Shown here: positions 1 through 43,896 of the stretch, in pieces | Numbering within the stretch: position 1 is the first letter of the stretch | Layout: every line of letters begins with the position of its first letter | Assembly: GCA_964407715.1 (NCBI GenBank) | Contig: CAYOWP010000010.1 | Coordinates: 1-43,896, forward strand | Origin: an uncultured archaeon | GTDB lineage: Archaea; EX4484-52; JAADEF01 | Direction of reading: 5' to 3' | DNA length: 43,896 nt | Notes under the pieces: model-generated | What the model saw: the letters and a program-made list of their open reading frames with translations, nothing else | Told to the model about the DNA's origin: nothing | The model's database searches: none | Translations under genes and position numbers: made by a program

Positions 1-48
1 GTATATTTCATCATTCTCATGAGCGTATTTCTTCTTTAACCACTTCAT
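1..48 (-). CDS. 5' fragment of a CDS running off the window edge (MKWLKKKYAHENDEIY...)
   Basis: ATG at 48-46, open to the window edge, AT-rich promoter-like sequence upstream; too short to assign. Confidence 0.4.
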   Translation of the reverse strand, partial: MKWLKKKYAHENDEIY

Positions 49-98
49 AATTATATTTAAAGATATAATAAAAATTTTTTAAATAATACCAAAAATTT

Positions 99-245
99 CA
101 TTAACGTAAAGAATATCAAAGGTTATCTGCTTGGCAAAATCTCATAGATGTTACATACTTCAATATGTTCAATGAAAAGGTATATTTTCCCTTAACCATT
201 TTTATTAAAAAACATCTCTTTTCAGAAGGTTTTGGAGCAGCTAAA
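99..245. repeat. Degenerate copy and fragment of the modular palindromic repeat unit
   Basis: Ends AGGTATATTTTCCCTTAACC (to 197), compare GAGGTATGCTTCCCGTTAACC at 29735-29755; followed by GAAGGTTTTGGAGCAGCTAA, similar to 42142-42163. Confidence 0.55.
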
Positions 246-258
246 TATATAAATTTTA

Positions 259-999
259 TTAGAAAATTCTCTTTACTCCTGACTTTAATTTTTTTAGGAT
301 TCCACTTAAACCATAATCTTCCAACTTTTCTTGGCAGATATCCCTCTCCAATTTGAAAGGATCTGTTAACAACACAAAGTTACCACTAAAATAGACTTTC
401 TTAGGTATATCTGACTTCTCAACTGTGATTGCTTTATCAGGATCTCTAACTATCCCAAAATACCTCTCAGAGAAGATAATCATAATACGTGTTACTCGTT
501 TTTCTTCCCAATACGAAGGACGAAGTTTCCTTTTATTTAGCACATACCATATAGGATCGGATATATCAACTATATGTGTCTCACGTGGTGGTAATATCTC
601 TTTCTCACCATACATAAGATAAGCCATGATATTTCTCATATCTTGACCTTCTTCCTGTGAGAGTTCTTTATATTTATATGTGATTTCACTGTATACTTCT
701 TCTAATATCCTTTTAAATTTCCTGTAATTATTTGGTATTCTCATATCTGGTATCCTTTCATTTTCTTTATATAATTCCTCACCTACTTTTATTATTCCCT
801 TCTTTTTCTTCTCGAGAAGTGAAGAAGCAATACTCTTTATTTGTGATTTATATTCATCAAAATTTTCTCTATATTTATCTTTACGTAATTTTTCTAAATC
901 CTCCTCATCCCACTTAGCTATGAATAGATATAATCCCATCAACTTTTCCTCGATGTTCTTTTCCAAGTCTCCAATTCCGTCTAGCATTAGACTCATCAA
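259..999 (-). CDS. Hypothetical protein (246 aa, charged, soluble)
   Basis: Long ORF with genome-typical K/E/I-rich composition and GGTGA RBS upstream; no recognised motif. Confidence 0.75.
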   Translation of the reverse strand: MMSLMLDGIGDLEKNIEEKLMGLYLFIAKWDEEDLEKLRKDKYRENFDEYKSQIKSIASSLLEKKKKGIIKVGEELYKENERIPDMRIPNNYRKFKRILEEVYSEITYKYKELSQEEGQDMRNIMAYLMYGEKEILPPRETHIVDISDPIWYVLNKRKLRPSYWEEKRVTRIMIIFSERYFGIVRDPDKAITVEKSDIPKKVYFSGNFVLLTDPFKLERDICQEKLEDYGLSGILKKLKSGVKRIF

Positions 1000-1094
1000 A
1001 TCACCTTTTAACCTAGACCTTGCAAAAGAGCTTTTATGATAAATTTTTATTTTAAAGTAATATTTTTAAAATTTTATTTTTGATTGTATCAAAA

Positions 1095-1369
1095 GGTATT
1101 GTCCAATAATTCTCTATTGTTAAGCGGAAAGATAACCTCTTAAAGAAGCGTGTTAGAGCAGCTACCCTTTTGAATAGGGCTATGCTTCCTGTTAACCAAT
1201 TATTTTGAATGGATAAAAATTGTTAACAGGAAGAATTCGCTATCACTACAGGTTCCGTAGCATGCTAACCTCTCAAAAGGGTTAGCTGCTCTACCGCTGC
1301 TCATTTACTGGGTATGCTTCCGCTTAACCATTCTTATTAAAGAAATCTTTAACATTATTGGAGAATAAT
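1095..1369. mobile_element. MITE-like element carrying two palindromic units (about 80 and 109 bp)
   Basis: Left TIR GGTATTGTCCAATAAT at 1095, degenerate right TIR ATTATTGGAGAATAAT; units at 1118-1197 and 1221-1329. Confidence 0.7.
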
Positions 1370-1426
1370 TTCTGTATAAGATACTTAGCTTAACCACATC
1401 TCGAACTGCATCATAAACTTCTCTAA

Positions 1427-1561
1427 TTATCTTCCTTCGTGGTGATCTCCTTTAAAAAAATAATAAAACCACAGAAACCATAAAAACCACAATAACCAGA
1501 TATAATCTCCTGTTCTAAATGCATTAAATCCAAGAAAACCTTTTATTTTATCATTCCTCAT
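1427..1561 (-). CDS. Small Trp/Phe-rich membrane peptide (44 aa; below the ORF-track cutoff)
   Basis: Translates MRNDKIKGFLGFNAFRTGDYIWLLWFLWFLWFYYFFKGDHHEGR*; ATG 4 nt after the HerA stop with a GAGTGA RBS. Confidence 0.55.
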   Translation of the reverse strand: MRNDKIKGFLGFNAFRTGDYIWLLWFLWFLWFYYFFKGDHHEGR

Positions 1562-1565
1562 AATC

Positions 1566-3170
1566 TCACTCTATATCTAACTCATCGTCATATCCTTGTT
1601 TAAAAGCAGAAAAACTTTCTTTGGTTTCTTCAGTATTGGTGGAGATATGGCTATCTACTAATTCATCAAAGAAATGTACTCTTAATGGGATTGGGAATGG
1701 TGTGAATATAGACGTGATAATTGCCTCTCCTTTATTCAAGCTGGCAATTATTTTATCATCTTTCGATAAGTCCTGAGGTGATGAATTGATTATTATATTT
1801 CTCTCTTTTTGCATCTCAATACCAAGAATTATCTTTGTATTCATATTTGAGAGTATCTCATTCGGAATAAGAGATGGCAATTGGGTTATTGCTATCAATC
1901 CAATATTAAATTTTCTTCCTTCACGTGCAATAATTCCAAATATACTTCCTTCATTGGATAAAAGTACATTATTTAGCACTCGTGGAGCCTCCTCTAAAAC
2001 AATACCTATCTTGGCTTTTACATAAAGCTCATTTCTCTTTTTATAGTATTTGTACTTATCAAAGATACCATGCGAGAGCAAACTCATAACCAAAAGCTCT
2101 TCAGAGGATGTAAGCTCTGATGTATCAAGTACGACAATCTTCCCATTTTCTAAAGATGAAAGTATATCTTCAACAAATCTTTCTCCAACACCTTCTCTAA
2201 AGATGCTGTTATATATTAAGATAGCATTTCCCCTATCATCCTTATTTAATGCTATGTTGAGATGAAACATTAATTTCCTTCTTAACACATCGCATGTCTC
2301 TCGCTTAACTCCTTTCTCAACAAGCTTTTTTATAAACTCCTCATTCATAATCAATTCTTTAATCCATTCCTTATTCCTTTCCTGATATGCCAAATACATT
2401 GCCTGCATCTGAGGCTCACTAAAATTGAACACACTTAAAAAATGATGAGGTTTAAGGAGAGAAATATCAACAAGTAAGCGATGTGAATTTGCAAAAAAGG
2501 ATTTATTTGTTGAGGAATAATATAAAAGATTTGTTTGGGCATTAGGATGTGCAGCCAGGCTGTACTTGGTTGGTGTTACATATTCATCATGAGGATCCAT
2601 AACCAACAATCCTACATTATTTGAATACATCATTTTCCAAAGTAGAACTCGTAAAAGGTTGCTTTTTCCTCTCCCTGTAGTTGCAGCTATTAATATGTGA
2701 TGATTAATAGCCTCGTTGATATCAAAGGGAATAGGTACTTTTAATACCTCACTACCAGATCTCAACATGCCTATATCCAATCCTTCACCAACAATCTCAA
2801 CAATTTTCTTACCAATCTCATCATCTATCTTATATACCTCTGTAAATATCTTAGGCAAGCTCTTCACAAAACTGTAGTCCTTTGAATCAAGTAAAATCTC
2901 AACCAAAGGTTTGGCATATAACACCTCATAGTATCTTTGATCCCTATCATATATCTCAATATCATTATAGGTATCAAGATTATATGCACAGAACTCAATA
3001 TCCTTAGAGCTCATCATACTTCTATGCTCAATATCATATATTTGATATAAAAAGATTTTCCTATCATTAGGTATACAGATTATTTCCCCTATATCCGCTT
3101 TGACGTGAGGTATCTTTCTAATCTCAATTCCCTCCATGCTCCCATGAATCACTCTGCCAATCTTTTTCAT
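1566..3170 (-). CDS. herA: HerA-family (FtsK/HerA) ATPase/DNA translocase
   Basis: N-terminal HAS-barrel-like region, Walker A ATTGRGKS, DPHDEY, Walker B IVLEEA, AREGRKF, TQLP; start moved to ATG 3170 after GGTGA. Confidence 0.85.
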   Translation of the reverse strand: MKKIGRVIHGSMEGIEIRKIPHVKADIGEIICIPNDRKIFLYQIYDIEHRSMMSSKDIEFCAYNLDTYNDIEIYDRDQRYYEVLYAKPLVEILLDSKDYSFVKSLPKIFTEVYKIDDEIGKKIVEIVGEGLDIGMLRSGSEVLKVPIPFDINEAINHHILIAATTGRGKSNLLRVLLWKMMYSNNVGLLVMDPHDEYVTPTKYSLAAHPNAQTNLLYYSSTNKSFFANSHRLLVDISLLKPHHFLSVFNFSEPQMQAMYLAYQERNKEWIKELIMNEEFIKKLVEKGVKRETCDVLRRKLMFHLNIALNKDDRGNAILIYNSIFREGVGERFVEDILSSLENGKIVVLDTSELTSSEELLVMSLLSHGIFDKYKYYKKRNELYVKAKIGIVLEEAPRVLNNVLLSNEGSIFGIIAREGRKFNIGLIAITQLPSLIPNEILSNMNTKIILGIEMQKERNIIINSSPQDLSKDDKIIASLNKGEAIITSIFTPFPIPLRVHFFDELVDSHISTNTEETKESFSAFKQGYDDELDIE

Positions 3171-3178
3171 AAGAAAAA

Positions 3179-4459
3179 TCACCATCCCAATCCTTCATAA
3201 TACCTTGCAAATTTACCTGTAATTGTTTTTCTTCCATCAAATACTATCTTATCCCTATAAAAATTCTCATCTTTATATTCATCCCACTCTGTAACAATAA
3301 CAACAATATCCGCTTTTCTCAAACATTTATCTAACTCTGGGACATATTCAACCTTAACATTCTGAAACTCTCTCTTAGCATTCTCAATAGCAATGGGATC
3401 ATGTGCATATATCTTCTTTACCCCTTCATTTAATAATCTTCTGATTAGCAGCAACCCTCTGCTCTCTCTAATATCATCAGTATTGGGCTTAAAAGCCAAT
3501 CCCAACACAATTATCTCTTTATCCTTGAGTGTTCCCAAATAGGATTTCATTAATAAAATCATCTCATCTATCTGTGTATCATTAATCCTTAATATATCCT
3601 CCCACAATGAGTTATCTACTTCTAATTGTTTAGTGAAGTAAGACAAAGCCTTTACATCCTTAGGAAAACAACTACCACCAAATCCTAATCCTGCATTTAA
3701 GAAATCCCTTCCTATTCTTTTATCCATTCCAACCGCATCCATAACCTCATACACATCTATATTCAATCTCTTTGTTAATCTTCCAACAAGATTAGCAAAA
3801 GAAATCTTCATTGAAAGAAATGCATTGCTTGCATATTTTACAAGTTCAGCTGCTCTTATGCTCATAAAGAGAATCCTTTCAGGTGGTGCAAAATCTTTAT
3901 ACAAGTCATATAAAACCCTTTTAACCTCTTCATCCTCACATCCTATCACGATTCTATCTGGATTTAGCACATCATATAATGCCATTCCCTCCCTCAAAAA
4001 TTCCGGATTCATTGCAAATAAAACGTTCTTATTTTTAGATATCTCATAAATGATTTTCTTTACCACATTTTCGGTTGTTCCCGGTAGTACAGTAGATTTC
4101 ATAACAACAATATGTTTTTTTCCGTTTTTAAGAGCCTCACCAATAGATTTAGATGATTCTTTTATAAACCTCAAATCCACTTTCCCTTCCTCATCAGTAG
4201 GAGTGGGCACACATATGAAAGAGATATCTGTATTATTAACTGCATATTCATAATCCTTAGTTGCTTCAATTAATCCTTTGGCATGAACCTTTTTCATAGC
4301 CTCTTCCAATCCCTCCTCATAGATATGAGGTATTCCTTTATTTATCATATCTATTTTTTTATCGCTTACACCAACAAAGATTACCTTATGCCCTTTTAGA
4401 GCAAAGCCAATTCCTGTTGTTAACCCTACATATCCAGGACCCATAATGCTTATTCTCAT
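3179..4459 (-). CDS. UDP-glucose/GDP-mannose dehydrogenase family protein
   Basis: GPGYVG, ICVPTP, KSTVLPGT, NPEFLREG, GFGGSCFPKD, GLAFKPNTDDIRES; start at ATG 4459 after GGGGTGA. Confidence 0.93.
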   Translation of the reverse strand: MRISIMGPGYVGLTTGIGFALKGHKVIFVGVSDKKIDMINKGIPHIYEEGLEEAMKKVHAKGLIEATKDYEYAVNNTDISFICVPTPTDEEGKVDLRFIKESSKSIGEALKNGKKHIVVMKSTVLPGTTENVVKKIIYEISKNKNVLFAMNPEFLREGMALYDVLNPDRIVIGCEDEEVKRVLYDLYKDFAPPERILFMSIRAAELVKYASNAFLSMKISFANLVGRLTKRLNIDVYEVMDAVGMDKRIGRDFLNAGLGFGGSCFPKDVKALSYFTKQLEVDNSLWEDILRINDTQIDEMILLMKSYLGTLKDKEIIVLGLAFKPNTDDIRESRGLLLIRRLLNEGVKKIYAHDPIAIENAKREFQNVKVEYVPELDKCLRKADIVVIVTEWDEYKDENFYRDKIVFDGRKTITGKFARYYEGLGW

Positions 4460-4473
4460 ATTTATCTCACCCC

Positions 4474-5649
4474 TCATCTTTCCGTAAATATGTCCTCAAA
4501 GGATATCTCCCACATCTTTTTAGCAAGCTTACCATCATACAAATACTTATCAACTTTATCTCTTATCTTCTCCCTTTTATTTCTATGATTTTCAAGGAAA
4601 ACATTGATTTTCTCTATTAAATATTTCTTAAGCTCTCCTGTCAACAACTCCCCCTTTGAATATTTCTCCCTTATCTCCAAGATTTTATCATCATCTTCCT
4701 CAAAAAATATATATAACCATTGATAACTCACATCTATATCCGGATTGCCACCATATCTCCTATGAAGTTCTATTGTTGGCTGCCCACCTGAAAATGCATA
4801 TCTCATTATTTTCCTTTCCACATCATCAGGAGCATCATCAAGAAAAATAGCTCCCTCTGGTTTTGAAGTGCTCATTTTACTGTCAATCCCTGTTAAAGGA
4901 GGCAAAAAGATGCTGTGAATTATTGATGCCTTATGATACCCAAATTTTTCTGCAATATCACGCTGTATTCTCCAATATGGATCTTGATCTATTGCACATG
5001 GTATTAAGCATCTTTTCCTTTCAAAAAAAGTTGGAACTATCTGCAAAGAAGGATAAAAAATAAGACCTATGTTTGTGGTTGTATCAAAACCAAATACTGC
5101 TCGTGCCATAGAGAGGTTTATATGTTTTGAAACCTTTAGTGCTAATGGGTAAAGATGTTTTATATACTCGCTATCCTTAAAGATAAATGTCTTATTTGGA
5201 TCAAAACCTACAGCTGCTATATCCAATATATTCTCATCCGCATATTTCTCGATATCCTTCCATTTAGCATCTTTACTATACACATATTTTTCGTCATCGG
5301 TTATCTCAATATATACATTAACATCAAAAATGTCCTGAAGCCATTTTGTAAATAAAATGGGAAGTAAATGGCCTATATGCATCTTACCTGACGGGCCTCT
5401 ACCTGTATAAAGAAAGAAGCCTTTGCCCTTATCATAATCATCCAAGACCTTATCTAAATCTCTATGAGAAAAAAACACATTTCTTCTTAAAAGAACATGA
5501 AGAGCATTTGCATATTTCAAAAATCTCTTTTTTAAGTTTTCGGTTATATATTGAGTTCCAAACTCCTTAACCAATCTATCATAGTTAACTTTTCCTTCAA
5601 CTTCCCAAGGAGTTATCTTAAAAGAAACATCCTTCTCATTTTTTATCAT
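4474..5649 (-). CDS. trpS: Tryptophanyl-tRNA synthetase (archaeal type)
   Basis: TPWEV, YTGRGPS, HIGH, AIDQDPY, KMSTS, AFSGG. Confidence 0.97.
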   Translation of the reverse strand: MIKNEKDVSFKITPWEVEGKVNYDRLVKEFGTQYITENLKKRFLKYANALHVLLRRNVFFSHRDLDKVLDDYDKGKGFFLYTGRGPSGKMHIGHLLPILFTKWLQDIFDVNVYIEITDDEKYVYSKDAKWKDIEKYADENILDIAAVGFDPNKTFIFKDSEYIKHLYPLALKVSKHINLSMARAVFGFDTTTNIGLIFYPSLQIVPTFFERKRCLIPCAIDQDPYWRIQRDIAEKFGYHKASIIHSIFLPPLTGIDSKMSTSKPEGAIFLDDAPDDVERKIMRYAFSGGQPTIELHRRYGGNPDIDVSYQWLYIFFEEDDDKILEIREKYSKGELLTGELKKYLIEKINVFLENHRNKREKIRDKVDKYLYDGKLAKKMWEISFEDIFTER

Positions 5650-5700
5650 AAAAATAAAAATAAAAACACATACATTTTTAAAAAGTATTCTTTCTTAGAA

Positions 5701-5837
5701 GGTATTGTCCAATAATATATTTTGAGAAATTTGGTTAACGGAAAGCATAGCCCTATTCAAAAGGGTTAACTGCTCTCATGCGCTTCTGTGAGAGGTTATG
5801 TTTCCGCTTAACAAATAGAGAATTATTGGACAATATC
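5701..5837. mobile_element. MITE-like element carrying one 81-bp palindromic unit
   Basis: GGTATTGTCCAATAAT ... ATTATTGGACAATATC terminal inverted repeats; unit 5733-5813 nearly identical to 13320-13400. Confidence 0.8.
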
Positions 5838-5855
5838 AGTTATCAACATTACTAT

Positions 5856-5904
5856 GTAGCAGTTAACCTTATTGAGAGGATAACATGCTCTAAACCTTTT
5901 AACC
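5856..5904. repeat. Truncated palindromic unit core next to the MITE
   Basis: GTAGCAGTTAACCTTATTGAGAGGATAACATGCTCTAAACC resembles the GCAGCTAACC-N9-GGTTAGC core plus arm. Confidence 0.55.
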
Positions 5905-5908
5905 AAAA

Positions 5909-6844
5909 TCAAAACTTAAAACCAAAAAAATGAACTTTATCCAAAAAATACGCGGTAATCTCGCTTTGTGCAATGAATACTTTATCAGAAGGATAATATA
6001 ATACAGGATAACTATATAGAGCACCAACTTTTACCAATTCATTCAATGCCTTTGTTTTCATAAATCCATGCAATGAATTGAGCCATCTTTTTGCAAAGGG
6101 CAATCCATTGCCATACTTTTTCTTAATTTCATTCCACAATATATTTGATAGGCGATCCCTAACATGAGCATTTTGGTTTGAGATCTCATATATCTCTATC
6201 CTTGGATGATCCTTAACAATAATATTTGATGATGTTGATGCTATAAATGGCTCTATAGCAATCATATCTCCATATGAGATTTCATATGAGAGATCATTCT
6301 TTATGTTTGGTATTGAAATACCTCCATGAATCATATATCTTCCCAATGAATGTCCTGTGAGATTTGCCACAATACCTTTTTCTTCCCTACTCACAATACT
6401 TTCAATTATCTCACCAATTTCATTAATCCTCATACCAATATGCAAGGCTTTTTTGACCTCTCTAATGATTTTCTCTGAGATTTCTTTTATTATTTTTCCC
6501 TCTTCATTCTCTCCTACAATATATGTTTTAGCACTATCAATAATATAACCATCAAAATGAACCCCTATATCAACCTTAACAACATCACCATTTTTAAAAC
6601 ATCTTCCATCATTTTCCATTGCAGTATCATGTGCAGCAATATTGTTTATGGAGAGATTGAATGGAAATGCTAATCCCAAATCCTTTTCAAGAATCATATT
6701 TTCAACACTCTCAACTACATATAAAATGGACTCTCCTTCTTTGATATGTTCTTTTAAAAAGGAATCTATTTCCACATACACTTTTTCAGCTTCTTTTAAT
6801 TTATCTATTATCTCATTGGATATTTTTCCTTTCTCTGTTACCAC
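5909..6844 (-). CDS. map: Methionine aminopeptidase type II
   Basis: AFP.N.S.N..AAH, KVDIGVHFDGYIIDSA, LTGH, AIEPF, QSE metal ligands; overlaps the metG stop. Confidence 0.93.
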   Translation of the reverse strand: MVTEKGKISNEIIDKLKEAEKVYVEIDSFLKEHIKEGESILYVVESVENMILEKDLGLAFPFNLSINNIAAHDTAMENDGRCFKNGDVVKVDIGVHFDGYIIDSAKTYIVGENEEGKIIKEISEKIIREVKKALHIGMRINEIGEIIESIVSREEKGIVANLTGHSLGRYMIHGGISIPNIKNDLSYEISYGDMIAIEPFIASTSSNIIVKDHPRIEIYEISNQNAHVRDRLSNILWNEIKKKYGNGLPFAKRWLNSLHGFMKTKALNELVKVGALYSYPVLYYPSDKVFIAQSEITAYFLDKVHFFGFKF

Positions 6845-8922
6845 AATTTTACACCATCCTCTATATATTTTGCTCTATCTATTTTTATCTCCTCTTCTTT
6901 TGCAGCACTTCGTGCAATTAATTTATATCCTTTATAATAAACAAAATCTCCATTTTTAATCAACTCTATTTTTCTGAATTCCTCTATATCAATGATTTCT
7001 TTTGGTTTTTTAACCACTCCTTTTATAATTACATCACTTCCAGGAGTGATAAGCGGATCCTCAACAATCGCAATACCTAAGATATCACCATTTTTGGAAG
7101 ATGCTGCTAATAGCATTCCCTCGCTTTCATATCCCATTATCTTAGCTTTCTTTAGATTATTCACAAACACAACTCTTTTACCAACAAGCTCATCCGCGGA
7201 ATAATATCTCTTTATTCCTGCAACAATCCTTTTGTCTTTTTTATCTCCAACATCAAGCGTAATATAATATAGCTTCTCGCTTTGCTTAATATCCTCAACT
7301 TCCTTTATTAGCCCTATCTTAAGATCAACACTACTAAACATATCCCCTCCTGATGCAAGTAAGAATAATTTCTCATCAATCTTATCAACCAAGATTTTTG
7401 CTTCTTTCACTTTATCTTTTACTTTTAATCTCGTATAATCACTCCTTTCCAATCCGACAACATCATAGAATTTATTCACCATCTTTGGTAAGTAAGGTTC
7501 CAAAAGAGCAAATAACACAGAGATCTCCTCAAACAACTCATCTATCTTGTCCTCATCCCTTTTTTCCTTGATTAGTCTCCAAGGCTCATATGTGTTGAAC
7601 TTTTCATTTAATCTCACAGCAAATTCCAATATCTTTTCCAAAGCGCCTTTAATTGCATATTTTTCCAATAACACATCAATCTCTTTGAATATATCATAGC
7701 GAGAGAGATCAATATCTCTCTTAAATTTATATGTCTCCATCTTATTGGCTATTTTCATCATTCTGTATCCCAAATTTGCTATGATGCCTATTAATTCCTT
7801 GTTAACCTTATCCTTAAATGCGTCATATGAGAAGTCACCATCATCTATATTATCAGGGATACTTCTTGCAAAGTAATATCTAATATGTGTAGAATCAAAA
7901 AATTCCTCTAAATCTCTCAGATAAACAAAATTACCTCTTGTCTTGCTCATTTTCTTTTTATTTAATGTTAAATACCCTCTCACAGGCATGGCATCGGGTA
8001 GGGAGTAATCTCCTGCTATCAACATGGCTATCCAATAGATATAGTGAAAATAAATGATATCCTTACCCATAAAATGTACAATCTTTGTGTTTTTATCTTT
8101 CCACCACTCTATGAGATTGCTGTTGTATGAGGTGGTTGATGCGATGTATCCGAATGGAGCATCGACCCATACATAGAAATACTTATTTTTCTTATCTGGA
8201 ACAGGAAAACCAAAATAAGGGGCATCTCGTGTGATATCAATATCCCTTAAACCATCTTTAATCCATGAAAGCGCATAATTCTTTGCATCTTCTTGCAATT
8301 GCGATTTCTTTAGATATTCCTCAATGTCCTTTTGTAACTTACTAAGAGCAAAAAACAAATGAGTTGTTTTTTTGATAACAGGTGTGCTATTACATAATAT
8401 GCATCTTGGGTTCAATAAATCCTTAGCGGTATATGTTCTACCACAAACCTCGCACACATCACCGTATTGATCCTCTGCCCCACAAAAAGGACATGTTCCC
8501 TTAACAAACCTATCTGGTAGAAATCTATTGCATCTCTCACAAAACAAAGCGGTCATTTCTTTTTCATATATTAAACCTTTTTGTTTGGCTTTTTTATAGA
8601 ATTCATATACCAACTTTTTGTTCTCCTTTGAGTGAGTATAATAAAAATTATCAAATATAATTTCCAATCTCTCCAAATCCTCTTTATGCTCCTTCCTGAA
8701 AATCTTAACGAAATCTTTTGGATGTAAGTTATGTTTTATAGCATTAAGCTCTATTGGAGTACCATGCTCATCTGTGGCAGAGATAAAAACCACATTTTCT
8801 TTGCCATACTTGAGTTTTAAGAATCTTGCATAAATATCTGCAGGTAAAAATGTGGATGCAATGTGTCCAAGATGTAAGAAGCCATTAGCATAAGGTAATG
8901 CAGCAGTGACTATTATTCGCAT
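6838..8922 (-). CDS. metG: Methionyl-tRNA synthetase with C-terminal tRNA-binding (Trbp111/EMAP-like) domain
   Basis: ALPYANG.LHLGH, DEHGTPI, four CxxC Zn knuckles, YVWVDA, GKDI, KMSKT, C-terminal ESEGMLLAA. Confidence 0.97.
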   Translation of the reverse strand: MRIIVTAALPYANGFLHLGHIASTFLPADIYARFLKLKYGKENVVFISATDEHGTPIELNAIKHNLHPKDFVKIFRKEHKEDLERLEIIFDNFYYTHSKENKKLVYEFYKKAKQKGLIYEKEMTALFCERCNRFLPDRFVKGTCPFCGAEDQYGDVCEVCGRTYTAKDLLNPRCILCNSTPVIKKTTHLFFALSKLQKDIEEYLKKSQLQEDAKNYALSWIKDGLRDIDITRDAPYFGFPVPDKKNKYFYVWVDAPFGYIASTTSYNSNLIEWWKDKNTKIVHFMGKDIIYFHYIYWIAMLIAGDYSLPDAMPVRGYLTLNKKKMSKTRGNFVYLRDLEEFFDSTHIRYYFARSIPDNIDDGDFSYDAFKDKVNKELIGIIANLGYRMMKIANKMETYKFKRDIDLSRYDIFKEIDVLLEKYAIKGALEKILEFAVRLNEKFNTYEPWRLIKEKRDEDKIDELFEEISVLFALLEPYLPKMVNKFYDVVGLERSDYTRLKVKDKVKEAKILVDKIDEKLFLLASGGDMFSSVDLKIGLIKEVEDIKQSEKLYYITLDVGDKKDKRIVAGIKRYYSADELVGKRVVFVNNLKKAKIMGYESEGMLLAASSKNGDILGIAIVEDPLITPGSDVIIKGVVKKPKEIIDIEEFRKIELIKNGDFVYYKGYKLIARSAAKEEEIKIDRAKYIEDGVKLW

Positions 8923-8956
8923 AGACTCACCAAAATAATTAAGATGTTAATTATGA

Positions 8957-9080
8957 TCCCGCCGCCCGGATTCGAACCGGGGACAATGCGGTATCTGTTG
9001 ATATATGGTAGAGCACCACCAATCCTCTCCATTGGAGAGGATCTACAGCCGCACGCTCTACCAGGCTGAGCTACGGCGGG
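8957..9080 (-). tRNA. tRNA-Tyr(GTA) with 50-nt intron at canonical 37/38 (intron 8993-9042)
   Basis: Reverse complement CCCGCCGTAGCTCAGCCTGGTAGAGCGTGCGG-CT-GTA-G|intron|A-CCGCA...GGTTCGAATCCGGGCGGCGGG-A; BHB central helix CTGT/ACAG; CCA not encoded. Confidence 0.95.
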
Positions 9081-9250
9081 ATAATCATGAATAAATAAAA
9101 ATTATTTTAAAATTCTGAAAGACACAACATATTAAAATAATTAAGTGCCGAGTTAAATTTAAAAAATTATCTCTGGAGTTATATTTAAATATTTTCAGGA
9201 GTATATTGATTTTATGATATGATAATTTAAGCAATGAAGAGGTAGAGGAG

Positions 9251-10303
9251 ATGTCAGAAAATGAAAAATTACAAGAGACTGCAGTTGTGATGAATGAGAA
9301 TAAGGAAGAGACAAAAAACTTAAGTGAGGTTAAAGAAATCACATCAAAAGAAGAAGAGAAAAAGGACATTGATAAGGTCGAGAAAGAAATAAAAGAATTC
9401 AAAGAGAAAATCAAAGCCCTTCCTGTTGAAGAACTTAAAGAACTTAAAAAAGGATTAGATGAAGAGCTAAATAAACTTATTGAAAAGTATGGGAAAGAGA
9501 GAATTGAAAAGTTTAACCAGCTTATTCTTGATGCAAGGAAATACAAAAAGACACGTGATAAAATAAATAAGAAAATAAAGCATCTAAAAGCAAAAAGAAG
9601 AAGGCTCAACAGAAAAGTCGCATTCTTGGAGAGGAAAATAAGAGAGAATGAAGATAAAATTAAGGTATTAGAAAAGGAGATAAAATTGAGATCAAGCAAT
9701 GTTGAAAATCTTATGAAAAGGTTGATTTCCAAAATAAAGAAGATGGATTGGTACTTACAAACAGAGCCTGTTTCTTTGAGGAAAGAGGAAGAGATTAGAA
9801 GAAAAATTGATGAACTTGAAGAGAAATTGATAGATATAAAGAGATATATAAGAATAAAGAGATTTCTTGAAAAGGATAAAAAGAACCTGCCTGAAATAAA
9901 GAAGATAGCTGATGAGATTCATAATGAGATTTCTCAATTAGCAAAGGAAAGCGAGATGAATCATAATAAGTTGATGGAGACAATGGATAATCTTAAAGCC
10001 ATGGAAAAGGACCTCAAGGAATACGTAGAAAAATCAAGGGTCATAAATTCAAAAATTGCGATATTATCTAATATATTAAATAAGCTCACTAAAAAGACAA
10101 AGGAAAAGGAAACCAAAAAAGAGAAAATCAAAAAACAAGAAAAGGCAGAGAAGATATCTGAGGAAGATAAAGAATTAATGAAAAAAGCAAAAGAGCTTTA
10201 TGAGGAATTTATGAAAGGGAAAAAATTGACAACAGAGGAGTTCATCATTATGCAGAAATATTATTTAGAGATGGAGGATAAGGAGAAAAAGGAGCATAGA
10301 TAA
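9251..10303 (+). CDS. Conserved archaeal coiled-coil protein (COG1340-like)
   Basis: Heptad K/E-rich throughout; LQT...S...E motif and C-terminal KAKELYEEFMKGKKLTTEE signature. Confidence 0.75.
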   Translation: MSENEKLQETAVVMNENKEETKNLSEVKEITSKEEEKKDIDKVEKEIKEFKEKIKALPVEELKELKKGLDEELNKLIEKYGKERIEKFNQLILDARKYKKTRDKINKKIKHLKAKRRRLNRKVAFLERKIRENEDKIKVLEKEIKLRSSNVENLMKRLISKIKKMDWYLQTEPVSLRKEEEIRRKIDELEEKLIDIKRYIRIKRFLEKDKKNLPEIKKIADEIHNEISQLAKESEMNHNKLMETMDNLKAMEKDLKEYVEKSRVINSKIAILSNILNKLTKKTKEKETKKEKIKKQEKAEKISEEDKELMKKAKELYEEFMKGKKLTTEEFIIMQKYYLEMEDKEKKEHR

Positions 10304-10311
10304 AAAGATAC

Positions 10312-11769
10312 GTGAAAATTATGAAACCACAAGAGGAGGAGTTGTTAGATGGAGATTATGAGATAGTAGATCCTGATAAGGAGGATGTCATATTATTTGC
10401 GGATTTTGGAAGAAGAGGCTTAGAGAGAAGTACTGAAAAGATAAGAAAAATAAAAAACACTCAAAAGCTATGTGCATATGGTGTGCTTGGAAGTGTTAGA
10501 GGGATATCAATACTTATAAGAAATGTGTTGGCATTTGAAAACATCAGAAATATATATCTTATTGGAAACGATATCAAACCTTTCTTTTCATTTACCGCTA
10601 TGGAATTATTAGTAAAAAATGGGATTGATGAAAATAAGAGAATCATAGGTTTTAGGGAATACATAAAATCAAAATATGATATGTATCCCATCATTGATAA
10701 TGTTGAATTAGATAATAAAATAATAAATTGGTTCAGGAAATACATTAGAGTGATAAGGATGAGTTCACTTGAAGAGTATGATAGCAATGTTAAAGTTAAA
10801 AGAAATGAAAGTATGAAAGTGGATGCTGAGAGAAAAAAGATTGCATATAAAATCAGAAAACTTAATAAAGAGGAAAATACTTCGAAAAAAACATTAAAAC
10901 CAAAATCCTTTGATGTAATGGTGGGGACACATATATATGAAGAAACAATAGAGGAAGCACATAAGTTGGCTATGCTTCATATACTATTTTCTGGACATGA
11001 AACCGCATCGCAATATGGAAAAACAAAGGAAATCATAAATATGATGATTACTGTAAAGGATCCATATGAAGAGGTTCTTAGCAATTCGCTTTACTTAGAA
11101 TATGGAAAAGATCTCATATCTCCACAACTAAAATCCGATACCTACACCTATGGAAGACTATTATGTTCATATAATGGATTCAATCAAATAGAGAATATAA
11201 TAAATAGGTTGGAAAAGAATCTTGAGGATAGAGCATGCGTGGCATCCTTATGGATGCCATCTATACATCTAACACAAGAAACAGAGCAACCATGCTTAAA
11301 TTTAGTTCATGTGCTTTTGAGGAATAACAAGATAAATATTACAGCATATATAAGGAGCAATGATATGTATAAAGCATGGCCCACAAATGTTGCAGGTTTA
11401 TCTTATATAAACTATCATATTTGGAGCAGATTATCTGAGAAATATGAGGATCTCAAATTGGGATATGTAACTACAATAAGTGGCTCAGCACATATTTACG
11501 AGAGCGATTGGAATGATGCTCTCAAGATAGCACTTACATATGAAAAGGACTTTGTTCAGGATAAATTTGGATACTTCATACTTTCCATGGAAAATGGGAA
11601 ATATGTTGCTAAGATTTATGAGAATAATGGGAACATGATAGGGGTTTTGGAGGATGAATGTCCAGTAAGATTAAGAAAAACGCTTGTGAGATATTTTGCA
11701 ATAACACCAGAGCATGCAAGTTATATTGGAGAGGAGTTAAAAGCTCTAAACAAATTAAAGGAAAAATAA
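10312..11769 (+). CDS. thyA: Thymidylate synthase (ThyA-type) fused to an N-terminal MtrA-like and a C-terminal DUF4346-like domain
   Basis: YTYG.L, NQI, QPCL (catalytic Cys), RSNDM..AWPTN, SAHIYE; N-term GISILIRNVLA..NIR.I.LIG.D; C-term D..GYF...EHASYIGEEL. Confidence 0.8.
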   Translation: MKIMKPQEEELLDGDYEIVDPDKEDVILFADFGRRGLERSTEKIRKIKNTQKLCAYGVLGSVRGISILIRNVLAFENIRNIYLIGNDIKPFFSFTAMELLVKNGIDENKRIIGFREYIKSKYDMYPIIDNVELDNKIINWFRKYIRVIRMSSLEEYDSNVKVKRNESMKVDAERKKIAYKIRKLNKEENTSKKTLKPKSFDVMVGTHIYEETIEEAHKLAMLHILFSGHETASQYGKTKEIINMMITVKDPYEEVLSNSLYLEYGKDLISPQLKSDTYTYGRLLCSYNGFNQIENIINRLEKNLEDRACVASLWMPSIHLTQETEQPCLNLVHVLLRNNKINITAYIRSNDMYKAWPTNVAGLSYINYHIWSRLSEKYEDLKLGYVTTISGSAHIYESDWNDALKIALTYEKDFVQDKFGYFILSMENGKYVAKIYENNGNMIGVLEDECPVRLRKTLVRYFAITPEHASYIGEELKALNKLKEK

Positions 11770-11777
11770 TGCGCTTT

Positions 11778-12296
11778 TTATTCATTTCTTTTTCTTATAT
11801 ATACTGTTCTTAATCCACAAATCTCGCAGATATCTGAGGATGTCTCTCTATTGCAGGCTATACATATCCTTTTCCATTCATAATGCTCTTTAATTTTTGG
11901 TTTTGTTAATGAAAGCACATCAATAGATAATCGTGATGCTAAATCCTGTACAGAATAATCATCACTTACCAATACGACATTTTTATTTTTTTCTTTGAAC
12001 TCCAAAGATAGAGCGATTATGGAGATATCTGCATTTGTTAATTTGTGCTTGGTTTTATCAGATAATTTTTTTACTTTCTCAAAATATTCTCTTTTTGGTA
12101 ACATAATATGCAGATTCATGGATGATGCTCTATAAAAGTCCATCTTTGATGGAAGAGATTTCAATTCTTCCTCTATGAATGGTGTAGTAACTACAAGGAC
12201 ATCATTAAAGAGATATGAAAGATTATTTATGAATACATTGCTATCCAACACATATATTGTGTTATGTTTTTGGTCTTGGGAGTTCTTTTGTTGCAA
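11778..12296 (-). CDS. nob1: Nob1-family PIN endoribonuclease with Zn ribbon
   Basis: YVLDSN, LTNADISIIAL, SDDYSVQD, C-terminal CIAC...CEICG; start tentatively TTG 12296 after GGTGA. Confidence 0.85.
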   Translation of the reverse strand: MQQKNSQDQKHNTIYVLDSNVFINNLSYLFNDVLVVTTPFIEEELKSLPSKMDFYRASSMNLHIMLPKREYFEKVKKLSDKTKHKLTNADISIIALSLEFKEKNKNVVLVSDDYSVQDLASRLSIDVLSLTKPKIKEHYEWKRICIACNRETSSDICEICGLRTVYIRKRNE

Positions 12297-12936
12297 TACA
12301 ATCACCACATTCAACATATGTTGCGCAGATGTAGTAGTCAGAGGACAAAGCATATAGCGGGATCTCCATCATATAATAATCTCCTGAGATGTTTTTATTT
12401 GCTGTTAGTATTGAATGTAAGAATTTCTTAGTACATAATAATATTTTAATGTTTTTATTTATTGGGATTGGGCTATGTATGGTATAATATACTCTAAGAA
12501 GACATTCTTCTTCATCAGGTATATATACTCGCTTTGTCAAGTATGGAGATGAAACATAGATAGAAGCATTTACTTCCTTACACCCTTCTGAAAAAATAAA
12601 GGAGAAATTGTATGAATATAAATGAAATTCCCATAAAATGCCATATGATATAAATATTAAACCAATTAGTATTGCTGAGATAATCGCTAATTTCTTGTTA
12701 GTATTTTTATCCTTGATTCTCATTAAAAATGAGGATAACAAAATTAAAAGCCCTCCAATTAATAAGGAAATGCTTGTTCTCACATCATTAGAGAGCACTA
12801 TCGTACCTGCAACAAATAAATATAGAGATATGCATCTCAAAGAATATATCTTATTTTTGAATATGATCATTATCGCGATTCCTATCAATATCGCAGGAAG
12901 TAGTATAAAAAATACCGCATCTATTATATCGCTCAT
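12262..12936 (-). CDS. Hypothetical membrane protein (about 4 TM plus Cys-containing external domain)
   Basis: Four hydrophobic segments; start overlaps the upstream stop (ATGA). Confidence 0.7.
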   Translation of the reverse strand: MSDIIDAVFFILLPAILIGIAIMIIFKNKIYSLRCISLYLFVAGTIVLSNDVRTSISLLIGGLLILLSSFLMRIKDKNTNKKLAIISAILIGLIFISYGILWEFHLYSYNFSFIFSEGCKEVNASIYVSSPYLTKRVYIPDEEECLLRVYYTIHSPIPINKNIKILLCTKKFLHSILTANKNISGDYYMMEIPLYALSSDYYICATYVECGDCIATKELPRPKT

Positions 12937-13142
12937 TTGTTTACCTCCTTTTGTAGATTACTTATGAAGAGTATGAGTATAGCAGATAAGTACAATATTA
13001 TAGCTTTTATATAACTTGGAATAATCTTAAACATGTCCTCTACCAACACCAAAATTCCTATCAAAATCAGGAAAGTACCTGTGGCATAAAATATCTTCTC
13101 TATAATTTCCTTTTTTGATGTTTTTCTTTTTAAAAATTTCAT
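12933..13142 (-). CDS. Small 2-TM hypothetical protein
   Basis: Basic N-terminus and two hydrophobic segments; TTTAAATA TATA box upstream. Confidence 0.65.
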   Translation of the reverse strand: MKFLKRKTSKKEIIEKIFYATGTFLILIGILVLVEDMFKIIPSYIKAIILYLSAILILFISNLQKEVNK

Positions 13143-13196
13143 AATACTACATAAATCTCCATAATATATTTAAAAATTTTTTGTTTTATTTAACAA

Positions 13197-13423
13197 TGTT
13201 AAGCGGAAAAGCAACCTCTTAAAGAAGAGTATTAGAGCAGCAAACCTTGTAGAGCTAATGCGATTGTAAGAGCAAATTTTCTCGTTAACAAATCCTTATT
13301 AAAAAATTATTAGGCAATTTGTTAACGGGAAGCATAGCCCTATTCAAAAGGGTTAACTGCTCTCATGCGCTTCTTTGAGAGGTTATGTTTCTGCTTAACA
13401 ATAAAGAGTTATTGGACAATGCC
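13197..13423. mobile_element. MITE-like element (left TIR lost) with 94-bp and 81-bp units
   Basis: Right TIR TTATTGGACAATGCC ends at 13423; collinear in reverse orientation with 23544-23798 and 28641-28899. Confidence 0.8.
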
Positions 13424-13480
13424 TATGTTAACACAAAAAGAGTGAAATTATATATATCCTTATGCTCTTATAAGAATATT

Positions 13481-14632
13481 ATGGAAAACCGAAAATTCTT
13501 CTCAATAAGCATTCAGGTTTTGATAACGCTTATGCTTTTATATTCATTAGCTTTAGCTGTGGATGTGGATGTAACAAAGCCATGGCATTATCTCTCGCAA
13601 ATTGCAAAAAGCCGGTTTGATTTGACATCTATTGACTCGGACGAGAATGGAAGGATAGATGCAGGCATTATAGAAGACACATTACAAGACATAACAAACA
13701 ATGGAGCCACCACTACGCATACAATCAATGTAGGCGGATTAAACTCTGCTGGCGCTATTATTGCATCAGGTAACTTGAACATCGGTAGTGGAAAGTTATT
13801 TGTGGATGTTAGTACTGGAAGAGTTGGAATAGGAACAGCTTCACCAACAGCGAAGTTGGATGTGAAGGGAGATGTGAAAATCTCTGGCTCTATTACAGGA
13901 TCAGGAAATCTTAACATTGGTTCTGGAAAGTTATTTGTGGATGTTAGCACAGGTAAGGTAGGTATAGGAACAACATCTCCACATGGTAACCTTGGAATCA
14001 AACAAGGACATGGAGATTGGATTACATTAGAAAGAACTGCTGGTTCTGGATATTGGCATATTCACAATCCAAGTACTCAAGAAAGAATTGAAATTGGTTA
14101 TACTTCCGATAGCGGAACTACTCGATGGGGAATGTTTGTTATTAAAGATAATGGCAATGTTGGAATAGGAACAAATTCACCAACAGCAAAGTTGGATGTA
14201 AATGGAAATCTCAAAGTGAGAGGATTTACTTTAGAGCATCAGGGAGCAGATTTTGTATTGGGGACAAATGATGGTAGAAACAAAGGAAGCAAGACATCTC
14301 AAAGAGCCCTAGTTCATGGTGGTAACGATGAGTTAATAATTAATTATAATGGTGATTTTGAAGGTGGCGTAGTAGTGCAAGGTCCTAGCTTAAAAGTTAC
14401 AGGTTCATTATGCTTAAGTGATGGATGTAAGAGTAAGTGGAGTGAGATTGGTGGTGTAATAGACTTATATAGGGTATACACAGAAACAGGTGGAAGAACT
14501 ATGAATGCGGAAAGTATATGTAGATCAAAAGGATATGATGGATTTTGGGCAGGAATGGATAATGATGATGGAAGTGAATATATCATATGTTATAAAGTAC
14601 GTGAAGGAATCACTATAGTAAGACATTTCTAA
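13481..14632 (+). CDS. Secreted surface protein with tail-fibre-like G(N/R/K)VGIGT.SP repeats
   Basis: Sec-type signal peptide; three VGIGT(A/T/N)SP repeats, two followed by TAKLDV.G; TTATATAT about 30 nt upstream; the ORF-track start at 13385 lies inside the MITE. Confidence 0.8.
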   Translation: MENRKFFSISIQVLITLMLLYSLALAVDVDVTKPWHYLSQIAKSRFDLTSIDSDENGRIDAGIIEDTLQDITNNGATTTHTINVGGLNSAGAIIASGNLNIGSGKLFVDVSTGRVGIGTASPTAKLDVKGDVKISGSITGSGNLNIGSGKLFVDVSTGKVGIGTTSPHGNLGIKQGHGDWITLERTAGSGYWHIHNPSTQERIEIGYTSDSGTTRWGMFVIKDNGNVGIGTNSPTAKLDVNGNLKVRGFTLEHQGADFVLGTNDGRNKGSKTSQRALVHGGNDELIINYNGDFEGGVVVQGPSLKVTGSLCLSDGCKSKWSEIGGVIDLYRVYTETGGRTMNAESICRSKGYDGFWAGMDNDDGSEYIICYKVREGITIVRHF

Positions 14633-14667
14633 AACTATTTTAAAAAACATGAGCAAAGTTTAACCTT

Positions 14668-15807
14668 ATGGATTATGAGAATATCGAAGGAAAATCGAGT
14701 GTTGGGTATTTTTCTCGACCAATGTCTTTAGAGGAAGAAAATGAGTTTTTAAAGGAAACAGTAAATCACCTGAGAAGAGAACTTGAGAAATTTAAAAAAC
14801 CTCCATTAATTGTGGGTACTGTCATAGAGATACCAGATAAAGAGCATGCAATAGTGCAGATAAATACTGGAAGGTTCTATGTAAATGTGATAGATGAATT
14901 GAAGGGAAAATTGAGAGTGGATGATAAGGTTCTATTGGATCAGAGATCCCTTACAATAGTAAATGTCATAGGAAAAGATAAGCCATTTGATGTTTCAGGA
15001 TTTGTTGTTATAGAAAAACCAACCATTACATGGGAGGATATAGGAGGCTTGGAAGAACAAATAAGAGAGATAAGAGAGGTTATTGAATATCCATTACTTT
15101 ATCCAGAAAAATTCAAGAAATTAGGTATAGAACCACCAAAAGGAATACTGCTTTATGGACCACCTGGCACGGGAAAGACATTGCTTGCAAAGGCTGTAGC
15201 TCATCATAGCAATGCCACATTTATAGAAATAGTGGCATCTGAACTTGTACAAAAATACATTGGAGAGGGAAGTAAATTTGTGAAAAGCATCTTTGAATTG
15301 GCAAGAGAGAAAGCACCAAGCATTGTATTCATTGATGAGGTAGATGCAATAGCGGCAAAAAGAATAGAATTGGGCACAAGTGGAGAAAGAGAGGTGCAAA
15401 GAACCTTCATGCAGTTATTGGCAGAGATTGATGGATTTACTCCGTTAGGTGATGTGAAAATAATAGCGGCAACAAATAGATTAGATATTTTAGATCCTGC
15501 AATTACTAGACCTGGAAGATTGGATCGTATACTTTACATAGATAAGCCAAATATGGAGGGAAGATATGAGATCCTTAAGATACACACAAGAAATATGCCG
15601 TTAGCAAAAGATGTGAATCTAAGAGAATTGGCATCCTTAACAAAGGGCTTTGTAGGTGCAGATATAAAAGCCATGGTAACTGAAGCAGGGTATTTTGCAT
15701 TGAGAAATAACAGATCAAAAATAAAGATGGAAGATTTTATAAATGCATTAATGAAAATACGCAAAAAAAGAAAGGAGCATGAGACTGAGAAAACATATAT
15801 TTATTAA
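14668..15807 (+). CDS. pan: Proteasome-activating nucleotidase
   Basis: Coiled coil plus OB domain, DIGGL, GPPGTGKT, FIDEVD, REVQRT, AATNR, RPGR; C-terminal YIY (HbYX-like). Confidence 0.95.
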   Translation: MDYENIEGKSSVGYFSRPMSLEEENEFLKETVNHLRRELEKFKKPPLIVGTVIEIPDKEHAIVQINTGRFYVNVIDELKGKLRVDDKVLLDQRSLTIVNVIGKDKPFDVSGFVVIEKPTITWEDIGGLEEQIREIREVIEYPLLYPEKFKKLGIEPPKGILLYGPPGTGKTLLAKAVAHHSNATFIEIVASELVQKYIGEGSKFVKSIFELAREKAPSIVFIDEVDAIAAKRIELGTSGEREVQRTFMQLLAEIDGFTPLGDVKIIAATNRLDILDPAITRPGRLDRILYIDKPNMEGRYEILKIHTRNMPLAKDVNLRELASLTKGFVGADIKAMVTEAGYFALRNNRSKIKMEDFINALMKIRKKRKEHETEKTYIY

Positions 15808-15823
15808 GTGAGGTGTTATAATA

Positions 15824-16312
15824 ATGCTAAAACTAAAAGAGATCATAGAGGACTTAATGTGTGATGATGAGACATCAACTCTTCTGGAGAATTGTACGCT
15901 CATAAGTGCAGTAGGATTTTATGGAGATAAAGAAAACTTAGAGAAATGGGAATTAATATTTTATGATTTACTAAATGATAAGGCATATAAGATTGATGTG
16001 GATCACGAACTAAATTATAGAATATATGAATCCGAGCTCTTAGATAAAAGATTTAAGGATATCTTATTTGATGTCTCTTCAGATTTTATCGATGAGGATG
16101 AAGCACTACGTGTATCCTTTGACCATTATATGAGCCACTATAGAAATAAAGAGATAGAAAGTATGTTTATTGTGTTAAACACCTTAGATAACCTATGGCA
16201 TCTCAATCTTCTTACAAGATATTTATCTGTTATTCAGATATCCGTGGATTTATATAGTGGAGAGGTCAAGGATAGTAAAGAGGTGAATCTCATCCATGTT
16301 GAGAGAGAATAA
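15824..16312 (+). CDS. Hypothetical protein
   Basis: 162-aa ORF, GAGGTG RBS, in operon context between pan and the HAM1 gene. Confidence 0.75.
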   Translation: MLKLKEIIEDLMCDDETSTLLENCTLISAVGFYGDKENLEKWELIFYDLLNDKAYKIDVDHELNYRIYESELLDKRFKDILFDVSSDFIDEDEALRVSFDHYMSHYRNKEIESMFIVLNTLDNLWHLNLLTRYLSVIQISVDLYSGEVKDSKEVNLIHVERE

Positions 16313-16883
16313 TAAGAGGGAGATCTTCTTTGTGACCTCTAATGTTCATAAATTTGAAGAGGTTAAAGATATTCTTGGAGATGTATGTAAGCTTAGACAT
16401 CTAAATGTTCCTCTTTTGGAGATTCAATCAAAGAATTTTGAGAGTGTTGTGATTCACAAGCTCTCACAAGTAATTGCATTATATCCAGAGAGAGATATAA
16501 TAGTAGAAGATTCTGGAGTTATTATAGATGCGATGAGCAAGAGCATAGCATTTCCTGGGGTTTATTCCAAGGATATATTGGAATGTTTGGGATTAGAAAA
16601 TATCCTTTTGATAATGAGAAATGAAAATAGAAGAGGAGCAAAGATGGTTTGTTATGTGGGATATTATAATTCAAAGGAAAAGAGCATAAAAATATTTTCA
16701 GGAGAGGTAAAAGGTGAAATCTCAAGGGAAATTAGAGGAGAAAGAGGTTTTGGATATGACCCAATATTTGTCCCTTGTGGATATAAAAAAACATTTGCTG
16801 AGGATTATGACTTAAAAAAGAAAATCTCTCATAGATCCAAGGCGTTTAAAAAATTGAAAGAACATCTTGAGAAAAATATATAA
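16296..16883 (+). CDS. rdgB: Non-canonical purine NTP pyrophosphatase (RdgB/HAM1)
   Basis: TSN.HKFEE, EIQ, EDSG, FPGVYS, GFGYDPIF, SHRSKA. Confidence 0.93.
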   Translation: MLRENNKREIFFVTSNVHKFEEVKDILGDVCKLRHLNVPLLEIQSKNFESVVIHKLSQVIALYPERDIIVEDSGVIIDAMSKSIAFPGVYSKDILECLGLENILLIMRNENRRGAKMVCYVGYYNSKEKSIKIFSGEVKGEISREIRGERGFGYDPIFVPCGYKKTFAEDYDLKKKISHRSKAFKKLKEHLEKNI

Positions 16884-16927
16884 AATTTTAAATGGATTTA
16901 AATATTATGTTGATGTGGAAAGATAAC

Positions 16928-18421
16928 ATGATAGATAAGAAAGCACATCTTCTAATATTTTCATTTTTAGTATTTGTTGCTCTACCTCTCTCACATGCAG
17001 CCACCTCTCTCAACTCCTGCACCACAATCTCATCTCCAGGAGTTTATTATTTAACTTCTGACATCACTGATTCAAGCAGCACCTGCTTTACAATCTCTAC
17101 TTCTAACGTAACCTTGGATTGCCAAGGACATGTGATTGATGGTACTCAAGCCTCTGGTAGTTATGGCATATATGCCAGTGGCTCCTTAAGCAACATCACC
17201 ATAAGAAACTGCAAAATCCAAGAGTTTTATTATGGAATTTACTTCTATAATGGTGTTCATGATAGCAAGATAGAGAATGTGATAAGTAATGACAACAATG
17301 ATACTGGTATCTTACTTTCCTCTTCCTCATATAATACACTCTCCAATATCACTGCTAACGATAATGACAACTACTTTGGTATTAAGCTTGATCATTCCCT
17401 ATATAATATACTTCATAACATTATTGCCAATAACAATGGATATGGTGGTATAACACTCGATTATTCATCAAATAATACATTAATAAACGTCACTGCAAAT
17501 AATAACAAAGGCACAGATGGAGGTATCTTTCTTGATTATTCCTCGTATAATACATTAATAAACATCACTGCAAATAATAACACTGTAGGGATATACATTT
17601 GGGACGATTGTGAGAATAACATTCTAGCAAATTCTACTTTTCTATATAACAATTATGGGATATCAATAGGTTCAGGAGGGGGAAATAATATTATTTACAA
17701 TAACATTTTTAATGGTACAAAGGATAGCTTCATCTTTATGGATTTTCCACCCAACCAATGGAACACCTCCCTACAACTTGGCCCAAACATAGTGGGGAGA
17801 CCTTTCATAGGAGGAAATGTGTATGCTACTCCTTCAGGAGATGGATACTCGCAAACTTGCGATGATGCGAATCATGATGGGATATGCGATTCTCCATATA
17901 CATTAGCATCAGGAAATGTGGATTATTATCCTCTAGCGTTATCAAAGACATATCCTTTAAATCCAAAAATCTATGTGGGAGAGCAATTGGCATGGAAATA
18001 TGACGGATTCTTTACTAAAAGCGCAAAGATAGATATAACTCCTTACATACTTAATTATATCAACAATAATTGTTCTGGAACATTACCATGTACAATTCCA
18101 ATAACATATAAAGCAGATTCTCGTGGAGGTATTAATATTGTTGGGGATATCATATATAGAGGATATGTGGTAAGGGTCGAGAACATACTCTTTGAGAATG
18201 CAGGAATAAAGAACATAACTATCTATAGCAATGATTATAAGAAAGTATGCTATACAAATCTCTCAAAGATATATGTTTTACCTCCTGGAGGAATAGGCAT
18301 TTTCAGGATACCTTGCGATATACTGTGCAATAACATAAAAGACATAATAGTTGAAACCACGTGTGGTGTAAAGGATAAGCTATCAAGTCATCCTGCAAGG
18401 GATGAGATTTTGAGGTGTTAA
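16928..18421 (+). CDS. Secreted parallel beta-helix (NosD/CASH-like) surface protein
   Basis: Signal peptide; CTTISSPGVYYLTSD, TLDCQGH.IDG, repeated S.N.L.NITANNN..GI, IGGNVY, DGICD.PY, DYYPL; start after TTTAAATA. Confidence 0.85.
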   Translation: MIDKKAHLLIFSFLVFVALPLSHAATSLNSCTTISSPGVYYLTSDITDSSSTCFTISTSNVTLDCQGHVIDGTQASGSYGIYASGSLSNITIRNCKIQEFYYGIYFYNGVHDSKIENVISNDNNDTGILLSSSSYNTLSNITANDNDNYFGIKLDHSLYNILHNIIANNNGYGGITLDYSSNNTLINVTANNNKGTDGGIFLDYSSYNTLINITANNNTVGIYIWDDCENNILANSTFLYNNYGISIGSGGGNNIIYNNIFNGTKDSFIFMDFPPNQWNTSLQLGPNIVGRPFIGGNVYATPSGDGYSQTCDDANHDGICDSPYTLASGNVDYYPLALSKTYPLNPKIYVGEQLAWKYDGFFTKSAKIDITPYILNYINNNCSGTLPCTIPITYKADSRGGINIVGDIIYRGYVVRVENILFENAGIKNITIYSNDYKKVCYTNLSKIYVLPPGGIGIFRIPCDILCNNIKDIIVETTCGVKDKLSSHPARDEILRC

Positions 18422-18999
18422 AGCAAAATACTTAGAAGATCTTTTACTGCTTCCAATATTTTTCCCTCTTTATTTTTGACAATATCAACTGTAGCCCCAG
18501 TAACCATAGAATATGATGCGGCCATATATCTATTGTATATCTGATGTAAATTAATTCTTTCCAAAGGTTCTGTATCTCTTTTTCTATTGTTATCTCTTTT
18601 TCTTCTTGCATATATCTCCTCAGGAGCTGCCTCTATAAGCACGATTCCTGTTGGTTCCAGTTCTTCAAGTACCCAAATAGGTAATCCTGGCATATATCCT
18701 TTTGGTGTTTTTATGGTTATGTGAGTATCTAAAATTATGTTCTCTTCATAAGACATTGAAGCTATTTTTTTTGCTGCTAATCTTTGGATGTTCCTTTGTT
18801 CATTTAATGGTAATTTACGCATCTCATCTCTGTGAGTTACTAAATTCTCGTTCTTGGCAATCTCAAACATTATATCTCCAAAATTTATAACCCTGTAATT
18901 TTTCCCCCTTTCACTTGCCATCTTTATTGCTTCCTCAAGAACTGTTGTCTTTCCGACTCCTGATATTCCTGCTATAATAATCAATTCCTTTTTTGACAT
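18418..18999 (-). CDS. adkA: Archaeal adenylate kinase
   Basis: GISGVGKTT, NFGDIM, RDEMRKL, DTH, GYMPGLP, RR.RD..R.RD. Confidence 0.95.
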   Translation of the reverse strand: MSKKELIIIAGISGVGKTTVLEEAIKMASERGKNYRVINFGDIMFEIAKNENLVTHRDEMRKLPLNEQRNIQRLAAKKIASMSYEENIILDTHITIKTPKGYMPGLPIWVLEELEPTGIVLIEAAPEEIYARRKRDNNRKRDTEPLERINLHQIYNRYMAASYSMVTGATVDIVKNKEGKILEAVKDLLSILL

Positions 19000-19034
19000 A
19001 GATACTCACCTAATCCCTTAATTCCATAGAGCCT

Positions 19035-19310
19035 CTACCTAGATTGTGAAACTAACACAGCCACAACAATCCATAAGAAACTTCCAGCCATAAATAATAC
19101 AAATGAAAGAACAATAGAAAACCAGAAACTAAATGCAGTAGTGCCATATACCCATTCTACATGACCAGCTAACCACGAGGCTATAAAAATAAAGATATTT
19201 CCTAAGAACCATAAAAATATCAATTTTACCTCATTCACTTCCTCTTTATATTGAGAAACAATCTCTATATCCTCATGCTTCTTATTAATATTTCGCATCC
19301 AAATTACCAC
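19035..19310 (-). CDS. Small 2-TM hypothetical protein
   Basis: Two hydrophobic segments; tightly packed after the ferredoxin gene. Confidence 0.7.
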   Translation of the reverse strand: MVIWMRNINKKHEDIEIVSQYKEEVNEVKLIFLWFLGNIFIFIASWLAGHVEWVYGTTAFSFWFSIVLSFVLFMAGSFLWIVVAVLVSQSR

Positions 19311-19311
19311 C

Positions 19312-19551
19312 TCATTCCTTGTCTTCCTCTATTACAGAGATGGAAGAAGTGGGACATGATTTCTCAGCTTCTTTTGCTGCTTTATATTCCTCATCATCTA
19401 TCTCCTTTTCTTGAATACCACTATCACTATCCTCTAATCCCACAAGATTCGATTTCATTTTTCCCATCTCAAATATGTGAGGAGCTATAGAGACACACAT
19501 TCCACATCCGATACATGTATCTTTATTTAATCTTACCTTATACTTTGCCAT
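19312..19551 (-). CDS. Monocluster [4Fe-4S]/[3Fe-4S] ferredoxin
   Basis: CIGCGMCVSIAP..F and distal SCP...I. Confidence 0.9.
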   Translation of the reverse strand: MAKYKVRLNKDTCIGCGMCVSIAPHIFEMGKMKSNLVGLEDSDSGIQEKEIDDEEYKAAKEAEKSCPTSSISVIEEDKE

Positions 19552-19560
19552 CTCCCTCAC

Positions 19561-20229
19561 CTATCTCTTTAATTTGAAAATCTCAGTAAAATATTTCATC
19601 TTAGCATTAATTTTCTCAAGTTCATCTAAGAAGTTCTTTACTTGTTCTTTCTCTTGCTCTCCTATTGTCCTTGAGAGCTTTAATATAGATTCCAAAGCTG
19701 TAATTGAAATTTTCAAGGACATGAGTTCGTTAACAATTTCCTTATATTTTTTGACACTTATGAAGAGAGGAGGAGTTATTACTTGATGTTCCTTTACTAA
19801 GTTTTTCAATAATACATTATTTTCACCACTAATCACTTCTTCTTTTTTCTCTTTTTCTTCAGTTTCAAGTACCTTAGGAGTTTCCTCTTTCTTGCTCTCC
19901 TCTGGTGTCTCTAATGCTGTATCTTTTGCAGATTCTGATAAAAGATTTTTAGGATCAAACAAAGAAGATATATCTTTCTTTTCCGTCTGCTCCTTTATTT
20001 CAACTTGTTCTTTTTCTTTTTCTTGAGAAGGAACCTCTTCTTTTTTCTCTTCAGGAGAAGGAGCAACATTTTCTGGTTGTGGAGTAGATAGCTCAAGGGA
20101 ATGTATTTCAGGAATTTCTTTTTCCTCTAACTCTATCTTTTCTTTTTTATCTTCCTCAACCTTTTCCTTTATACTTTGAATCTCCTCATTTTTTGATTTT
20201 TTTCTAAAGAGAAATCCAAGCATTCTCAC
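19561..20229 (-). CDS. Hypothetical protein (low-complexity E/K/P region plus C-terminal coiled coil)
   Basis: 222-aa ORF; PLFISVKKY followed by heptads. Confidence 0.75.
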   Translation of the reverse strand: MRMLGFLFRKKSKNEEIQSIKEKVEEDKKEKIELEEKEIPEIHSLELSTPQPENVAPSPEEKKEEVPSQEKEKEQVEIKEQTEKKDISSLFDPKNLLSESAKDTALETPEESKKEETPKVLETEEKEKKEEVISGENNVLLKNLVKEHQVITPPLFISVKKYKEIVNELMSLKISITALESILKLSRTIGEQEKEQVKNFLDELEKINAKMKYFTEIFKLKR

Positions 20230-20243
20230 ACCCCATAACTATT

Positions 20244-21998
20244 TTATTCATGAATATAATATGTTTCTACACATATATATAAGTTTTCCTTTATAAACCT
20301 ATTAACTTTGACAAACCCAAACCTCTCAAATTGTAATCTTGAATCTATTGGTTTCTCAAGTATGTTGCTTTCAACAATACCTTCAATAATATCTCCATTA
20401 TCCATGATCACCTTGCAGTTAATATAAGAATTCTCTGGAAGATAATGGATAATCCTTGTCATCTTTTCTTCCTGATTCTTTTTCACGATTTCCCCTTCAT
20501 CATGAGATATTTTCCTTATATCAAATGCATATTTTAATCTTATAGTTTCTCCAACCTTTAATCTATCCCAATCATCCTTTTCCACATACACAAAAGGATG
20601 AGATTGTGAAAACATGAGAACCCTATAACCTCTTTCTTTTATATCCGGATGATTTGGTAATATCACTTTGATGTCTTGTGTGAGATTCACAATTCTAACT
20701 TTGATAGGTTCTTTTATAAAAAACAACCTATCACTCTCTTTATCTATCAATACCCTATGTATCTTAATTAAATTCTTTAGAAATTCCTTATATGTGGTTT
20801 TCTTGTCTCTCTTTGTTAATCCTATCTGCAATACCCACCAAGAGAAAGCCTCTGGTTTAAACCCTCTTTTTTTATATGATTGAATAAATGGCAACCTTAC
20901 ATCATCCCATCCTTTATATTCCCCTTTTAGAATCTTTTCTTTTATTTGGGTAGTACTAAGCTTTAAATCCTCAAAGTTTATTCTGCCTATGTGAAGATAT
21001 ACTGGCATATCCCAGCCCATATATTCAAAGATATATTGTTGTCTTAATGTGTTTGTCTCATGATCTTTCCCTCTTATCACATGTGTTATGTTATTAGAAT
21101 GGTCATCAACAGCAACTGAGAAATTCATTGTTGGATACACCAAATACTTCTCTCCAACTAATGGATGAGGATGCTTAATAATTCTAAATGCCACCCATTC
21201 TCTCACAGCAGGGTTCTCATGAGTGAGAATGGTTTTGATTCTTAAAACTGCCTCTCCTTCATCAAACTCCCCTTCCAACATCTTCTTCCATAACTCTAAG
21301 TTCTCTTCAGGTGTTTGTTCTCTATGAATACATGGTTTTTTGTTTAATACTAATCTCTTAAATGACTCTGAATCGCACAAACATACATAGGCAAATCCTT
21401 GTTGTATGAGATATTCAGCTACCTCATAATAATATTTCATTCTTGAGGATTGTATTATGGGATCATAGAGATTGCCTGTTAGATATTCAACATCATCTAC
21501 AATCATATCATATGCTTCTAACAATACATTTTGAGGGTTTGTATCTGCAATCCTCAATACCATTTTGCCATTATATTTTTTTGCATACCAATAGTTCAAA
21601 AGTAATGGAAATACATGTCCAAGATGTAGCGGCCCAGATGCAGATGGCTCAAACCTTGTTATAACTCTTCTTTTTTTATCTATATCTGGAAGATCCTTTA
21701 ACTCATTAACCAAATCCTCTAAGGATTCTATTTTCTTTTTATTTTTTTCTTTATCAACCTCCTCAATTTGAGGTAGAATATCCTCTATTTCCTTTGCATC
21801 CATTTTGTTAACTTCCTCACAAATTCTCCCAATTTCCTTAAGATACTCCTTTATCTTTGTTTTATCTATTACATCTTTATATTCGCTCATGAATTTAGAG
21901 AACACATGTTTGTATGATGCCTTACCATGCTCTGCCCTATTTCTAATAGCAAAAATCTTTGTCTTTTCTTTCATTTCATTTGTTAAAAGCTCATCCAT
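20244..21998 (-). CDS. gltX: Glutamyl-tRNA synthetase (archaeal type)
   Basis: TRFEPSASGPLHLGH, RIADTNP, AYVCLC, YPTMNF...DDH, THVIRGKDH, LSTT, GWDDVRL, QFERFGF. Confidence 0.96.
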   Translation of the reverse strand: MDELLTNEMKEKTKIFAIRNRAEHGKASYKHVFSKFMSEYKDVIDKTKIKEYLKEIGRICEEVNKMDAKEIEDILPQIEEVDKEKNKKKIESLEDLVNELKDLPDIDKKRRVITRFEPSASGPLHLGHVFPLLLNYWYAKKYNGKMVLRIADTNPQNVLLEAYDMIVDDVEYLTGNLYDPIIQSSRMKYYYEVAEYLIQQGFAYVCLCDSESFKRLVLNKKPCIHREQTPEENLELWKKMLEGEFDEGEAVLRIKTILTHENPAVREWVAFRIIKHPHPLVGEKYLVYPTMNFSVAVDDHSNNITHVIRGKDHETNTLRQQYIFEYMGWDMPVYLHIGRINFEDLKLSTTQIKEKILKGEYKGWDDVRLPFIQSYKKRGFKPEAFSWWVLQIGLTKRDKKTTYKEFLKNLIKIHRVLIDKESDRLFFIKEPIKVRIVNLTQDIKVILPNHPDIKERGYRVLMFSQSHPFVYVEKDDWDRLKVGETIRLKYAFDIRKISHDEGEIVKKNQEEKMTRIIHYLPENSYINCKVIMDNGDIIEGIVESNILEKPIDSRLQFERFGFVKVNRFIKENLYICVETYYIHE

Positions 21999-22012
21999 AA
22001 TTACTCACTATC

Positions 22013-23068
22013 TTAAAATATATTCTCCTTAAAGATTAAATACGATGCATGGATAAGATTTTCCAAATCTCTTATGTGTATAATCTCTGTGGGTGTATGA
22101 AGATATCTTATCGCAATTCCCAAGCCTATTGTAGGGATTCCTTGTTTGGATATGTAAATTATGGCAGCATCGCTTACACCTCCAGTTCCAATCTCTATTT
22201 GATATGGAATATTGTATTTTTTAAAGATACTCTTAAGAGCTTCTAAATGTTCTTTTTTCATAATCAGGCCCCTACCATCTGCCTGAACATAATCTATCAC
22301 AACTCCCTCTCCTAGTTTGAGATCCGTGACCTTGTTCTCAATTCCTGGTGTATCTCCTGCTGGAGATGTATCTAATACCAAAGCAAAATCAATATCCTCA
22401 TGAAATGCAACTACTCTTGCGCCTTTTAACCCAACCTCCTCTTGTGTAGTAAATGCAAAAAAGAAAGTATATTCATTCTTCAATTTTTCATCATTATATA
22501 GTGTTTTCATTAATTGCAAAGATACATAACAGCTACTTCTATTATCTAAAGCCTTGCCAGTAACAAACCATTCATTCATCCTAATTAAATCCCTATCATA
22601 TACTAATACATCCCCTAAACCAATTCCCATTTTTTCCAAATCTTCTTTTTCTTTAACACCAAAATCCAAATATAAATCTTTTATTTTGATTTTTTTATTC
22701 TCATCTTCCTCTTCAATAAGATGTATTGGTTTATATCCACACACAGCCCAGAAGGTTTTGTTATTTTTATTTTTTAATTTAAATCTCTGATTGATTAAGG
22801 TATGCGGATCCAAACCGCCAAGTGGTGAAAAATAGACATATCCTTTTTCATCTATGTATTTCACTATTACTCCAACCTCATCCATATGGCTTTCTATTAA
22901 AATCTTTTTATCTCCATTACCCAATTTAAAAATTAGATTGCCTATAGCATCTTCCTTCATTTCATTATAATATCCATCAGCATGTCTTTTTATAACATCT
23001 TTTATCTCATCTTCAAATCCACTTACCCCATAAGCCTCGCTTAATTCCTTCAACATGTTAAAATCCAT
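22013..23068 (-). CDS. M42 family (TET) metallo-aminopeptidase
   Basis: GVSGFE, SHMDEVG, GKALDNR, QEEVGLKGA, RYLHTP. Confidence 0.93.
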   Translation of the reverse strand: MDFNMLKELSEAYGVSGFEDEIKDVIKRHADGYYNEMKEDAIGNLIFKLGNGDKKILIESHMDEVGVIVKYIDEKGYVYFSPLGGLDPHTLINQRFKLKNKNNKTFWAVCGYKPIHLIEEEDENKKIKIKDLYLDFGVKEKEDLEKMGIGLGDVLVYDRDLIRMNEWFVTGKALDNRSSCYVSLQLMKTLYNDEKLKNEYTFFFAFTTQEEVGLKGARVVAFHEDIDFALVLDTSPAGDTPGIENKVTDLKLGEGVVIDYVQADGRGLIMKKEHLEALKSIFKKYNIPYQIEIGTGGVSDAAIIYISKQGIPTIGLGIAIRYLHTPTEIIHIRDLENLIHASYLIFKENIF

Positions 23069-23115
23069 GCTAATTCCCCTCCCTATTTATGAATTGCAAA
23101 TTACTTGGAAATAAA

Positions 23116-23457
23116 CTAATAGTGTCTTATGTACTCACATTGTTCATTAACCTCAACAAAATGAGATGCCTTGCCTTCTCGATATTCTCTACATTGATTC
23201 TCAGGAAGGTTATCAACAGGTAATCGCGGAGAATGTGCCACATCACATACCCATCCTTCATGTTTCCATTTCGGATTGTTATCAGATAAACATGGGCCAT
23301 GTGAAAGATTCATGTTTGCTCGAGCTTCTTCGCATAATGCAATGCAATCATTTATTATCTCTTTTATTTCATCACTTTCTTTTTCTTTATAAATACAACC
23401 ACACATCCCCATCACAGCCAACAGAACTATTAACACAGCTATAGCATTCTTTTTCAT
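23116..23457 (-). CDS. Cys-rich secreted/lipoprotein-like hypothetical protein
   Basis: MKK plus hydrophobic stretch plus CGC (lipobox-like); GPCLS, WVCDVAHSPR, ENQC, HFVEV; start moved to ATG 23457. Confidence 0.75.
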   Translation of the reverse strand: MKKNAIAVLIVLLAVMGMCGCIYKEKESDEIKEIINDCIALCEEARANMNLSHGPCLSDNNPKWKHEGWVCDVAHSPRLPVDNLPENQCREYREGKASHFVEVNEQCEYIRHY

Positions 23458-23543
23458 TCTATCCCTCCAAATAGAATTACAATTTTTTATAATAATTAGT
23501 AAATATCGCAAAATATTTATAAATTTTTGTTTAAAAAAACAAT

Positions 23544-23798
23544 GGTATTGTCCAACAATTCCTTATTGTTAAGCGGAAACTTAACGCGCAAATAGCACTT
23601 ATAGCAGTTAACCCTTTGAATAGGGCTATGCTCTCCGTTAACAAATTGTCCAATAATTTTTTGATGAGGATTTGTTAACTAAAAAATTCGTTCTTACGAT
23701 CGCATTATCTCTACAAGGTTTGCTGCTCTAATCCCTTTTTAAAAGATTACTTTTCCGCTTAACAAAATTTTGTTAATAGGGAATTATTGGACAATGCC
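23544..23798. mobile_element. MITE-like element with two units and an internal TIR copy
   Basis: GGTATTGTCCAACAATTCC ... GGAATTATTGGACAATGCC; internal ATTGTCCAATAAT at about 23645; closely similar to 28641-28899. Confidence 0.85.
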
Positions 23799-23804
23799 GA
23801 AAAA

Positions 23805-24908
23805 CTACTCTTCCTCTATGATCTGGTCTATCATTTGGTTGTATAAAACATCAATTTTTGATTTTATGATATCTCTTGTCTTCTCTAATTCTTGTTTGAT
23901 TTTTTGTAGTGATTCGGTATTATACCCAGACAGATCTTTGGATTTTGGTATCCCAAATTTTTCCAGAGCTTTCCATTCCTTTTCTATTGGTTTTCCCCCA
24001 GTAATTAATTTGTCTATTCCACATATAGCTAACTGCACAGTATTAAGCTCTTCAAATAGATGTTCTTGAATCTCTTTTACGCTCTTTATCCTTTCTACAG
24101 GATTAGAAACCTTAATATTTAAATAAGATAATAAAAGTGAAAGATAAATACCAGCAAGGGAGCCTAAAATAATGGTATTTTTATTAATGAAAAGAATTAT
24201 AATCCAACCAATAAACAAAGGTAAAAGAAAACCGCCATAACGTATAAGAGTATCCCAACAGATCTTCCCTATATTTCTCTCTTCTATATTCGAAGAGAGA
24301 TATGCTATTATTATTTTTGCGATCATTGACACAGCTATTAATCCAATTATCAAAAGTGCCCCCGAATGCACAACAATGGAAGTAATAGAAGAGATGGGCT
24401 TAAAACCACGTAATGCATAACCTAATACACCTCCCATAATGGCAAAGAATATGATTAAAGGTAAGTGACTAAGCCATGCTGTTAGGAGACGGCTGTGGAG
24501 TAAGAATCTATACTCACGTAATCTCTTTCTGTAATATCTTCCTAATCCTATTGCAAATACTGCGCCAAAAAGAAACAATACAGAAAAAGCAGAAAATGTA
24601 GATACAATTATTGCTGCGGCATATGTTGTAAATGGAAAAGATGCTAATGAAATAAAAAACGCTATTGCAGAAGAGTATCGTCTAACTAAATCTATCTCTT
24701 CAAAAAAATCTCTCAAAATATAATAAACAATCAAAAATGGTGCTACATAATATACAAGTAGATTTATCCATATCTTTAAATCATTTGGATTGGTTCCTAA
24801 ATGTTCTATGAGATTAACAAAATTTCCTATTATATCCTTTGGAGCCATAGAAAAATTCAGTAGATCGTTAGTAATATCTCCAAGTGATTGTGGTAAATTC
24901 CCTGCCAT
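23805..24908 (-). CDS. Multi-TM membrane protein with C-terminal coiled coil
   Basis: About 7 hydrophobic segments, PFLIVYYIL..FFEEIDL motif, charged helical tail. Confidence 0.8.
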   Translation of the reverse strand: MAGNLPQSLGDITNDLLNFSMAPKDIIGNFVNLIEHLGTNPNDLKIWINLLVYYVAPFLIVYYILRDFFEEIDLVRRYSSAIAFFISLASFPFTTYAAAIIVSTFSAFSVLFLFGAVFAIGLGRYYRKRLREYRFLLHSRLLTAWLSHLPLIIFFAIMGGVLGYALRGFKPISSITSIVVHSGALLIIGLIAVSMIAKIIIAYLSSNIEERNIGKICWDTLIRYGGFLLPLFIGWIIILFINKNTIILGSLAGIYLSLLLSYLNIKVSNPVERIKSVKEIQEHLFEELNTVQLAICGIDKLITGGKPIEKEWKALEKFGIPKSKDLSGYNTESLQKIKQELEKTRDIIKSKIDVLYNQMIDQIIEEE

Positions 24909-24925
24909 ATTTTCCCCTGCTTATC

Positions 24926-25378
24926 TTATATCTGAGATAAAGCTCTTTTATGAGATGCAGAATATACTTTTCTACCCATTTCTAATTCTTTCTTTTTTTC
25001 TTCAATTGTCCTAAGGATTTTATCAATCTCTCCTAAAGTTAATTCGTCATCAAGTACAATGCCAAGCTGTTGAAGTTCTTTTGAATATGTATCCTTTATT
25101 TTCTTTGTTTCTACTTTTTCTTTTTGTTCTGCTTCACGGCGGAGTCTACATAATTCTCTTTCAATTGTCTCGCATATTCCTATCAGCTGATCATATTCTA
25201 TCATTTTTGAAAATGAAGTTCGTGCTATCTCATGCGCTTCTTTTCTGCGGGCATGTCTAATAAGTGCAATAGGGATAACTAAAGATAAACCAAACAAACC
25301 ACCCACTCCAAAAAAATAGGTAAGGATAGCCCCTATAACTGCACCAAATATTGTATACCCGCCCCATTTCAATTCCAT
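24926..25378 (-). CDS. C-terminal half of a split paralogue of 23805-24908 (2 TM plus coiled coil)
   Basis: LKWGGY..GAVIG resembles IRYGGF..LFIG; ICETIE and LQQLGI resemble ICGID and LEKFGI; in frame with 25394-26107. Confidence 0.7.
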   Translation of the reverse strand: MELKWGGYTIFGAVIGAILTYFFGVGGLFGLSLVIPIALIRHARRKEAHEIARTSFSKMIEYDQLIGICETIERELCRLRREAEQKEKVETKKIKDTYSKELQQLGIVLDDELTLGEIDKILRTIEEKKKELEMGRKVYSASHKRALSQI

Positions 25379-25393
25379 AATCTCACACTTATT

Positions 25394-26107
25394 TTAATCG
25401 ATTCTCAAACTTAGTAATAATCCACCAACTGCGGCTCCTATAACAATACCACCAGGCCCTGACCATGGAATCTCTCCAAAAATCACCCACCAAATTGTGC
25501 TAAAAATGATTGCGGATGCAGCTATTAAAGGAATGTGTGTAATAAAAATATAAAAAAGATTTGATTCTATAATATCATATCCCCATTCTTCAAGTTTTTT
25601 TCTGTAGAGATATCCTATACCTAAATAGACTAATGCTAAAAATAATATCAGGATACCTAAAGCTATAAAATTGCTTACAACAAAAGCTGCATATCCCACG
25701 AGTCCAGTGATTAAAGATATAAAAGCTATAACAGCAGAGAGAGACATAATTAGATTCTTATTAGTAAATATCTCTATTTCATCAAGTACGAGATAAACCA
25801 AAATGAATGTTAATAGAAATGATGGTAAAATATAAAAAAGTAAATCCTTAGATTTGTCCAAAGGTTGTTCAAGAGACTCATAGATATTGGAGGGAGATAA
25901 TTTATCAAAGAGTGTATTTTTTTCTGTTCCCCTCTTAAAAACGTTATCCAAAATCTTATCCCATGTATACCATATATACTCCACTTTATTCGAGCTACTG
26001 GAAGATTGAGCATAACACATAGAAAAATTCATATAAAAACTGAAAGTTAAGATAAATAACACCATGAAGATTATCAAAACATTATGAATTCTTTCAAATT
26101 TTCCCAT
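25394..26107 (-). CDS. N-terminal half of a split paralogue of 23805-24908 (membrane protein)
   Basis: YILPSFLLTFILVYLVLDEIEI, GIGYLYRKKLEEW and THIPLI match YVAPFLIVYYILRDFFEEIDL, GLGRYYRKRLREY and SHLPLI. Confidence 0.75.
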   Translation of the reverse strand: MGKFERIHNVLIIFMVLFILTFSFYMNFSMCYAQSSSSSNKVEYIWYTWDKILDNVFKRGTEKNTLFDKLSPSNIYESLEQPLDKSKDLLFYILPSFLLTFILVYLVLDEIEIFTNKNLIMSLSAVIAFISLITGLVGYAAFVVSNFIALGILILFLALVYLGIGYLYRKKLEEWGYDIIESNLFYIFITHIPLIAASAIIFSTIWWVIFGEIPWSGPGGIVIGAAVGGLLLSLRID

Positions 26108-26147
26108 AAAATAATAAAAGGAAAAGTTTAATATATAAATTTGCTGA

Positions 26148-28586
26148 CTAAAACAATCTTTTTTGCTTTGAACCTGAGAGAAGCTCTTCTTTTGTGATAC
26201 CTAAGGATTCAAGAACCCTTAATGCAGCAGGTAAAACTTGATTGTTAATATAATAATCCGCATCATAGTCCTCAGCAAGATAATAAATCTCTGCCTTATC
26301 TGAAATCTTTCCAGGACGTGATGTAATGATATAAGGTATAATCATTCCAGAGAACACTTCCTTACCTTTATTTTTTAATCTTTTTGCTACTGCGATATGT
26401 GGTGCAAGCGACTCATAGGTTTCTAAGGATCTCTGAAGTTTAACATAGATAATAAGATCTTCTTTTTTCACTTTTCCTCTCTTAAGATTTTCTATTACCT
26501 CTCTAACAAATGATTTGGCTTTGTTGATATCTCCCTTTAGCACATATTTAAGCACAATTTCCTGGGTATCTTTTGCTAATTTGCACCAATCTCTCCTTAC
26601 TCTCTCAAAGCCACGTATAGTAATGTTATCATCTTTATCTATTAGAGCATATCTCTTCTTTGCACCAATCTTTCCTTCCTTTTTTCTCACGAATATGCCT
26701 CTCTTATAATATCCTTGGAAATCCAACTTAATAATCCCTGGAAGTGATGAATTTATTTTTTCCATAAATCTTAGAGCATCCTCAACTGTTTTATTACCCA
26801 ATAAAAGAAAGACGCTATCAGTATCTCCATAAATCACCTTGAACCCATTTGCTTCTGCCTCCTTAATAATTTTCTTTATATAATACCTACCAAAAGATGT
26901 TGCGGCTTGAGCACATTCCCTTCTATACCACCGAGAGTTTATATATCCCAAGTATCCATAAAAAGAATTAAGAATGGTTTTTAAAGCATAATCTTCAGCT
27001 TTATAGAACATGTACTCTTTGCTATCTTTTGGCGTTTTCTTTACCAATTCCTTAACCTTTATTCTTTTGTTATATATATGTTCCATAGCAGATGGAATAA
27101 AACCTTTTGGAGAGGTTAAAAAGCAATAATCATAATCAGGAACCTTATTAGGATTATCCTCACAATCATATGTTAAAGTAAAAGGATCTATATTATGTGT
27201 GATAATAATACTTGGGTATAGGCTCTTAAAATCCATAACCACAATATCCTCATAGAGCCCTGGCTTTGGTTCATACACAAAAGCCCCCTCATACTCTCCT
27301 AAATAATATCTCTCTGCAACTTCTTCCTGCTTAGGTTTGTTTGGAATAAGAACATGTGTCTTTTTACCTCTTCTTATACCATAGCTTTCCACAAGTGTTC
27401 CATATGTTGCTCTTGATATATCATAAAGTAGCAACTTCGTGATATCAGATAAAGATGTGAAGGTTGGGAACAAGTATTCTCCCAATTTAAGAGTTATCTT
27501 AGAATCATTCAAACAGTATTCAATAACCTCTCTTAAATCATTTTCTTTCCACAAATCAGAGATTCTCTCAAAGCTCATGTCCTTTTTTCCTTCTCCAATA
27601 ATCTCAGATGCCACTGCATCTAAACTTAAAACCTCAACATTTAAAGTAGGTGCTAAAATACGCGAAACAAACTTATAGAGATCAAAATGCACCCTTCCAA
27701 AGATTCTATAGCTTTTTGATCTCCTCCCAGAGCCTTCTATGCCTTTTCCTCCAAATCCAAAGGAATATGATAAGCTATACATATCAATTTTCCTTTTAAG
27801 CAACTCAAAATCAAACTCATCTCCATTATATGTAAAGATTATATCTGGATCTATCTCAGAGATAATTTGTGAAAGCTTTTCAATCAATTCTTTTTCTGAA
27901 TACACAGAGATAGTGTTTTGTAATGATACTGATGAGCCTAAGTGTATTACTCCTTGCTTATTAGTGTTTGTTGAATAACTGAACATGATAATATTTTCCT
28001 TTCCATTATCTTGAACTGTTTCAATATCAAATGCCATCATAATCAAATCATCTGATCTAACAGGCTCATTTTCCTCCTTAATCTCAATTATTTTCCCTAT
28101 CTCTGATATCTTAAACTCCTTGAAAGGATTCTTCTCAACTATATATTTTACCCTCACTTTCCTTCCGCTGCTTATTCCTTTATCTGCAAGATAGTTTTTT
28201 GTCATGGGGATGTCTTTCTCTATTTTTTTCCCATAAGAGGGAAGTTCTTTTATTTTATCCTTTAATTCAAGATAGTGTGAAGGTTTTCGTAAATAAACTT
28301 TGACACATTTTATCTTCTCCAAACCATATGTTCTCTCAACAATTTCTGTATCAAGCACTTTTATATTTTCATCTCCTTTAGCCACATTTATGTGCTCTAT
28401 CTCCTGTTTTAATTTATAGATATTATTTTGTTCATTTGGAATCACATAAAAATATTGCCTATAATTAGGATCATAAAAGAGCATTCTCTTTTTATCTCTT
28501 AACCTCTTCATAACTAATACAATGTATGAGAGATTATTATTGTGAGCAATATCAATATCTAAGATAACAAAAATATCTTCCATCAT
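26148..28586 (-). CDS. polB: Family B DNA polymerase (intact, with 3'-5' exonuclease)
   Basis: ExoI FDIET, ExoII YNGDEFDF, ExoIII YCLND, DFKSLYPSII, K..LNSFYGY, YGDTDS, KKRY, RRDW. Confidence 0.97.
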   Translation of the reverse strand: MMEDIFVILDIDIAHNNNLSYIVLVMKRLRDKKRMLFYDPNYRQYFYVIPNEQNNIYKLKQEIEHINVAKGDENIKVLDTEIVERTYGLEKIKCVKVYLRKPSHYLELKDKIKELPSYGKKIEKDIPMTKNYLADKGISSGRKVRVKYIVEKNPFKEFKISEIGKIIEIKEENEPVRSDDLIMMAFDIETVQDNGKENIIMFSYSTNTNKQGVIHLGSSVSLQNTISVYSEKELIEKLSQIISEIDPDIIFTYNGDEFDFELLKRKIDMYSLSYSFGFGGKGIEGSGRRSKSYRIFGRVHFDLYKFVSRILAPTLNVEVLSLDAVASEIIGEGKKDMSFERISDLWKENDLREVIEYCLNDSKITLKLGEYLFPTFTSLSDITKLLLYDISRATYGTLVESYGIRRGKKTHVLIPNKPKQEEVAERYYLGEYEGAFVYEPKPGLYEDIVVMDFKSLYPSIIITHNIDPFTLTYDCEDNPNKVPDYDYCFLTSPKGFIPSAMEHIYNKRIKVKELVKKTPKDSKEYMFYKAEDYALKTILNSFYGYLGYINSRWYRRECAQAATSFGRYYIKKIIKEAEANGFKVIYGDTDSVFLLLGNKTVEDALRFMEKINSSLPGIIKLDFQGYYKRGIFVRKKEGKIGAKKRYALIDKDDNITIRGFERVRRDWCKLAKDTQEIVLKYVLKGDINKAKSFVREVIENLKRGKVKKEDLIIYVKLQRSLETYESLAPHIAVAKRLKNKGKEVFSGMIIPYIITSRPGKISDKAEIYYLAEDYDADYYINNQVLPAALRVLESLGITKEELLSGSKQKRLF

Positions 28587-28640
28587 AATAATAGAGATAG
28601 TCTTAAAAATTTATAAAATTGTAATTGGAGATGCAGGGGG

Positions 28641-28899
28641 GGATTGTCCAATAATCCTTTATTGTTAAGCGGAAACATACCTCTCAAACAAGCGCATGAG
28701 AGCAGTTAACCCTTTTGAATAGGGCTATGCTCTCCGTTAACAAATCGTTCAACAATTTTTGATGAGGATTTGTTAACGAGAAAATTTGCTCCTACAATGG
28801 CATTAGCTCTACAAGGTCAGCTTGCTCTAATACGCTTCTTTAAAAGGTTACTTTTCCGCTTAACAAAATTTTGTTAATAGGGAATTATTGGACAATGCC
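28641..28899. mobile_element. MITE-like element with two units and a candidate 8-bp target-site duplication
   Basis: GG(-)ATTGTCCAATAAT ... ATTATTGGACAATGCC; flanks GCAGGGGG (28633-28640) and ACAGGGGG (28900-28907). Confidence 0.85.
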
Positions 28900-28992
28900 A
28901 CAGGGGGATTATGTTGTGTGATTAGCCTTTTTTCTTTGGCATAAGGAACACTCTAAATATGACCTAAAAAGAAAAAAGAAAAATGTCATTTA

Positions 28993-29259
28993 CTAAATAA
29001 GATACCTATTCATAACCTTCTCCAATTGCTTTGACAAAATATTTATTCTATTTAATATCTCATAATATTTTTTCTCCAATTCCTTTAACTTCTGAGATAT
29101 TTCCTTCACATCCTTTATACCTGCTTTTTGTTGTTCAAAATAAAAAGATAGTGCTTGTCTTATTAATGCACTCCTACTTATGCTCTTCTTTTTTGATATT
29201 TCACTGAGCTTTTTATACATCTCTTCATCTAACTTTATACTCACAATTTTACTTCTCAT
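28993..29259 (-). CDS. Ribbon-helix-helix (CopG-like) DNA-binding protein with C-terminal coiled coil
   Basis: KIVSIKLDEEMYKKLSEISKKKSISRSALIRQAL is a typical RHH pattern; followed by heptads. Confidence 0.85.
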   Translation of the reverse strand: MRSKIVSIKLDEEMYKKLSEISKKKSISRSALIRQALSFYFEQQKAGIKDVKEISQKLKELEKKYYEILNRINILSKQLEKVMNRYLI

Positions 29260-29269
29260 AATTATTATA

Positions 29270-29362
29270 AAGTATTCAAAAGTATTTAAAAGTTTTACTT
29301 TAAGTATTACTAAGAATTAATAAGTATTACCAAAAGTATTTATTTTTAATACTTAGTAATAC
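29270..29362. promoter_or_regulatory. Phased AAGTATT heptamer array overlapping the RHH promoter
   Basis: AAGTATT-like copies at 29270, 29280, 29290, 29302, 29312, 29322 and 29334, plus inverted AATACTT at 29348. Confidence 0.6.
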
Positions 29363-29438
29363 CATAATCTTGCTGTTTTTATTTGGATGTTCTTAAATGA
29401 GAATACCTTAGATTTCATTTTTGAGGTAAAAATCTAGA

Positions 29439-29573
29439 TGCAGGGGGTGGGATTTGAACCCACGAACCCACTAAGGGAGTGGATTTCTCAGAAGATATCA
29501 AATCATCGCATCGCTCATTACTCAAGATTCCCTCTTGAGTCCACCGCCGTTGGCCAGGCTTGGCGACCCCTGC
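29439..29573 (-). tRNA. tRNA-Leu(CAA) with 49-nt intron at 37/38 (intron 29485-29533)
   Basis: Reverse complement GCAGGGGTCGCCAAGCCTGGCCAACGGCG-GTGGA-CT-CAA-G|intron|A-TCCAC, long variable arm, GTGGGTTCAAATCCCAC-CCCCTGC-A; BHB helix CTCA/TGAG. Confidence 0.95.
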
Positions 29574-29622
29574 CTATATAATAAAATAATATATGTAACC
29601 TTAATTTAAAAATCTTTAAATT

Positions 29623-30041
29623 GGTTAACAGAAAAAATCGCTAACATGAAGGTTTCAAAGCAGCTAACCTAAATAAAAGGTTAGCTGCATACTGTCCTTT
29701 TTTAAGGTTAGCTGCAATAACATGCTCTCTTAAAGAGGTATGCTTCCCGTTAACCATATTTCTCTTTAAAAATTTGGTTAAGGGGAAACCTAACCTTTCA
29801 AGAAGGCACATGGAAGCAGCTAACCTAATTAAGAGTTAGCTGCTGTAATCTCTCTCATTGATAAGGTATTCTTCCCGTTAACCATATTTTTAAAAATAAA
29901 AAATTGGTTAACGCGAGAAAATCGCTATTGCCAAGGTTTTGCAGTATAATAGCCCCCTGCTAAGGTCAGCAGCTTCCCAATCGCTCAGAAAGGTTAGCTG
30001 CTTTGGTGTAGCTAATTGATTTGGTATGCTTTGCATTAACC
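29623..30041. repeat. Tandem array of 3 modular palindromic units (133, 108, 136 bp)
   Basis: Units 29623-29755, 29776-29883 and 29906-30041, each GGTTAA...TTAACC with GCAGCTAACC/GGTTAGCTGC cores; AT spacers of 20 and 22 bp. Confidence 0.85.
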
Positions 30042-30084
30042 AAAATTTGCAAGAAGAGATTATAAAAATTTAAAAAAGAAAAAA

Positions 30085-31323
30085 TTATGCGTAGATGATT
30101 TCAATTTTGCTGGATTTTACTGGAGATTTCTTTGTGGATGCGAAGATCTTTATTCCTTTTGATTCCGCAACCTTTAATAGAGAAGAGGTAATCTCTCCAT
30201 CACTGATCACTATATATGCGCTATCAATTTGTTTTAATGCATTACCAAGTTCCTTAACAGGAACTCTACCCAATAACTCCATATTCTCATTATAAATGCT
30301 AGCAGCTCTTGTACCTATAATATCCTCTAATTGTTGCTTAACAAACTCCTTTATCTCATCCTCAACTTCTTGAGATTGTTTTTTGACTTCCTTCTTTTTA
30401 GCAGCCTCTTTACGAGGTTTTATTTTCGTTTCTTTCTTAATCGTTGCACGTTTTGACACTTTTGGCTCAGCAGCCGGTTTTTCTTCTTTTACCTCTTTTT
30501 CCTCTTCTGCTTTTTTGTTATAAGGTACTCTATCTCTCAAACTCTTAAATATCTCTTTTTTCGTTAGTTCCTCTACTTCCTTACCTTGAGGTGCTCTCGC
30601 CACATAATCTATATCAACTCCCATATCCATCAACTCTTTAAGAATAAGATTGCCTCCTCTATCACCATCAACAAAAACAGTTACAATCTTCTCTTTTGAG
30701 ATATCAACAACCTTAGGATTTATAGAGGTTCCTCCTATTGCAATTGCATTTTTAATTCCATGTTTAAGAAGATTTATCACATCTGCCCTACCTTCAACAA
30801 ATATGATTTCCTCAGATGTAGCTGCTTCTGGCCCTGCTGCCATTCCTTCATATTCACAAATCTCACCTGCCCTAACATCCTGAAGAATCTGCTCTGTAAG
30901 AATATTGATATCCGGAACCTTGCTTAATAAAGCAGATAATAAATCTTTTGCTCTATCAACGATATACTTTCTCTTGACAGTTCGCAAATCCTCCAAAGCT
31001 TCAACATTAATTTCCGCATCACATGGCCCTATTCTCTCGATTGTCTCTATTGCAGCACCTATTAATGCTGTCTCTGTGCTTCCTAAACTGGAAGGTATGA
31101 TAATTTCCCCAGTTGTTTTACCACCTTCAATTTTTATGTTTTCTACCTCAATCCTACCGATTTTCCCAGTTCTTTGCAATTCTCTTAAATCCATCTCAGG
31201 ACCAAGTAATCCCTCTGTTTGACCAAAAAGCGCACCAATAACATCAGGCTTTTCTACGACCCCATTAGCAAAAAATTTAGCTCTTATGATATATTTAACT
31301 GATGTTTGTGCTAATTTTGCCAT
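30085..31323 (-). CDS. dnaG: Archaeal DnaG primase-like/exosome-associated protein
   Basis: VEKPDVIGALFGQTEGLLG, LRELQRTGKIGRI, TOPRIM VEGRADV and DGDRGG; start at ATG 31323 after GGAGGTG. Confidence 0.95.
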   Translation of the reverse strand: MAKLAQTSVKYIIRAKFFANGVVEKPDVIGALFGQTEGLLGPEMDLRELQRTGKIGRIEVENIKIEGGKTTGEIIIPSSLGSTETALIGAAIETIERIGPCDAEINVEALEDLRTVKRKYIVDRAKDLLSALLSKVPDINILTEQILQDVRAGEICEYEGMAAGPEAATSEEIIFVEGRADVINLLKHGIKNAIAIGGTSINPKVVDISKEKIVTVFVDGDRGGNLILKELMDMGVDIDYVARAPQGKEVEELTKKEIFKSLRDRVPYNKKAEEEKEVKEEKPAAEPKVSKRATIKKETKIKPRKEAAKKKEVKKQSQEVEDEIKEFVKQQLEDIIGTRAASIYNENMELLGRVPVKELGNALKQIDSAYIVISDGEITSSLLKVAESKGIKIFASTKKSPVKSSKIEIIYA

Positions 31324-31493
31324 ACATAACACCTCCTTTATCATTAATTTTTGGCTGCTTAGTAGAAAGGGGATACAAAATTTCTCTTTTAAGGCAATCA
31401 TTAAAAGTTCATTAACATAGTGATTAACATATCATTTTTATCTCAATGATCATATTAATTCAACCTTAATTATAAGTAATAATAAAAAACAAA

Positions 31494-31781
31494 TTAAATA
31501 TTACCCTTCCTACTAAGCAGCCGCACGATTTCATCACATGATTTTTCAATTTTCAATGTTTTCTTGTTTGATGTAAATCCTCTAACAATTTCAACTTTAC
31601 ATTTAAATATATTTCTCAAATTTTTTAAAAGTTCTTCGTTTGCTTTGCCCTTAATGGGAGCAGACCTCAGATAAACTTTGAGTTTATTACTTTCATTCAT
31701 CTCAATATCAAAACGCTTTGATGAAGGAATTACCTTGACATCCAAATAACATATGTGCTCTTTATCATTATCTCTTTTCAT
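31494..31781 (-). CDS. DUF167/YggU-family protein
   Basis: VKVIPSS, LKVYL..AP.KGKANEEL, VEIVRG.TS..K. Confidence 0.85.
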   Translation of the reverse strand: MKRDNDKEHICYLDVKVIPSSKRFDIEMNESNKLKVYLRSAPIKGKANEELLKNLRNIFKCKVEIVRGFTSNKKTLKIEKSCDEIVRLLSRKGNI

Positions 31782-31801
31782 ATTCTTAACCTAAAACCTT
31801 A

Positions 31802-32749
31802 TTACTCATCTCTAATACCTTCCTCGGTAACAACAAATACCGCTTCTCCATCAGGTAGATTTGGACTATCAACCAATCTTGCAATCCTTTTGTTTCCTTT
31901 GCTTTTTCTAAGATATACTCTAAAGGTTGCTGCGTGATGTAATACATGTCCTCCAACAGCCTCAGTAGGATCACCAAAGAAGACATCAGGTTTAGCCATA
32001 ACTTGGTTAGTAATATACACAGCTAAATTATAAGCGTCTGCATATCTCTGCAATGTATGCAGATGCTTATTCAATTTCTGTTGTCTCTCTGCCAAGTTAC
32101 CCCTACCAGAGTAATCTGCTCTAAAGTGGGCAGTTACAGAATCAACAATAATCAGTCTTATATTCTCCTTTTTTATGATATCTTTTGCTTTTTCAACCAA
32201 CAATATTTGATGATCAGAATTATATGCTCTTGCAACAAATATATTTTTAAGCACATCTTCACCCTTCAATCCTAGTGCTTCTGCCATTTGAATTATCCTT
32301 TCAGGTCTAAATGTTTGTTCAGTATCTATATATAATGCATTACCATTCAATCCACCTTGATTCTTAGGTAACTGCACATTCACAGATAACTGATGTGCTA
32401 ATTGTGTCTTTGCAGAGCCAAAAGCACCATAGCATTCTGTTATACTTCCAGTTTCTATACCCCCTCCTAAAAGAGCATCAAGAGCCTTACTTCCTGTTGT
32501 AATACGTGCGATCTGCTTCCTTTTTTCCAATACCTCTAAACCAGATTCAAATCCCATATTTAGGGCATTTCTTGCTGCTGCAATAATTTTTGCTGCTTGC
32601 CCCTCTCCTATCTCAGCTATTGCTGCTAATTCTGCTGGAGATGCAGTAGCGATAGCCATTAAATCATCCATTCCGACTGATTCCAACTTTTCTGCTGTTT
32701 TTTCACCTACTCCAGGCAAATCACGTAAGGTTATCTCTTTCTCAGTCAT
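31802..32749 (-). CDS. radA: DNA repair and recombination protein RadA
   Basis: Hh[53 protein letters not shown]. Confidence 0.97.
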
Positions 32750-33776
32750 GTTGAACACCTTCCGTGTATTGATCTTCTTTAATCATTGTTCCTTCTATTT
32801 CCTTTAGTAAGACACCAACCTCGTTTTTTGGATCTATTTCTTTTATGCGATTTATTGTAATTTCCAATGTATCATTATATTTGTTTCTTTTGATATTTCC
32901 AAAAATGCGATATTTTATGTTAATCGCATGATGCAACACCTCATAAAAATAATCTTGCCCTTTTTCTTCAATGATTTTTATTATCTCTTCTTTGGACAAT
33001 CCCAAAAATTCCTGAATTGTTGTATCAAACATATTGAAAATGATAGAGGATGTTTCATCAGAGATAATGCCTGAGATAACCAAAAGAGGATCTATTTTCC
33101 CATGCTCTGGACAGGTTTTTGTATCCTTAGTTTCATTGCATTCTCTACAATAATATATCAAAGGATTCTTATAAAAAAATTTAGTTATATATGCGCTTAA
33201 CTCAACATTTTCATTTTCCTTAGTAATCTCAACTATCTTTTTCTTTTCATAACTTCTTCCTTTAATTAAGAATTCTTCTGGTACTTTTATATCTCCATCG
33301 CTTTTCTTTAATATCCCATACATGCCTAATCTTATCTCAACATTTCCATCTTTTCTCTCCTTTGTATATCCATTAATTATCTCGATTATATCTCCCTCTT
33401 TAAATTCAAACTCATCTACTTGCTCATCCCATAATACAAGCCTTATTATTCCTGTTTCATCCCCTATCATTACATTCATAACCTTTCCTTTGCTACCATC
33501 ATCTCTTTCAAATGATACGGGTTCGTTTATCTGTAATATCTTTGCTTTTAATCTTATACCACTTATGCCAGGAAATAAATCCTTTATTTTTATTGACTTT
33601 TCCTTATCTCTTTCTATATTTATTCCAAAATCCTTTGCTACAAGATAAGCAGCACCATAATCTGAGATTAAGTTGTTATACTCTATTTGTTTCTTTCTTA
33701 TCATCTCCAATATCTCTGATTGTTTTTTACCTGTTTTCTCTGAGATAAATATAACGAGTTGTTTGAAATCTTCCAT
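32742..33776 (-). CDS. rpa: Replication protein A (OB folds plus Zn finger)
   Basis: N-terminal DUF2240-like helix region, GDETG.IRLVLW OB fold, C..C...CPEHG, second OB fold (DETSSI); start moved to ATG 33776. Confidence 0.85.
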
Positions 33777-33853
33777 AATTATTAATTTATTTAGATAATA
33801 TTTTAAAAAATATCTTGACAAACTTTGCCAAAACCTTTGGTAAATCCTATTAT

Positions 33854-36403
33854 TTAGCAAATTATTTTCCTTTTTATAACTGGATGTAAAGACAACTTAT
33901 CCTTTACACCACATGTAGTTTCAACTATTATGTCCTCTATATCTGAGCAGAACAAATCCTTACATAAAATCTTAAATATACCTATACCTCCTGGTGGGAG
34001 AATATATTTTTTGCTTAAATTAGTAGAGCATACAGGTTTAAGTTGTTTATTATAAATGGTTATATTTGTAATCTCTGCTGTTTCAGTCATTATATTTTCA
34101 ATAATAACTTTGTATCCTTCCTCTCCATGTCTAAGTATCCTTATACTTCCTCTTGAATCTGCAGTTGCTTTAATAGGCACTGTACATGGAAATACATTTC
34201 CACATTTAGTGGAAATATATTTCTTCACAGCATTCAATATATTAACTAAATAGGTTTGTGTAGTATCATTAAAGAAGCCATTATACTTCCATACCAATTG
34301 CTCTCCCACATAGATTTTTGGATTTAAAGGATATGTTTTTGATAATGCTAAAGGATAATAATCTATGTTTCCTGGTGCTAATGTATATGGAGAATCGCAT
34401 ATTCCATCATGATTAGTGTCATTGCAAGTTTCTGAGTAACCATTTCCTGAAGGCGTAGCATACACATTACCACCAATGAAAGGTCTCCCCACTATGTTTG
34501 GTCCAAGTTGTAGAGTGGTATTCCATTGATTTGATGAAGAGGAAATGTAAATGTTGTTGGTGTTGTTAAGAAGGTTGTTGTAGAAAAGGTTGTTATCTGA
34601 ACTACTAAGATAAATACCATATTGAGCACTGTATTTTATTGTGGAATTTGCTATTATGTTGGAGGAAGAGGAATAGAGACAGATACCACGATTATTACTA
34701 TTGGCAGTGATGTTTGTTAATGTATTAGAGGAAGAAGAACTAAAATAGATGCCTTCTCCAGAGTTGCTATTAGCAATGATGTTTGTTAATGTATTGGACG
34801 AACCACTAAGATAAATACCAATGCCCCCATTGTGATTAGCAGTGATATTTATAATAGTATTAGAAGAAGAGCAAGAAAGCACAAGACCCCAATTGTTATT
34901 ATTAACAAGAATATCTGTTATAGTGTTCAAAGAAGAACGAGAAAAACGGATACCGTATCTATTCTCTTTAGCAGTAATGTTTATTAAAGTGTTAAATGAT
35001 GAATACCAATAAATATAAACCCCATCATAACTATTCTCTTTAGCAGTAATGTTTATTAAAGTGTTAAATGATGAATAAGAATCAAGCCAGATGCCATAAT
35101 CCGGGCTACTCTTAGTGATTATATTCTCTAAGGTATTATATTTAGCATTAGTTAAGTAGATATTTGCAGAATCCCAATCTGTTAATTGACAGTTCTTAAT
35201 TACATGACCATAACCATAATCAATATAAATCCCATAATCAGCATTGTCATCTCCGTCTATTAAATGGTTTTGGCAATCAAATGTTATTTCTGGATATGTA
35301 TAAGGATCAAAATATATACATTTAGATGTGGTGAAGTTTATAATATCAACAGTTAATTGCACTATATCATTGGGAGTTGCATTGTTTTGTATTATAGATG
35401 TACACTCGCTACATGATGAGCAAGTAAATGTTTTTTGAGGTGTTCCTGTATAGATTGGATAGTAATCATATTTATTATTGATGGCATAAGGGTTATCGCA
35501 TATATTGTCATTGTTAGTATCATAGCATCCTTCATGTTCAGCATCATATGCTAACCAGTGATTTCCTATGTTTGTGTAGTTCCATTTTGTTGTTGATGAT
35601 TCATCTGAGATTTTATATTTTGATGATAATAGATTGTTATAAAAGAGATTGTTATCACCGGATGTTATTCTTATATCATTGATTTTATTTCTTATTATGG
35701 TATTGTTTTTGAAGAGATTATTATCTGAATTCTTTAGGTAAATACCTTGAGCATTGAATGTGATTGTTGTGGATGTGATGTTGTTATCTGAACCATCTTC
35801 GAGCCCAAGACCATATTGATTATTATGTGAGATTGTGGAATTTGCTATGGTATTGAAGGAAGAGGAAGAATAACAAAAATATACACCATAATTGTTATTA
35901 TTAGCAGTGATATTTACAAAAATGTTAAAGGAAGAACCATCAATACGAATACCTGTATCACCATTGTTATTGGCAATAATGTTTGTTAAGGTGTTGGAGG
36001 ATGAGGAAGAGAGACGGATGCCATAATAATTGTTGCTATTACTCACAACATTCTCTATCTTGCTATCATGTACTCCATCACGAAGATAAATTCCATGATA
36101 AAATTCTTGGATTTTGCAGTTTCTTATGGTGATGTTGCTTAAGGAGCCGCTTGCATATATCCCATAACTACCAGAGGCTTTAGTACCATCAATCACATGC
36201 CATTGGCAATCCAAGGTTACATCAGAAGAGGAGATAGTAAAGCAAGTGCTGCTTGAATCAGTGATGTCAGAAGTTAAATAATAAACTCCTGGAGATGAGA
36301 TGGTGGTGCAGGAGTTGAGAGAGGTTGCTGCGTAGGTTAAAGTTATCAAGTTTATAAAACTAAAAAACATCCATAGCAATACTTTATGGTTTTTGATTTT
36401 CAT
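33854..36403 (-). CDS. Secreted tandem parallel beta-helix (NosD/CASH-like) surface protein; paralogue of 16928-18421
   Basis: Signal peptide, two beta-helix domains each ending in ICD.PY/DYYP, shared C-terminal region; GAGGTG RBS. Confidence 0.87.
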   Translation of the reverse strand: MKIKNHKVLLWMFFSFINLITLTYAATSLNSCTTISSPGVYYLTSDITDSSSTCFTISSSDVTLDCQWHVIDGTKASGSYGIYASGSLSNITIRNCKIQEFYHGIYLRDGVHDSKIENVVSNSNNYYGIRLSSSSSNTLTNIIANNNGDTGIRIDGSSFNIFVNITANNNNYGVYFCYSSSSFNTIANSTISHNNQYGLGLEDGSDNNITSTTITFNAQGIYLKNSDNNLFKNNTIIRNKINDIRITSGDNNLFYNNLLSSKYKISDESSTTKWNYTNIGNHWLAYDAEHEGCYDTNNDNICDNPYAINNKYDYYPIYTGTPQKTFTCSSCSECTSIIQNNATPNDIVQLTVDIINFTTSKCIYFDPYTYPEITFDCQNHLIDGDDNADYGIYIDYGYGHVIKNCQLTDWDSANIYLTNAKYNTLENIITKSSPDYGIWLDSYSSFNTLINITAKENSYDGVYIYWYSSFNTLINITAKENRYGIRFSRSSLNTITDILVNNNNWGLVLSCSSSNTIINITANHNGGIGIYLSGSSNTLTNIIANSNSGEGIYFSSSSSNTLTNITANSNNRGICLYSSSSNIIANSTIKYSAQYGIYLSSSDNNLFYNNLLNNTNNIYISSSSNQWNTTLQLGPNIVGRPFIGGNVYATPSGNGYSETCNDTNHDGICDSPYTLAPGNIDYYPLALSKTYPLNPKIYVGEQLVWKYNGFFNDTTQTYLVNILNAVKKYISTKCGNVFPCTVPIKATADSRGSIRILRHGEEGYKVIIENIMTETAEITNITIYNKQLKPVCSTNLSKKYILPPGGIGIFKILCKDLFCSDIEDIIVETTCGVKDKLSLHPVIKRKIIC
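34959..35077. repeat. Exact 47-bp intragenic direct repeat, 72-bp period
   Basis: 34959-35005 equals 35031-35077, encoding YSSFNTLINITAKEN twice. Confidence 0.9.
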
Positions 36404-36424
36404 ATATACACCTCATACTGAAAT

Positions 36425-36754
36425 TCAATAAAATGATGGTATGACTTCAAGTAAAATATCAAAGGCTATATCTTCATTCTTTCTAACCGAAAAATTATAA
36501 GTTTCAATATCATGAGGATAACTGAAATTAAATGTATGATCTATAGGTGTGAGATTTCTATTTTGAATATCTTTTATTGATATTCCTACAAGATCACAAT
36601 TCTCAGGAAGATCTCTTTTTTCTGCAGATTTAAATAAAGAGATGCCATAATCTTTAAGCCATGTGAAATAGAGAATACTTAAGGTAACAACTCCTACAAG
36701 TAATATAACAGATGTAAGACTAATAGAAATTGCTTTTCTTTTATTCATATCCAT
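36425..36754 (-). CDS. Short archaeal type IV pilin-like protein (class III signal peptide)
   Basis: KRKA|ISISLTSVILLVGVVTLSILYFTW resembles the (K/R)(G/A)|IS...VLLI...W prepilin motif; only 109 aa. Confidence 0.7.
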   Translation of the reverse strand: MDMNKRKAISISLTSVILLVGVVTLSILYFTWLKDYGISLFKSAEKRDLPENCDLVGISIKDIQNRNLTPIDHTFNFSYPHDIETYNFSVRKNEDIAFDILLEVIPSFY

Positions 36755-36829
36755 AAAATTTATAAGAACTGAAATTTATTTAAATTTTTCTTTATTGTTA
36801 AACAAAACTTCAATATACTTTTGATAAGA

Positions 36830-36970
36830 GGTTAAAGGAAAACATACCTCTCACTAAAGGTCTTGAGCATGCCAATACAAGTAAAAGGATAGCTGCTTTA
36901 ATGCCTTTGGATATTAAGTAAATCTTTCGTTAGCCAGGTTCTTTAAAATAAAAATAGTTAACGTAGAGAA
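36830..36970. repeat. Degenerate 106-bp palindromic unit, 20-bp spacer and start of a second unit
   Basis: GGTTAAAGGAAAACATACCTCTC...GGATAGCTGC...TTTCGTTAGCC (36830-36935), then AGTTAACG at 36956. Confidence 0.7.
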
Positions 36971-37052
36971 ATGACAATAAATTAATCACATTACATATAT
37001 TTTTAAAATCTTTTGAGAATAATCTTATTTAGAGATGTTTAAGGGTGAACTT

Positions 37053-37475
37053 ATGAAAAGAGATATAAAAAAAGCAATATCGAAATCATGTTATTCTTTT
37101 GGAGAATTTCTACCCATTTTGTTGGGCGTTTTAATGCTCATAAGCTTAGCTATTACTGCAATACCTAAAGAAGTATATTCTCATCTCTTTAAAGGAAATT
37201 ATTTATTGGATCCAATAATTGGTAGTGCCTTGGGTAGTGTATTTGCAGGAAATCCAATAACAAGCTACATTATCGGAGGAGAGTTATTGAATCAAGGAGT
37301 AAGTTTGGTAGCAGTAACAGCTTTTATAGTTGCATGGGTTACTGTAGGTATAGCTCAATTACCAGCAGAGATGTTGATTTTTGGAAAGAAATTTGCTATT
37401 GTTAGAAACCTATTAAGTTTCTTATTTTCTATATTGATAGCAATAATTGCGGCTATTATATTGTGTGTGGTGTAG
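37053..37475 (+). CDS. Predicted permease half (DUF318/ArsP-like)
   Basis: GSALGSVFAGNPITSY..GGELL..GVS, WVTVG..QLPAE...G..FA..RN. Confidence 0.8.
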   Translation: MKRDIKKAISKSCYSFGEFLPILLGVLMLISLAITAIPKEVYSHLFKGNYLLDPIIGSALGSVFAGNPITSYIIGGELLNQGVSLVAVTAFIVAWVTVGIAQLPAEMLIFGKKFAIVRNLLSFLFSILIAIIAAIILCVV

Positions 37476-37479
37476 GAAT

Positions 37480-37974
37480 ATGCAAAATAAAAATAAGAGA
37501 TCCGGATGGATATTTTTTGGAATTATGATGCTTATTTATTTATGTTTGTTTTTTATTGATAGAGTTTTCTTTATCAAAGTCTTCATGAATCTTATTCACA
37601 TGTTAACTAGGATTATTCCTATTTTTGTTTTGATTTTTATTATAATGATAATTATAAATTATTATGTTACACCAAAGATGATAGCAAAATATCTGAGTAA
37701 GAATTCTGGTATAAAAAAATGGATCATAGCCATTGTTAGCGGAATAATATCAACAGGACCTGTTTATATGTGGTATTCTGTATTAAAAGAATTAAAGGAA
37801 AAAGGGGTAAGCTATGGATTTATAGCAGTTTTTCTTTATAATCGTGCAATAAAACCTCCTTTAATTCCTCTAATGATTTATTATTTCGGCTTGAAGTTTA
37901 CTATTGTTTTAACTCTTCTAACAATATTTTTTTCAATATTGGAGGGAACAATAATTGAAAAGATAATGAGGTGA
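37480..37974 (+). CDS. Predicted permease half (DUF318/ArsP-like)
   Basis: I.KYL...SG, GIISTGP.YMWY..L.EL..KG, FLYNRAIK.PL.P.M..YFG. Confidence 0.8.
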   Translation: MQNKNKRSGWIFFGIMMLIYLCLFFIDRVFFIKVFMNLIHMLTRIIPIFVLIFIIMIIINYYVTPKMIAKYLSKNSGIKKWIIAIVSGIISTGPVYMWYSVLKELKEKGVSYGFIAVFLYNRAIKPPLIPLMIYYFGLKFTIVLTLLTIFFSILEGTIIEKIMR

Positions 37975-37978
37975 AAAT

Positions 37979-38278
37979 ATGAGAATTGCAATTGCGTCCT
38001 TGGATAAGAATGAAGATGCTGAGATAAGCAAGGTAGGGGGTAGAGCCCCATACTTCCTTATATTTGATGATAATAAGTTGGTAAAAGTCATTGAAAATCC
38101 ATTTAGGTTTGAAGGTGGTGCTGGTTGGAAGGTTGTTGAGATGTTGCATAGAGAGGGTGTTGAAATGATTATTGCTGGAAGTATAGGAGAAAGGATGAGA
38201 GAAACCATGAATGAAAAAGGAATAAAATATAAAGAGGTTTCAGGAAAAGTTAAAGATGCATTAAAGAACCTGGCATAG
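37979..38278 (+). CDS. NifB/NifX-family (dinitrogenase FeMo-cofactor-binding domain) protein
   Basis: MRIAIA, GRAPYFLIFD, ENP, GGAG, IIAG.IG; GAGGTGA RBS. Confidence 0.85.
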   Translation: MRIAIASLDKNEDAEISKVGGRAPYFLIFDDNKLVKVIENPFRFEGGAGWKVVEMLHREGVEMIIAGSIGERMRETMNEKGIKYKEVSGKVKDALKNLA

Positions 38279-38279
38279 G

Positions 38280-38428
38280 AGCATTATCCGATAATTCTCT
38301 ATTTGTTAAGCGGAAAAGTAACCTCTTAAAGAAGCGCATTAGAGCAGCAAACCTTATAGAGCTAATGCAATTGTAGGAGCAAGTTTTCTCGTTAATAAAT
38401 CCTCATCAAAAAATTATTTGACAATACC
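38280..38428. mobile_element. MITE-like element carrying one unit of about 94 bp
   Basis: AGCATTATCCGATAAT ... ATTATTTGACAATACC (degenerate TIRs); body matches 13197-13315. Confidence 0.8.
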
Positions 38429-38484
38429 TTCCATAGAAGCCTTAACAAAATCTATAAATATCTCTCCTTTCCTTAATATCTTTT

Positions 38485-40245
38485 ATGAAAAGCGATATAA
38501 CTAAAAAGGCATTAGAAATGAGCAAAGAGCAAAAGGCAATATCTGTGGCAGAGTTCTTTGAGAAAAACAGACACCTTTTAGGATATAATACACTACAAAA
38601 AGCCCTTCTTACAATTGTAAGGGAAGGAGTTGATAACTCTTTAGATGCATGTGAGCATGCAGGTATTTTGCCAGACATCTTTGTGCAAGTTGAAGATCTA
38701 GGAGATAACATCTATAAAGTTACTATTGAGGATAATGGTCCAGGAATCAAAAAGGAAAATGTTCCATATGTGTTTGGTAAATTGCTTTTTGGAAGCAAAT
38801 TCATGAAATTAGCCCAAACACGAGGACAGCAAGGTATAGGGATTAGCGGAGCTGTACTTTATAGCCAATTGACAACAGGAAAACCCACAAAAATCTATTC
38901 TAAGATAGGTGATGGCAATGTACACATTTTTGAGCTTGGCATAAATATTGAAAAGAATGAGCCTGATGTTTTGTATCACGAAACCCTACCAGGAAATGGG
39001 CATGGTGTTCGGTTAGAGATTTATGCAAAGGGAAAATATGTAAGGGGAAAACAAAGCATAGAGGAATATCTTAAGCAGACAGCAATCATGAATCCACATG
39101 CCCAAATAACATTCATTGACCCTGATGGGAATGAGATCATATATGAAAGAGTTATAGAAACCTTACCATCTTTACCAAAGGAAATTAAGCCACATCCCTA
39201 TGGAATAGAGCTTGGTTATCTGATGAGATTGCTCTCAAGAACAAAATCAAAATCTCTTTTATCTTTTCTTATGAAGGAATTTTCACGTGTTGGGGAAAAG
39301 ACTGCAAAGGAAATTCTTGCAAGAGCTTCTTTATCTCCTGATGATGCTCCTTCCTCTCTAACAAGAATAGAAGCAGAGAGATTACTTAATGCCATGCAAT
39401 CTATCTCTATACCCGCACCACCTACAGATTGTTTGAGTCCTGTAGGAGAGGAGGCAATAAAAGAGGGATTAAAAAAAGAACTCACTCCAGAGTTTGTTGT
39501 GGCAATATCTCGTAAACCAAAGGTGTATAGAGGCTTTCCTTTCTTGGTAGAGGTTGGGATTGCGTATGGAGGCAATATACAATTAGAAGTAGCAAAGATT
39601 TATAGATACGCTAACAAAGTACCTTTACTTTATGAGCAAGGAGCGTGCGCTTTAACAAAAGCATTTCAGGAAGTGGATTGGAAAAGATATGGTATCAAGC
39701 AATCCTCAAATGGATTTCCAGAGGCTCCTATGATAGTTAGCATTAACTTTGCATCTGTTTGGGTTCCATATACATCTGAAAGCAAAGAGGCTATAAGTCA
39801 TTATGAAGAGATCATTAAAGAAGTAAAGCTCGCCTTACAGGATGCTGCACGCAGTTTGCAGAGATATTTAAGCAAAGTGCACAAAGCAAAAGCAAGTCAA
39901 GAACGTAAGAGCAAGTTCATAAGATATATAGGAGAGATAGCAACCTCTCTTAGTATTCTTACATCTAAGCCAAAAGAAGAGATAGAAAAAAACCTAAATC
40001 TTCTTGTAGCGAAATTTGTTAAGGATTACTCAAAGGAAATTGCTGAGATGCAGGATAAGGATTATAGGGAGCATATTATGAGCGATAAGGATGAAGTATC
40101 AAAGGAAAAAAAAGAAGATCTTGAGATTACCTTAGAAAGTAATAAGGAGAGTAAGGATGTGGAATTCGAGATAGAATCGCTTATAGATGATATTAAAGTC
40201 AAGATTTCTCAAAAGAAATTATCTGATTATGGTGAGAAACAATGA
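38485..40245 (+). CDS. top6B: DNA topoisomerase VI subunit B
   Basis: SVAEFFEKN, E.VDNSLDA, EDNGPG, GSKF..QTRGQQGIGIS, KPHPYG, RYANKVPL. Confidence 0.97.
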   Translation: MKSDITKKALEMSKEQKAISVAEFFEKNRHLLGYNTLQKALLTIVREGVDNSLDACEHAGILPDIFVQVEDLGDNIYKVTIEDNGPGIKKENVPYVFGKLLFGSKFMKLAQTRGQQGIGISGAVLYSQLTTGKPTKIYSKIGDGNVHIFELGINIEKNEPDVLYHETLPGNGHGVRLEIYAKGKYVRGKQSIEEYLKQTAIMNPHAQITFIDPDGNEIIYERVIETLPSLPKEIKPHPYGIELGYLMRLLSRTKSKSLLSFLMKEFSRVGEKTAKEILARASLSPDDAPSSLTRIEAERLLNAMQSISIPAPPTDCLSPVGEEAIKEGLKKELTPEFVVAISRKPKVYRGFPFLVEVGIAYGGNIQLEVAKIYRYANKVPLLYEQGACALTKAFQEVDWKRYGIKQSSNGFPEAPMIVSINFASVWVPYTSESKEAISHYEEIIKEVKLALQDAARSLQRYLSKVHKAKASQERKSKFIRYIGEIATSLSILTSKPKEEIEKNLNLLVAKFVKDYSKEIAEMQDKDYREHIMSDKDEVSKEKKEDLEITLESNKESKDVEFEIESLIDDIKVKISQKKLSDYGEKQ

Positions 40246-41360
40246 CAAGTATATTTAAAGACAGCAAGGATGAAAAGGAGATTATAAAGGAGCTGGAGAG
40301 AATAGGCAACGAATTGCTTGAACAAATTGAGAATCAAGATAATCCATATTTGGAAATACCTGAACGCTCCTTAGGTAATGTATACTTTGATAAAGAAACT
40401 GGACTAATAAAATTGGGTGATAAAAAGCAAAGAAGATACTATTTCAATATAGCACAAGCTAAAAAATTCATGCAAACATTAGCAGTAATGAGCAAGATAA
40501 AGTGGCTGTTAGAAGAGGACAAGCCATCATTGAGCATAAGGCAGTTATATTATTTGCTTAAGCATACCATTTCCGGTTTTAAAGAAAACACCTTTGATAC
40601 ACAAGATGAAACTGATCCTATTGTTGAGGATGTGGAAGTTATGCTTGATGTCCTTAGAGAGAATCTACGCTTAATTGCTACACCAAATGGTGTTCTTGCT
40701 GGAGATATGATTGTTGAGGACAAAACAGGAGATATACTTGATTTCACAAAAATGGGTTCTGCTGGAGGAGCCATTCCTCCAATTGTAGAGGATAACTACT
40801 TTAAGATAAAGGAAATAAATGCAGATTATGTTCTCGTTATAGAAAAATTTGCTGTGTGGAATGTTCTTAATCAGCAGAAGTTTTGGAAGAAAAATAACTG
40901 CATTATTTTGACGGGTAAGGGACAGCCGGCAAGAGCAGAAAGGAGGTTGATACATAGATTAGCATATGAGTTTAATCTTCCTGTTTATGTTTTTACAGAT
41001 ATGGATCCATGGGGGTATTACATATACTCTGTATATAAGCAGGGCTCTATTAACTTGGCATTTTTTTCTGAAAAGGCAGGCACACCAAAAGCAAAGTTTT
41101 TAGGTTTTCAAACAAAGGATGTGAAGGAGTTTGATATGCCTCCATCATCTTTTATTAAGATGAAGGATATTGACTACAAAAGAATAAAAGAGCTTAGAAA
41201 TTATGAGTGGTTCAATAATACAGCATGGCAAAACGAATTAAAAGCCTTAGAGAAGTTTGGGAACAAGATAGAGCAGGATGCTTTGGTTAGCAAAAGTATT
41301 GAGTTTACCGCAGATGTTTATTTGCCCACAAAAATAGAAAACAAAGATTTTTTGCCTTAA
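40242..41360 (+). CDS. top6A: DNA topoisomerase VI subunit A
   Basis: SIRQLYY (catalytic Tyr), F..QDE.D, VIEK, GKGQP, TDMDPWG, K.EQDAL; ATGA overlap with top6B. Confidence 0.97.
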   Translation: MTSIFKDSKDEKEIIKELERIGNELLEQIENQDNPYLEIPERSLGNVYFDKETGLIKLGDKKQRRYYFNIAQAKKFMQTLAVMSKIKWLLEEDKPSLSIRQLYYLLKHTISGFKENTFDTQDETDPIVEDVEVMLDVLRENLRLIATPNGVLAGDMIVEDKTGDILDFTKMGSAGGAIPPIVEDNYFKIKEINADYVLVIEKFAVWNVLNQQKFWKKNNCIILTGKGQPARAERRLIHRLAYEFNLPVYVFTDMDPWGYYIYSVYKQGSINLAFFSEKAGTPKAKFLGFQTKDVKEFDMPPSSFIKMKDIDYKRIKELRNYEWFNNTAWQNELKALEKFGNKIEQDALVSKSIEFTADVYLPTKIENKDFLP

Positions 41361-41373
41361 AACGCATTATCTT

Positions 41374-41784
41374 TTAGAACTTCCATCCATATTCCAATAG
41401 ATGCTTTACAGGCAAAAATAAGTTATCGATTTTATTTAATTTTTTCTTTTCAATCCATACCCATCTTTCACATTTATCTGGTTCAAGATTTTTAAGCGTG
41501 CCTTTTACATTTTCTGCTTTCATAAAAACAGTGATATAATGCTTTTTAGCGTCTTTAAAATAATCGTTGGTTACACCAACAATTTTTAGGTTTGATATCT
41601 CAAGATTGGTTTCTTCTTTTACCTCTCTAATAGCACATTCCTCAAAGCTTTCTCCATATTCTAAATGCCCTCCAGGAAATTGCCAACTATTATTTCCATG
41701 TGTTTTTGATTTACGTAGACCAAGAAGCACCTTACCATTTTTCTCAATAATAACTGCCACACCAACTCTAACATGCTTATCCAT
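41374..41784 (-). CDS. NUDIX hydrolase (NUDT15/MTH2-like nucleotide sanitiser)
   Basis: RVGVAV, W.FPGGHLEYGESFEECAIREVKEETNL Nudix box, HYITVF, EPDKCE.W.W. Confidence 0.92.
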   Translation of the reverse strand: MDKHVRVGVAVIIEKNGKVLLGLRKSKTHGNNSWQFPGGHLEYGESFEECAIREVKEETNLEISNLKIVGVTNDYFKDAKKHYITVFMKAENVKGTLKNLEPDKCERWVWIEKKKLNKIDNLFLPVKHLLEYGWKF

Positions 41785-41851
41785 TTATGATCCCTTAATC
41801 TCCCGTTATATTTTTTACTTTTTCATAGAATTTAAATTATTTTATAATCAT

Positions 41852-42799
41852 GAGCAGTTTGGAAGCAGCTAACATTTCTTAAGGATTAGCTATATTTCCA
41901 GTTATCCAATTTATTTTAAAAAACAAAAAATGGTTAAGTGGAAGAATACCCCATGAATGAGCAATATTACAGCAGCTAACCTTTGAAAGCAGTTAGGAAG
42001 CAGGTAACCCTTAATAGAGGTTAGCTGCTCTAAAACATTTGTGTTAGCGATTTCTTTCCGTTAACCAAATTTTATAAAATAAAAATGGTTAAGGGGAGAA
42101 ACACATAATCAACTAATCTCATTGGAGCAGCTAACCTTTTTGAAGAGGTTTGTGAGCAGCTAACCTTAAAAATGAGGTTAGCATGCTACAAAACCTATGG
42201 TATTGGCGATATCCTGCCGTTAACCAATTATTTTAATAAAAATAGTTAAGGGGAAAAGGTCCTCTTAATGAAGCACATCACAACAGCTAACCTTTTTGAG
42301 AGGTTAGCTGCTCTCAAACCTTTGGAAAAAAGATATCTTCCTGTTAACCAATTTAAAATGGTTAACGGGAAGAGTACCTAATCAATTAGCCACACCAGAG
42401 CAGCTAACCTTTTTGAGAGGTTAGCTGCTCTCAAACCTTTGTATTAGCGATATCCTCCCGTTAACCAATTTAAAAAGAATAAAAAATGGTTAAGGGGAAA
42501 CCTAACCTTGTAAGAGACTATCCAGCAGCAGCTAACCTTTTATTCACGTGTATGAAGCGGCTAACCCAATAAAGCGGTTAGCATGGTGAAAAACCTTTGT
42601 ATTGGCGATTTCTTCATGTTAACCAAATCATTTAAAAAACAAAAATGCGAAATCTTCCAGTTAACCATTTTTTAAATTTTTGTTATTGGTTAACGAGAAA
42701 CATGACTTATAATAAAAGTATCTTGCAGCATGATAAACTTTTATTACATATTATCATGCTGCAATATGATTGCTTGGTTAGGTATCGTTTCTGTTCACT
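41852..42799. repeat. Tandem array of about 8 modular palindromic units (5 intact)
   Basis: Intact units 41932-42066, 42087-42225, 42244-42349, 42360-42466 and 42488-42624; partial or degenerate at 41852-41907, 42647-42666 and 42688-42799. Confidence 0.9.
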
Positions 42800-42856
42800 A
42801 GATTTTTAAAATTAATAAAAAGAACTTTTTTAAACTTCTTTGCCTGAGTTATCATT

Positions 42857-43783
42857 ATGAAGTGCAGTTTATGTGAAAGGGATGCTGTCATCTATAGAAA
42901 ATATAAAGGGGTTGCTTTGTGTGAAAGACATTTTATTAGAAGCATCGAGAGAACATTTTTAAAAACGATAAGAAAATACAATCTTATCTCCTATGGCGAG
43001 AAAGTTGCTGTTGGGTTGTCAGGTGGAAAGGATTCTTCTGTGCTTCTTTATCTTTTAAAAAAATATCAGAAAAAGTATGGTATCAATGTAGAGGCTATAT
43101 TGGTGGATGAGGGAATAAAGGGATACAGAGAAAAAACAAGAAGAAATGCTGAAAAATTCACAAAGGAATTAGGAGTAAAATTACATACAATTACTTTCAA
43201 AGATATCTTAGGAATGACATTGGATGATGCAGTGAAAATAGCAAAAGAAAGAGGAGAAAAAATAAGGGCATGTACAATATGTGGTGTATATAGAAGATAT
43301 GCTTTAGATTTAAAAGCAAAAGAAATTCAGGCAGACAAATTAGCAATTGCTCATAATTTAGATGATGAGGTTCAAAGCATAATGTCAAATTATTTGAGAG
43401 GAGATCTTCTAAGAGCTGCACGTCTTGGTCCAAAACCATATGTAATAGAGAGAGTGTTTGTACAAAGAATAAAACCTCTATTGTTTATCCCAGAGAAAGA
43501 AGTTGCATTATATGCCATGCTTAAGGAGTTACCTGTTAACTTTGATGAATGCCCCTATGCTCACACATCTTTTAGATGGGAAGTCCGCGAAATCATTAAT
43601 TCATTAGAAGTAAAGTACCCAGGAATAAAGTTTAATATAATAAGAACTTATGAAAAAATAATGCCTTGCATAAAAGAAATGCTACCTAAGAGGATATACA
43701 AATGCGCAATATGTGGTATGCCAACATCTAGAAAAATATGTAAAGCATGTGAAATAAAAAGACTTCTTGGTATTGAGAAGTGA
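42857..43783 (+). CDS. tRNA 2-thiolation protein, TtuA/NcsA (TIGR00269) family
   Basis: N-terminal C..C...C..H, PP-loop SGGKDS, C..CGVYRR, HNLDDE, RIKPL, CPY, C-terminal C..CG...C..C. Confidence 0.9.
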   Translation: MKCSLCERDAVIYRKYKGVALCERHFIRSIERTFLKTIRKYNLISYGEKVAVGLSGGKDSSVLLYLLKKYQKKYGINVEAILVDEGIKGYREKTRRNAEKFTKELGVKLHTITFKDILGMTLDDAVKIAKERGEKIRACTICGVYRRYALDLKAKEIQADKLAIAHNLDDEVQSIMSNYLRGDLLRAARLGPKPYVIERVFVQRIKPLLFIPEKEVALYAMLKELPVNFDECPYAHTSFRWEVREIINSLEVKYPGIKFNIIRTYEKIMPCIKEMLPKRIYKCAICGMPTSRKICKACEIKRLLGIEK

Positions 43784-43792
43784 TAAGGTTGA

Positions 43793-43896
43793 TTATATCT
43801 CAGATTTAGGAACAGCACTTATAGTGTAAACAGGCCCATTCTCTCTACTTAGTATCTTATATTCCTTAGTTTCTGGGTTTAATAAAACTAATGGAA
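43793..43896 (-). CDS. 3' end of a CDS entering from beyond the window (...PLVLLNPETKEYKILSRENGPVYTISAVPKSEI*)
   Basis: Open frame from the window edge to TAA at 43795-43793, convergent with the thiolase gene. Confidence 0.5.
   Translation of the reverse strand, partial: PLVLLNPETKEYKILSRENGPVYTISAVPKSEI

Follow-up and report, generated by a model that had tools for sequence, protein, structure and literature searches.

In euryarchaeal tRNA-Trp, C/D as well as C'/D' motifs are present in the intron, together with an additional guide directed at nucleotide 39, whereas the tRNA-Leu(CAA) intron described here has one kink, one guide and a length of 49 nt, and resides in a different host. In the euryarchaeal pre-tRNA-Trp intron guide, C34 is selected by an antisense element upstream of an internal D' box, a box order reportedly described by Clouet d'Orval in 2001. 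In Haloferax volcanii pre-tRNA-Trp and Pyrococcus sR50, that guide is housed in the intron at 37/38 of the very tRNA that it targets, and the guide and splice folds are alternatives to one another (PMC7994747, PMC11408192); as read here, the present intron is alike in all these respects. Four C/D sRNAs of Pyrococcus are described as acting on the first anticodon position of tRNA-Leu(CAA), of tRNA-Leu(UAA) and of the tRNAs for Met and Trp, only the Trp guide being intronic (PMC7994747), and C34 of Pyrococcus furiosus tRNA-Leu(CAA) is quoted as a predicted target in PMC7668247.

Another DPANN tRNA intron, the 66-nt intron within elongator tRNA-Met from Nanoarchaeum equitans, has likewise been proposed as a methylation guide (Randau 2012, PMC3491384). 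A stable C/D-like RNA, for which a GC hairpin is mentioned along with a box D and a degenerate version of box C, was reported in this intron, at a time when only tRNA-Trp introns had been known to hold such RNAs. The likeness is drawn from the description in that text, where the host is Met and not Leu, no target is named and no single-kink logic is set out. Guides of reduced architecture have also been studied in vitro. Half-mer guides with one K-turn or K-loop and L7Ae are described as giving specific and efficient methylation, 8-bp substrates being modified more weakly (PMC9670817); an older study reports a single-site complex that was active yet non-specific (PMC1635284). The half-mers MMG4 and MMG5 (Wang, Yang and Ye 2022, PMC9670817) share the topology of the present intron, in which the guide stands at the 5' side of a single K-turn or K-loop, and support N+5 methylation with L7Ae. 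However, as presented there, they are synthetic, act in trans and were assembled with Sulfolobus proteins. Within the search terms used, the literature searched contained no description of a guide in a tRNA-Leu intron or of a natural one-kink guide.

The window, that is, the whole 43,896-nt stretch of DNA that was analysed, is contig 10 of a 0.9-Mb archaeal assembly with 32% G+C and a completeness of 92%. Its tRNA-Leu(CAA) gene runs from 29573 to 29439 (Table 1) and matches the Rfam tRNA model at 35.6 bits (gathering score 29, E value 5.7e-06), the alignment showing a large insertion within the anticodon loop. Direct reading of the gene gives the anticodon CAA and the long variable arm typical of tRNA-Leu. 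No box C/D family of Rfam matched the region at E values of up to 10, the four matches obtained being the tRNA itself and three chance ones. Without its intron option, ARAGORN reported no tRNAs across the window; with the option (-i), the gene was miscalled as tRNA-Ile(GAU), and its orthologues were called tRNA-Leu(CAA). The coordinates given for the intron in the original prediction, which had described it as a compact box C/D guide positioned to methylate its own wobble C34, were matched exactly by sequence reading and by the Rfam alignment, and the observation underlying that prediction is confirmed.

Table 1. Features of the tRNA-Leu(CAA) gene and of its intron, in window coordinates
Feature	Position	Strand	Remarks
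tRNA-Leu(CAA) gene with intron	29439..29573	-	135 nt; Rfam tRNA 35.6 bits; direct reading
5' exon	29534-29573	-	40 nt
3' exon	29439-29484	-	
Intron at the canonical 37/38 position	29485..29533	-	49 nt; foldable as bulge-helix-bulge conformer
Target, anticodon-loop A31-G37 (ACUCAAG)	29534..29540	-	direct reading; paired with the guide in the minimum-energy fold
Antisense element (putative guide) AUCUUGAGU, intron nt 6-14	29520..29528	-	fully complementary to spliced nt 31-39
D'-like box AUGA (intron nt 16-19), the predicted non-bulged K-turn strand	29515..29518	-	1 nt 3' of the guide
C-stem mini-hairpin GC-GAU-GC, intron nt 20-26	29508..29514	-	stem abuts the GA of D'; found in 24/28 Leu-CAA introns
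3-nt bulge GAU and C'-like GAUU, intron nt 27-33; bulged strand of the predicted K-turn	29501..29507	-	register from AAUGAU orthologues
Linker UGAUAUCUUC, intron nt 34-43	29491..29500	-	pairs with intron nt 2-8 in the splice motif's outer helix (constrained fold)
UGAG (partner of C32-A35 in the bulge-helix-bulge's central helix) and 3'-bulge AA	29485..29490	-	constrained bulge-helix-bulge fold

In the sense direction, the intron reads AGGGA-AUCUUGAGU-A-AUGA-GCGAUGC-GAU-GAUU-UGAUAUCUUC-UGAG-AA. Direct comparison bore out the statement that AUCUUGAGU is the exact reverse complement of spliced nucleotides 31-39, ACUCAAGAU; the pairing spans 8 bp in the precursor, one fewer than the 9 bp in the spliced tRNA. 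The placement of C34 (base 29537) also held: it lies opposite the fifth guide nucleotide upstream of AUGA, taken as D', with a 1-nt spacer. The reading that we consider likely is that the intron is a one-kink guide inside its own target, directing a putative Cm34 methylation of tRNA-Leu(CAA). The putative guide would probably act in cis, and sugar methylation at the wobble position would most likely take place before the intron is removed.

It could be objected that this is an ordinary intron in which short motifs meet by chance in AT-rich sequence. Indeed, the loose pattern ATGA-SS...S-R-ATGAT has 24 matches across the genome, most of which fall in coding sequence, and a loose genome-wide scan for a K-turn hairpin next to at least 8 nt of tRNA antisense was very noisy. 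However, the module pattern TTGAGT-N-ATGA-N{4,30}-ATGAT matches once in the window, against 0.01 matches expected from 100 dinucleotide shuffles, and a chance origin is also opposed by the conservation, the covarying stems, the fixed 3-nt bulge and the paralogues described below. When the intron was shuffled 20000 times, 31 of the shuffles produced a complement of at least 9 nt to nucleotides 27-43. An origin of the motifs by chance is extremely improbable and is already contradicted by the geometry test and by the comparison across the phylum.

In a K-turn, one strand has a GA that is followed directly by a canonical stem, and the other strand leads from the stem through three unpaired bases to a GA. 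The arrangement AUGA|GC...GC|GAU|GAUU matches this layout. A scripted geometry test was applied to tRNA-Leu(CAA) introns collected from relatives by similarity and by a pattern fixing only the antisense element, ATGA and ATGAT, so that the K-turn geometry was left free by the search and the sequences were picked regardless of it. With a bulge of 3 nt, at least two stacked pairs abut the GA of D' in 24 of 28 distinct introns, while only 0-3 of the 28 reach this number of pairs when the bulge is set to 0, 1, 2, 4, 5 or 6 nt; shuffled hairpins averaged 5.0 and never exceeded 12 in 2000 trials with the same 28 sequences. The stems found in the Leu-CAA introns include GC/GC, GCA/UGC, GCC/GGC, GGUC/GACC, GCCG/CGGC, GCAUGCG/CGUAUGU and GUUUCCU/AGGAAGC. 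When 70 distinct modules of the four tRNA types are taken together, the stem is closed by G-C (37), C-G (26), G-U (4) or U-A (1), or its closing position is unpaired (2); the first box is AUGA (53), CUGA (16) or UUGA (1), and the bulge is GAU (52), AAU (17) or UAU (1), its last two letters being set by the search pattern.

Within the phylum, the 3-nt-bulge geometry is present in 14/15 Leu-CAA, 2/2 Leu-UAA, 13/16 Trp and 19/24 Met modules; the remaining modules have C-GNRA-G loops, that is, K-loops. In the Met introns, the second guide position covaries with nucleotide 31 of the tRNA (C with G31 in the own family of the source genome, U with A31 elsewhere), the two being complementary in 24/24 cases at a position left unconstrained by the pattern. 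In the sequences compared, the predicted stems of the module covary, and the geometry indicates that AUGA, the short hairpin, the 3-nt bulge and GAUU form one K-turn or K-loop, whose sheared pairs we infer. The C-stem of the window copy, with only 2 bp and a 3-nt loop, counts against the guide reading. Covariation at the fourth position of the NC-stem (A of AUGA with U of GAUU) was also considered and was dropped, the combinations in the 70 modules being A/U in 35, A/A in 15, C/U in 10, C/C in 6 and others in 4.

The comparison bears differently on the individual boxes. In the original prediction, the intron had been given a D' box AUGA, a C' box GCGAUGA, a second guide UUUGAUAUCUU and a perfect terminal D box CUGA, and all four strings are present in the window copy; taken together, they would make it a complete compact C/D RNA. 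The string CUGA (29488-29491) is also found at the intron 3' end in 7 of 15 distinct Leu-CAA modules of the phylum. However, it overlaps the splice-motif strand and is not conserved, so that its role as a D box did not stand. The sequence UGAG is required at the 3' end because nucleotides 32-35, with which it forms the central helix of the bulge-helix-bulge (BHB), read CUCA; the CUGA of the window copy is this splice strand plus one C. At the same site, seven of the 15 modules have UAAG and one has AUGA, so that xUGA occurs in 8/15, and in 15/31 of a wider set. The Leu-UAA and Trp paralogues lack UGA at this site, their introns ending in UAAGAA and GGGGAA, respectively, and there is no C box that could serve as partner of a D box.

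The string proposed as C' is likewise present but was read in the wrong register. Orthologues and paralogues with AAUGAU leave only the second GA of GAUGAU available, which places C' at AUGAUUU, three bases further 3' and behind the 3-nt bulge. The missing 5' C box, noted earlier as a weakness of this copy, is a real absence that characterises the whole family: only 5 nt precede the guide in the window copy, and in the orthologues, where the stretch 5' of the antisense element is 3 to 27 nt long and variable in sequence, no GA-containing box was found. The second guide is not upheld. The segment between C' and the splice strand measures 11 nt in the window copy as against 1-6 nt in relatives from the phylum, too short for a guide, and UUUGAUAUCUU has no complement of at least 8 nt in the 40 tRNA genes of the genome, the assembly being without rRNA genes. 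Across the AT-rich genome, a match to the whole complement of UUUGAUAUCUU turns up 14 times, which is unspecific. The reading as a complete C/D RNA is very improbable and is already contradicted by the comparison of sequences.

Of the features that define canonical C/D RNAs, the intron has an internal D'/C' K-loop or K-turn motif and an antisense element ending 1 nt upstream of D' with its target at N+5. It has neither a box C (RUGAUGA) near the 5' end nor a box D pairing with it, nor the two box pairs and two guides (nucleotides 34 and 39) of the euryarchaeal Trp type. Since there is no C box and no conserved D box, the RNA falls outside the canonical two-motif definition; with no second guide, and with the supposed D box explained as splice strand, a one-kink design is what results. 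The core of the earlier inference, namely an intron-borne guide with AUGA as D' and C34 at N+5, is supported by the comparison, and its D box, C' register and second guide are not. A regular expression for full C/D sRNAs had no match in the whole genome, and the 33 C...D pairs spaced 28-50 nt apart look like coding sequence, so that no free-standing guide set could be defined for comparison.

The distribution of the module was surveyed in 42 genomes of the phylum, including the source genome, with a strict pattern for each tRNA type and a reversed pattern as control. The strict module was found in 15 genomes for Leu-CAA, 16 for Trp, 24 for Met and 2 for Leu-UAA, the last in the own genus only, and the reversed pattern had no match for any of the four tRNA types. 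By family, the Leu-CAA module is present in 4/4 genomes of the own family plus the source genome itself, in 3/3 of family f2, 1/1 of f4 and 6/16 of f6; the strict pattern found none in f3, f5, f7 and f8. Altogether, the strict Leu-CAA module is missing from 27/42 genomes. Among 14 intron-bearing Leu-CAA genes found in the phylum by similarity, 11 have the module at the same 1-nt spacing, two (L009, L010) have an unrelated intron and one (L011) has a decayed copy. The module is thus dispensable or replaceable, some genomes having plainly lost it. Outside the phylum, at least 120 loci in species genomes matched the pattern. Among the 120 matches listed, 23 are tRNA-Leu(CAA) genes with the module, all in records labelled as DPANN (Woesearchaeota, Aenigmatarchaeota, Nanoarchaeota and others), and the rest are chance matches, mostly bacterial.

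UUGAGU is found in every orthologue that has the module, and a comparison of the Leu-CAA introns of relatives, for which an alignment had been suggested as a check, shows that the antisense element, the 1-nt spacer and the succession AUGA, hairpin, 3-nt bulge and GAU are kept. Eight other DPANN tRNA-Leu(CAA) introns (L054, L063, L069, L088, L089, L102, L105 and L155) have a second antisense element of 6-9 nt (CCCACU, UCCACU and similar) immediately 5' of the splice strand. This element is complementary to the variable arm (AGUGGG, AGUGGA) and varies along with it; the bases that follow (AUGAGG, AUGUGA, AGGUGA) include no conserved D box. Shuffling gave fractions of 0.02-0.33 per sequence for the seven that were scored, L102 having been judged by eye only, and the window intron has no such element directed at the variable arm. 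A separate observation concerns tRNA-Leu(UAA) of families f3 and f7 (L015, L019-L022, L024, L026, L030), in which there is no intron in the anticodon loop and an insertion of about 40 to 140 nt, a non-canonical intron, lies inside the T-loop after GGUUCGAA or GGUUCAAA.

The source genome has 40 tRNA genes (ARAGORN -i), nine of which are interrupted by introns 45-82 nt long, namely Phe-GAA, Thr-UGU, Met-CAU, Ile-UAU, Leu-UAA, Tyr-GUA, Leu-CAA, Lys-CUU and Trp-CCA. These nine genes are spread over contigs C5, C6, C10, C11 and C14. Side-by-side reading identified the module in four of the nine introns, those of Leu-CAA, Leu-UAA, Trp-CCA and the elongator Met-CAU. All four share one layout, in which a complement of the own anticodon loop starting from nucleotide 31 is followed by 1 nt, AUGA, a hairpin or loop closed by G+C, RAU and GAUU, and nucleotide 34 lies in each case opposite the fifth base upstream of AUGA. 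The Trp intron is of the same reduced design, unlike its euryarchaeal counterparts. The position addressed and the tRNAs concerned, Trp included, are the same as for the wobble guides described in Pyrococcus; however, the Pyrococcus guides for both tRNA-Leu species and tRNA-Met are described as free-standing, two-motif and acting in trans (PMC7994747), whereas the modules of the source genome lie inside the intron of their own target. The other five long introns (Phe, Thr, Ile-UAU, Tyr and Lys) have neither the motif nor a complement of at least 6 nt starting at nucleotide 31, and their length is left unexplained by any recognisable guide module.

One of these five lies in the window itself. 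The gene for tRNA-Tyr(GUA) (8955-9081, minus strand) has a 50-nt intron without a K-turn; it contains a 9-bp hairpin, AUCCUCUCC/GGAGAGGAU, and the 9-nt GCUCUACCA, the exact complement of the D-arm UGGUAGAGC of the same tRNA, with no box after it. Runs of N occur in the assembly at C6:12569-12729, inside the tRNA-Met intron, and at C2:53789-53875, inside another tRNA gene; the 3' half of the Met intron is therefore unreadable. Several motif matches on contigs C8 and C9 have identical flanks in opposite orientation (for example, C8:28001-28021 and C9:23097-23117), and these contigs thus have a duplicated or doubly assembled segment in common.

The genome encodes the core C/D proteins, whose presence had been proposed as a check, as intact open reading frames: L7Ae (121 aa, 93 bits), Nop5 (327 aa, 141 bits) and fibrillarin (225 aa, 221 bits). 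Genes for EndA (89 bits) and RtcB (551 bits) were also found and are likewise intact. In the phylum, fibrillarin was identified in 37/42 and Nop5 in 36/42 genomes, each being present in 10/10 high-quality genomes; because the two are near-universal with or without the module, their presence does not discriminate. The fibrillarin gene (C4:61842-62474) starts about 30 nt past a tRNA-Met gene (C4:61697-61773) and lies 16 kb from the Nop5 gene (C4:78126-78572). In the own family, the Nop5 match (139-148 bits) is limited to Pfam Nop profile positions 75-228; in most of the phylum's other families, fibrillarin and Nop5 are adjacent and the Nop5 match covers positions 2-228 (160-209 bits).

The intron also has the features of an archaeal BHB intron at position 37/38, with a 4-bp central helix, two 3-nt bulges and the EndA and RtcB genes in the genome. 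A fold constrained to the BHB has a predicted energy of -10.9 kcal/mol and consists of the anticodon stem, CUCA paired with UGAG, the bulges AG|A and AA|A and the outer helix. The predicted ground state is the guide hairpin, at -16.8 kcal/mol, in which A31-G37 and the first intron base form 8 bp with UCUUGAGU. In the splice-competent fold, which is less stable by 5.9 kcal/mol, these loop bases are used as well; as the predicted ground state, the guide hairpin would compete with splicing. Among 31 sequences, the antisense pairing spans 6-10 nt in the precursor and 6-9 nt in the spliced tRNA, being longer in the precursor in 7, equal in 22 and shorter in 2, one of them the window copy (8 versus 9). 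Two features count against the guide reading, namely that guide and target are joined in cis by a loop of 5 nt and that the antisense element is short, with only 6 bp in 14/31 sequences. So short a pairing in many relatives favours action in cis.

The proposed sequence of events is as follows. After transcription, intron nucleotides 7-14 would pair with A31-G37 and the first intron base to form the predicted 8-bp hairpin, and the K-turn or K-loop, comprising AUGA, the 2-bp GC stem with its 3-nt loop, the GAU bulge and GAUU, would lie directly 3' of it. L7Ae would bind the kink, Nop5-fibrillarin would dock on the L7Ae-RNA complex and C34 would be methylated according to the N+5 rule. The precursor would then refold, C32-A35 switching to UGAG at the intron 3' end, and the resulting BHB would be cut by EndA and the exons ligated by RtcB, in an order that places methylation before splicing.

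L7Ae binds many K-turns outside C/D RNAs, and the module might be a structural or timing element that, when bound by L7Ae, chaperones folding, protects the anticodon loop or delays splicing, with no fibrillarin step. This wider use of K-turns by L7Ae, the guide hairpin as predicted ground state and the lack of a second K-turn for a canonical RNP would all suit such an element. However, it would leave unexplained why, in four different tRNAs, the spacing always brings nucleotide 34 to the fifth place upstream of the box and why the hosts are the same four tRNAs whose wobble positions are targeted by C/D guides in Pyrococcus, and the five other long introns of the genome splice without anything of the kind. 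A purely structural role is therefore unlikely.

The RNA might also guide another chemistry at position 34, for example base acetylation, by an enzyme recruited via L7Ae or Nop5; box C/D snoRNPs that guide acetylation exist in yeast, according to a reference in PMC7994747. However, the targets comprise C34 in Leu-CAA, Trp and Met and U34 in Leu-UAA, for which a ribose modification is a better fit than a base-specific one, and the N+5 register is the rule of fibrillarin. Guidance of a different chemistry thus seems highly unlikely, and the one-kink guide for Cm34 is the reading that we retain. It is possible, but on balance doubtful, that these introns are more generally natural monopartite guides, with one K-turn, 6-9 nt of antisense and no C/D terminal motif, that act in cis and that the four-tRNA set is the intronic counterpart, ancestral or reduced, of the Pyrococcus wobble guides. 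Since guide hairpin and splice motif draw on the same bases of the anticodon loop, such introns would impose a methylate-before-splice checkpoint.

Intron-borne guides have been known for tRNA-Trp in Euryarchaeota and suspected for tRNA-Met in Nanoarchaeum, and the candidate described here extends them to tRNA-Leu(CAA). With its paralogues, it forms a coherent set, in which the tRNAs of split codon boxes that separate purine-ending from pyrimidine-ending codons (UUR for Leu, UGG for Trp and AUG for Met) each carry their own candidate wobble guide. The module would explain why long tRNA introns persist in small archaeal genomes, and also why the genes concerned are missed or miscalled by tRNA finders. 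The function of half-mer C/D RNAs has been debated; the 2022 study describes them as working in vitro and asks whether reduced guides occur in nature (PMC9670817). A conserved natural one-kink family would be a direct test object for this question, and its design offers a simple model for the coupling of modification to splicing. If these introns are indeed monopartite cis guides and the intronic counterpart of the Pyrococcus set, the origin or the mobility of C/D sRNAs would be linked to tRNA introns.

Follow-up and report, generated by a model that had tools for sequence, protein, structure and literature searches.

Evidence for arm reassortment in a family of imperfect palindromic repeats from the genome of an uncultured archaeon

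The stretch of DNA analysed here (the window, 43,896 nucleotides) is the entire contig C10 of a 16-contig assembly of 898,521 bases from an uncultured archaeon, which is 92.1% complete, has a G+C content of about 32%, and carries archaeal housekeeping genes in the window, for example those for PolB and topoisomerase VI. Among its non-coding repeat units (Table 1) are two arrays. A three-unit array at 29623-30041 is flanked by an intron-bearing tRNA gene (29439-29573, minus strand) and a Toprim-domain gene, and an array of five units and a degenerate sixth at 41932-42797 lies between a NUDIX gene (minus strand) and a TtuA-like gene (plus strand). The core decamer of these units, GCAGCTAACC, occurs at 31 sites in the window with at most one mismatch, against 0.90 expected; the maximum among 100 shuffles of the sequence was 4, and none of the 100 reached 31. 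The 135-nt tRNA gene that adjoins the first array contains a long insert, presumably an intron, and scored 35.6 bits in a focused Rfam scan (gathering score 29); it was missed by ARAGORN and by a whole-window scan at the gathering threshold. Another intron-bearing tRNA lies at 8957-9080 (minus strand).

Table 1 Repeat units and related elements in the window. L and R are the two half-types, a to d the arm labels of the initial annotation; bits are half-HMM scores given as L/R.
Position	Strand	Size and form	Arms	Bits (L/R)	Remarks
1119..1197	.	78-79-nt relative (family B)	L-type half, then directly inverted outer L segment		TTGTCCAATAAT motif precedes
1222..1329	-	short	R-L (d + b-like)		subfamily copied as whole unit
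5733..5812		family B, further copy
13198..13290		piece related to family B
13321..13399		family B, further copy
28664..28864		piece related to family B
29623..29755	-	133 nt, long, extra central hairpin	R-L: arm d left, a-type L arm right	left end 15/21, right end 38/16
29776..29883	.	108 nt, aberrant	L-L: L-type arm on both sides (a+b)	left 44/0, right 35/23	symmetric core GCAGCTAACC...AGTTAGCTGC
29906..30041	-	136 nt, long	R-L (d+c)	left 0/37, right 17/0	central hairpin degenerate
38305..38395		piece related to family B
41932..42066	+	135 nt, long	L-R (b+d)		first in five-unit same-orientation array
42087..42225	+	139 nt, long	L-R (c-like + d)
42245..42349	+	105 nt, short	a-like L arm + degenerate R (d) arm, typed L-?	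right end 27/28	L arm 2 mismatches from C14:16622 L arm
42360..42466	+	107 nt, short canonical	L-R (c+d)
42488..42624	+	137 nt, long	L-R (a+d)
42688..42797	.	degenerate			closes array; nhmmer about 29-30 bits on both strands

Read 5' to 3', a unit opens with a left terminal inverted repeat (TIR), GGTTAA(C/G)GGGAAG, followed by the L arm, which is variable in sequence and measures about 28 nt. Next comes the central hairpin, GCAGCTAACC-loop-GGTTAGC(A)TGCTGC, of which the 135-nt form has two copies; beyond it lies the R arm, likewise variable, which measures about 25 nt, ends in AGCGAT and leads into the right TIR, CTTCCCGTTAACC. Complementarity at the first six pairs of the 13-nt TIR holds in 126-158 of the scored units. 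Within arrays, units follow one another head to tail and are separated by AT-rich spacers of 10-25 nt. With an nhmmer profile built from 55 oriented units, true units score about 85-95 bits on the forward strand versus 35-48 bits on the reverse strand, a gap from which it follows that the units are imperfect palindromes with a definite orientation. When separate profiles (HMMs) were used for the two half-units, the 494 strong half-sites were bimodal, with 275 assigned to L, 207 to R and 12 ambiguous (within 5 bits); the two half-types, L and R, are discrete. The consensus of the loop, TTTTnAAGA, is near-palindromic in its own right (4.46 mismatches forward versus 5.12 in reverse complement), which masks any flip of the loop. 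A layout of heptamers (GGTTARC in alternating orientation) was considered as a description of the family and dropped as too variable. Many a-type L arms also hold a short, loopless perfect palindrome (CCTCTTAAGAGG, CTCTCAAGAGAG, CCTTCAAGAAGG), for instance at C8:37702-37809 and at 29623-29755 in the window, both halves of which co-vary between copies; a DNA-binding site for a dimeric protein would account for this better than a hairpin would.

The initial annotation had described the units of the window as combinations of a small set of four interchangeable arms, a to d, swapped at the core. All nine of its arm labels, with arms read inward, were reproduced from the sequence. The half-HMMs, however, give two types of arm instead of four cassettes: arm d (ATCGCTAA...AAGGTTT when read inward) corresponds to R, the obligatory 3' arm, and the labels a, b and c denote variants of L, the 5' arm. 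Accordingly, eight of the nine units are L plus R in one of two orientations, and only the unit at 29776 is L-L. The different pairings that had been reported thus reduce, for d with another arm as against another arm with d, to orientation only, whereas the a+b pairing of 29776 stands as a genuinely aberrant composition.

Throughout the assembly, half-site assembly recovered a family of 212 units with a typical size of 108-135 bases. Contig C9 was left out of this and every other count, as its inclusion would double-count about 30 repeat units: C9:262-43957 is a reverse-complement copy of C8:7161-50856 (43,696 bases, 100% identity), probably through redundancy of assembly or binning. Composition is L-R in 77 units, R-L in 96, L-L in 27, R-R in 4 and ambiguous in 8, exactly one L and one R being present in 173 of the 212. 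Most units belong to one of two size classes, of 105-114 nt (99 units) and 130-139 nt (76 units), with a second copy of the central hairpin in the long form, and 19 of the 212 units have the size of family B (75-84 nt). A further 138 half-sites are orphans outside assembled units. Units cover 24,371 bases (2.85%), or 30,489 bases (3.57%) together with the orphan half-sites, which amounts to about 20% of the intergenic DNA as crudely defined; only 773 repeat bases lie inside crude ORFs (gene calls throughout are such ORFs of at least 100 aa). The units form 91 arrays of 1-7 units each, and only one of the 91 arrays is of mixed orientation. Arrays lie between divergent genes in 43 of 85 scorable cases versus 138 of 669 gene pairs overall, an enrichment that may reflect larger promoter-side gaps or tolerance of insertion, and the orientation of units shows no bias with respect to flanking genes as crudely called.

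Relatives of the family were sought in three ways, in each case among genomes of which many are fragmented: BLAST gave no match in 40 relatives (many of them fragmented bins, in which repeats assemble poorly), a covariance model gave none in 41 genomes of the same order, and the exact core pattern was found in no other species of a species-representative collection. The units are best read as one lineage-specific family of non-coding imperfect palindromes, a BIME/MITE kind of selfish DNA.

The two arms of a unit diverge with almost no correlation between them. Among 152 well-aligned units, the Mantel correlation between L-arm and R-arm distances is r = 0.067 (999 permutations: sd 0.032, maximum 0.129), as against 0.26-0.29 between odd and even columns within one half, and the nearest neighbour of a unit by its L arm ranks, at the median, only 62nd of 151 by R-arm distance. 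L arms at most 3/28 columns apart (56 of 11,476 pairs) are accompanied by R arms that differ at a median of 10 columns versus a background of 12, and R arms at most 3/28 columns apart (45 of 11,476 pairs) by L arms that differ at a median of 10 versus 13. In the most extreme pairs of units, one arm shows 0/28 differences and the other 12-15/28. The window offers examples: the unit at 42360 has an R arm with 0/28 differences from that of C14:16622-16755 and an L arm that differs at 15/28, the tract of identity beginning at GAGCAGCTAACC, and the unit at 41932 has an R arm 2 mismatches from that of C11:8255 and an L arm that differs at 15/28 columns.

Linkage counts over the 173 canonical units, in which arms were taken as shared when near-identical (at most 3/28 columns differing), lead to the same result. 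Pairs that share an L arm also have the R arm in common (at most 5 differences) in 23 of 69 cases, and pairs that share an R arm have the L arm in common in 24 of 78; the 26 groups of L arms (76 units) are joined to 61 distinct R arms, and the 19 groups of R arms (63 units) to 48 distinct L arms. Even the long or short state of the unit is discordant in 17 of the 69 L-sharing and 15 of the 78 R-sharing pairs. Recently shared arms are thus usually joined to unrelated partner arms, and the two arm trees are incongruent; copying of whole units, which the initial annotation had already set aside, is rejected as the general rule. A PHI test on 112 units with 77 informative sites gave p = 0.81, homoplasy being saturated at the arm sites.

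The repertoire from which these combinations are drawn is neither small nor sharply divided. At a 30% distance cut, 169 L arms fall into 46 clusters, 14 of which have five or more members and 22 of which are singletons, with silhouette values of 0.15-0.30 and never above 0.30; R arms cluster still more weakly. Genome-wide, the small set of arms that had been proposed therefore gives way to at least 14 weak clusters of L arms and many singletons, and a dissolution of the arm classes into a continuum, named at the outset as a finding that would count against cassettes, is seen in part. L-arm and R-arm classes are near-independent (adjusted mutual information 0.06, permutation p = 0.002). There is one subfamily that has been copied whole: the L-arm class to which the window unit at 1222 belongs has 8 units, of which 7 are joined to a single R-arm class.

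Units with two arms of the same type provide a second view of reassortment. In 11 of 13 full-size L-L or R-R units, the two arms differ from each other at 9-17/28 columns (background about 13), and each arm is closer to arms of other units. In the L-L unit at 29776, for example, the left arm differs by 1 mismatch from the L arm of C12:16066 and the right arm by 5 from the L arm of C8:39918, and between left and right there are differences at 13/28 columns. Since the arms of such units are dissimilar, they are not self-copies of the other arm of the same unit. L-L and R-R units are consistent with exchange in which the donor was oppositely oriented, as the near-palindromic core would allow.

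It is conceivable in principle that no exchange has taken place at all, the mosaic having arisen by divergence after whole units were duplicated, or as an artefact of an assembly that formed chimeras at shared k-mers. The data come from a metagenome bin with the redundant contig C9, and the subfamily just described was indeed copied whole. However, 0/28 differences in one arm alongside 12-15/28 in the other, within a single pair of units, are incompatible with uniform mutation. The stretch is present as contigs in two public hydrothermal-vent DNA runs, and in one of them (X1, which may be the source sample) a 467-nt contig covers 29449-29915, including the L-L unit, with 0 differences. An assembly artefact is unlikely, given this identical contig and conserved blocks of only 10-14 nt, and we regard an origin of the mosaic without exchange as most improbable. 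Contig joints in the public runs were also considered as evidence of rearrangement and rejected, having sides of 20-39 letters that link different repeat copies.

Exchange events are inferred from one assembly and not seen directly, and their boundaries were located from the ends of shared tracts. In alignments with 60-nt flanks, tracts of identity take in one arm together with its TIR, and in many cases also the spacer and the TIR beyond it, and end at the core; on one side the shared sequence breaks off in the central hairpin, on the other within the spacer or past it. Pairs in which the unshared arm differs at eight columns or more were used to determine tract ends, by ungapped extension from the arm in common. 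Of the L-anchored tracts, all 25 terminate in the left part of the core (9) or the loop/middle (16), mostly within a few bases past GCAGCTAACC, and the 49 R-anchored tracts end in the right part of the core (28), the middle/loop (9), the L arm (9), the left part of the core (1) or the R arm (2). The null expectation was taken from simulated chimeras with breakpoints uniform per nucleotide and the same conditioning. Ends in the left core or middle were expected at 0.29 for L-anchored tracts and found in 25/25 pairs and 10/10 independent groups (p = 4e-6), and ends in the right core or middle were expected at 0.30 for R-anchored tracts and found in 37/49 pairs and 9/14 independent groups (p = 0.009); as pairs are not independent, these tests rest on only 10 and 14 independent groups. 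Breakpoints are thus not randomly placed, tract ends clustering at the central hairpin GCAGCTAACC-loop-GGTTAGC.

The hairpin is not the only boundary. Linkage to the arm of the neighbouring unit, across TIR-spacer-TIR, is retained in 1/24 and 2/15 cases, versus 23/69 and 24/78 across the core. Because linkage across the spacer is weaker than across the core, conserved blocks of both kinds bound the exchanged segments, which is the pattern expected of exchange that depends on local identity. Of the original proposal of exchange at the core, one part therefore holds, in that arms have indeed, to judge from the sequence, been re-paired repeatedly at the central hairpin; the other part, the core as a privileged site, does not.

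The simplest mechanism, and the one we consider probable, is exchange driven by homology between copies, tandem and dispersed, of a selfish, BIME/MITE-like repeat. Ordinary homologous recombination or gene conversion between diverged repeats gives rise to exchange at conserved blocks of this sort. Under this model, arrays would grow by tandem duplication, and copies would swap segments by homology, through gene conversion, unequal crossing-over or template switching during replication. Only the central hairpin and the TIRs keep their identity from copy to copy, and junctions would fall there; with junctions confined to these conserved blocks, the variable arm between two blocks would behave as a cassette. 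The rare L-L and R-R units would arise when the donor lay in the opposite orientation. The identity required would be 10-14 nt, which is short for recombination of the RecA/RadA type, so that template switching or an enzyme may be involved.

One such alternative is a hairpin-recognising nuclease or strand transferase (HUH/Y1-like or other) that would cut in or beside the central hairpin and rejoin the halves. Tract ends cluster at the hairpin, arrays are amplified in a single orientation, and the tight stop of L-anchored tracts a few bases past GCAGCTAACC, in 25/25 pairs, would fit a site-specific hairpin cut equally well; there is also a precedent, described in PMC3333891, in which TnpA-REP acting in vitro on E. 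coli BIMEs produces variants and tandem amplification. Against such an enzyme stand the linkage breaks, which are commoner across TIR-spacer-TIR than across the core, and the R-anchored tracts, which end at varied positions (49 pairs). In addition, searches of the 92.1%-complete assembly for the Y1 transposase (PF01797), DDE_Tnp_1 (PF01609) and the TnpB zinc-ribbon (PF07282) found no match to any of the three, with control genomes positive, a Y1 gene outside the assembled part being possible, and no parent insertion sequence or cognate transposase was found with these three profiles. We consider enzyme-driven exchange unlikely. A bolder version, which we hold to be quite unlikely, would make the family an archaeal counterpart of REP/BIME without RAYT, in which a putative hairpin-specific nuclease or strand transferase, or a hairpin-specific template switch coupled to replication, would cut GCAGCTAACC/GGTTAGC, re-pair the halves, and both build and diversify the arrays.

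The discreteness of the two halves raises a different possibility, that the half-unit (TIR, arm and core half, about 50 nt) is the true repeated or mobile entity, similar to a REP, and that arrays were built from halves or from R-spacer-L modules added into hairpin loops. The halves are unlinked as well as discrete, 138 half-sites are orphans, and some tracts do run from R arm through TIR, spacer and TIR to L arm and end at both cores (C16:3854 versus C16:4004). However, an L arm and the R arm of its upstream neighbour are rarely co-inherited (1/24), so that R-spacer-L is not the usual module, and the strict L plus R composition of 173/212 units, in arrays of one orientation, argues that whole units were amplified. 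That the half-unit is the mobile entity we regard as decidedly improbable.

The arrangement might also be seen as programmed shuffling of non-coding cassettes, which would generate diversity for a functional RNA or DNA element. The reassortment of arms, the clustering of junctions at the core and the share of the repeats in a reduced genome (about 20% of its crudely defined intergenic DNA) are in keeping with this idea, as is the frequency of 13-mers from the arms outside annotated repeats, 414 versus 211 +/- 19 for shuffled arms, or about twofold; this excess may, however, reflect composition or undetected degenerate copies. The search for a selected RNA structure argues against it. RNAalifold on 22 units gave a terminal stem and a core hairpin only, with compensatory change in 0/17 pairs, and on 90 short and 67 long units it gave no structure at default settings and, at relaxed settings, again the terminal stem and core hairpin only. 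Where stem positions vary among the 173 units they are mostly broken (TIR pair 7/44, 83/157; core pair 45/7, 76/158), with three compensated cases at each of these two pairs. In Rfam searches no family reaches threshold on the units, which give sub-threshold, hairpin-like matches only, and the whole-window scan returned only a tRNA at gathering score. We read the conserved blocks as signals at the level of sequence and not as a selected RNA fold. No RNA run is listed for the stretch among the public runs, which has no bearing on expression.

Nor do targets or dedicated loci speak for a programme. A search for a concentrated complementary target of the arms found none, with 87 weak hits spread over 77 bins; units show no orientation bias to genes; and neither an expression locus nor a donor locus was identified, the units being spread over 91 arrays, nor a recombinase among PF01797, PF01609 and PF07282. 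The cassette-shuffling system that the initial annotation had suggested shows no sign of existence as a dedicated system; these three families gave no match in the 92.1%-complete assembly, the core is not privileged and the set of arms is not small. Programmed shuffling seems to us very remote as an explanation.

Judged by architecture and mosaicism, the closest analogue of the family is the E. coli BIME. As described in PMC3333891, a REP is a sequence of 20-40 nt with a conserved GTAG at its 5' foot, and in a BIME-2 the y and z2 REPs are arranged as inverted pairs that a short linker and flanking motifs separate, the whole being repeated in tandem; the same account describes atypical BIMEs as chimeras in which the REPs y, z1 and z2 and the linkers L, S, s, l and r are variously combined, and TnpA-REP, the REP-associated Y1 transposase (RAYT), as cleaving iREP and linker sites in vitro and recombining them. 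Copy number and linkers of E. coli BIMEs vary (PMC3333891; PMC2817692). The archaeal units are similar in that their L and R halves are mutually inverted, the loop and the AT-rich spacer serve as two linkers, units form tandem arrays, and chimeric units show varied combinations of modules. They differ in their archaeal host; in halves of about 50 nt with the bounds GGTTAA(C/G) and GCTAACC and no GTAG/CTAC foot; in long, highly variable arms between conserved blocks; and in that a search of the 92.1%-complete assembly gave no Y1 transposase. The family has neither a 20-40-nt REP with its GTAG foot nor, in the assembled sequence, a match to the Y1 transposase, and we therefore do not file it as REP/BIME.

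Other known systems share part of this pattern. Correia elements, according to the description in PMC2649163, are small and non-coding, with TIRs, a directional conserved core, length classes defined by internal blocks, variant ends and rare units with two like ends. The family resembles these repeat enclosed elements of Neisseria in its TIRs, directional core, length classes, variant ends and rare like-ended units, whereas Correia elements are dispersed single insertions with target duplications and most units here stand in arrays of 2-7 with AT-rich spacers. As for MITEs more generally, TIRs on a small non-coding element are present, and a cognate transposase was not found with PF01609, PF01797 and PF07282. 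Within the archaea, Suyama, Lathe and Bork reportedly described in 2005 the palindromic repeats MJRE1-3 of Methanocaldococcus jannaschii. The present family is similar in being made of abundant, old and diverged palindromic intergenic repeats in an AT-rich archaeon; its exact core pattern occurs in no other species representative. The process proposed here is like segmental gene conversion, or concerted evolution, in tandem or dispersed repeat families, in which variable segments are swapped with junctions in conserved flanks and no dedicated machinery is involved. It differs from the usual case in that the blocks are very short (10-14 nt) and palindromic, which makes inverted donors and hairpin-promoted template switching possible.

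Under the model of homology-driven exchange, the family would exemplify a selfish repeat that diversifies inside a very small archaeal genome, with palindromic blocks acting as exchange points and arms as cassettes. The logic would be that of bacterial BIME mosaics, here in an assembly that gave no match to the transposase regarded as the driver of BIMEs. For annotation this implies caution, as combinations of arms should not be read as a designed system or as RNA genes. The approximately 200 apparent natural recombinants would also serve as a source of rules for junctions.

Several further repeats were observed in and around the window. A related short family, bounded by TGTTAA(G/C)...GTTAACA, is found at 1099-1197, 5733-5835, 13198-13415, 28636-28905 and 38305-38395. 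Both of its ends carry an outer motif, ATTGTCCAATAAT / ATTATTGGACAAT, as in the copy at 28640-28900, where no clean target duplication was seen by eye; the short family looks like a MITE made of the same L-type modules. A multi-copy gene at 13385-14632 (plus strand) encodes a secreted-looking protein with repeated SGNLNIGSGKLFVDVSTG.VGIGT..P..KLDV.G motifs and has copies on C11, C1, C7 and C5, its 5' 700 nt being 85-95% identical among at least four contigs. Two further multi-copy segments of 600-1000 nt lie at 17753-18420 and 35040-36023.

Follow-up and report, generated by a model that had tools for sequence, protein, structure and literature searches.

The window, by which we mean the whole 43,896-nt stretch of contig CAYOWP010000010.1 that was analyzed (assembly GCA_964407715.1; uncultured archaeon, GTDB lineage EX4484-52, JAADEF01), carries on its reverse strand a short pilin-like gene, referred to here as the stub, and directly after it a long gene for a secreted beta-helix protein, referred to as the head. 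An earlier reading made from the letters of the DNA alone (the sequence-only reading) had proposed that the two are parts of a single divided pilin. The features of the locus are collected in Table 1. Residues of the docking region, which makes up the last 163 aa of the head, are numbered within that region.

Table 1. Positions of the stub and head genes, their parts, and the unpaired paralogue in the window
Feature	Position	Strand	Description
Stub ("anchor") gene	36425..36754	-	109 aa, archaeal type IV pilin-like; most of the pilin globular domain absent
Class III-type leader and N-terminal helix	36614..36754	-	Leader, residues 1-8; long hydrophobic helix to about residue 47
Stub ectodomain	36428..36613	-	Residues 48-109: Cys53, one strand after Cys53, two to three more strands
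Stub Cys53 codon	36596-36598	-	Sole invariant Cys in the stub alignment
Stub-head spacer	36404..36424	-	21 nt; GAGGTG at 36409-36414; second in-frame TGA
Head gene	33854..36403	-	849 aa: Sec signal peptide, two NosD-type right-handed beta-helix modules, 163-aa C-terminal docking region
Sec-type signal peptide	36329..36403	-	Residues 1-25; basic n-region, 15-residue h-region, site TYA/A (...TLTYA/ATS)
Beta-helix modules (two)	34346..36328	-	Residues 26-686, each with a terminal Cys/Asp-rich cap
Docking block 1	34118..34345	-	Head residues 687-762 (docking-region 1-76); two invariant Cys
Docking block 2	33857..34117	-	Head residues 763-849; pilin-like beta-sandwich, end ..TTCG..C; five invariant Cys
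Unpaired paralogous head	16892..18421	+	509 aa, probable start 16928 (internal Met); one beta-helix module and the same docking region (17939-18418)

The stub proved to be what the sequence-only reading had described, a reading frame with a prepilin-type N-terminus that stops at 109 aa, with a Cys and a strand-like tail. Its basic leader ends in KRKA and runs into about 24 hydrophobic residues, and cleavage is predicted after KA. The same arrangement is present in the type-2 stubs of this genome (leader ending in TKKA, then 24 hydrophobic residues), and the pattern is that of the genome's own 129- to 184-aa pilins. Aligned with the N-termini of nested pilins, stub residues 9 to 67 scored 97.6% in hhalign (E = 3.1e-12), and a profile built from the stub matched pilin N-termini in 41 of the 42 genomes of the class. 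Pfam Pilin_N (PF07790) did not match the stub at E values up to 1; the same model gave the ordinary pilins of this genome just 16.9 to 20.4 bits, under its cut-off of 25.2. In a word-indexed search among proteins of near length, one of eight candidates was the 109-aa stub itself and nothing else was found. When the 6-row stub alignment was used to search proteins of "longer" length, none of the 8,000 candidates scored had an E value of 0.001 or less, which is weak evidence. Only about 60 residues follow the stub helix.

The head matched the beta-helix families PF05048 (212 bits, E = 6.5e-63, four stretches), PF13229 (159 bits, E = 8.4e-47), and TIGR03804 (12 stretches). The level of NosD proper was not reached (TIGR04247, 99.5 bits against a cut-off of 300), and by its sequence the head is a surface beta-helix protein, not NosD. 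At E values up to 1, its Pfam matches were confined to NosD, Beta_helix, and a weak DUF2624, with no PilY1-type family among them, and no PDB chain matched the whole head by sequence at E values up to 0.001. No transmembrane segment or other anchor is visible in the head sequence. Its leader, whose cleavage is predicted, is of the type found at the N-termini of all six heads in the genome. Contigs from public runs were fragmented over the beta-helix repeats, with many joints falling between repeat units. No RNA run was found to contain the stretch.

At the junction, the stub's TGA stop is followed by 21 nt containing a second in-frame TGA and the GAGGTG motif, and the head's ATG lies at 36403. 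The sequence-only reading had drawn attention to this layout, placing the next gene 21 nt on, in frame across two TGA codons, with its own ribosome binding site and Sec signal, and every element of that description was confirmed. Contigs from both of the public runs consulted, one of which (X1) may be the source sample, carry the stub-spacer-head junction without differences (X1 records 7 and 8 span 36272-36433 and 36404-36900; X2 record 15 spans 36302-36730). Stub and head share a reading frame in three types of pair (spacers of 21 nt here, 9 nt in type 2, and 15 nt in genome G003), which would fit a broken or recoded single gene, that is, a nested pilin cut by a nonsense mutation or one whose in-frame stops are read through. 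We regard this as highly improbable. The head has its own Shine-Dalgarno sequence, start, and canonical Sec leader, and such a leader would be topologically wrong inside a fusion; two TGA codons interrupt the frame in the window and three TAA codons do so in the G003 spacer; the stub and head genes of G013 overlap by 8 nt, out of frame; and the arrangement is kept across genera. TGA is, moreover, an ordinary stop in this genome, ending 123 of 413 open reading frames of at least 250 aa (TAA ends 218, and TAG ends 72). On these grounds, TGA recoding or readthrough into one polypeptide was ruled out.

Searches of the genome by blastp (against 3,613 open reading frames) and tblastn (against the whole genome) found four stub genes. 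Downstream of each, at a distance of 9 to 21 nt and in the same orientation, lies a gene for a beta-helix protein with a Sec leader. Because the three type-2 stubs are near-identical copies, these pairings do not amount to four independent observations. The arrangement recurs in G003, a genome of another genus in the same family, where 15 nt separate a stub cut at its 5' end from the 678-aa head downstream of it. The window stub is 34 to 36% identical to the other three stubs, and its docking region is 57 to 60% identical to all others, which are 76 to 100% alike within this genome; judged from these identities, stub type and docking-region type diverge together. The heads range from 509 to more than 924 aa, with a conserved docking region and a variable beta-helix part.

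A genome-wide count of head genes against anchor genes, which the sequence-only reading had called for, gave six heads and four stubs, two of the six heads having no adjacent stub. One of these is the 509-aa paralogue in the window, which had been described as unlinked, ending in the same two blocks, and without a pilin gene beside it. Alignment bears this out: the paralogue is 49% identical to the paired head over 487 aligned residues, both C-terminal blocks included, and 60% identical over the last 163 aa, and the gene upstream of it is a 195-aa cytoplasmic-looking open reading frame. In the docking region, the paralogue shares 98% identity with the copy that opens contig C13, 76% with the heads on contigs C3 and C8, and 60% with the paired head of the window. 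The conserved docking region, the variable beta-helix, and the excess of heads over stubs together suggest that one stub type can probably carry alternative heads.

The same gene counts have a bearing on another account, in which stub and head are independent neighbors, merely cotranscribed. On that view, the head would be a secreted adhesin or enzyme with no relation to the stub, itself an ordinary minor pilin or a small protein of the membrane, and the C-terminus shared by the heads would be a surface sorting or attachment domain resembling pilin sandwiches by chance. The two heads without an adjacent stub fit this account; passages of a survey of archaeal T4F loci (PMC13705601) describe beta-helix and adhesin-like genes as common there; and 7 of 44 blindly picked neighbors passed the complex test described below in its own trial. 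We nevertheless consider mere adjacency improbable, given that every stub in this genome is paired, that pairing is seen again in G003 and again, with a different head, in G013, that each half is homologous to one end of single-chain pilins, and that the control complexes scored close to zero.

The homology of the head to pilins lies at its C-terminus, where the sequence-only reading had placed the C-terminal half of a pilin globular domain, and pairwise, profile, and fold comparisons all agreed with this placement. Block 2 matched a 148-aa pilin of a family relative (E = 1.9e-5, 38% identity; profile E = 1.4e-6), where the pilin gene neighbors one for a T2SSE ATPase, and columns 10 to 157 of the docking region aligned with the C-termini of same-class nested pilins (hhalign 95.4%, E = 1.9e-8). 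For the fold comparison, the query was the block 2 part of a low-confidence AF2 model of the docking region. Its best match among 48,161 PDB chains was the type IV pilin of Pyrobaculum calidifontis (8fk7_A; rmsd 2.5 Å, 80 aligned residues, 19% identity), with a Z score of 7.9, which falls in the range graded as possibly just a common arrangement; the next match had a Z score of 6.4, and other archaeal pilins and FlaF/G had scores of 5.0 to 5.6. A word-indexed search with the docking region found four proteins among 198 candidates, namely, itself, two paralogues, and the G003 head, and by this measure the beta-helix head family is narrow.

Pilin similarity of this kind could also mean that the head docks without any fold complementation. 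The head C-terminus would in that case be a complete, autonomous pilin-like (Ig/CARDB-like) domain pair that binds the stub, the pilus shaft, or the S-layer by an ordinary surface or one donated strand, as in PilY1-PilK, and the stub would be a small but complete minor pilin. The profile alignment pairs docking-region residues 58 to 151 with residues 48 to 144 of the 148-aa pilin and reaches back over the first, Cys-containing strand of that pilin. A counterpart of this strand, with Ser in place of Cys, may thus be present in the head, and block 2 might form a complete sandwich by itself. AF2 of the docking region alone built eight strands, with pLDDT values of 63 to 79 per 10-residue block in block 2. 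The globular part of the 148-aa pilin shows a weak likeness to CARDB (E = 0.0032), and short stub-like pilins of 107 to 124 aa were found elsewhere by profile search. The points that weigh against an autonomous domain pair come from fused relatives, from cysteines, and from modeling of the two parts together.

Fused homologues, for which the sequence-only reading had proposed a search, were found. Judged by sequence, single-chain nested pilins are present in G003, G004, G013, G015, and G032. Their inserts are of the RCC1, DUF2341/LamG-like, or beta-propeller type, and positions 3 to 101 of the 111-position stub profile match an 879-aa nested pilin from G003. A fused pilin with a beta-helix insert was found neither in a profile search of 1.84 billion proteins nor in the "longer"-length search. 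One match from the profile search, the 1,133-aa P0010, is a repeat protein without a pilin N-terminus and was judged spurious. In genus g4, which belongs to another family, a split pair tiles a fused protein of the same genus from end to end. Residues 3 to 117 of the 582-aa fused protein align with residues 15 to 127 of a 131-aa stub (47% identity, E = 4e-23), and residues 135 to 582 align with residues 91 to 573 of a 573-aa head, to its last residue (E = 3e-42). The g4 head is a Sec-exported beta-propeller whose gene overlaps that of its stub by 8 nt, and a second stub gene comes after them. Such tiling argues against an autonomous C-terminal domain pair, and the cysteines do so as well. Two fused pilins contain exactly six Cys in the whole protein, one in the N part and five in the C block. 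The G000 and G013 stubs contain exactly one, invariant across aligned stubs (the 5'-cut G003 stub has a second), which together with the five invariant Cys of head block 2 gives the same 1+5 pattern, and an interchain disulfide is therefore likely. An argument from whole-protein Cys parity was dropped; the head counts (24, 14, 16, 19, and 8) show no clean parity.

Modeling of the stub with the docking region, another check proposed in the sequence-only reading, predicted a confident interface with interdigitated strands, as had been expected there. The ipSAE values were 0.63, 0.62, and 0.48 (median, 0.62), compared with 0.00 to 0.01 for controls; the alignments were shallow and unpaired, with 6 to 7 rows, and the score is the model's own confidence. 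In calibration, 116 of 157 solved complexes attained the ipSAE mark, as did 2 of 215 mismatched pairs; these counts are only rough here because our own alignments were used. The runs shared at least 69% of their contacts, and partner pLDDT was at least 64. Strand topology and the disulfide partner were read from the contact list. In the predicted complex, docking-region residues 55 to 60 run antiparallel with stub residues 85 to 89, residues 66 to 70 are paired with stub residues 73 to 77 (expected errors of 0.6 to 1.0 Å), and stub residues 52-53, 55-92, and 96-109 all contact the head. The confident interface includes stub residues 52-53 as well as the TTCG motif at docking-region residues 143-146; the two are not listed as a touching pair. 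The pLDDT of the head was 72 to 78 with the stub versus 51 to 56 with unrelated partners, and that of the stub was 65 to 71 with the head versus 55 with an unrelated chain.

Neither part folded confidently alone in AF2. The docking region had a mean pLDDT of 50.7, with block 1 below 50; in the stub, a helix was modeled at residues 3 to 47 (10-residue block means of 52 to 88 over residues 1 to 50), and residues 52 to 109 remained below 50 with the 6-row alignment. This point is weakened by the shallow alignments, which may by themselves account for the low confidence of the single parts. The low values for block 1 and the stub ectodomain nonetheless stand against an autonomous domain pair, as does the very large size of the predicted interface, which has 258 to 301 contacts and takes in nearly all of stub residues 52 to 109 together with block 1. 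On the evidence as a whole, we think docking of a self-contained domain unlikely.

Components of a pilus system were found in the genome. T2SSE ATPases (118 to 120 bits) occur in three loci, and T2SSF platform proteins scored 59 to 67 bits. On contig C13, one ATPase gene and two platform genes lie directly after the 3' end of a head gene; a link between a stub-head pair and this pilus ATPase locus would depend on an unproven join of contigs C14 and C13. The sole candidate class III peptidase is a full-length match to PF01478 at 20.8 to 23.6 bits, below the cut-off of 26.5, in a genome that is 92% complete.

We consider it probable that the products of the two genes are the chains of a single modular, type IV pilin-like protein of the cell surface. 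The stub would enter the membrane by means of its class III leader and hydrophobic helix, leaving about 60 residues exposed, among them a single Cys, the first strand of the pilin, and a few more strands besides, and the 849-aa head would be exported separately by Sec. Outside the membrane, the last 163 residues of the head would cofold with the stub ectodomain, the strands of block 1 interleaving with the C-terminal strands of the stub and block 2 completing the beta-sandwich of the pilin. The chains would probably be stapled by a disulfide that joins stub C53 to a Cys of block 2, the likely partner being head C831 in the TTCG motif. The product would correspond to the nested modular pilins that related archaea make as single chains, its insert being an adhesin-like beta-helix module. 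Held on the cell by the pilin helix, it could be a surface protein anchored in the membrane; a more speculative role is that of a minor or tip subunit in a type IV pilus. The interpretation offered by the sequence-only reading is thus supported, in silico, on each of the points at which it could have failed (complete folding of each protein alone, lack of a confident interface or fused homologue, and lack of pilin similarity in the C-terminal block).

Several known systems resemble parts of this scheme. The major pilin of Geobacter sulfurreducens is described as heterodimeric, composed of PilA-N (61 aa) and PilA-C (104 aa) (PMC11046646). Compared by description, the pair in the window would, like that one, build one pilin out of a protein with the N-terminal helix and a globular part made separately from its own gene. 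The Geobacter pilin, however, is bacterial and has a small globular partner, whereas the partner here is a Sec-exported beta-helix protein of 509 to more than 924 aa, of which only the last 163 aa are pilin; the window stub, unlike PilA-N, keeps part of the globular domain, and there are several alternative partners. Of the features expected of a two-chain pilin, gene adjacency and split homology are present in the window, and assembly is predicted by the model (ipSAE, 0.62 versus 0.01 for the best control).

A second parallel is the adhesin PilC/PilY1, reported to sit on the minor pilin PilK by beta-strand augmentation in Neisseria, Pseudomonas, and Myxococcus, the PilY1 C-terminus adding a strand to the pilin sheet and stabilizing the pilin (bioRxiv 10.64898/2026.09.18.752573). 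In both cases, a large exported nonpilin protein would be displayed on a pilin through its C-terminus. As described there, the PilY1 plug comprises 12 residues on an otherwise complete pilin, whereas the docking region in the window comprises 163 residues, is homologous to the C-terminal part of a pilin, and is predicted to interleave several strands. By analogy, the head may resemble PilC/PilY1 in its way of working rather than in family membership. ComZ of Thermus thermophilus (with a beta-solenoid insert) and GspK (with an alpha-domain insert) are described as carrying a module inside the pilin beta-sheet (PMC8179133). They have the nested order of pilin N part, module, and pilin C part that the single-chain relatives described above show by sequence, and the ComZ insert is likewise a beta-solenoid, but ComZ and GspK are single bacterial polypeptides, and the version in the window consists of two genes with two export signals. 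The class III leader and helix also liken the stub to archaeal type IV pilins and class III surface proteins (P. calidifontis 8fk7, Sulfolobus Aap 8q30, and bindosome proteins), and block 2 models as the same beta-sandwich as 8fk7 and 8q30 (Z = 5.6 for the latter). Known archaeal type IV pilins are, in contrast, single chains, none of them described as completed by a Sec-exported partner. A full-text literature search for "split pilin" matched no paper, and the passages of the archaeal T4F survey cited above contain no description of a two-gene pilin.

If this scheme is correct, an archaeon with a genome of less than 1 Mb can display large, fast-evolving adhesin-like modules on a pilin-type anchor without reencoding the anchor each time. 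The pair would offer a clear example from nature of fold complementation outside the cell, with one partner exported by the class III route and the other by Sec. The hypothesis is directly testable with two small recombinant fragments. For annotation, it yields a rule, a short pilin followed by a Sec-exported protein ending in two blocks with ..TxCG..C, which would explain many large secreted proteins without a visible anchor in such genomes. We also put forward, tentatively and with rather more doubt than confidence, that this small-genome archaeal lineage repeatedly switches modular pilins between fused and split forms, with two export routes, extracellular reassembly, and a disulfide lock, and that the stub serves as a universal socket for exchangeable, diversifying beta-helix or beta-propeller heads. 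The result would be a natural split-protein display system for pili or cell surface adhesins, possibly for host attachment. Such a system might bear on how ultrasmall symbionts attach to their hosts.

The gene arrangement described in the sequence-only reading, in which a 109-aa pilin-like gene (here called the stub) is separated by a 21-nt gap with two TGA stops and a GAGGTG motif from a gene with a Sec leader (the head), was present in full, as was the unlinked paralogue, which ends in the same tail (the last 163 aa of the head) and has no pilin gene upstream. The archaeal genome that carries these genes comprises 898 kb in 16 contigs, of which the window is contig C10, is 92% complete, and has a G+C content of ~32%; topoisomerase VI, RadA, and an RPA-like protein are encoded close to the pair. 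TGA terminates 123 of the 413 open reading frames (ORFs) of at least 250 aa in this genome and is thus a normal stop here. The stub-spacer-head junction was identical in contigs from both of two public vent-metagenome runs, one of which may be the source sample. The head scored 212 bits against PF05048 and 159 bits against PF13229 and contained 12 TIGR03804 repeats; its assignment as NosD proper was rejected (TIGR04247, 99.5 bits versus a cutoff of 300). Between positions 34300 and 36100, contigs from the two public runs showed many joints that skipped or repeated 66 to 1,352 nt in the beta-helix repeats, and depth was raised severalfold, which fits collapsed or variable repeat units common to paralogous heads. 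Two overlapping ORFs for small membrane proteins lie elsewhere in the window; each gave a weak, below-cutoff match to PF03773 (ArsP_1 predicted permease) that was confined to the N-terminal half of this family, and together they may represent two half-size permeases.

Coordinates of the stub, head, and related features in the window and in other contigs
Feature	Source	Coordinates	Strand	Description
Stub ORF	Window	36425-36754	-	109 aa; basic leader to KA, ~24 hydrophobic residues, sole Cys C53, strand-like tail
Stub-head spacer	Window	36404-36424	-	21 nt past the stub TGA; second in-frame TGA and GAGGTG
Head ORF	Window	33854-36403	-	849 aa; Sec-type leader, two NosD/Beta_helix modules
Paralogous head	Window	16892-18421	+	509 aa; 163-aa tail common to it and the 849-aa head
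Small membrane-protein ORF	Window	37035-37475	+	Weak PF03773 match
Small membrane-protein ORF	Window	37447-37974	+	Weak PF03773 match
Locus L079	Window genome, C13	1-5137		Head 3' end, ATPase, platform genes
Head 3' end	Window genome, C13	15-1085
T2SSE ATPase	Window genome, C13	1593-3167
T2SSF platform	Window genome, C13	3177-4034, 4046-5137
Surface protein L015	Window genome, C4	2-2812	+	5'-cut, at least 936 aa
Array L083	G013, C125	67-2565		131-aa stub, 8-nt overlap, 573-aa head, second stub gene
Nested pilin loci L065, L067-L070, L075, L078	G003, G004, G013, G015, G032

Searches with blastp against all 3,613 ORFs of at least 40 aa and with tblastn against the genome identified exactly four stub genes. 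The three besides the window stub (type 1) are near-identical 110-aa copies (type 2) on contigs C3, C14, and C2, with 34 to 36% identity to the window stub. In 4 of 4 cases, a Sec-led beta-helix gene follows on the same strand after 9 to 21 nt, but the type 2 stubs are recent copies, so these pairings are not four independent events; the reading frames of the heads on C14 and C2 are still open where their contigs stop (at least 924 aa and at least 560 aa, respectively). Independent support for the pairing comes from a genome of another genus in the same family (G003), where the gene behind a 5'-cut stub, 15 nt away, encodes a beta-helix head of 678 aa that ends in the same tail. A genome of a third family (G021) carries a 5'-cut beta-helix head, also with this tail. 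A count of heads and anchors across the genome, as the sequence-only reading had proposed, gave six head starts (tblastn with the N-terminal 86 aa of the head) versus four stubs. The two heads without a stub are the 509-aa gene of the window and one on C8; the gene before the C8 head encodes an antiporter-like membrane protein, and a scaffold gap breaks the head itself. A head fragment on C9 was left out of the count, since C9 262-43957 repeats C8:7161-50856 in reverse complement at 100% identity; ~44 kb is therefore present twice in the assembly, for which gene counts need correction.

The docking region (tail) of the window head is the most divergent, with 57 to 60% identity to all others, whereas the others are 76 to 100% alike within the genome; the divergent stub accompanies this most divergent docking region. 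The heads behind the three near-identical type 2 stubs also differ in this region (C3 versus C13, 76% identity), and the docking region of the unpaired 509-aa head is 98% identical to that of C13. This pattern fits an arrangement in which one stub type may serve several heads. In three pair types, stub and head share a reading frame across spacers of 21 nt (window), 9 nt (C3, C14, and C2), and 15 nt (G003 pair, L066), unlike a pair from G013, a genome of another family, in which the genes overlap out of frame. The shared frame is probably either chance (about 1 in 9) or the relic of a fission event. Readthrough from stub into head was considered and rejected, as the extra stops in the spacer speak against it.

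The N terminus of the stub has the pattern found in the genome's own 129- to 184-aa pilins. Pfam Pilin_N did not match the stub at E values up to 1, and its scores for the genome's ordinary pilins (16.9 to 20.4 bits) were also under the cutoff of 25.2. When a profile of four stubs was searched with HMMER against 1.84 billion representative proteins, 15 matches were obtained at E values up to 0.001. They included both stub types of the window genome and four more short stub-like proteins (107 to 124 aa); eight were 73 to 175 aa long with class III-type N termini, and a head-like C-terminal block was present as well in at least two of these (145 and 175 aa). A further match of 1,133 aa, a repeat protein, was judged spurious.

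The last block of the head had been proposed to resemble a pilin, and both sequence and fold searches agreed. In a search of genomes across the family, tail residues 78 to 152 matched a 148-aa pilin of G002 (E value, 1.9e-5; 38% identity), and a seven-row tail profile matched the same protein over residues 58 to 151 (E value, 1.4e-6); the gene for this pilin has a T2SSE ATPase gene and another pilin gene beside it. Modeled alone with AF2, the tail had a mean pLDDT of 50.7, with values of 63 to 79 (in 10-residue blocks) in block 2, the pilin-like part that follows the 76 residues of block 1. The best PDB match to this model among 48,161 representatives was 8fk7_A, an archaeal type IV pilin of Pyrobaculum calidifontis (root mean square deviation of 2.5 Å over 80 residues, 19% identity, model residues 75 to 163 versus chain residues 61 to 143), which led the next row by 1.5 Z units; three other archaeal pilin or FlaF/G entries had Z scores of 5.0 to 5.6. 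The Z score of 7.9 for 8fk7_A is below 8, where by the tool's own warning a match may reflect only a common arrangement, and the result thus agrees with the sequence evidence without proving a pilin fold for block 2.

Interdigitated completion of two domains by stub and tail, as the sequence-only reading had predicted, was seen in a model of the complex between the head tail (7-row alignment) and stub residues 9 to 109 (6-row alignment), where the evidence is model confidence from shallow alignments, with the contacts read from a list. The ipSAE values in three runs were 0.63, 0.62, and 0.48 (median, 0.62), versus 0.01 for the best of three controls. In the tool's calibration, the mark was reached by 116 of 157 solved complexes and 2 of 215 mismatched pairs, counts that are only rough here because our own alignments were used. 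The predicted interface had 258 to 301 contacts, at least 69% of them common to the runs, with a partner pLDDT of at least 64, and comprised stub residues 52 to 53, 55 to 92, and 96 to 109 and, on the tail, mainly residues 52 to 90, with more contacts in 1 to 48 and 139 to 161. The surest strand pairs were antiparallel (tail 55 to 60 with stub 85 to 89 and tail 66 to 70 with stub 73 to 77). With the same method, the pLDDT of the tail fell from 72 to 78 with the stub to 51 to 56 with unrelated proteins, and that of the stub fell from 65 to 71 to 55 once the tail was replaced. Modeled alone with AF2, the stub formed a confident helix (residues 3 to 47), and residues 52 to 109 had a pLDDT below 50.

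Fused homologues, which the sequence-only reading had suggested seeking in relatives, were found. Among the class, which comprises only 42 species genomes, 41 had matches to the stub profile; most were ordinary pilins, and several lay at the starts of very long ORFs. These nested pilins have a class III leader, a helix, a Cys-bearing first strand, a few strands, large inserts, and the same two C-terminal blocks, through to ..TxCG..C. They are 502, 582, 646, 879, 1,071, and 1,406 aa long, and there is an N-cut ORF of 1,245 aa; among the source genomes (G003, G004, G013, G015, and G032), G004 belongs to the genus of the window genome. Their inserts include an RCC1 propeller with DUF2341 (PF25390, 365 bits; PF10102, 54 bits), SBBP-type propellers, and, judged by eye, LamG-like regions. 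With hhalign, the head tails aligned with the nested-pilin C termini over columns 10 to 157, i.e., both blocks (probability, 95.4%; E value, 1.9e-8), and the stubs aligned with the nested-pilin N termini over residues 9 to 67 (97.6%; 3.1e-12); the 879-aa protein of G003 matched positions 3 to 101 of the 111 in the stub profile. Large nested pilins appear to be common in this class. A surface protein at the edge of contig C4 (L015), whose N terminus is lost there, has the same two terminal blocks (E value of 4e-5 to the tail) and, by eye, a DUF2341-like start and a Gly-rich region.

Fused and split forms of the architecture occur in close relatives, since the stub and head of G013 tile a 582-aa fused pilin of G015, from the same genus. 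Residues 3 to 117 of the fused protein matched residues 15 to 127 of the 131-aa stub (47% identity; E value, 4e-23), and residues 135 to 582 matched residues 91 to 573 of the head, through the last residue (29% identity; E value, 3e-42). That head starts with a Sec leader, contains beta-propeller repeats, and ends in the two C-terminal blocks. On these alignments, the cut between the split genes is the point where the insert begins in the fused form. Successive genes of the stub-head-stub tandem in G013 overlap by a few nucleotides, and the contig stops either within the second stub or beyond it, so that stubs and heads may alternate in longer arrays.

In both the 582-aa and the 502-aa fused pilin, the whole chain has exactly six cysteines, of which the first strand bears one and the last block the other five; if all six are oxidized, the N part must be disulfide bonded to the C block. 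Each stub of the window genome and G013 contains a single Cys, a residue that is invariant among the aligned stubs, and the 5'-cut G003 stub carries a second. The heads have five invariant cysteines in block 2 and two in block 1, but whole-head counts are mixed (24, 14, 16, 19, and 8), so that the parity argument is not clean. Homology would predict a disulfide that links the stub to the head. In the complex model, stub residues 52 to 53 and tail residues 143 to 146 (TTCG) were both in the confident interface list but not as a touching pair.

The window genome encodes pilus machinery, with three T2SSE ATPase loci (117 to 120 bits), T2SSF platform proteins, and several ordinary pilins; a Peptidase_A24 candidate was weak (20.8 to 23.6 bits versus a cutoff of 26.5). 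On C13, a small opposite-strand ORF lies between the head 3' end and the genes for an ATPase and two platform proteins. The head on C14 stops within a repeat unit, the continuation of which matches the first residues encoded on C13; a join of the two contigs is plausible but unproven, and a stub-head-ATPase-platform locus across them is accordingly possible, though likewise unproven.

Related designs are known. ComZ and GspK of bacteria are nested single chains, with a beta-solenoid inserted in the pilin sheet and an alpha-domain insert, respectively, and passages of the same source describe modular pilins as widespread among bacteria (PMC8179133). Geobacter makes one pilin from two gene products, PilA-N (61 aa) and PilA-C (104 aa) (PMC11046646), and PilC/PilY1, a large exported adhesin, has been shown to be displayed on the minor pilin PilK via C-terminal beta-strand augmentation (bioRxiv 10.64898/2026.09.18.752573). 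Passages of a 2026 survey of archaeal T4F place adhesin-like and beta-helical proteins in T4F loci and contain no split or two-gene pilin, nor the term "modular" (PMC13705601); in literature outside subscription journals, neither "split pilin" as a term nor a two-gene archaeal pilin was found. With nested, two-gene, and strand-augmented pilins already known, the proposed stub-head pilin would not be a new category. The reading that we consider the most likely, and fairly likely overall, is a two-chain modular pilin, for which the class III stub and the Sec-exported beta-helix head would fold together extracellularly.

Follow-up and report, generated by a model that had tools for sequence, protein, structure and literature searches.

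Tandem units made of conserved and variable blocks are typical of CRISPR and TIGR-type guide arrays, and nested inverted repeats with GTT/AAC triplets are found at integron attC and Xer-dif sites. Small symbiotic-type archaea are considered streamlined. In published work, REPs are located chiefly at convergent and co-directional junctions (PMC3733652), the BIME-2 arrays of E. coli are bound by gyrase (PMC2817692), up to 146 MITEs per Mb occur in a DPANN genome (PMC11602168), and the IS903-based Tn602 gives 9-bp duplications (PMC9282650). An archaeal MITE census lists 18,091 sequences and may include the MITE described below (PMC11602168), and nothing specific to this repeat came from PMC13343696 or PMC10969869. 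Among the papers that literature searches listed, none describes the repeat family.

The window, i.e., the whole stretch of DNA analysed (43,896 nucleotides), is contig C10 of a 0.90-Mb genome that is assembled into 16 contigs and is 92% complete. Its genes are archaeal and include a tRNA of intron length, PolB, RadA, and topoisomerase VI. The four sequencing runs that contain the stretch are hydrothermal-vent metagenomes; coverage in runs X3 and X4 is just 12/30 and 14/30 bins. A stretch of 43,696 bases in contig C8 recurs in reverse complement on C9 with 100% identity; this duplication in the assembly inflates genome size and repeat counts.

Several other features were recorded in the window. 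The tRNA gene at 8957-9080 (124 bases) probably contains an intron, and a single frame at 10312-11769 fuses an MtrA-like domain with a thymidylate-synthase-like domain. The beta-helix (NosD/CASH) proteins at 16892-18421 and 33854-36403 belong to an eight-member family whose inter-copy blocks are 80-94% identical in DNA, suggesting module exchange. About 700 bases at 13492-14199, encoding a member of a five-member family of secreted-looking proteins, are 89-95% identical to segments of C1 and C11.

The focal locus lies between a NUDIX gene and a TtuA-type PP-loop gene. It had been described in the first-pass annotation as non-coding DNA made of nested-palindrome units, and both points were borne out: the longest stop-free frame in 41852-42799 has 54 codons, and the unit at 42360-42466 consists, with exactly the element lengths claimed, of an 11-bp outer repeat, a 27-bp arm, a 12-bp inner repeat, and a 9-bp loop, followed by a 12-bp inner repeat, a 25-bp arm, and an 11-bp outer repeat. 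As single-stranded DNA, this unit folds with a z of about -7. The layout of the locus is as follows, with strand where one is assigned (TIR, transposon-type terminal repeat).

41374-41784, minus strand: NUDIX gene, flank, context only
41852-42799: focal array, TIR-less (none within 70 bp), with five complete units in a shared orientation between decayed ends
41861-41907, plus strand: decayed partial unit with inner dyad and short head
41932-42066, plus strand: unit 1, 135 bp, one extra 28-bp inner module
42087-42225, plus strand: unit 2, 139 bp, one extra inner module
42244-42349, plus strand: unit 3, 106 bp, absent from strain X2
42360-42466, plus strand: unit 4, 107 bp, the example unit of the first-pass annotation, absent from strain X2
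42488-42624, plus strand: unit 5, 137 bp, one extra inner module
42688-42799, minus strand: decayed unit, apparently in opposite orientation (judged by eye from the sequence)
42857-43783, plus strand: TtuA-type PP-loop gene, flank, context only

That the focal array is an assembly artefact is rejected by read support, since its sequence was recovered in two runs. Run X1, possibly the source sample, supports 41369-42291 and 42428-43871 with zero differences, no long X1 piece being listed for 42292-42427, and run X2, from a separate study, contains the array minus two units.

The genome-wide scan proposed in the first-pass annotation revealed a large family. A profile of the arm gave 567 matches in the genome at E<0.05 and 0 in the reversed genome; with C9 left out, 530 arms are present at 133 loci, which together make up 42.5 kb, roughly 5% of the genome. 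A locus is present in 71 of the 80 intergenic regions of at least 400 bp (C9 included), and loci occur at 60/148 divergent, 15/146 convergent, and 49/466 co-directional gene junctions.

The building block of the family is a 50-bp arm of two types, A and B. A unit reads arm A, 9 bp, an optional 28-bp module, and arm B reversed; it is directional and measures 108 or 136 bp. Arm A terminates in GCAGCTAACC, reversed arm B begins GGTTAGCATGC in many copies, and GGTTAA is read at both outer ends of the unit. The number of 28-bp modules between the arms is zero or one and rarely two, while the inner A-B spacer ranges from 6 to 12 bp with a mode of 9 bp (86/142). A strict pattern recovered 126 full units with lengths near 108 and 136 bp, no two of which are alike. 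Neighboring units are arranged head to tail in tandem (64 pairs in the same orientation and 1 in opposite orientation), separated by AT-rich linkers of 9-32 bp (mode 20-23 bp). B-type inner stems were also seen to carry one unpaired base, and the unit cores to contain GTT/AAC triplets.

The window holds ten repeat loci with bounds drawn by hand, totaling 2,915 bp or 6.6%, in line with the ten intergenic loci and roughly 7% reported earlier. It had also been claimed that the same unit recurs at all ten. The family is indeed shared, but 6/10 loci carry a transposon-type terminal repeat: at least one TIR is present at 1095, 5701, ~13190, 23544, 28640, and 38280, versus none at ~99, 29619, ~36830, and 41852. 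The nine loci other than the focal array are listed below.

99-244: decayed array remnant, TIR-less
1095-1333: hybrid locus, left TIR and MITE-type arm followed by array-type units
5701-5837: short MITE, 137 bp, both TIRs
13193-13423: MITE, right TIR only
23544-23798: MITE, 255 bp, both TIRs, duplication gone
28640-28899: MITE, 260 bp, both TIRs, clean 9-10-bp duplication absent
29619-30045: TIR-less array of three units
36830-36936: single decayed unit, TIR-less
38280-38428: MITE, 149 bp, both TIRs, decayed 9-bp duplication (3 mismatches)

Across the genome, 91 arm-bearing ends start with GGCATTGTCCAATAAT, the 16-bp TIR, which is then followed by a MITE arm. The offset from TIR to head, scored at 116 ends, is 24-25 bp in 64 and 33-35 bp in 29, two classes that differ by one helical turn and may reflect few founder lineages. 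Facing TIR pairs spanning 134-390 bp number 28, and MITE lengths are mostly 125-260 bp. Among 46 adjacent facing TIR pairs, 17 are bordered by a 9-10-bp duplication that is exact or has a single mismatch, compared with 0.1% in shuffled pairings; a clean duplication is lacking at the other 29, some of which represent mis-pairing with an internal TIR relic. The TIR-bounded subfamily is multicopy and intergenic, and its own transposase is absent. Having TIRs, target duplications, multiple copies, and no coding capacity, it was shown to be a true MITE, with the features by which MITEs are defined in PMC11602168 and PMC3733652.

At the 133 loci, TIR only was found at 47, TIR with B arms at 20, B arms without TIR at 52, and neither at 14; a TIR is absent nearby at 66, the focal array among them. 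Neither a TIR nor a unit-level target duplication was found that would make the focal array a MITE. Two placements of such duplications were tried and dropped: the 9-bp inner spacers give 3.86 versus 3.98 matches around inner modules, and successive units give 4.48 versus 4.37. At the 126 array units there is only a weak 3-bp excess (25 versus 16.5) in one of 49 tests. That half of the family (66/133 loci) lacks a TIR and that the array units lack duplications gives no support to transposition of the arrays themselves. Mean identity is 85% for MITE arms and 70% for array arms. We regard the MITE as the younger layer and the TIR-less arrays as the other layer of one family, although either of the two may have originated first.

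A ParE/RelE-type toxin gene, preceded by a short frame that is likely its antitoxin, lies between MITE copies at C7:54162-55078 (L086) and at C15:14144-15152 (L096). The copy on C7, a composite of 917 bp, has an exact 8-bp duplication and a ParE/RelE-type gene pair as its sole cargo, which indicates that the MITE can transport a toxin-antitoxin module.

To what extent can a mobilizing enzyme be traced? Family searches of the genome (92% complete) with Y1_Tnp, rve, IS1595, Mutator/IS256, DDE_Tnp_1, IS6, IS1, and DDE_Tnp_1_5 gave no match, and neither did a six-frame search with an IS5 profile. No transposase was recognized by Pfam among the 38 window proteins and 266 of the 736 predicted proteins beyond the window and C9 (those of 100-650 amino acids, basic and with no membrane helix; the other 470 went through the family searches only), or by NCBIfam among 43 unassigned proteins. 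The earlier statement that no cognate enzyme is encoded in the window thus holds and extends to the genome as searched, although at 92% completeness the absence of a cognate transposase is not proven. A Mutator/IS256-type transposase was seen on a small contig of the sister species (L126; G001:C243) and shows no link to the MITE TIR.

The first-pass annotation had offered a REP/BIME-like selfish family as one option, and its strict form, in which single-stranded hairpins are mobilized by a HUH (RAYT) transposase, bears on this search. More than 100 extragenic loci, alternating inverted modules in tandem, and strain-variable length are all as in BIMEs (PMC2817692 and PMC3116915), and good units fold strongly (z of -5 to -8). 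Yet Y1_Tnp (PF01797), the RAYT/HUH profile, has 0 matches in the genome while being positive in 6/14 controls. The 50-bp arms are not palindromes themselves, unlike the 20-40-bp palindromes of REPs, and the GTAG/CGTC tag is absent at the foot of the consensus hairpin of the 126 units. The stems show no compensatory change, whereas REP variants keep pairing (PMC2817692), and the loci favor divergent junctions, opposite to REPs (PMC3733652). Since TIRs and 9-10-bp duplications occur with no GTAG tag, the enzyme class is unlike the HUH enzymes of REPs. We therefore consider a true REP/BIME/REPIN system very improbable: the REP/BIME-like option stands as to architecture and dynamics and fails as to enzyme class, TIRs and 9-10-bp duplications being DDE, IS5-like traits.

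An origin of the TIR from IS1/IS1595 or IS6, proposed on the basis of end motifs, was abandoned in favor of IS5. A TIR search in 200 other archaea yielded background counts with a single exception, genome G197. It has four identical ends that lie at contig ends and differ from the MITE TIR by 2 mismatches of 16, along with a second end type comprising six ends, five with GAGG (3 mismatches) and one with GAAG. This second type runs into a frame with E=2e-7 on the IS5 profile (best of 200 shuffles, E=0.5), the profile having been built from four IS5 transposases with the G197 frame excluded; this 52-amino-acid fragment is unrecognized by Pfam alone. The G197 contig ends (L102-L105 and L117-L123) represent a collapsed multicopy IS5-family element whose body is mostly unassembled, the two end types being assigned to one element solely by contig-end position. 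The profile transposases are IS5 by NCBIfam (one above and one below the cut-off) and match ISAba13 on plasmids. IS5 elements are present in 30/201 genomes; at the five archaeal IS5 loci that were fetched, the duplications are 9 bp long and the TIRs differ from the MITE TIR by 4-8 mismatches. The ISAba13 end agrees with the MITE TIR at 10/16 positions when compared by eye. TIR sequence and 9-bp duplication both match the IS903/ISAba13-like group of the IS5 family.

No arm was found within 31 IS5 loci (best E=0.02). Since the IS5 ends examined are without arms, the arms look like captured cargo and not a piece of the parent IS end. On the minus strand at C15:15256 of this genome (G000), a TIR is followed by about 55 bases in common with a G003 TIR (L106:526-580) and by no arm; shared by two genera of the same family, this TIR plus 55 bases possibly survives from the end of the parent IS. 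Another lone TIR was noted at L029:34. The TIR pattern gave 10 single matches and none paired in viral contigs, and the MITE had no match in plasmids. The MITE is thus best read as IS5-type ends around array DNA.

Public data also captured the family in the course of change. In X2, a joint at 38279-38438 skips 158 bases, i.e., the 149-bp MITE plus 9 bp, as seen in one contig with 30 bases on the short side. In the same run, the focal array carries a 241-bp deletion (42230-42470) that comprises two whole units, units 3 and 4; the same 13 bases, located at the unit end, occur at both of its breakpoints. Metagenome contig L014, which is 99% identical to C11 and represents the same species, has an array with one extra 122-bp unit and one inner module fewer than its C11 counterpart, and 20 substitutions in 829 array bases versus 10 in 2,222 flanking bases (the flank being partly rRNA). 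New alleles of L014 are found elsewhere in the family, in the same 9-base context, for 15/18 versus 20/36 of unobserved alleles, a pattern that fits gene conversion, although the test is crude. These data showed that gain and loss of complete units and of inner modules between strains take place where 12-13 bp of sequence are shared. Both whole-unit strain differences break within the B-arm head (n=2).

The units themselves are mosaics. In a four-gamete test, all four gametes occur at 161/171 site pairs, and r2 drops from 0.17 to about 0.03 within 10 bp, and the linkage analysis showed no sharp boundary and resolved no recombination hot spot within the unit. Arms are slightly more similar within than between arrays (A, 0.75 versus 0.70; B, 0.77 versus 0.72). 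Similarities of different segments are almost unlinked, with correlations of at most 0.19 except for two spacers, which coincide in short units.

The regular grammar of conserved and variable blocks and the stable folds (z of -5 to -8 for good units and about -2 for weaker ones) would also suit an array encoding guide RNAs or other structured non-coding RNAs whose targeting segments vary. The variable middles, however, are degenerate versions of a single consensus. Their longest matches in the rest of the genome barely exceed those of reversed controls (mode of 14 versus 13 bases, with a maximum of 19 in both). The sole match at the Rfam gathering score in the window is a tRNA, and 10 weak Rfam matches in the array all lie far under the cut-off. 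The stem-covariation check came out negative: inner stems of the 126 units have no excess of covariation over shuffles, and the outer stem is at most marginal, pairing at 10.55 of 13 positions versus 10.43 with partners shuffled (p=0.03, mainly position 1). Together with the absence of an Rfam gathering-score match and the preference of loci for divergent junctions, this leaves the structured-RNA option of the first-pass annotation unsupported; an RNA array is extremely improbable. The CRISPR array elsewhere in the genome has a different repeat.

That CRISPR-Cas locus (C4:65787-77828; Cas6, Cas4, and Cas1 by Pfam) has 20 repeats spaced 66-68 bp apart and is unrelated to the palindromic arrays. 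One of its spacers has a 17-base match at 37003-37019 of the window, and the spacers have 6 short matches of 15-17 bases to the rest of the genome.

As for sequence conservation, array units diverge by about 30% while the TTAA core of the head is nearly invariant, being intact in 143/148 A arms and 121/126 B arms when the core was left free in the search. Nearest-neighbor arms differ in the core 0 times among 56 A pairs and once among 60 B pairs, compared with about 8 differences for an average column. Such constancy of the TTAA core is not expected under neutral decay, and it is the main observation that a selfish-DNA reading explains poorly.

A host-selected lattice of double-stranded protein-binding sites, acting in chromosome organization, supercoiling, or segregation and with the MITE as a hitch-hiker, would account for near-invariant cores despite 30% divergence. 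It would also suit stems without covariation, as duplex sites would show, and the narrow spacings (a 9-bp spacer, 20-23-bp linkers, and two TIR-to-head offset classes). Gyrase B, MC1, and ScpB, moreover, are encoded in the genome. Weighing against it, the number of units varies freely among strains, the 14 largest paralogue groups include no expanded DNA-binding family, and a search of 41 genomes from the order did not detect the repeat. All 4 other family members encode gyrase B yet lack the repeat, and gyrase was accordingly ruled out as a species-specific partner. The dyad-binding lattice proposed at first sight therefore retains the nearly invariant core and the narrow spacings in its favor and loses on a sister species in which the family was not found (279 kb searched) and a strain-variable copy number; we regard it as possible but unlikely. 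For reference, gyrase B lies at C2 ~76100-78030 and MC1 at C2 ~101660-101965, and gyrase B occurs in 17/42 genomes of the phylum.

Distribution data placed the family in one species. The inner dyad occurs 191 times in this genome (both strands, C9 included); none of the 160 other archaea searched, 41 belonging to the same order, has more than one occurrence. In 60 contigs (279 kb, about 28% of the genome) of the sister species, G001, neither an arm nor a dispersed repeat of comparable kind was found. The exact arm pattern gave 1 chance single match in a collection of species genomes and 0 in viral contigs. In metagenomes it matched 6 loci, a single one of which is an array, L014, from the same species. 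Array DNA compared with 60 relatives gave 6 weak single matches (E of 2e-4 to 9e-3), with no arms in the loci that were fetched.

Gene order with the sister species, compared over 28% of its genome, is kept at 0/27 repeat junctions versus 51/146 repeat-free ones (p=4e-5). The difference persists against repeat-free gaps of at least 30 bp (0/27 versus 14/54, p=0.003) and in a relaxed test (1/27 versus 16/54, p=0.008). Repeats may cause the breaks or merely share tolerant sites with them. Combined with the position at gene-order breakpoints, the strictly kept core hints that a protein still acts on the repeat.

Tyrosine-recombinase sites have a fixed 6-8-bp spacer between binding arms. If the units were sites of a site-specific recombinase, either the single XerA or an unrecognized enzyme, the shuffling of units and of gene order would follow from one activity, and the 0/27 conserved junctions, the two whole-unit breaks in the B-arm head, and the GTT/AAC triplets in the cores point in this direction. 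The inner spacer, however, varies from 6 to 12 bp and is not fixed, two breakpoints are too few, and linkage has no sharp boundary. XerA passes the archaeal XerA cut-off and not that of integron integrases (200 bits versus 265), is 67% identical to the sister-species copy compared with a 66% median, and has no array beside it. The synteny pattern would look no different under ordinary homologous recombination, or if insertions were tolerated in non-operon gaps. A recombinase-site reading is thus improbable.

A combined variant was considered as well. Here, the TIR-less arrays would be a maintained, protein-bound recombination lattice, and not decaying remnants of transposons; the lattice would have driven gene-order reshuffling since the divergence from the sister species, and its unit would have been hijacked by the IS5-type MITE. 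The arrays would be satellite-like DNA undergoing concerted evolution round a GTTA/TAAC core, and the MITE would use the unit as cargo to seed sites and to carry the toxin-antitoxin module. We judge this variant quite unlikely.

We consider it fairly probable that the family is species-restricted, selfish, modular non-coding DNA that is moved in trans by IS5 and reshaped by recombination. The MITE would be mobilized by an IS5-family (IS903/ISAba13-like) DDE transposase that is lost or unassembled here, and new loci would arise from MITE insertions. The seeded loci could then be expanded, shuffled, and stripped by slippage, unequal recombination, and gene conversion, and the dispersed copies could serve as substrates of genome rearrangement. 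The focal array would be an expanded locus without TIR.

Taken together, this is a real, active, species-restricted repeat system that is most likely selfish. In this small vent archaeon, a single repeat family takes up about 5% of the genome and the majority of the long intergenic regions. The organism provides a natural case of BIME-like mosaic arrays that are without RAYT and associated with an IS5-type MITE; public data record their gain and loss among strains, and the repeats are linked to breaks in gene order. Should a binder of the core exist, it would be a new archaeal chromosome-organizing or recombination protein; if there is none, this is a well-documented new MITE/array family and a useful strain marker.

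Compared with known systems, the arrays resemble CRISPR and TIGR arrays in their tandem units with conserved and variable blocks, but the variable blocks are degenerate copies and not unique spacers, and an adjacent effector is absent. Nested inverted repeats, GTT/AAC triplets, and an unpaired base in B-type inner stems are shared with attC arrays, from which the family differs in lacking gene cassettes (linkers of 9-32 bp) and an integron integrase and in having a variable spacer and more than 100 loci. The REP, BIME-2, and REPIN repeats of proteobacteria (PMC2817692, PMC3116915, PMC3733652) are likewise high-copy extragenic alternating modules in tandem arrays restricted to one species. Unlike them, the present family is archaeal, is tied to a DDE-type MITE, is enriched at divergent and not convergent junctions, and has no RAYT found, no GTAG/CGTC tag, and no compensatory stem changes. 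With IS5-family MITEs it shares non-coding elements of 90-390 bp, TIRs of about 16 bp, 9-10-bp duplications, intergenic location, and strain variability. It differs from them in that the partner transposase is missing from the assembly, a toxin-antitoxin module is enclosed by two of the copies, and the interior comes from a larger family that also forms TIR-less tandem arrays.
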